In this document: positions 1-33,590 of the stretch, piece by piece | Layout of the letters: each line of letters opens with the position of its first letter | How positions within the stretch are numbered: the stretch's first letter is position 1 | Source: Octopus bimaculoides | Lineage: Eukaryota | DNA: 33,590 nucleotides | Assembly: GCF_001194135.2 (NCBI RefSeq) | Contig: NC_068985.1 | Location: forward strand, 65,597,460-65,631,049 | Direction: 5' to 3' | Notes under the pieces: generated by a model | What the model was told of the DNA's origin: nothing | Seen by the model: the letters and a program-made list of their open reading frames with translations, nothing else | Database searches by the model: none | Translations under genes and position numbers: made by a program

Positions 1-237
1 GGATAACACAACGAGTTGTACAATTTAATTATTACATTTATTATTCAATTACATACAAAGAACGCACTCACCCAATGTTCGTTATGAATAAACAAGAATC
101 ATGTCCGCCATATATATCAATGACATTTTACTACGACAGTCACACAAGACAACAACAATGAAACAATGAACTCAGACGAACCACGCTGACACACGGAACG
201 TCAGACGAATAACATATCCAACAGTCCATATAACACC

Positions 238-1496
238 AATATTCCGTAAGTTGTTTATATTTATTAATCTACATCATTAACTGGTTGTTATATTATTACT
301 GTGATTTCCATTCAGAACAGGTTTGAGCATTTTAATAAACTGTTTCTCTTTTATCTTTCTTCCAACCTCACTTGTTTCATGTAGTTTGTGGAAAGGAAAA
401 ATTAGAAACATTTTCTGACCACATGACTATATGTTCGCTCAATGGAATTTGGAGAACATTGGTGTTCCAGATTTGTTGTCTGTGGACTCAGGAGTGTTCC
501 AATAATGCATTCCCTGTCTCATCTATATACAATTCCTTGCAATTCAGGCATTTAATACAGTAGATCAAATTTCTGCTTTTGCAGTTCTTTGCATTTGTGA
601 AAATCTGTCCATTTTTTGTTCTAATGTATCTACCCATATATATCAATGACATTTTACTACGACAGTCACACATCTGGTATCATTACACTTGGATACTGTG
701 AATGTTTTACCCTGTTTGTTCATGTTGAATTTTGCCTTTGCAATAGTTTCTTTAGGTTATGTGGTTGCCTTTTCTTTAAGATAAGTGTTTGATTAGTTAT
801 TATGTTTTTTTAATTTTTCACTTTGTTTTATCATCATCATCATCGTCGTCATTTAATGTCCGCTTTCCATGCTGGCATGGGTTGGACAGTTTGACTGAAC
901 GAAAAGGCTACACCAGGCTCAATCTTTATGGTTGGCAAAATTTGTTTTGATGATGTTAAAAATGTTTTGGTAATGTGGATTGTGTGTTACTAAAAATGGT
1001 ATTGTGTTTTTTTCGTGTTGCTCTAAATTGTTCTATAGGTATCTCTTTTGCTTGTTGTATGCTATTTTCTATAAGCAAGAGAGGGTAATTTTGCTTGAGC
1101 AGAAATCCTTTAAGTTCTGTAAGTCGTGTGTTTCTGGTATTTGGATCATCAATTATAGTACAAATTTTCCTGGCCAGACAGTACTGGATGTTGTGTTTTG
1201 TGTGTGTTTGGTGGCATAATTTGAAATTTAGGTACTGGTGTGTATCTGTGCTTTTGTAATAACTATCAGTTGTGATTGTGGTGTTGTTTTAATTACCATT
1301 ATGTCAAGAAATGGTAATTGTGTGTTGCTCATTTCTCTTGTGAATTTAAGACTAGAGTGTAGATAATTGAGGAGGGTGCTGAATTCTTCCAGATTTTCTA
1401 GGGATTTGGTCCAAATTAAGAAACAATCATCGAGGTATCTTTTCCATGTGTCCTCTATATGTCTTTTAAAGGTCATGTCATAGTTCTCTTCAAAGG
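238..1496 (-). mobile_element. Penelope-like element (lineage A), 5'-truncated, decayed RT C-half plus GIY-YIG endonuclease
   Basis: Minus-strand RYLDDCFLIW...LPFLDIMV (ORF 1228-1530), then YYKSTDTHQYLNF..HQTHTKHNI (PLE thumb) and CKSRNLIYCIKCLNCKELYIDETG (GIY-YIG, ORF 488-673). Stops, frameshifts and a SINE-tail insert at 835-931. Confidence 0.9.
835..931 (-). mobile_element. Truncated RTE/SINE 3' tail inserted in the left PLE arm
   Basis: (CAT)n-..GTCCGCTTTCCATGCTGGCATGGGTTGGAC is the reverse complement of the tail at 28455-28520. It is absent from the right arm. Confidence 0.8.
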
Positions 1497-2250
1497 AACA
1501 CAATACCATTTCTAGTAACACACAATCCACATCACCTTTTCACATTATCAAACAAATTTGCCAATGATAAAACAAAGTGAAAAATTAAAAAACATAACTA
1601 ATCAAACACTTATCTTAAAGAAAAGGCAACCACATAACCTAAAGAAACTATTGCAAAGGCAAAATTCAACATGAACAAACAGGGTAAAACATTCACAATA
1701 TCAAAGTGTAATGATACCAGTTGTGGAACATGTCAATGCATGCATATGGGTAAATGCATTAGAACAAAAAATGGACAGATTTTCACAAATGCAAAATTGA
1801 ACTGCAAAAGCAGAAATTTGATATACTGTATTAAATGCCTGAATTGCAAGGAATTATATATAGGCGAGACAGGGAATGAATTATTAGAACACCAATGTTT
1901 GCCAAATTCCATTGAGTGAACATATAGAGACATGTGGTCAGGAAATGTTTCTAATTTTTCCTTTCTAAAAACTACATGAGACAAGTGAGGTTGGAAGAAA
2001 GATAAAAGAAAAACGGTTTATTAAAATGGAAATAACAGCAATAATATAACAACCAGTTAATGATGTGGATTAATAAATTTAAACATTTTACAGAATATTT
2101 AAGAGCATGTGGATTGATCAAAATGGTATTCTGAAAATTCAGCTGGTTGGAGCATTTTGAGAGGTGCTAAAGTTGTCAAGAACTCAACTCTCAGATAAAC
2201 AAATTTGAAAACTGATGAGTACACTATGTATGAAAGCACAAATTTTGTTA
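1497..2250 (+). mobile_element. Inverted second copy of the PLE-A 3' half (inverted pseudo-LTR with GIY-YIG)
   Basis: 1497-2099 is the reverse complement of about 238-1008. ORF 1671-1919 has the Cys-rich linker CNDTSCGTC plus NLIYCIKC..C...YIGETG. Extension beyond 2099 is inferred from the hammerhead-like motif at 2212. Confidence 0.85.
2200..2247 (+). ncRNA. Degenerate minimal type I hammerhead ribozyme motif (PLE pseudo-LTR)
   Basis: CTGATGA (2212-2218), stem II GTAC/GTAT with loop ACTAT, GAAA (2232-2235), then GCAC. Stem III and the cleavage site are decayed. Confidence 0.45.
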
Positions 2251-2290
2251 AAATACCATGATAAAAAACTTGAAAACCAGACTATGCTTT

Positions 2291-2678
2291 GACGTGGTAA
2301 GTAGCTTGCTTACCAACCACATGGTCCCGGGTTCTGTCCCACTGCGTGGCATCTTGGGCAAGTGTCTTCTACTATAGCCTCGGGCTGACCAATGCCTTGT
2401 GAGTGGATTTGGTAGACGGAAACTGAAAGAAGCCTGTCGTATATATGTATATATATATGTATGTGTGTATGTGTTTGTATGTCTGTGTTTGTCCCCCCAA
2501 CATCGCTTGACAACCGATACTGGTGTGTTTATGTCCCCGTAACTTAGCGGTTCGGCAAAAGAGACCGATAGAATAAGTACTAGGCTTCCAAAGAATAAGT
2601 CCTGGGGTCGATTTGCTCGACTAAAGGTGGTGCTCCAGCATGGTCACAGTCAAAAGACTGAAACAAGTAAAAGAGTAA
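2291..2678 (+). mobile_element. tRNA-derived SINE, near full length
   Basis: GTGGTAAG A-box-like and GGGTTCTGTCCC B-box-like head, internal (TA/TG) microsatellite, 3' GGTGGTGCTCCAGCATGG...GAAACAAGTAAAAGAG. The same tail occurs inverted at 33487-33590. Confidence 0.85.
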
Positions 2679-2681
2679 CTG

Positions 2682-2762
<81 letters not shown>

Positions 2763-2776
2763 CACACACACACACA
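2682..2776. repeat. Compound microsatellite (CTAT)n-(TA)n-(CA)n
   Basis: Directly visible at the SINE 3' end. Confidence 0.95.
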
Positions 2777-3190
2777 AAATATAAACACTTTTTATTACAT
2801 CATATTCATTATAAATTATTTTAAACATCTTGTATATTACAACACTCTGCCTATACATCATATATATACAGTATGGTGTATTCATAAAAAATCATTATTA
2901 GTGATGGAAGCAGTATTATCAGTGAAACCTCACTATCACAACATATGGGATATTAGTGTCTTTTCAGTCACTGATGTCGCAGTAAGCCAACAGGCTTTTT
3001 AAAAATAATCATTAGTGGCAGACGTTGTATGAAAACCAAAGGCAATCTTTATTTTCAACCTAAGATGGATGTCTTATCAGAACACTAAATACTGTGGTAT
3101 TCACCTTCAGAAGTCCTCTCAGACATATAGTGCATAAAAGTACAGGCATATATTGTAGCAGATGAGATTCTTCTGGAATGGGTGCCAAAA

Positions 3191-3230
3191 CAGCCAGATC
3201 ACATGATTTCAGTGTTACTGCACTTCTTCA
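3191..3230 (-). ncRNA. Type I hammerhead ribozyme motif, 5'-truncated at the inversion junction
   Basis: Minus strand reads TGAAGA-AGTG-CAGTAA-CACT-GAAA-TCATGTGA-TC. C3 and the 5' strand of stem I are lost at 3230/3231. Confidence 0.65.
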
Positions 3231-3301
3231 TTGCAACAGCAGTGACTGAAAAAACACTGATATTCAATTATATTATGGCAGCGGGATTTAGCTGGTGTGT
3301 T

Positions 3302-3359
3302 ACTGGACGCTACTGAAGAAGTGAAGTACACTGAAATTATGTGATCTGACAGTTCCAGC
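3302..3359 (+). ncRNA. Type I hammerhead ribozyme motif, core intact
   Basis: CTGAAGA 3313-3319; stem II AGTG/CACT with loop AAGTA; GAAA 3333-3336; stem III TTATGTGA; TC cleavage site 3345-3346; distal stem I CTGGA/TCCAG. Confidence 0.75.
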
Positions 3360-3639
3360 ACCTATACCTGGTATTTCTTATCTGATATGATATATGACTG
3401 TGCTTTTATGCACCATGCATCTATATGAGAGGACTTCTCAAAGTGAATACCACAGTATTTGGCATTGTAATAGGGCATCCACATTAAGTTAGATATAAAG
3501 ATTGCCTTTGATTGCTAATACTACTTCCATCACTTATATATATATTTTTTAATAAGCCTGCTGATTATTTGCAACATCAACAGCTGAAAAGACACTGATA
3601 TCCTATATAGCGTGATAGTGAAATTTGGCTGGTATGCGA

Positions 3640-3705
3640 TCACTGGATGCCTATCACTGAAGAAGTGCAGCACACTGAAATCACATGATGTAGTAGTTCC
3701 AGTGA
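3640..3705 (+). ncRNA. Type I hammerhead ribozyme motif with inactivating G at position 17
   Basis: TCACTGGA/TCCAGTGA 8-bp distal stem I; CTGAAGA 3657-3663; AGTG-CAGCA-CACT; GAAA 3677-3680; TCACATGA; TG in place of TC. Confidence 0.7.
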
Positions 3706-4955
3706 CCTTAACAGATGATTCTCATCTATGATATATGTCTGTAGTTTTATATACCATTTGTCTGTATGAGAGGACATCTTAAGGCTAATACTGCAGTATT
3801 CAGCATTCTAACAAGACATCCACACTAAGTTGAATATAAAAATTGCCTGATTAATGTGTATATTTTTTTATTGCATTCCTTGAATGAAAATCGTCTATGT
3901 CAGTCAATGTGTGTGTGCTTGCATGTTTGTCTATTTGTGTTTATTTATAAATTCAGTATCATCTTTAGCAAATTCAAATCCTAGATTAACATTTTAATTT
4001 TACTGAGATACTATATAAATATTATAGTGGTAGTGTAATGAACTGATTGTTATGCACTTACTATAAGGAATGACAAACAAAAATTTTATAAGGATAGAAT
4101 AGTGAAAAAGATAATATCCTAACGAAATGCTGTTCTAACAGCTTTCTAATCAGATTACTACTGAGAAAGGCTTGTGATTTTGTTTTAGAAACAAGGTGAA
4201 GTGGAATAGGATAAACTTTAAGTAAAAATATAGAGATATTTATCTATCAATGACTGTTGTGTACCTGAACTAGAACCAGTATTTACCTCTATAGAAGAGG
4301 AATTAGAAAAATATACTGAAATAAGGGAAGATAAAATAAACTGGAAATCATTCTTGATCTGTGAGGTGTTTTTCTTATTTCAGCATGATAATTCCAAGTT
4401 CTCAAGAATGTAGCATTCATACATATTACATCAGATTAGAGTGAAATCATGGATGGTTAAGTCAATTGGTTATGAAACAACCAGTTAAGGGATAAGTTGT
4501 TCATATCCTGTCCACGGCACTGCTCTGTTTCTTTAAGGTACACTACTCTTAAATGGCTCTGCCTGACTGTAAAATGCTACAAAGTAGAAACACTTCACTA
4601 ATGCAAACAGTAAAATTGAGTTGTTTCATTAGCTTCCAGTACCAAGTTTAACTTCTGTGAGAGCTTTGCCATGAGGTTCATACTCTAGCTCTTATAATAG
4701 TCTGCATAGTGATGACTAATGTCTATTCACATGAAAATTCACCACATGCAGACACTCATCACCATGGATATCTTACTTAAGTATGAGGGGAGTTCCATAG
4801 TGAATTTGGATTACATGTCTAATTTTGTGATACATAACAATATTTTTGGTTTTTACAACATAACTTTGATGTGAAAGAACACTTGCACTCGCTTAATCAT
4901 CAAGTCATTCATTTCTCTTTATTTTCTCTCATTTAATCTCTTCTCTGTTTTGCAG

Positions 4956-5133
4956 ATTAAATACTGATATTGCTTTTGCTAAAAACCATAAATTAAAGTC
5001 ACTTTTAGTATTGAGTGGCATCTCAAATTTAGAGGACATTCAGGAAGCTGAAAAGAATCCTTCTGATGAAAACCCTTACCCAGATTATTACTTACCTTCA
5101 CTAGCTGAGTTTTCTCAATTGTTACCCAATTAG
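4956..5133 (+). CDS. PGP: Last coding exon of a HAD-IIA phosphatase (phosphoglycolate/glycerol-3-phosphate/pyridoxal phosphatase-like)
   Basis: Polypyrimidine tract plus TTGCAG acceptor (ends 4955), phase 2. Reads (R)LNTDIAFAKNHKLKSLLVLSGISNLEDIQEAEKNPSDENPYPDYYLPSLAEFSQLLPN*. This matches the GDRLxTDI motif IV, LVLSG and PDYY C-terminus of PGP/PDXP. The orthologue (PGP vs PDXP) is not resolvable. Confidence 0.85.
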
Positions 5134-5515
5134 TTTGCTATCTGAAACACATCAGCAGTGCAAATAATTAAAATATGTTAATAAGACAAAGCTAATGATT
5201 GTAGTTCTGTTTATTATAAACCTTCGTGGAAAATGAAGTTGGTATATTTTAAATTAAACTAGAAACATATCCAGCTTCATAAAATATAGCTAACTCTGCA
5301 GAACTAATTCTTCATTTAATATGTTCTGCCTTGTTCTTTGAACTTAGAACTTCTCTAAAATAATTATTAAATTGTTAGTATGTTGTATACAATCTCTTCA
5401 TGAAGTCTGCTTTGATATATGATTTGTTATTTAAATTTCAAGAAATTGGAATTAAAAGATCCACAAATTCTGTTCAGACTAGTTTCCTTATTATTTAAGT
5501 ATGAATGGATGAATC

Positions 5516-5521
5516 AATAAA
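5516..5521 (+). terminator. Candidate polyadenylation signal of the phosphatase gene
   Basis: AATAAA about 380 bp after the stop codon. The region is AT-rich, so a chance match is possible. Confidence 0.3.
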
Positions 5522-6930
5522 AAGGTCTTCTACATCAGAATACCAAGAAAATAATATCTTTGCATGAAACAATCTCTAAAACCTTGAAATAATCAAACAA
5601 CATTGATTAATTACAAAATATCTATGAAGTAACTTAAATCTGCAAGAAATAGTTGTCAAATCTCTCTCAAATCATGTCCTATCATCTAAAATACAGAAAG
5701 GGCACATTGTACAATATAAGTCTAGATACTCATAAAAAGTCAGGATGATTATGGCCAGAATGTCTTTTATCATAAGTCTGTTCAATATAGATTATCTGGA
5801 TTTAAACAAGCTCTCATAAATATGTGATATAGAAGCAACAACAATAAGGAAGACAACAAAAATGAGGTATTATTATCTCCCTTCCTGATGTTACATATTC
5901 TGCATAAATTACATTAAAAAAAATCCATCGCACTCTAAAATAACATGCGCAACATTCATATAGCAATAATTCAGGAACCATAGAAAGTTTTAACTAAAAA
6001 CAGAAAAGGTTAAACAGACCTTATCCAATGGTAGAGCACATCATGAACCCAGAAGATAGACTCCACAAGTGACATTCATAAATTAATAGAAAGTAACACT
6101 ACACTTGAAATGTGGGTATTCAAAATATAACCAGTAACAGGAAGCACACTAATAGAATAAACATGTACATATAACCACTTAGTTCACTATGTGTCCCACA
6201 AGGTTATACACACAAACTACATTTGCAATACTTCAACATTCTCCCAGAAAACATAATTGGATGTATACCTGGTTTTCAAATAGTACAGATAATAAAACAA
6301 CATTGCACTAAAAAATCACTTTAAACGATGAATAACCTACATCAACATATATATACCTCTTAAAACCAGCAATAACAATTCTTCCCCAGACATCATCTAT
6401 TTCTAATTTCTTAACTTACTCCTAGCTACCTACAAGTTATCACAATACAGTTGTATATCAGAAAAGTGGAATGGGTTTCAACAAGTAACAGAGTGAAAGT
6501 TTTCAGAATTCAATAATACCACAGACACCAACAAAGATACTGCAGTACATACTTTGAACAAAATAATTACAGAGCCATTCAAAAGAACTGTATATCAAGG
6601 CAGCTTAAGAATACAACCCAATTTATGAATCAGAAATAGCCAACCTCATAAAAACGTAGTACAAACTCTAACACAATATACCATCATCATTCATTTCTTT
6701 TATATCCATTTTTTCATGCTTGCATAGATTTGCCAAACATTGTTTAAGGCATTGAATTTATAGTTGGAAGCCCTTCCTAATGCTAACCCTCACCTGGTTT
6801 TCTAGTATGAGATCTCTTATTCCGCATAAAACTCTGAAAGTATGAAGTGACCAAGATAACTTGTTGACAAGAACTGACAACACTGCCATCCACACTTTAG
6901 TACAAGTGATCACAAATGTAAACACATTCA

Positions 6931-7090
6931 CACACACCAATCTTTTAATAGTTTCTAGCCGTCAAATCCATTCTCAAAGCTTTGGTTGGCCCTTCTCTAT
7001 TGTAGATGTTTGCCTAAGATCATGCTCTATAGGACTAAACCTGAAACCATGTGGTTGAGAAGAAACTTGTTGACCTCTCAGTCATGCCTA
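6931..7090 (-). mobile_element. SINE 5' half, same family as 2291-2678, more diverged
   Basis: Reverse complement reads ..TCAACCACATGGTTTCAGGTTTAGTCC..CCAACCAAAGCTTTGAGAATGGATTTGACGG..GAAACT followed by (TG)n. Confidence 0.75.
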
Positions 7091-7411
7091 CACTTGTAGC
7101 TGGGCATCATGCTCAGCAGAAATAAAACTCAGCATGAATGAACAAAGAAATAGCAAAGATCATAAACAAATTACATTTGTATTTACCATAAACCATAAAA
7201 CAAATGGCTAATCATTAGAGTAATTAGTATCATCTTCATCAACAATAACTGCATAACATTTGATCTCAAAATAAGAACCTCAAATAACATACTCATTTTG
7301 CAACAACAAGCAAACCATTATCAATCATTTCTTGAAAAAAATCAGCCATCAAAATCCATACAAAGAAAACACTACACAAAATGAAAATTACACACCTTCT
7401 ACCCAGACCAT

Positions 7412-7586
7412 GATTTCCATCCCTCAGATTTCCATCCCTCAGATTTCCATCCCTCAGATTTCCATCCCTCAGATTTCCATCCCTCAGATTTCCATCCCTC
7501 AGATTTCCATCCCTCAGATTTCCATCCCTCAGATTTCCATCCCTCAGATTTCCATCCCTCAGATTTCCATCCCTCAGATTTCCATC
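7412..7586. repeat. Perfect 15-bp minisatellite (GATTTCCATCCCTCA) x 11.7
   Basis: Units start every 15 bp from 7412 to 7577 with no mismatches. Confidence 0.97.
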
Positions 7587-7865
7587 ATTTACAAAACAAG
7601 AAGGGGATATTTAAAAGCTCAAAATCTCAGGGCCAAACAAAACTTTAAACTTACAACTGAAATCTCTATGACCTGAAGGAATTGCTGCTCTCAGCCACTT
7701 CTACAAACAGTTAAATCCCAAGACTCTGGAAGCTGGAGCAAAATCAACATATATTTCTATAAACTGGCAAAAACCTGGTTGTAGTAACATGTATCAATAT
7801 AAATCCATTTTATCCTCAAAAATTGGGATTTCGCATTTAACCAAATTATATTATATGGATGGTCG

Positions 7866-8790
7866 GAGTTGTGACTTTTCACATGAACATTCAAAACAAT
7901 TTTTATCACACAATTGGTTTCATGTTTTAAGTGAAGAATTCGAACAAAATCCAAAAGATAGTCAGAAGACTGAAAAACACTTGCCTAAGAAAATCCATCA
8001 CACTAGAGATAGATTTATCTAAGCTAAAACTTTCACTGGACCATTTCTCTATCTAAGAGCTTGGACTGAGTTTCTACCCAAGCACTAAGACTTTCGACAA
8101 AAATAAACTAGCTCAAGGGTTATTTCAGTTTGTCCACTATCACAAACTGAAGGAATGTGTTTTTGAAAAACATGATAATGAGGAATCAAAAAACCCTATG
8201 TTTATTGAAAACGATGATCATCAAATTTGCCATTGTTGGACTGAAATGATTTTCAGTTGTTATCCAGATAAAGTTTGGGATGGTCATTCACAAGAACTCT
8301 GGAATTTCTTCAATCTTGTCAGACAGGCATTAGGGAAAGCTTTAAAACAAGTAGAAAGAAGTCCTGGAATAACTTCACAAATTCTCAGCATTACACATTC
8401 TGTTGTTACTAAAATGGCTGATAAGGGAGGTGCTACTGTAATTATGGACAAGAGTAAGTATATTTTCAGCTTGTGAAGAAGTTTTAAGTGACAAAACTTC
8501 ATATGAAGAATTACCTATCGATCCAATACTCAATTACAGAAAGGAACTTGACAAAATAATTCTGGAAACGGAGGAAAACAATTTCATAAATAAGACTGCT
8601 CCTCCACAGCAAGACACTTGTTTATGTCACACTCTAATCTTTCATCATCTGACACAAGATCACTTCACTCTCCTCTCAAAGGATCTTTGTGTTGCCAGTT
8701 ACCTGGTGACCCTGCTAGTGCTGGTGCCATGTAAAAAGCATCCAGCCCACAGGATTTTACACTCAGAACAAAGAACACCTGTATTTTATG
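7866..8790 (+). mobile_element. PLE lineage B, N-terminal fragment (paralogue of 19706-20525), interrupted by a 153-bp insert
   Basis: Aligns by eye with 19706-20525, with GLSFYP..FDKNKL and MADKGGATVIMDKSKY motifs. Homology resumes at 8751 (AGGATTTTAC..AAGAACACCTGTATTTTATG). Confidence 0.85.
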
Positions 8791-8925
8791 ATCTTATTTT
8801 ATCAACCCCAAAAGAATGAAAAGCAAAGTTGACCCCAGCAAAATTTGAACTCAGAACATAAAGATGGACAAAATGCCACTAAACATTTTGCTCAGCATGC
8901 TAACGGTTCTGCCCACTTGCCACCT
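8791..8925 (-). mobile_element. tRNA-derived SINE 5' part (family of 22395-22884)
   Basis: Shares GAATTTGAACTCAG (B-box on the minus strand) and ATGAAA(G/A)GCAAAG with the two copies near 22.5 kb. Confidence 0.75.
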
Positions 8926-9069
8926 TCAAATCAATTAATAATAATCCCTATTGAATGCCTCATTATAGTACTGAGAATGTTACCTAAAGATAATTTCATT
9001 AGTTGATAGATTAGAAATTCTAGTGGAGACACTTTTACTATGAAATCATATTTCTAGGATGGACCTCTG

Positions 9070-9745
9070 TACCTTCAGGATATGCCCCAGCACTTGCCAC
9101 TATGTATCTCTCTCTTCCTTTACTCTACCATGCCAAAAGTATTCTGATCCCTGTTCCTTGTGAGTATGCCCCAGCACTTCACCACCACCTCCCTTTTGCA
9201 CTCTTACTGCCTCCCACTCTCTTTCTCTTGCTCTTCCCTCAGGTTAGATAACCACAGATCTCCTTTACAGTAGCACACCTGTGTTTATCCTCATTCTCTC
9301 TCTCTCTCTCCCTCTGGCTGGGTAACCAGGTACCTCATCCACAGCAAGACACTTGTTTGTGTCACACTTTAATCTTTCATCATCTGACACAAGATTACCT
9401 CCCTCTCCTCTCAAAGGATCTTTGTGTTGCAAGTTACTTGGTGACCCTGCTAGTGCTGGTGCCACATATAAAGCATCCAGCCCACACTGTAAAGTGGTTG
9501 GCATTTGGAAGGCTATCCAGCTCTAAAAACCATGCCAAAACTGACCTTGCCTATGCTTGTGTCGCATAAAAAGCACTCAGTTCACTCTGCTGGTGGTTGG
9601 TGTTAGGAAGGGCATCCAGCCATAAAAACGGTGCTAAAACAGACACAAAAGTCTGGTGTAGTCTCCTGCCTGGCCAGCTCTTGTCAAACTGTTCAATCCA
9701 TGTCAGCATGGAAGACAGGCGTTAAACAATGGTGATGATGATCAT
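9070..9745 (+). mobile_element. 3' end of an RTE-type LINE or RTE-dependent SINE
   Basis: GTGGTTGG..TTAGGAAGGGCATCCAGC..CCATG.CAGCATGGAA..GTTAAACAATG(GAT)n terminus, also seen at 28365-28520. Confidence 0.7.
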
Positions 9746-9769
9746 TGTCATTGGAGTAGCAGTTTACAT

Positions 9770-11350
9770 AATATTGCAGTATGGGTAGAATAACTCAGAG
9801 ATAAGGTCTAAGGTGACATCAAGGAAGTTAGCTCTTAAGATTATTTTCTACTGTAATGCCTAGTCCATAGTTGTTAAAAAATTTTGTTATATCTTCTTTA
9901 TCCGTTTAATACACACTTTACCAGATTTAGGAATTATAAACAATGCATCATCCTGGAACACCACCCAAGAGATCAGAGAAGTTATCATATAAACAGTGCA
10001 ATAAATATATTCATGATTTGCATAGAGTTGCTGAATCCCATTGTAATATTGCAATTATTAGTTCTGTCTTCCCTGGTCTATAATTTTACATCAAACTATA
10101 ACTTGAGCATCTTCTCATCAAGGTTATCCCTCTTTCTTCAGAGGATGATAGTCTTCATTCTAGTTCATGTTAGGTTGTTGGTGCATTTGAAGGTGATTGA
10201 TGAGTCCAATTCAGGCTTTGAAGGATCTTCTGCAAGTAGGGAAAGTTGTTCCTTGGGGGTGATCTGGTCAGGGTTGGAGTTGCATCTCATGCCTCCTTCT
10301 TTGCTTTTCTTCCAGTTTTTCACATTTGTTTGTCTTTAATGAAGTTGTTTCTTCACAGATGATGGATCTCCAGAGGTATTGGTCATTTGCATTTTCTTCC
10401 CAGTTGTTGAAATTGATGTTACATTTTTTTCATGCTGGCCTTCAACAGATCCCTGTATCTCTTCTTTTGTCCTTTTTTCTTCCTTTTTACTACTTTCAGC
10501 TGAGAATAGATCTGTTTTGGTAAACTGTCATTAGACATTTGAACAACATGCCCACTCCATCACAGTTGACTCTTCATGATGTGAGCCTTGGTGCTTGTTG
10601 TTTTGGCTGTTTTCAAGAGGCTGATGTTTTTCCCTCTGTTGTCCCATCTAATGTTCAGGATACTTCAACGATATCTTTGATGAAACTTTTCTTTCTAAAG
10701 TTTTCAGATGATGATGTTGTCCAGGTTTCAGATACGTACATGAGTATTGGAATGATCACTGTTTGTACACAACCATTTTGGTGTCGGTTCTAATGTCACA
10801 GTCTTGAAAGATTCTGTAGTAGAGACAGCCAAAGGCAGTTCCAGCACACTTCAGATGATACTGAATCTCATGGATAGAATAACTGTAGATTTCTCAATAG
10901 TTCAGCATAGGTATTCTCTTTTTTGCTGATCTATAGCTCTGTATTAACATCCACTGGGCAGCTAATTTCCACAACTACACAGTTTCTCTTCTCTATCCCA
11001 AATCTCATTGCTCAGGTCAAGATTTGATGAGAAATGACTCCCAAGATAAGGAAAGTGGTCCATGCTTTCAAGGGTTGTTTCTCTAAGCTTGATCGATGAT
11101 TCTCTTCTGGCTGGGTCATTTGGGGCTGGTTGGTACAAAATATGAGTATCTAGCACTTAAAAGAATATCAATATCCCTATGTGTTAAAAGATAATTTTTC
11201 ATTGCAAAAATTAGTGCCTTACTTGATAATACTGGAAATGTACTAGGGTAATAACTATCAATATTGAACTGTATGAAACTGTACCTACATATGTGTTGAA
11301 TATACTCAAATGAATCAATCATCTCAGAAATGTGCAATCATAGATAAAAA
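9770..11350 (-). mobile_element. PLE lineage C RT remnant split by an RTE insertion (may extend to about 11850)
   Basis: FIQFNIDSYYPS..LSSKALIFA..DIDILLSAR (ORF 11116-11337). Continues below 10130 as NITMGFSNS..FQDDAL..NLKxxNFLDVTLDL..FYPY, a YRDDGL-type PLE RT. Confidence 0.7.
10135..11157 (-). mobile_element. 5'-truncated RTE-clade LINE (3' end of ORF2)
   Basis: Minus strand: LYQPAP..ESMDHFPYLGSH..SNEI..AGTAFG..YVSETWT..FHQR..SILNIRW..SQL*WSGHVVQM..PKQI..QKKRYRDLLKASMKKC, plus a terminal C2H2-like CRRSF..IGLINH. Confidence 0.85.
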
Positions 11351-11352
11351 TG

Positions 11353-11731
11353 TGTATCATAAGACGCCTAGAACTGAAGGATACACTCCTTGGCAGGAAT
11401 TAGCCAGTACCTCTAATCGATAATGGAATACAATAAATAAAGAAATTCAATATCCAGGAACTAAGTTAAACAAAACAAAGAAATAAGTCAGAATCAAGGG
11501 TCTTACCAGACACTTCTGCCTACAATTACCAAAACATTGAGACTTACATTGTCATATTCCAAAACATATCAATACTGAAAAAGGACCTCAGGTTGAATCA
11601 AATTCTCCAAAACAACCAATCCTTCAGACAACCCAAATCAATGAAAAAATTACCAATGCAGGTCAAACTTCACACAATAGCAACAGTAAAAAAATTAGTG
11701 TATCCTTCAGTTCTAGGAGTCTCATGTTACA
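11353..11731. mobile_element. Non-autonomous TIR element (MITE) with TGT...ACA ends, ~34-bp TIRs and 4-bp TSD; Ginger-like
   Basis: TGTATCATAAGACGCCTAGAACTGAAGGATACAC (11353-11386) vs the reverse complement of 11698-11731, 3 mismatches. AATG lies on both sides (11349-11352, 11732-11735). Confidence 0.8.
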
Positions 11732-12534
11732 AATGTTTGCATTGGATATTATTCAGCAAACCATTTGGATAAAGTTTTAATTTTGCTGAAGGATCCAAGA
11801 TCCAATACAAATGAAGACAACTCTTCACAATGGAAAATAAGATTACCTAAGTATATGAAAACCTAATTTATGCAATTACATGCTCAGAATGTAAAGAAAA
11901 TTATACAAGACAAATGGCAGACTCCTTATGAATATGCCAGACTTCAGAATGCAAATTAAACTTTGGGAATACAGACAAATAGGACTCCATAAATATATAG
12001 GACACATATGCAGTTAAGAAACATCCAAACTTTATAATTTTTCCTTTATATCAATTTAGTGATTACATAACTCCATAGCAATGCATCAATGTATCGTCAA
12101 AGAAGGAACTTTCATAATCAAATTTGAACTACATTTAAATACTTATGACAGAGAAAGGGATACAATGTCTTTGCTAAGGTTTCCATAAGTACTACCACTT
12201 GTAGTTAGGCTCACAACTGTTACACCCTGCCACTGTTACTGTTGTCCATATATGCTGCTTCTTTCCTGGACAGCTGCTCCTGCAACAACTGCTTCTACTA
12301 CCACCCAGCAACAATGAGAAGGATGTGATTTTTCGATAGGAAAACATGTACACTTACAGAACTTTTATCATGAAAGATTAATTTAATTCAGTTTAATTTC
12401 AATTTACTTTCAGTTTTACTTTAGTATAATTAAATCATGTTTTTAAAGTGATTCCAACTGGTAACATTTTTAGCTATGATGAATTTCAAAGCATTCTATT
12501 CTTTTTCCTTGTGAGTGTGTGTGTGTGTGTGTGA

Positions 12535-13212
12535 TTATTCAGTTTTATTTCAAGATTTCTTGCCAATAAAGAGCTGGTTTCAAACCTTGATCCAAGGCTC
12601 CTTCATTAAAATCTCAACATCAACAGGGTATTTTTGTATGTATGTATATGTGCAGATTTGTATGTTTTGTTTTATGCATGTATTTTCATATATATAGTTA
12701 CATATCTAGGCATGCTCATATGTATATTTAAATAATAAACTTCTGGAAAGTTTTACAGACTTTTACAGTTCCAGTGATGGCTTGAATCTGTAGTCTTCAA
12801 ATCAGCTTTCTCCTTTCTGGTTTTGAGAAGCTTAGTTTCTAAATATTGGTATTTAGGTAGTGTGTTACATTTCCTAGTCTCCAATAATTACCTGAATATA
12901 TATAATCTGGATAGAATAACTGCAGATTTCTCAATAGTTCAGCAGTATTCTCTTTTTTGTTAATCTTTAGCTTTATATTAACATCCACTGGGAAGCTGAT
13001 TTCCACAACTACACAGTTTCTCTTCTCTCTCCCAAATCATTATATCAGCTCTATTGTGTTTACATTTTATTGAGGTTTTCACTGGAACATTTCACCAGTA
13101 CTCCTTTTTAGTATGAGTGGCTATGGCTTCCACCCTGTTGTGGGTTATTATTTCTTTGTCTTTGAGGTTATCCTTTTGATGGATCTTGTTATACAGTGTC
13201 CTACCTACAACA
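12535..13212 (-). mobile_element. 3' fragment of an RLE-type (R2/R4/NeSL-like) LINE, copy 1
   Basis: Minus strand: HDVVGRTLYNKIH..WEREEKLCVVEISFPVDVN..ELLRNLQLFY..TGTVK, a restriction-like endonuclease region. The 3' UTR has (CATA)n and ends TTGAAATAAAACTG. Confidence 0.75.
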
Positions 13213-13221
13213 TCATGTATG

Positions 13222-14075
13222 TATGCATGTCATTATACAGTTTTATTTCAAGATTTCTTGCCAATAGAGAAAGAGCCAGTTTTTAACCTAGATCCAAGGC
13301 TCCTTCATTGGAATTTCAACATCAACAGGGTATTTCTGTATGTATGCATGTATGTATGTATGTATGCATGTATGTAAGTATGTTATGTATGTATGTATGT
13401 ACGTATATGTGCAGATTTGTATGTTTTGTTTTATGTATGTATTCTCATGCATATACTTGCATGTCTAGACATGCTCATATATCCTTAAAGTTTTACAGAT
13501 TTTTGCAGTCCCAGTAATGGTTTGGACCTGTAGTCTTTGAATCAGCTTTCTCCTCTCTGGTTTTGAGAAGCCTAATTTCTCAAGATTGGTATTTAGACAG
13601 TGTGTTAGATATCACAGTGCCCCAATAATTACAGGTATAAACCTGAACTTGTAATCTGGATAGAGTAGCTGTAAATTTCTCAATAGTTCCACATAGGTAT
13701 TATACAGTGTCCTAGCTACAGAATCGTGTCTCATTGGTAGATAATACTGTGATGATATTTTTGGATAACTGCTTATGATGTGGGTGATATCTTCGTTATT
13801 AACTCCACAGAGTCTGCATTGGTTATCATATTTTGCTGCCTTTCCTGCATCATTGTCCCTCCTATGCCTCAGGTATTTGGTTGATATTTCTTGTTCCTGA
13901 ATTGCAAATGCATACCCTTCAAAGTGGGAGTTAGTAATCTGGTTGTTGGTCTATGATAGACTGCTTTGATGATCAATGTTACTATCGTCCCAAAGCTTTC
14001 TACTAACATAACCATGCATGGTCTTCTGCTGATATACGCTCATCCTTTCATCTGTGGTAGAGTTGTGTGACTTCT
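13222..14075 (-). mobile_element. 3' fragment of the same RLE-type LINE, copy 2, internally deleted
   Basis: Direct paralogue of 12535-12930. FEGYAFAIQEQEISTKYL and the CRLCGVNNEDITHIISS zinc knuckle plus RHD at 13720-13920. Confidence 0.8.
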
Positions 14076-14249
14076 TTAGGCATGTATTTAAGGTTATCAG
14101 ATAAAGAATAACATGTTCGAATGATGATAGGTTAAAAGCAAGAACAACTAATGTGACATGTCTATTATCAAATGATCATGGAAACCTTCTTTTCAGGTGC
14201 TGAATAACATCTTTCCTTCTCATGTTTCCTCCCACATCCCTTTTCCAGT

Positions 14250-16910
14250 TTTTAGAGTTGGCTCTGTCACTGTAGGCACATTGAAAGGTAGGTCTAGCAA
14301 GATTGTTGAGATGCTTGAACAGAGGTGTGTTAATGTATGCTGCATCCAAGAGGTAAGGTGAAGAGGAACTTCAGCCAGGTTCCTCACAAGCAAGGCACAT
14401 AGGTATAAAATAAATATTCTGGGAAGGCAACAGTGATGGAGTAGGTGGTGTGGGCATACTTCTTACAGAGAAATGGGTAGATAAGGTCATAGAGGTAGTC
14501 AGAGTGTGCGATAGAGTGCTTAAGTTCAGGCTAGTCTTGCAAACTAGTACAGCTACAATTATCTCTGCCTATACCCCACAAGCAGGCCTACCAAATGAAC
14601 AGAAGGACCACTTTCATGATATTCTGCAGGCTACCTCAATGACGAGTGACAATGATCTCATCTTTGTGGCTGGGGATTTCAATGGCCATGTCGGAGGGCA
14701 GCCTGGTATCTTCCATGGTGTACATGGGGGCCATGGAATTGACTCCCAAAACAAAGAGAGAACAAGGCTACTGGAGTTCTGTGATGCAAATAAGCTATTG
14801 ATCTGCAACACCAACTTCAGGAAGCCAACCAGCCACCTGATAACCTATCAATCCGGTGACTATGCTAGTCAGATTGATTACATTCTCACCAGACAGTGGG
14901 ATGCATGGTTGCTCTTAAATGCAAAAACCCTCCTTAGTGAAGAATGTACCCCTCCCCCCGTATAGACTAGTCATTAGTGACTTTAGACTCCAGGCCAGAA
15001 GGATACTGAAAAGCAGACCAATCTGGAAAAGAAGGATTTGGAAGCTTAAAGACCCTTGATATGGTCAGAGATTTAGGTTAGGAACATCCTAATTGAGAAA
15101 TTTGGTGAGTGGGAGGAGGAGCTACTGACTTGTGACATAGAGGGCAAGTGGAAATTCCTGCGGGACAGTTTGTTGAGTGCCACAGATCAAATCTGTGGCT
15201 AGTGCAAAGTCCCTTCCCGACCTAGGGTAACATAGTGGTAGACAAGGCCATTAGAGCAAAGAAACTGGTCTGGAAGAGAGGGGGTAGCAGGGAACTGTAT
15301 CAGATAGCAAGAAGAGAAGCTAAGAGACAGATATATCTAGCCATGGGTGAAGCAGAAAAGAAGAAGTTTGCCTATGTTCAGCAACATGCGGACCAAAGAA
15401 CTGAAGTATTTCAGATTGCAAGACAGTGTGATGTCATAGAAGCAAAATGTGTCCACATGGATGATGGTGCACTTGCATTTAATGATTCTGCAAAGAAAGG
15501 GGCTTGGAGATACCATTATGAAAGACTACTGAATATGGAGAATGAATGAGAGGAGGCGAGACTGCTAAATGTTGACCCAATTGAGGGACCAGCTACCCGA
15601 ATCGACAGTACCCTGGTAGATAAAGCAATTAAGGATATGAAGGCAGGGAAAGCACCTGGCTCATTAGGAATCACTGCTGAGATGCTTAAAATATCTGGTC
15701 ATGTGGGTTATGCTCTAGTCATCCTTTTTGTAAATGAAGGAGTCGTACCCAATGACTGGTGTAGCAGCATCATAGTCAGCTGCTACAAAGGTAAAGGTGA
15801 TACCTCAGATAGAAATAATTACAGAGGTATCAAATTGTTGGATCAGCTGATGAAAGTTACAGAGAGAGTCATAGTCCAACTAATTAGGGAGAGAGTTAGT
15901 TAGATGAGATGCAGTTTGGTTTTCTGGCAGGTAGAAGCACCACTGATGCTATATTTCTGGTAGGGCAACTGCAGGAAAAATACATAGCCAAAGATAAACC
16001 TCTGTACTTGGCTTTTGTTGACTTGGAGAAAGCTTTTGACGAGGTTTCCCAATCCCTTATCTGGTTGTCAATGTGGAAACTAGGGATGGATGAGTGGTTA
16101 GAGCTGTACAAGCTATGTACAGAGACACTACCAGTAAGGTGAGGGTTGGCAATGAGTACAGCGAAGAATTCAGGGTACACATAGGGATTCACCAAGGATC
16201 AGTCCTCAGCCCCCTCTTGTTCATCATAGTCCTCAAGGCAACAACAAGAATTTAAGACAGGATGCCCCTGGGAGCTCCTCTATCCTGATGACCTTGCTCT
16301 TATTGCTGAATCACTACCAGAACTAGAGAAGAAGTTTCAGATATGGAAGCAAGATCTAGAATCAAAGGGTCTTTGAGTTCACTTAGCAAAACCAAAGTCT
16401 TAGTAAGTAGAAAGGCAGACAAATCACAAATCCCTGCTTGATCTGTAGAAAAGGCATAGGTAGAAACTCCATAAGATGCACCCAGTGTAAGCTTTGGACA
16501 CGTAAAAGGTACAGCAATATCAGAGGAAGGCTAACAGGGAAAATACCTTTTGCATGTAGAAGATGCACAAGTACATTATATGCTGAAAATGTGCAGAAAA
16601 TAGACTCCATCAACTGCTAGGAGAGCAAGCTAGAGGTAGTAGATAGATTCCGTTATCTAGGTGACCAAGTTACTAGTGGAGGTAGATGCTCCTAGAGCAT
16701 AGCTGTGAGAATAAGATTAGGCTGGGCAAAGTTCAGAGAGCTCCTACCTCTGCTGGCAATAAAGGGCCTATCTCTCAGAGTGAAAGGCAGATTGTATGAT
16801 GCCTGTGTGCAAACAGCTATGCTACATGGCAGCCAGTATGCTTTGCTGGATGTGCAATGTCAGTGCACATGTTCAACAGAGTGTAAGCATCTTGAGAGAA
16901 AAGTTAGGCT
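14250..16910 (+). mobile_element. RTE-clade LINE ORF2 pseudogene (APE endonuclease, RT, inserted PHD-like finger), 3'-truncated
   Basis: APE: CCIQEVR, IISAYTPQ, AGDFNGHVG, QIDYIL. RT: YKGKGD..NYRGIKLL, QFGF..GRSTTDAIF, AFVDLEKAFD, HQGSVLSPLLF, YPDDLALIAES. Many stops and frameshifts. Confidence 0.92.
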
Positions 16911-16997
16911 TATATTTATTGGAGTATCGTGTTAAGACAGTTGTGTCTACCCTGCTTCGTGAAATCTGTATATCCAATGTATAGAAGGATATAAAAG

Positions 16998-19100
16998 TGG
17001 TGACAAGTTTATTTGAAGCTTATGTTGGACATTAGCATTTTCTTTTGATACAAAATCAAAGAAAAATTAGTTAACATGGTAGACTCATTAGCCTCCATGG
17101 TGCACTTGCAACAGCAACAGTTACAGCAGCAGTTACAACAACAAAAACAACTATACCAACAGTTGTTGGAATTAATGTTGAAGTCCAAAAATACTTCAGG
17201 TTCATTCTTGCCAGACAGCATAGCATTCACAATTGCAGAATTGTTATAATCCAGAAGAAGGTATTACTTTTCTGCATATTTGAAGATATGAAGAAATCTT
17301 CAAAGAGGAGTGCAAAAGTTGTAGAGACAATGAAAAGGTATGACTACTTTAATGAAAATTATCCCCTACCGAACACAAAAATACTGTAACTACATTTTAC
17401 AAAAAAAAAAAAAAAAAACGTGAAATATGCTTCAGTGAAACAATTAAATTGTTATCAAAAATTTTCAGTGTGAGAAGTTCTATGTTCAATATTCACTGGG
17501 AGTGTTGGAATTTAGTAAAAAAAGATGATGAAGATTTCATCACCTATGCCAGAATTGTCAATTGAGAATGTGAAAAATTCAAACTAAATGAATTAACCCT
17601 GGACATGTTCAAATGTCTAATTTTTGCTGAAGGGTTAACTGCAAGCAGAGATACATGCCCAGATATTTACAAAATTAGAACAGGACCAGAATTTGACTCT
17701 GCAGGCAGTGGTAGAGGAATGTCAGAGAATCATTAATCTGTGACATGACACAAATGAAATCAAAGAAAAGGATTACTCTCACATACATGCTTGTTGACCT
17801 GTAATGACTAAAGAAAAAGAAAAATGATGATGAAGACCCAATCCATGTTATGGGTGTGGAGGTTTACATTTTAAAAATAACTGTCTGTTTTAAAATTTTA
17901 AATGTTTTAACTGTCAAAAAACAGATATAAAAGCTCATATTGCAGAGTAAAATAAGGTTAAATGAAAAAAATTCTGGAAAGGAATTTCATATTGGTCACC
18001 AAGAGATTTTGAGAATGAAATCACTAATGAGAAGTTATGTTTATTGGCCCACAATGATGAAATCCTGCAGAGGTTGTGCCCTTGCAGCCAAGTCACCACA
18101 GGTAAAATCCCAACTGTGGCCTAAAACCAACAGTCTGTGGACCAGACTTCATACAGATTTTGCTGGACCAGTAAACGGCATGTATTGCCTGATTGTAGTA
18201 GATACTTATATATACTAAGTGGCCAGAAATTTGTAGATGTCGGAAACCAATCTCTACGGTAACAATAGAATTTCTTCATGAACTCATTGCAAGATATGGT
18301 GTGCTGGACACCATAGTATCCAATAATGCTACGCAGTTTACAGTGAATGAGTTTTAAAATTTTTGCAAAATGTACGCAATTGATCACCTCTCTACTCCGC
18401 CATATCACCCAAGATCAAATGGGTAAGCAGAACAGTTTGTGAATACATTTAAAAGAGCATTAAAGAAACCAAGAAACAAGCAAGTTGATGACATAGCATT
18501 GACACAATTCTTGAGGGTTTATAGGATAACACCAAATCCAAACATTTGTTCAGGCAAGTCACCTGCGGAACTAATGTTTGCTTGAAAAACAGAGTCAATT
18601 TTTCACAAGCTGTTATCAAGAAGAAAAACAAATAGGGAAAACACTAAAACAAAGTATTCTAATATAACTGACAAGGTGTTTATCAAAATATATAAAAATG
18701 GAAGAGAAGCTTGGGAAGACGAAGTAGTAACAAAAACAAATAGGCAAAATGACGTATATGATAAGAGGCAAAAAATGGGAACAAAAAAGACATTTAAACC
18801 AGTTAAAAAATGGATATATGGAAAAATGAAAAGTGATATCTATGACACCTTTGATGTTCAACACCACACAAGAAGTTGAACTTAGGCATAGCAGCAGAGG
18901 AAACAAACAGAACAGTTGGAAATAGTGCCTAAAAAGAAGAAATATTAAACTTTCCTGTGAAGTAAATCTCAAAGGGGGAGATGTGGCAAGAGTCATTGAC
19001 ATCCCTGTGGGACTGGAAGAATGGACTAACCAAACTTTTATAAAGAATAGCATATTGGTTGAGAGGGTGAAGTTGTAGGCTGTTGAGAGTTCGTGGAAGT
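16998..19100 (+). mobile_element. Internally deleted Gypsy/Ty3 element: gag plus integrase, with no PR/RT/RNase H
   Basis: PBS-like TGGTGAC at 16998. Poly-Q gag with CYGCGGLH..C knuckle (about 17070-17940). Integrase H..H..MKSLMRSYVYWP..C..C, HTDFAGP, PYHPRSNG (17985-18590). PPT AAAGGGGGAGA at 18971-18981, then TG at 18982. Confidence 0.8.
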
Positions 19101-19106
19101 CATTGA

Positions 19107-19629
19107 GATTATTTTTCAGGACATATGTTATATGACAAACTTATTGACACTGAGTTGAAAATCATAGCAGAAAATTTTCCTGAAATTTGAATACAACCAA
19201 CCATTTTTTCTTGCATGGAATTTCTAACATACAGTCCACACTGCATATTGTTCCTCCATCACACCAGGAACAATCATTTTGGTTTGTCAACCAACTTTTT
19301 CAGAGATGTCTATGTGTTTATGACAGTTTGAACTTACCAGTATCAGAGTAACTAACAGCACAAATAACAATGCTGCAACTGCCACAAACAAATATAATTC
19401 CTACGGTTCAACAAGTTCATATTACTAGTCCCCCAAGTTGGTGCATATGTTTGTGGTTTTTTTTACCCTAGCATACGCATTTGAACTGGTCATTGGAAAC
19501 TCTTCAGAGAAGTTTTTATTTGATCAGTCAAAAATGCAAGCACATTTAAGATTTTATCTCAAGAACAAGAAATTTTGTTTTTTACTCAAAAGTAAAGGTT
19601 TTCCAAATGCTAACAAAAACGAAAAATAA
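19107..19629 (+). pseudogene. Ulp1/SENP-like (clan CE, C48-like) cysteine protease remnant
   Basis: With 1 stop and about 3 frameshifts: MLYDKLID..NNHF.LST..VYVYDSL..PQVGAYVCGFF.LAYAFEL..FDQSKMQAHL. The H-D-Q-C catalytic order is that of Ulp1-type proteases. Confidence 0.65.
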
Positions 19630-22250
19630 CTAAAGTAACAAAAACCAAAGTCACTCACTTTCTATCACCCTCCCAGAAATGGATTACTCCTAGAAAGAAA
19701 ACTAAAAGTTACGACTTCTCACACGAACATTCAAAACAATTTTTATCACACAATAGGTTCCATATTTTAAGTGAATGATTCAAGCAAAACCCAAAAGGTA
19801 GTCAGGAATCTAATGAAAGTAAGATTGTGAAAAACACTTACTCAAGAAAATCCATCTCATCAGAGAATAAGTTGGTCAAAAATCTAAACTAAGACTATCA
19901 CTGGACAATATCTCTGTCTTAGAGTGTAGACTGAGTTTCTGCCCACTAAGAATTTTGACAAAAATAAACTAGTTCCAGGGTTATTTCAGTTTGTCTACCA
20001 TCACAATCTGAAGGGATATGTTTTTGCAAAAAATGATAATGAGGAGTCAGAAAACCCCATGCTTACTGAAAATAAAAATGATGATGATCAAATCTGGTAT
20101 AATTGGGTTGAAAAAAATCCAAGCTGGTGTCCAGATAAAGTTCGGGATGGATATTCACAAGCATTATTGGAACTTCTTGAATTTTGCCAGACAGGCATTA
20201 GGGAAAGCCTTAAAACAAATAGAAAGAAGTTCTGGAATGATCTCAAAAATTCCCAGCATAACACTCTGTTGTCAAGGTAATAATGATTCTATTGTTATTG
20301 AAATGGCAGATAAGGGAGGCGCTATTGTAATTATGGACAAGAGTGAGTATATTTCAGCTTGTGAAGAAGTTTTGACAAAACTTCATATGAAGAATTACCT
20401 GTCAATCCAAACCTCAATTATAGAGAGGAACTTGACAAAATAATTTTGGATGGAGGAAAACAATTTCATAAATAAAACTGAATTCAGGATTTTACAGTCA
20501 GCAAAAAGAACACCTGTATTTTATGGTTTACCCTAAATACATCAACAGTTTGAAAAATGTCTTCCAATGTGTCCAATTTGCAGCAATGTTGTACAACTAA
20601 AATTTTGGAGTAGTTGGATGGCTTTCTACTCCCTGTCGCAAAAAGTCAAAGTTCTTATATTCAGGATACTTTTGATTTTGTGTCTAAAATCAACAACTTT
20701 TCTAAGCACTGAAGCAATGTTGAAAACTGATTTTTGGTAACCATAGATGTTTCTTCCTTACATCCCCATATTGACCACGATGAAGGGGTGGAAGCATGCA
20801 TGAATACCTTTGAAAAACAGTCAAACAAAACTATTCCATTTAATTCTCTCTGTAGATTATTGAGGTTTGTGTTACAAAGTAACACAATAAAGTTTGAACA
20901 AAAATTTTACCACTAGATGAGGGGTACCCCCATGACAATTAATTTTGGTAATGCCTTCACGACCAAATTTGAGACACAGTTACTGAAAGCAGTCAATTCC
21001 CTACATAGTCATGAACCAATACTCTGGTTACAGTTCACTGATGACGTCTTTTACATCTGGGAAGTATCACAAGATAGTTTAATTGACTTCTTGCATTTCT
21101 GCGATTGTTATGCTAAAAACTATGCATAAAATTTATGTCTAGTTTTTCAAAAACTAGCATTGAGTTTTTGGACACAAAAGTTAGGTTTTCTGGAGGCAGA
21201 ATAGTGACAGAGTTATTTTGCAAGTCCAAGTTGTCCCACATTTACCTCCATTGCCACTCCGATCATCCACATCATATAATTTGGTGAAATCCAAAATCCA
21301 AAAGTTTGATGATTAGATTTGTACTGATATAGGGGATTACTGGAAACATAAAAATGCTTTTGTACACCATGTGGTTATAGTGAATCACAATTAAAGGAAA
21401 TTGCTAATGACATAGCTAAGATTAGCAGGGAAAGTCAAACTTTCATGCATAATTTTAGCAAACAAAGTAAAATATATGGTAGAATTCCTTTAGTGACAAA
21501 CTGGCTCCGAAATTTCATTGGCATTTCAAAAGTATTACGTGAAAGTTACCAGCATGTTGCAGAAAAATATCCTTGTTTCAAAATATTCCCTCAGCTGCAT
21601 ATTGTAGCCTTTAGTTGGAATAAAAATACAAGAGAACTATTAACCTCTACTTCAGACTCCAAGAAAACTAACATTGGAGTTTCTGAACACTGTACCTTGA
21701 AAAATAGCTGCAAGAGAGGTAAGCTCTGTTCATTGTGCAAGTACATGGGTCAAGTCAATTCCACCAGGAATCATAACAAAAATGTTATGACTTATGCAGA
21801 AGGTGGTACATGTAGAGATTCCCATTTGGTGTACACAGCAGAATGCACCAAACACAACTTGATTTGCGTTGGTTGTACAGCAGAACAATTAAACGAAAGA
21901 TTCAATTGGCACAGGCATGACATCAAGCACAATAACGGTAGTTCAACAGAACTTGCTGAACATTTTACATCAAATGGCTTTAGTTTTGAAAAAGACTTGA
22001 AAGTGCATATTCTTAGAAAATATTCTGAATCTACTACACTTTCAGTCCTCAAAATGTATGAAGAGAAATATGTTTGTGAGTTATCAACATCATGCCCTGA
22101 AAGAATGAACAGAATGACAAGGGAATTTCATCATATTTACACAAAACTGTTTGATTAAATATTCTTCTTTTGCCAGTTGTAAAATTTTAAATTGAAGACT
22201 GATGATGTCATTCCATCAAAGTAGAAACGCAGGATCTCCTCATTCAAACT
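19629..22250 (+). mobile_element. PLE lineage B, near full length, decayed (RT, Cys linker, GIY-YIG; Neptune-like architecture)
   Basis: KLVKNL..FLPTKNFDKNKL, ADKGGAIVIMDKSEY, TPVFYGLP, LVTIDVSSLHPHI, RGTPM, LQFTDDVFYIW. ORF 21445-22158 has CKRGKLCSLC and LVYTAECTKHNLICVGCT..LNERFNWHRHDI. Confidence 0.9.
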
Positions 22251-22394
22251 TTTGAATTTGAATTTTTATTAATTTGAATTTTTATGTATTATTTTTCCTT
22301 TTGAACTCAACAAAGACAGTCAAGCTGTCAAAATATCATTCAAGCCAATGAAATATCTATTGCAATTGCATCATGCTCTTCATATTGTCTAATA

Positions 22395-22633
22395 ATGATT
22401 AATAATCATAATAATTATTCTTTCTGCTATAAGCATAGGGCCAGCAAGTTTGGGGGAGGGGGAGAGTCGATTACATCAACCTCAGTGTTCAACTGGTACT
22501 TATTTTATTGGTTCTGAAAGGATGAAAGGCAAAGCCAACCTCAGCAGAATTTGAACTCAGAATGTAAAGATGGATAAAGTCTCACTAAGCTTTTTGTTTG
22601 GCATACTAACAATTCTGGCTGCTTGCCACCTAA
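22395..22633 (-). mobile_element. tRNA-derived SINE
   Basis: Minus-strand head GGTGGCAAGCAGCCAGAATTGTTAG, B-box-like GAGTTCAAATTC, (ATT)n tail. Confidence 0.8.
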
Positions 22634-22635
22634 AG

Positions 22636-22884
22636 TAATAATAATAATAATAATGATGATGATGATGATAATGATTTCAAATTTTGGCACATTGCTAGCA
22701 ATTTGATGGAGGAAGGGTTAAGTTGATTATATTGACCCGTGTTCAACTGGTACTTACTTTATCAACCCTGAAAAGATGAAAGGTAAGTTAACCTTGGCAG
22801 AATTTGAACTCGGGATATAAAACCATGAAATGCCACTGAACATTTTGTCCAGCATACTAACGATTCTACCAGCTGCTGCCTTAG
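22636..22884 (-). mobile_element. Second tandem copy of the same SINE
   Basis: Same layout: GGCAGCAGCTGGTAGAATCGTTAG head, GAGTTCAAATTC, (ATC)n(ATT)n tail. Confidence 0.8.
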
Positions 22885-22886
22885 TA

Positions 22887-25122
22887 CTGGGGTTTTCCAA
22901 AAATTCACCCAGGGCTGTTAAACAGAAAATTCTATTTTATAAAACTATTTTTCGGCTTAAATAATTGCCCACCTATAATAAGCACTCATGGCAGTAATAT
23001 GGAAGTAAAATATTTCACCTAGGAAAAACAAAAATATTCTCAAAAACCATATTCATTTTATACAATTCCATTGAACTTCTATCGTTTCAGTTATCAGATA
23101 TATAGACATAAAGAAACTGAAACAGCCTTAAAAGAATTAGCATAAAAAAAAAATATTCTGAAGTTAACATTGGATCTATTAGGAAATATTGAAAATTAAA
23201 CTGTTGAAAACATGAATAGAAGTCTTGCATGAACAAATAATGTCCTTAGACATTTATGGTAGAATAATAACCGAATAGTTTCAAGTTAAATATCATGAAT
23301 TTCTTCATTTGTTGCTTGGCCATAATTCACATCAGAGCTAATTTCACTTACTTGTATCTCATCTTCTTTAATTTTGTCATTATGTGTATCTGGCACATTT
23401 ACTTCAAGGCTAGACAAAACATCCTGTAAGCATGAGTTTAAGCGGCTATGTTCTACAGTCTGTTCACGAGGTGCAATTCCACAACATTCAAAAGCACGCT
23501 ATATAGTTTCTTTATTTAAAGTGGCAACAGTTTGGGTCACAAAGTTCACTATCTCTTGATAAGAAGATTTTTTGTGATATCCTTTATTTGTATACTCCTT
23601 TTTGCCATTTGAAAACCAATTCTCCCATTCAGCACGAAGGGCTTTCTTGAAAGGACCAATAATTGATACATCTAACAGCTGTAAGTAAGATGTTTTAGGA
23701 GGTATAAGTTTGAGAATTGTATTCCTACATTTGAACACTTCTAGGAGCTCTGTTTTCTTGTGCACGGAGCATTCATCCATGAATAGCACTGAATTTTGAG
23801 CATGGAATAATTGTGCTGTTCTCTGCCCAAACACTTTGTCAGCCTACGGCTGCATGAGTTCATATGTGATTGATCCCCTGTTGGAGATTGTTAAGTAAAT
23901 ATTCTTTGGGACCTTGATTTTAGACACGTTTTTCAATCCTTTAAGGATAATCATTGTTTTCAACACCTTTCCTGCAGCATTAACACTCAACACAGCAGTA
24001 AAACGAGCTTTGGTTACACCACAGTGGCTAACATCTACATTTTTATTGCCAACAAAGTCTATGGTTGTTGAACTCAACATGTCAACGTATACAGGTGTTT
24101 CATCCATATTATAAATCTGGTCAGCATCCTTATCTGCTGTTAATACTGGAATGATATCTAGATAGTCACTGGCAATTTGTGCCTTTTCACTAAGTGTTTT
24201 ATTGTCTGCTTGACCAACATGTGTAATCTTTCTCACAGTCAGTTAATTCCATTTCATGAAATTGAAAATCCATTTATCAGAACATCTAAAGCTGTTCATT
24301 TCAATTCCAAACCTTTTTACCAATTCAAAAGGATATTCCCGTAAACGGCGATAATTTACAATTATATTGTTTGCACGCTGAACAACAATCCACTGTAAGA
24401 GTTCAATCTCTAGATCTCTATGTGCTGGTCCTCTACCTCCACCAATTGATCTGCGCCTCCTCTTGTCTGACATATTGATTAACTCAGTTTCTTTTATGCA
24501 CCATTCTCTCAATTGTTTTCTATCAATACTAAGTCTCTTGATGCAGCAGATAAATTGCCAGAATGTTCTTTTACTTGTTTAATAGCACTCAATTTTTCAC
24601 TAATGGTATATGATCATTGAACACATTTTGATATATTTTCTTTCGACTCCATTATTGGGAATAAAAATCCTTTGTATTTATCTTGGGACGTATTTACTCC
24701 ACCAAAACTTACTGTACAGTAATGTAGTGAAGCTTGCAACGAGATAATTACTAATGACACACGTAAGGAACATTAATAGCAATACAGTGATTATTCCCAG
24801 GATATCAGCGTTCAATAAGAACTTGTGTTACAAATTGAGATATTCCAGGTAAATCAGATCACATAGCAATGACGACAAATATAATCAGATCAGACAAGTG
24901 GCATGGTGCAGCTGACAAACTATCAGATAGCGGTAATCAATCAAAGGGTGTTACATTACTCCTCCAACGAAATAAGGCTAGTGCCAAACAGCAAATGAAC
25001 GTCTAAACAGAATGCAAACAAGAACACTAACTCTGTTTCAACTTTTAACTACAAATAACCACCCATCCAAATAAATGCCGATAGGCGATCTAAAGGATGG
25101 ACGGATTTTCAGAAAACCCCAG
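22887..25122 (-). mobile_element. Full-length pogo/Tigger-type (Tc1-mariner superfamily) DNA transposon with decayed transposase at about 23286-24652
   Basis: 24-bp TIRs CTGGGGTTTTC(C/T)(A/G)AAAAT.. flanked by TA TSDs (22885-22886, 25123-25124). HTH/CENP-B-like N-terminus; DDD triad motifs NMDET, FMDEC, LDVSIIGPFK. Confidence 0.92.
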
Positions 25123-25319
25123 TAGTAATAATAATATTGATTTCTTTATTAACCACAAAGGGATTACATTACAGAAATATTGAAGACAGCACTGGATGAG
25201 AGCACGTTTGTACTTCTGTGCATGTATGTTGGTGTGTAAGTTTCATGTGTGAAAAGGTTTAACAATAAAAAAAAAACAGGTTATGGTGAAATTTTAATGA
25301 GAATTTCTTAATAGGGAGC

Positions 25320-26170
25320 CAATGTTTGAGGTATGGTCATGGAAAAATCCTATAAAAAGATAGGTGCCCTGGCTTCTGTAGCAAGTGCCTTCTCTGTTTC
25401 TTTCTCTTCAAATTACAGGTGTAAACTCAGGGCAGGCACATTCATTTGGACCATGCTTGCCACTCTCATCCTCTTTTCAACAAAATGGCTGAAAGGCAAG
25501 ATTCCCCCTCTCCACCTTTATTTTCTTCTTCAAGTGTAACTTGACAAAGTTGATAGGTGTTGGGCCAAAGGGGGACATGTTTGTCTTCAGCCTCTTCAAT
25601 CACATCAACGAAGCATATAAAACTGTCTGCTCTTCCTGGTTAAACGAAGGCAGTGGAGCAATCTTCATGATGGATTCAGTAGATAGCCAGATCCACTCCT
25701 TGTGACAGCAGGTGTTTGACATAAATCCACAGGTCAGGAATGCTTGGGCCTTGGACAAGCATATGCAGATTGATTTCGTCACCCTGTGCACATCTTGGAC
25801 ATGCTCTGCTGATGGTACATCCATGCCTGTAGAGTTTATCTCAAACTAGCAATGCTCCCTGATAGCACTGCCAGACCAGGAATTTCTGGATGTTACCTAT
25901 TGACTCTGGGCCAAAAGTTCTCTAGAAGAGAGTGGCTAGTCTCCCCAAGAATGTCATTGCTTTTACCTATCATTAGTGGATTTTCTATCTATCACAATAC
26001 TTGGCTGGCTGAGAGGGCTGACAGTGTTTGAAGACGTTCAACTTTCTAAGTGCACTCCCTTGGTCTTTGCTTGACCCAGGGCTGTAGCTCTGCCAAGGAG
26101 ACAAGCTAGGGAAACATGTCTAGCAAAACTGGTTCACTGTTGAAGTAAGAGAATTTACAAAAGACAGGTA
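25320..26170 (+). mobile_element. Probable DIRS-type tyrosine recombinase remnant, heavily decayed
   Basis: Fragments across frames resemble YR motifs: YKTV..LLFLVKRRQWSNLH (KTxFLLALASxRRxSELH-like), CRVYLK (LRxYLxRT-like) and VHSL. Identification is weak and by eye. Confidence 0.45.
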
Positions 26171-26176
26171 TGACCT

Positions 26177-26327
26177 TATGATAGGTTTTATTTAACATTC
26201 AATACCGAATACTTCACAGTATGATCTACAATAAAAGCAGACAAGATGGCAAGAGTTAATCATGAGCAATGAAACACCTAATGAGGACAAACTTTAGATA
26301 CAAACACAAATCATGCTATTTATGACA
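26177..26327 (-). repeat. 3' LTR (151 bp)
   Basis: Direct repeat of 30504-30654 with 8 differences counted by eye; begins TGTCAT on the minus strand. Confidence 0.92.
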
Positions 26328-28025
26328 TTCACCCCTCCTATGAGGAAGAGAATGGATCACATATAAAAAGAAGAAACATTTTATAACACGTGTTTGTTTA
26401 AACAGTTTTGTTGTTTGTTCAGGGGTGTTAAGGTTTCTCAACCTTCAGAATAATGGGACTATTTAGGGTCTAGGCTTCTCTATTACGCAAGTTGTAAGGT
26501 CTGGTTCTAATAAAGGAAGTGCAGTGACGGTGAATAAGTGGAATGATTAGAGTTAATATTGGAATTAGGAGATTTATTTTGGTTAGTATTATAGTCAACA
26601 GAAGACAGCTCCCTCCACAAGAGTAGAATGTTCATATTGTTCACAAGTGTTAGCAAGCCTTGCTTGAGGGGTACTCATGCCTTTCAGCAGGTGCAGCTGG
26701 TCCAGGGGTTGTGAGATAGGAGCTGGCTCTTGAATGCAAAGGTCTGCTGCGTCCTTTCCTTTAGGTGGAGCCAGCTGACTTAGAGACACTGTAGTTTACT
26801 TTCCATCCTGCAGTTTAACATGAGCATAGAGTGGATTGCAGTTCAGTAACTCCACTTCATCCACCAGCAGTTCATATTTGGAAGTTCTCACATTTTGTCT
26901 CATCAGAACAGGACTCGGTGATAAAAGCCAACTGGGAAGAGTTGTACTAGTTGTAGATTTATGGTTATATTGGAAAAGTCTTTCATGAGGCGTTTCATTG
27001 GTTGCTGTACACTGGAGAGACCTGACTGCATGGAGGGAATCTTGCAGAACCAGTTCCCACTGAGTGATTGCCAATCCTTTTGTCTTCAGAGCCAGTATCA
27101 CAGTTTTCCATAGAGTTCCATTGAGGCATTCAACCTGATCATTTCATCTGGGGTTAAATGCCATAGTTCTACTCGTAGTAATTCCCTTACTACGTAAAAC
27201 ATGAAACTTGTCCTCCTTTCGGAATGAACATAGGAGGGCATGCCAAAGAGGGAGAAAAGTTTACAAAAACATTTTTGATAATTGAAGCCCTCTTCAGGAC
27301 AAGGGAAGGCAAAAGGGAAGTGCAAATATTCATCAATGGCAGTAAGAAGATTCTTGTTGAGGGAATTAGAAGGCAAAGGTCTTTTAAAGTCAACACTGAG
27401 TCTCTCAAAAGGTTGTGTTGCTTTAATCAAATGAGAGTCAGAATGTTGGTAGGAAAAAGATTTGAGTTCACAGCAGACGTTACAATTTGCAGTCATTTGC
27501 ATCACTTCTTCGATGGAGAAGAGTAAGTTTTTAGATTTTAGAAAGTGAAACATTCTAGAGATTCCTGAATGACAAAGAGAGGAATAGATTTCTTTAAGTC
27601 TGTCAGAACTCCCCAAGGTGGAAGCAAAACAGAAAGCACGAGATAGCGCACCAGATGTGAGATTTTCAGTTCCAGGCCTGTAGACAACATCATAACTGTA
27701 GGAAGACAGTTCAATACGCCAGTGCTGTATTTTATCATTCTTGATTTTGCTTGTCAAATATAAAAGTAATACATTTTTGGTCTGTGATTAATTTTTCAAC
27801 TGATAAGCAATTCCTTTCATTTGGACTCAGTGATCTTGAGAAAGAGGCAATGGGTTGTCTACATTGATTAAGAGTTGTGGCAATAGCTGTGTCTGAGGCA
27901 TCCATCACAACCACTAGGCGCAGAGTCGGGTCAATAGTCACAACAATTGCTTTTGCGATTTCTGCTTTCAGATACTTAAAGGCATTTTTCACTTTTACTG
28001 GTAAGGGAAATATTTTATTTATTAT

Positions 28026-28520
28026 ATTGAAATTGTGATTGAACCAAATTCGATGACTGGCACCTGTGCCAGTGGAGTGCTAAGAGCACTGTCTGAGTGT
28101 GATCATTGCCAGAGCAGCTGTCTGGCTTCCGTGCCAGTGGTACGTAAATAGTACCATTTGAGCGTGATCGTTACCAGCATTGCCTTACTGGCACTTGTGC
28201 CGGTGGCACATGAAAAAACATTTGAGCGAGGTCGTTGCCATTGCCGCTGGGCTGGCTCCTGTGCAGGTGACACGTAGAAACATCATTTTGAGTGTGGCCA
28301 TTGCCAGTACCGCTTGATTGGCCTTCGTGCCAGTGGCACGTAAAAGCACCCACTACACTCTCGGAGTGGTTGGCATTAGGAAGGGCATCCAGCTGTTGAA
28401 ACTCTGCCAGATCAGATTGAAGCCTGGTGCAGCCATTTGGTTCACCAGTCCTCAGTCAAATCGTCCAACCCATGCTGGCATGGAAGGCGGATGTTAAACA
28501 ATGATGACGATGATGATGAT
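28026..28520 (+). mobile_element. RTE-type LINE/SINE 3' end inserted antisense into the Gypsy RT-RNase H junction; contains ~65-bp tandem repeats
   Basis: Units start at 28066, 28131, 28197, 28261 and 28327; same terminus as 9070-9745 with a (GAT)n tail. The Gypsy frame (DKIHPLI..NKIFPLP) resumes across it. Confidence 0.85.
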
Positions 28521-30503
28521 ATCAGGGGGTGAATTTTATCAGAAAAATGCAAAATCCATGATGAGTAGTAAGAGAACATGCCAATGACCCTTTTCAAGAT
28601 TTGGAGTCATGTGGGTCAGTAAGTTCTTTCAATGGTTGCAATCTCTCAGGATCAGGTTTGATGTCTCCTTTTGATACTTGAAACCCCAATTTCCTTTGCA
28701 TTGATAATGCTCTTCTTTTCATTGAAGGTTATGTTATACTTCTTAGCACAGTCAGGGAAGTGTATGATATTCTGGCCATAGTCTTCTTGATTCTCTCCAC
28801 AAATGGTAATATTATCCAAGTATGCAAAAGTATTCTTGATCTTCTCTTCTCTAATCATATTGTCCATGAGGCGTTGAAAACAGTCAACTCCATTGGTGAT
28901 CCCAAAAGGAATACGCTTAAAATGGTATAAGTTGCTCTGGCTTCAAAAGCTGTAAAATGTCCCTCTTTTTTCTTAATTGGTATCTGATGATAGGCGCTGT
29001 GGAAATCTAATGTACTGTACATTTCATACCTTGATATGCTCTCAACTATCTTGTCGGTTCTTGAGTGAAGCGGTTAATGGTCTTACTGTAATCAACTATG
29101 AGCCTTTTCTTGTGTCTTTCATTTATTGTTACCAAAAGCTGAGCTCCCCAGAGTGAGTTTGAAGGCTAAATTATGTCACCACATAACAGTTTTTGTATTT
29201 CAGAGTCAATTAACTGTTCGTCAGGCTTTGAAAAATGGCAAGACTTTGTTGCAATTGGTTTGCAATCTGGGGACAGGCTGCGAAATAAGGATGGTGCTTC
29301 AACTTTTGCTGCTGCTACTCCACACACAGAAAAAGTAGATTTTTCTCTTTTGAAAGAAATCTGAAGTCCTTCATGCTGGTCCAAGAAATCATGTCCCAGT
29401 ATAACATCTGAACACAGTCTGGGTAACAAGAAAAGTTTTACATTGTCATAATCTTGACCTTGGTACCAAAGTTGCACAAAACGTCTTTTTGTTACACTTG
29501 AAAGTTTCATGGAAGCCATGGAAATCTTTCTCTTTGAGGGATAAGTATTTAGTTACAGGGATTTGGCAAGATCAGAGCAGATGTAGCTCTCAGAACTTCT
29601 AGTGTCAACAAGAGCTTTGATAGAGGCATCATTGAAGGAAATATTGATGATCGCTTTAGACAGGCTAGTAGGTGTAGCTGCAGTAATAACTGTATTCAAC
29701 TGAGGATCCTTGGCAAATACAAATCCAGACCGCCTAGAATTAGGCTTAGATTGGCAAACCTTTAAGAAATGACCCTTTTTACTACATCTTTTGCAAGTGG
29801 CATACTGTGCAGGACATTTTGACCTAGGATGGCAAGAGTAACCACAAAAGAAACATTTCGAGGAGTTAACTGCTGCTGTCGTAGATGACGTATCTTTAGA
29901 TTCAGTATTTTTCGTCAAAGAGATACTACCACAAGGAGTATGGGTAAATTAAGTAAGGGATTACTTTTCAGCCATTTCAAGAGATTTAGCCAGGTCAAAA
30001 GCCCTTTGAAGGTCAAGGGTTTTATTTTCCAACAGTCTCTGTCTGATATGATGAATGCATCTTGAATGGCATCTTCATGATTCTTTTTTGCAGTAACAGC
30101 TTTAAAGTTGTATTCTTTGGAAAGTCCTTTAAGTTTTTGCAAAAACTGGTCCAAGGTTTGACCCAGATATTGTTTTGTAGTGTATCTTGGTTTAACATAC
30201 AAGTTTTCAATAGTTTCAATAGCAGTTTCATAATCAGGACATTCTGCAATATATTTGTACACTGATGGAGCCACAAAATTTGTCAGCAAGTGGAGTTTAT
30301 CAGGATTTTGATCTTCAATAGAGGATAAGAAATTGTTGAAAGTTTGGTGCCAGTGGTTCCAGTTCTTTTGCAGCATCAGGAGAATCAGGGTTAGCATCAA
30401 AGCATCCGGTCAAAGAAATCGCTCCATTTTGAATGTTAAATAAATTTCCTCCTGTACCCTATGGCACTTCAAGTCAGTTGACTGGTTGGAGCATCACCAG
30501 TTT

Positions 30504-30654
30504 TATGTCAGGTTTTATTTAACATTCAATATAGCATAGTTCACAGTATGATCTACAATAAAAGCAGACAAGATGGCAAGAGTTAATCATGAGCAATGAA
30601 ACATCTAATGAGGACAAACTTTAGATACAAACACAAATCATACTATTTATGACA
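30504..30654 (-). repeat. 5' LTR (151 bp)
   Basis: Direct repeat of 26177-26327, followed on the minus strand by the PBS-like TGGT. Confidence 0.92.
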
Positions 30655-31435
30655 ACCCTCAAGTAAGTGCTGGAGATGTCATGGCCTCAGTGCATGTTTA
30701 CACATCGCCAGCCATGGCCTGCCCAGTCCACCATGCTATGGATGTTGACAGAGATAGATTGCCTGACCATTGGAATGTGTCCCTTTCACAAGAACTGAAA
30801 GATTAAATGCTCTGGTACAGTAAGATGGGAACTGGGACAAAACACAATGCTCAGGTGATAGTAGTTGATGGACGCGATGTATACGTTTGCCATCTCTGCC
30901 TGAACCTTAAGGGATAATTTCCTCTCAATCCATTTCATGGTTCGTTATTAAATATATATTTACTAGTTGGTACTATGTGAATTAATGTTAACATTTATAT
31001 TGTATGTAGTTTATGCTAAAAAAAATTTTTCTGAAGTCATAGTCTATATTTATTTTAAATCGTTTCTTTGTAGAGAGAAAACTTTTATTCTCTCCCAACC
31101 CCCAATTCGAGTTTGAGCGGGAATATCCAAAGAGTACCTCTTTCTCTGTTCATTCGGATAAGCTCTAGAAATTGTTGCACGCGCGCACACACAAACACAA
31201 AAATTCTCCAGACATTTAGCTGTTATTTTTAGCATATCGAGTTTCGTGGTGAGGTCTTCACATGCCGTGTTCATTTAGCTGTTTCACTATAAATCTACGC
31301 ATGCGGAAACGGGCAAAACAGCCGTTCATTTTCACTGTTAGACAGTGAGATGGGGTGATCAATTTTGGAGATTTTCATAAAAAATTTGAAATGAAACTTT
31401 GTCCTCCCCCCGCATATCTTAATCTCCGTATCTTC

Positions 31436-32177
31436 NNNNNNNNNNNNNNNNNNNNNNNNNNNNNNNNNNNNNNNNNNNNNNNNNNNNNNNNNNNNNNNNN
31501 NNNNNNNNNNNNNNNNNNNNNNNNNNNNNNNNNNNNNNNNNNNNNNNNNNNNNNNNNNNNNNNNNNNNNNNNNNNNNNNNNNNNNNNNNNNNNNNNNNNN
31601 NNNNNNNNNNNNNNNNNNNNNNNNNNNNNNNNNNNNNNNNNNNNNNNNNNNNNNNNNNNNNNNNNNNNNNNNNNNNNNNNNNNNNNNNNNNNNNNNNNNN
31701 NNNNNNNNNNNNNNNNNNNNNNNNNNNNNNNNNNNNNNNNNNNNNNNNNNNNNNNNNNNNNNNNNNNNNNNNNNNNNNNNNNNNNNNNNNNNNNNNNNNN
31801 NNNNNNNNNNNNNNNNNNNNNNNNNNNNNNNNNNNNNNNNNNNNNNNNNNNNNNNNNNNNNNNNNNNNNNNNNNNNNNNNNNNNNNNNNNNNNNNNNNNN
31901 NNNNNNNNNNNNNNNNNNNNNNNNNNNNNNNNNNNNNNNNNNNNNNNNNNNNNNNNNNNNNNNNNNNNNNNNNNNNNNNNNNNNNNNNNNNNNNNNNNNN
32001 NNNNNNNNNNNNNNNNNNNNNNNNNNNNNNNNNNNNNNNNNNNNNNNNNNNNNNNNNNNNNNNNNNNNNNNNNNNNNNNNNNNNNNNNNNNNNNNNNNNN
32101 NNNNNNNNNNNNNNNNNNNNNNNNNNNNNNNNNNNNNNNNNNNNNNNNNNNNNNNNNNNNNNNNNNNNNNNNNNNNN
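31436..32177. other. Assembly gap (N run)
   Basis: Continuous n characters. Confidence 1.
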
Positions 32178-32904
32178 ATTCTCTATAATCGTAATCTATG
32201 CTGTTTAAAAGGTGTTTCTGTAAAATTTCAGTAAAAGATATCCATTTTCCTGAAAGTTATGACGGAAAAAAAGAGGATCGTGTGAATTTTCCGACAGTCC
32301 TCCCCTCACCTCTTCGGAATAAAATTTCCCCACAAATTTCGGTTAAACTCTTGTTTCAGACCTGGTTAAAGAAAAAATTTTTTAAATAGTGTAATATGTG
32401 TAAAACAATGTGTAGTAAACGAATATGAAGGAAAAAAAAATGCGCACTGACGAACGAGGAACGGAGGGAGAGGACTCGGAAAATTCACATCGGGAATGAT
32501 CCGAGTCCTCTCAACACAACCCCGTTCACCGGCGCAAATTTTTTTCTTCTTTTCGTGATGAAACTCGTGTGGATGTACTTCCCAAAATTAACCAAATTTT
32601 AAGCTTAATTGTACGATAGAGTTTGTAGAATACAAATTCGAAACATTTTCTCAAAATAGCCAAAACTGAAAAAATTACGACCAGTGAAATGGTGTGCTTT
32701 GAACAGAACTCCATAGATTCAATATCCTATTTATGATCGCTTTTATAGTGTGTCCCAAACCACTCCACAATTTCTGCCTTTTACCTTCTCTGAGGGGCAG
32801 TGTATTCTGCAAATCTGCCCTTTCTTCCTGTGTTGATTTTTTGGGATTGCTCGTTAATGGAATGTTTCTCACTGTAGAGTTAATATAACTAGGAGTCTAT
32901 TAAT

Positions 32905-32981
32905 TACCTCCCTTGCTTCTACCTCTTTTTACCTCAAAGGAAGAAATACAGAAAGACGCCGCAAATACAAAAATGGCAGCG
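32905..32981 (+). promoter_or_regulatory. Candidate core promoter and 5' UTR: pyrimidine-rich TCT/TOP-like start and YY1-like AAAATGGC overlapping the ATG
   Basis: CCTCTTTTT at 32922-32930 fits YCTYTYY. AAAATGGCAGCG at the start codon. CpG is locally retained over 31050-33030. Confidence 0.45.
32973..32981 (+). CDS. Probable first coding micro-exon (Met-Ala-Ala) of an unidentified downstream gene
   Basis: AAAATGG Kozak context; ATG GCA GCG is immediately followed by the consensus donor GTAAGT (32982-32987) and a T-rich intron-like sequence. Confidence 0.6.
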
Positions 32982-33326
32982 GTAAGTCGTTTCTTTTTGA
33001 CTAATTTAATTTGTATTACGACCGTTTAAGAATTTAATTTCTAAATAACTAAATTATTGCTTTTGTGTTTGTTATTTAAGATTCTTTGAACAAACAGATG
33101 TTACCACATTTTCTAGATGTTTGAAGCTTGTTCTCTTCACATAATTTGCGTTCTGCTGTTCAATGCATGTCAAGACCTGCATGCTTTTGGTCGTAAAACC
33201 ATTAAATTTTTCTTTTATCGTATGACATTTGAGGTTTATAGTTAAATTTTTTTATATCAGTTTATTATTTTTATTACAATTCTAAACATTCCTTAAAAAA
33301 AAAAAAACGGTAAATTTTCAGATTAA

Positions 33327-33481
33327 CACCCGCACGATTTTCACTAGGGTGTTAGGGTTAGAGTTTTAGGGTCATGGTTAGGGGTACGGTTAGGGGGTTA
33401 GGGAATTCCGTCCCTAACCGTAACCGTAACCCTAAACCTAACCCTGACCCTAAAACACCCTAGTGAAAAATCGTGCAGGTG
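33327..33481. mobile_element. Palindromic MITE with TTAA flanks and internal converging telomere-like repeats
   Basis: CACCCGCACGATTTTCACTAGGGTGTT vs AACACCCTAGTGAAAAATCGTGCAGGTG. TTAA at 33323-33326 and 33482-33485. Degenerate TTAGGG then CCCTAA around a central GGAATTCC. Confidence 0.8.
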
Positions 33482-33486
33482 TTAAT

Positions 33487-33590
33487 CTCTTTTACTCTTT
33501 TACTTGTTTCAGTCATTTGACTATGGCCATGCTGGAGCACCACCTTTTAGTCGAGCTAATCGACCCCAGGACTTATTCTTTGTAAGCCTA
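33487..33590 (-). mobile_element. SINE 3' end (family of 2291-2678), running off the window
   Basis: Reverse complement of 2575-2678: CTCTTTTACTTGTTTCAGTC..GCTGGAGCACCACC..ATCGACCCCAGGACTTATTC. Confidence 0.88.

Follow-up and report, generated by a model that had tools for sequence, protein, structure and literature searches.

The question raised by this locus is whether three short non-coding repeats in the genome of Octopus bimaculoides are the remains of a retrozyme. The window, the whole stretch of DNA analysed, covers 33,590 nucleotides of contig NC_068985.1. A preliminary description, made from the letters alone, had read the repeats as a cephalopod retrozyme family with hammerhead ribozymes. 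In animal genomes the classical hammerheads reside mainly in retrozymes, whose small circles can reach a visible share of total RNA. Retrozymes have been demonstrated experimentally in a coral, a mussel and salamanders. The analysis reported here points to a non-LTR retrozyme that inserted long ago and has since decayed, with the type I hammerhead as its only functional module; the probability of this reading is put at roughly 0.7.

The array was defined by repeat search and blastn (Table 1). A unit of 338-344 nt is present three times at 2886-3850, as one inverted copy (U1) followed by 1.8 direct copies (U2 and U3), the direct spacing between units being 338-344 nt. It is the only repeat of about 340 nt in the window and occupies 3% of its length. 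The inverted arms are paired as 3034-3128/3419-3513 and 3127-3215/3328-3416. U1 lies head-to-head against U2 with the junction within a 6-bp palindrome, TTGCAA (3231-3236), and its 5' end falls inside the hammerhead core. The positions of the array ends and of the cleavage site do not coincide. The pairwise identity between the copies is 73-75%, a divergence of about 26%. The repeats previously placed at 2893-3850 are confirmed, and the left edge is moved here to 2886, possibly, in very decayed form, to about 2795. The segment in question aligned locally to the U3 hammerhead region with a score of 30, and 2.3% of shuffles scored as high (p~0.02).

Table 1. Positions of the repeat units, hammerhead relics and neighbouring elements in the window.
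Feature	Position	Strand	Description
PLE relic, minus arm	238-1545	-	YLDD RT motif in 1228-1530, GIY-YIG in 488-673; frame broken at several places
PLE 3' fragment	1564-2099	+	GIY-YIG 1671-1919; same PLE, head-to-head with the minus arm, 92-96% identical
Octopus SINE with microsatellite tail (TATC)n(TA)n(CA)n	2294-2780 (SINE 2294-2678)	+	88-92% identity to Octopus vulgaris and O. sinensis copies
Possible decayed continuation of the inverted arm toward the next hammerhead region	2795-2885	-	tentative
U1	2886-3230	-	inverted, about one unit; 74% identity to U2/U3 over 320 nt
Hammerhead relic 1 (U1)	3183-3230	-	(A)UGAAGA / AGUG-CAGUAA-CACU / GAAA / UCAUGUGA / UC / UGGCUG; C17 at 3197
U2	3231-3568	+	first direct copy
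Hammerhead relic 2 (U2)	3300-3359	+	CUGAAGA 3313-3319, GAAAU 3333-3337, AUC with C17 at 3346
U3	3569-3850	+	second direct copy, truncated at 3850; end equivalent to U2 position ~3507
Hammerhead relic 3 (U3)	3640-3705	+	all three helices present
Further PLE relic	11359-11928
Further PLE relic	20614-21275

The unit is non-coding, with a longest open stretch of 61 aa and all frames closed. Its six-frame translation found no protein homologue among 5.8 billion proteins at E<=10, and a profile made from its open antisense frame matched just two unrelated repeat proteins. The array is AT-rich, with a GC content of 36%. A GC content below 45%, no LTR, PBS or PPT, and no coding capacity are traits of retrozymes, and all of them are found in this unit. 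Similarly, its spacing agrees with the retrozyme pattern of 150-450 bp tandem repeats that each carry a type I hammerhead.

The (C)TGAAGA-AGTG-loop-CACT-GAAA strings previously listed for three units were recovered exactly. They read CTGAAGA-AGTG-AAGTA-CACT-GAAA in U2 (3313-3336, plus strand), CTGAAGA-AGTG-CAGCA-CACT-GAAA in U3 (3657-3680, plus strand) and ATGAAGA-AGTG-CAGTAA-CACT-GAAA in U1 (3231 to 3207, minus strand). The invariant nucleotides C3, U4, G5, A6, G8 and A9, then G12, A13 and A14, and the pair A15.1-U16.1 follow in type I order in U2 (3313-3345) and U3 (3657-3689). U2 carries the whole catalytic centre CUGANGA/GAAAY/RUH as defined in PMC7229834. Position 7 is A, and the pair 10.1-11.1 is A-U here, in place of the usual G-C.

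Each copy carries a disabling defect, and an intact hammerhead is found in none of the three. In U1 the core is incomplete, having lost both C3 and the 5' side of helix I. In U2 the catalytic centre is intact, helix II has 4 bp and helix III has 3 bp including one G.U, and helix I is broken by a 4-nt deletion in its 5' strand. In U3, 5 of the 6 proximal pairs of helix I survive, together with an internal loop of 3/1 nt and a distal helix of 8 bp (TCACTGGA/TCCAGTGA); helix II has 4 bp and helix III has 3 bp closed over ACAU. A G (3690) occupies position 17 in this copy, and G is disallowed at a cleavage site. The cleavage triplet is AUC in U1 and U2 and AUG in U3, and the majority of copies indicates that the ancestral nucleotide is C. 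The complete ribozyme put together earlier is a composite: CTATCA occurs in full only in U3, and TGATAG, given as the 3' strand of helix I, in none of the copies, which read TGACAG, TGGCTG and TAGTAG (majority TGGCAG). The predicted type I architecture itself is supported, beyond chance expectation.

The sequence 3' of GAAA is ATCATGTGAT in U1, ATTATGTGAT in U2 and ATCACATGAT in U3. One dinucleotide in helix III is TG in two copies and CA in the third. Such a split is what decay of an ancestral CpG normally leaves, and it suggests an ancestral palindrome, ATCACGTGAT. The three variants are as previously claimed, and their interpretation as products of CpG decay is retained. CpG is strongly depleted across the array (observed/expected 0.19). 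A palindromic helix III is likewise present in all four experimentally cleaving retrozyme hammerheads compared, for example ACAGTACTGT in coral and ACGCGCGT in mussel. In the ancestor, two neighbouring ribozymes could have paired through the 10-nt palindrome; the monomer fold may have sufficed. Action as a dimer, as first proposed, is not implied, since the reconstructed helix III of 3 bp and a tetraloop is identical in architecture to that of the coral ribozyme, which cleaves efficiently alone. Dimer dependence of the hammerhead has been reported for amphibians (PMC7229834), where helix III has 1-2 bp; the octopus monomer helix III would have 3 bp.

A three-helix descriptor was applied to the window and to a control of composition-matched random sequence (40 Mb on two strands). 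U3 was the sole match in the window, and the control gave none. A strict descriptor with perfect helices and H17 gave no match in the window, which is accounted for by the disabling defect in every copy. Herein, a covariance model (R1) was also built from the hammerheads of coral, mussel and two axolotl retrozymes, all of which cleave in vitro. Its top three matches in the window are the three predicted sites, with modest scores of 16.4 bits for U3 (E~0.01), 15.4 bits for U2 (E~0.02) and 12.2 bits for U1. The same model gave 16.3 bits for the hammerhead present once per unit of an intact tandem array of a Penelope-like element (PLE), locus L054, and 27.2 bits for a clean Octopus sinensis hammerhead, locus L052. 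The specificity of R1 is moderate: about 42 unique chance core matches were scored in bacterial DNA, two of them at 17.4-17.6 bits, and two unrelated sites reached 14-16 bits in 270 kb. Standard pairs fill 93% of the pair cells across the array, L054 and L052 sites, in an alignment that was fitted by the model and is biased that way.

The preliminary description would have been contradicted by a core no more conserved than the rest of the unit. The core columns are invariant at 19 of 20 positions, against 62% elsewhere in the unit (Fisher p=0.0017, post hoc and from three copies), and the 33-column hammerhead block shares the top rank for conservation within the unit. Should all three copies stem from a single event, this conservation is not a sign of selection and may be luck. 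The Rfam hammerhead families, which had been suggested as a check, gave no match either at gathering or at E<=10, with 1.25 kb or with an 84-nt slice. This silence is not decisive because the clean L052 ribozyme and the six L054 PLE ribozymes likewise escaped Rfam at gathering. Retrozyme RNAs are described as highly self-paired, and the RNAs of the present units are no more stable than shuffled sequences (z = +0.3 and -1.0), for which decay may be the explanation. In the minimum-energy fold of the hammerhead regions, ATCAC of helix I preferentially pairs with GTGAT of helix III instead, and the z values of these regions, -1.6 for U3, -1.95 for the earlier composite and near 0 for U1 and U2, are uninformative.

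PLE relics lie 0.8-2.6 kb upstream of the array and elsewhere in the window, and both Octopus vulgaris and O. sinensis have annotated PLE-type proteins. On these two grounds the co-occurrence of retrozymes with autonomous PLEs in the same genome was scored as present. A tandem and inverted, 5'-truncated layout has been described for PLE-type insertions (PMC8557442), and the geometry of the array, an inverted 5'-truncated copy and then 1.8 direct copies, fits it. The array was earlier said to copy the inversion of the upstream PLE; a head-to-head PLE relic is indeed there. With 92-96% identity between the arms of the PLE and about 74% between the units, the array looks much older, and the two were probably not moved together; the adjoining PLE is, by the same comparison, unlikely as the mobiliser of the array insertion. 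The SINE with its tail sits between the PLE and the array. The microsatellite at 2685-2780 was considered as an insertion target and rejected, because it is the tail of that SINE and lies 100 nt from the array. A relationship between the unit and the pseudo-LTR of a PLE in the same genome has been proposed as a retrozyme trait (bioRxiv 10.64898/2026.07.22.740005); the unit resembles neither the PLE relics of the window nor loci L050-L055, a set with very few octopus PLEs.

Three other explanations were weighed against the retrozyme. The repeats may be the terminal non-coding region, or pseudo-LTR, of an otherwise deleted autonomous PLE and no separate non-autonomous family, with the hammerhead being the PLE's own ribozyme. 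PLE relics are abundant in the window, tandem and inverted geometry is a hallmark of PLEs, and their terminal repeats carry hammerheads, the ribozyme in L054 lying 86 nt past the ORF stop. Retrozymes are also reported as sister to PLE pseudo-LTRs, which leaves a thin boundary. The partial tandems of PLEs, however, repeat at full element length (3716 nt in L054), whereas the octopus period is 338-344 nt without an ORF remnant between units. The missing similarity to any PLE relic in the window or to L050-L055 also speaks against this origin, as does the ribozyme: its long helix I, interrupted by an internal loop, and its 3-bp helix III are retrozyme-like, whereas the L054 PLE form is minimal. 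This explanation is considered unlikely.

It is less probable still, and quite improbable, that the locus was never a ribozyme and represents a local tandem and inverted duplication of non-functional DNA in which a hammerhead-like string occurred by chance. By chance, a core with just helix II should turn up about 0.2 times per window. All copies are damaged, a consensus ribozyme is obtained by picking among them, some chance sites reach R1 scores in the same range, Rfam is silent and a single locus is known. A chance origin leaves unexplained why the full three-helix arrangement is absent from 80 Mb-strands of random sequence, why the motif falls inside the window's only ~340-nt repeat with its core as the most conserved block, and why helix III restores to a perfect palindrome of the type seen in the validated retrozyme ribozymes. 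Unit length, GC content and geometry all fit the retrozyme description as well. The U1/U2 inverted pair could also be the source of a long hairpin RNA, a small-RNA or piRNA precursor, to which the hammerhead likeness would be irrelevant. The arms extend over about 330 nt at 75-80% complementarity, and the best Rfam match is a hairpin-type miRNA precursor model across the inversion centre (E=0.12, far under threshold). That match scores 21 bits where gathering demands 150, and it reflects the inverted repeat alone; 20-25% mismatches make a poor Dicer substrate, and the direct repeat and conserved core would be left unexplained. Such a source is hardly credible.

Further copies of the unit were sought, and none was found elsewhere in the 33.6-kb window, in 58 kb of other octopus DNA (L050-L052, three octopus loci found via PLE protein searches) or in 60 kb of other PLE loci. 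The two protein searches described above, which could have revealed other copies through spurious ORFs, likewise led to no second locus. Metagenome contigs scanned with CTGAAGAAGTG-N4-7-CACTGAAA gave 49 matches, all by chance in bacterial coding DNA and none related; these served as the bacterial control for R1. In the literature searched, hammerhead repeats or retrozymes are not described for cephalopods. Unit size, low GC content, lack of coding capacity, geometry and nearby PLE relics agree with the retrozyme reading, and in the DNA covered the proposed family is known from this locus only. Most likely the array is a fossil of a known kind of parasitic element, the non-LTR retrozyme that borrows PLE enzymes, and a modest addition in an octopus genome.

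The retrozyme reading implies the following pathway. Multimeric transcripts of the active ancestor would have self-cleaved on the 3' side of the C in AUC. In the ancestral ribozyme, a 6-bp helix I would have been followed by an internal loop and a 7-8-bp distal helix, with AGUG/CACU as helix II and AUC-ACGU-GAU as helix III. Cleavage would have released monomers of about 344 nt with 5'-OH and 2',3'-cyclic phosphate ends, which a host tRNA ligase could have closed into circles. A PLE reverse transcriptase/endonuclease would then have copied the monomers back into DNA; the insertions of this enzyme are typically partial tandems with an inverted 5'-truncated copy. Circular RNAs of ~344 nt, foreseen earlier, are unlikely from the present locus because both flanking ribozymes are damaged. 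Judged from sequence, the ribozymes here appear dead, and the locus itself probably produces no circles.

The closest described elements are the metazoan non-LTR retrozymes of Mytilus galloprovincialis, with 350-390-bp repeats to which the octopus unit is comparable, and Acropora millepora (Cervera & de la Pena 2020, PMC7229834). Like the octopus array, they place a type I hammerhead within a non-coding, AT-rich tandem unit no longer than a few hundred bp, and they share with it the catalytic centre and the co-occurrence of PLEs. The octopus array differs in having A10.1-U11.1 for G-C and A at position 7, in consisting of just 2.8 decayed units, one of them inverted, at one locus known from DNA alone, and in having no sequence similarity to them beyond the core. 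The amphibian satellite 2 and axolotl retrozymes (Ax353, Ax330) are similar in unit length (~330-350 nt) and in their palindromic helix III. The helix III of Ax353, ACACGTGT, has the CACGTG centre in common with the reconstructed octopus palindrome, and Ax353 tolerates a non-canonical 10.1-11.1 pair (U.U). The amphibian families have 10^4-10^5 copies and require a dimer.

PLE hammerheads are reportedly the subject of work by Cervera and de la Pena in 2014 and by Luense et al. in 2017. The L054 example resembles the octopus array in type I topology, in the CUGAAGA core variant with A7 and in insertion geometry. PLE ribozymes differ in being minimal, with a 4-bp helix I without a loop and a 1-bp helix III, and in occurring once per 3-4-kb coding element.

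A10.1-U11.1 is found both in the array and in the O. sinensis ribozyme, and it is possible, though we lean against it, that octopuses own an undescribed lineage of hammerhead elements marked by this pair. In that case active members elsewhere in the genome would yield abundant circular RNAs of ~340-400 nt in cephalopod tissues. A cephalopod family, if real, would widen the known host range of retrozymes, supply ribozyme biochemists with a naturally occurring core that carries A10.1-U11.1 and add a test case for the proposed dependence of retrozymes on PLEs. The locus studied here is a dead copy, of value as a pointer to such a family and not as a functional element. The O. sinensis hammerhead (L052:10702-10763) is a single, apparently intact unit in a ~400-bp non-coding block beside microsatellites. 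It comes from the same host lineage and also has a palindromic helix III, ACTGCAGT; it differs from the array in its far higher R1 score, in having no similarity beyond the core and in a helix II with a 23-nt extension.

The array at window positions 2886-3850 most likely represents, with a probability of about 0.7, the fossil of an inserted retrozyme-type element, a short non-coding retroelement whose type I hammerhead ribozyme was once functional. The array is inactive at this locus, and its membership in a wider family is putative. The repeats of ~344 bp in the preliminary description were confirmed as three copies (U1, U2 and U3) by direct reading, a repeat finder and blastn. No further unit-like sequence was found in the 33.6-kb window by blastn of each unit. 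The start-to-start spacings of direct copies are 338, 341 and 344 nt, and the identity is 73-75% in all three pairs. The array was not reported by Tandem Repeats Finder, which is unsurprising given only 1.8 copies that are 74% identical. The head-to-head junction of U1 and U2, at 3230|3231, falls within the 6-bp palindrome TTGCAA. The first base of U1 is U4 of its own hammerhead core, so that C3 and the helix I 5' strand are missing. The minus strand left of 2886 shows a weak alignment (score 30; matched by 2.3% of shuffles) to the next hammerhead region, and a very decayed inverted arm may therefore reach ~2795. The GC content is 36%, CpG observed/expected is 0.19 versus 0.27 for the window, and all reading frames are closed (longest open stretch 61 codons).

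Coordinates of the repeat units, the U3 hammerhead elements and the neighboring elements
Feature	Position	Strand	Sequence or remark
U1	2886-3230	-	direct reading of 2500-4300, repeat finder and blastn of units against the window agree
U2	3231-3568	+	same three approaches agree
U3, truncated	3569-3850	+	same three approaches agree
U3 helix I, distal strand	3640-3647	+	TCACTGGA
U3 helix I, internal loop then proximal strand	3651-3656 (proximal strand)	+	TGC, then CTATCA
U3 C3-A9	3657-3663	+	CTGAAGA
U3 helix II		+	AGTG / loop CAGCA / CACT
U3 G12-A14 and A15.1	3677-3680	+	GAAA
U3 helix III	U16.1 at 3689	+	A-T-C / ACAT / G-A-T
U3 position 17	3690	+	G
U3 after position 17	3691-3705	+	TAGTAG, T, TCCAGTGA
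PLE relic, minus arm	1545 down to 238	-	YLDD in 1228-1530, GIY-YIG in 488-673
PLE relic, 3' fragment	1564-2099	+	92-96% identical to minus arm
SINE	2294-2678		88-92% identical to Octopus vulgaris and O. sinensis copies

All eleven invariant hammerhead positions are present in type I order, and the motif strings quoted earlier are exact. Each copy carries one disabling lesion. In U2, CTGAAGA (3313-3319) is accompanied by GAAAT and ATC with C17 at 3346, and the proximal helix I 5' strand was mostly removed by a 4-nt deletion. U1 retains ATC with C17 at 3197 and is truncated. The two plus-strand cleavage positions are 344 nt apart. At one helix III dinucleotide, U1 and U2 have TG and U3 has CA, the pattern typically left where an ancestral CpG has decayed; the ancestral palindrome ATCACGTGAT proposed earlier is therefore a sound inference. 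As a monomer it would be predicted to fold into 3 bp with an ACGU tetraloop. The composite ribozyme of the preliminary description is less secure in helix I. Its TGATAG occurs in no copy (TGACAG, TGGCTG and TAGTAG are present), and its 5' strand comes from U3 alone. By our count, the majority TGGCAG with a hypothetical CTGCCA and the earlier TGATAG/CTATCA take six substitutions each, and a perfect 6-bp helix results in either case. The choice between them is made by the pairing assumption, not by the data.

Conservation within the unit was measured in the 209 columns with all three copies present, and 66% were invariant. The catalytic strands and adjoining helix II/III bases were invariant at 19 of 20 positions (Fisher p=0.0017, post hoc), and in the 33-column hammerhead block 27 columns were invariant, a count that no other window of this width exceeded. 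As anticipated, the core is more conserved than the rest of the unit across these three copies, which speaks for the ribozyme. If a single insertion made all three, the decay since then was neutral, and the pattern cannot reflect selection here.

The alternative is that the motif arose by chance. For a CTGANGA core followed by a helix II of 4 bp or more and GAAA, the expectation is ~0.2 per window, and such a match by itself says little. When a helix III of 3 bp or more was also demanded, this expectation fell to 0.013 per window (16 matches in 40 Mb, both strands). Adding the U3-type helix I arrangement left 0 matches in 40 Mb on both strands, with a three-helix descriptor that was written after U3 was seen and is somewhat tailored. 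A covariance model, R1, was built by aligning four retrozyme ribozymes with documented self-cleavage (coral Amil224, mussel Mg353, axolotl Ax353 and Ax330; PMC7229834 supplement) on the textbook structure, and the window was scanned on both strands with filters off. The sites predicted beforehand took the top three places over the whole window, with 16.4 bits at 3651-3696 (E~0.01), 15.4 bits at 3307-3353 (E~0.02) and 12.2 bits at minus-strand 3198-3237 (E~0.18); the fourth match scored 10.7 bits. For calibration, R1 gave 16.3 bits to the minimal hammerhead found once per unit of an intact PLE tandem array (L054), and a clean type I hammerhead of Octopus sinensis (L052:10702-10763) scored 27.2 bits. 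As a negative control, 49 metagenome loci were scored in which the string of core and helix II occurs by chance. Two unique sites in this set gave 17.4-17.6 bits, and two unrelated sites in bacterial DNA gave 14-16 bits in 270 kb. This indicates that 15-16 bits are suggestive, no proof, and that E-values of ~0.01-0.02 per window look roughly honest. Standard pairs filled 93% of pair cells at the window, L052 and L054 sites versus 64% in shuffles and 17-43% with slid partners, in an alignment that was fitted to the model and leans toward it. The motif sits in the window's only ~340-nt repeat (3% of its length), and the distal 8-bp helix lies outside R1. Together with the above tests, these make a chance origin unlikely.

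Several searches were negative. The Rfam check suggested earlier gave no hammerhead match, either with the gathering cutoff or at E<=10, the latter applied both to 1.25 kb and to an 84-nt slice. This is probably explained by the damage to helix I, G17 in U3, A7, and A10.1-U11.1 in place of G-C. The L052 ribozyme (at gathering) and the L054 ribozymes were likewise missed by Rfam, so this silence is weak evidence. Retrozyme RNAs are described as highly self-paired, whereas the stability of the unit RNAs was not raised over shuffles (z = +0.3, -1.0), which decay could explain. No second locus of the unit was found in three octopus loci (58 kb total), three other PLE loci, metagenome contigs, or spurious-ORF searches of two very large protein libraries.

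Metazoan non-LTR retrozymes have a type I hammerhead, tandem units of 150-450 bp, GC below 45%, no LTR, PBS, PPT or ORF, and co-occurrence with PLEs (PMC7229834). The array shows every one of these features that could be checked; mussel units are 350-390 bp, compared with spacings of 338-344 nt here. Helix III is palindromic in all four validated ribozymes (ACAGTACTGT, ACGCGCGT, ACACGTGT and ACATGT), so the earlier emphasis on the palindrome was apt. The dimeric action also proposed is not required: invertebrate retrozymes cleave efficiently as single motifs, whereas amphibian cleavage is dimer-dependent with helix III of only 1-2 bp (PMC7229834), and the octopus helix III as reconstructed has the coral architecture. 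The A-U at 10.1-11.1 is unusual, an objection softened by U.U in Ax353 and by A-U in the O. sinensis ribozyme. Animal retrozymes have been argued to derive from PLE pseudo-LTRs (2026 preprint 10.64898/2026.07.22.740005); the unit showed no similarity to the PLEs in our tiny sample. No paper describing cephalopod hammerhead repeats was found in the literature searched.

The L052 ribozyme (VCDQ01011892.1) is an apparently intact type I hammerhead, ACUACG-CUGAUGA-AGCU[23 nt]AGCU-GAAA-CUGCAG-UA-CGUAG, with A10.1-U11.1 and a palindromic helix III. Its host is a ~400-bp non-coding block (10512-10920) with (TA)n at both flanks, single-copy at the locus and unrelated to the window unit beyond the core. 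L054 (ENA ERZ26168041, 1-18835) holds five apparently intact PLEs in tandem with a period of 3716 nt, each followed by CUCC-CUGAAGA-UUCC..GGAU-GAAA-ACGU-UA-GGAG. This PLE is the closest full-length relative of the window PLE relic (~50% identity).

The head-to-head PLE previously noted upstream of the array was recovered with both arms. Its closest relatives are PLE proteins with 49-62% identity, including Octopus vulgaris and O. sinensis entries, and the SINE microsatellite tail (2685-2780) stands between it and the array. The match of the SINE to copies in these two species assigns the window to an octopus-type genome. PLE insertions have been described in which an inverted 5'-truncated copy stands before a partial tandem (PMC8557442). 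The array has this same geometry, and its integration by PLE enzymes can reasonably be inferred. The neighboring PLE is probably not the element that placed the array: the units are ~26% diverged versus 4-8% for the PLE arms, so this PLE is much younger.

The PLE relic (238-2099) has internal rearrangements beyond the head-to-head form: 969-1013 repeats 1492-1536 in inverted orientation, 108-146 and 634-672 are exact duplicates of 39 nt, and ~830-950 is occupied by an unrelated insert that contains a (TCA/TCG)n run. Another hammerhead-like core, CTGATGA-GTACA-CTA-TGTAT-GAAA, lies at 2212-2250 (+), ~160 nt past the point (~2052) where the PLE ORF of the plus arm is inferred to end. The descriptor for core, helix II and helix III accepts it (0.013 expected per window), but its helix I is unconvincing, and R1 gave only 8.6 bits. 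Since the L054 ribozyme follows its ORF stop by 86 nt, this core is possibly a decayed hammerhead that belonged to the PLE itself. Weak PLE/RT-like relics are found at 11359-11928 (+) and 20614-21275 (+), with 27-36% identity to the L054 ORF (tblastn).

Elsewhere in the window, a LINE-type relic (Exo_endo_phos_2 domain) at 14450-16830 (+) is 78% identical over 1.6 kb to an Octopus sinensis copy (L051). An extremely AT-rich kilobase (31001-32000, GC 16%) overlaps a mechanical 277-codon ORF (31355-32188) with no Pfam match. At 33412-33453 and 33484-33590, seven CCCTAA telomere-type repeats directly adjoin a minus-strand fragment of the same octopus SINE and are possibly its tail; at 2685-2780 this SINE family ends instead with (TATC)n(TA)n(CA)n. 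At 7412-7586, the 15-mer GATTTCCATCCCTCA forms a perfect tandem (x11.7), and its 100% identity indicates that it is very young or homogenized.
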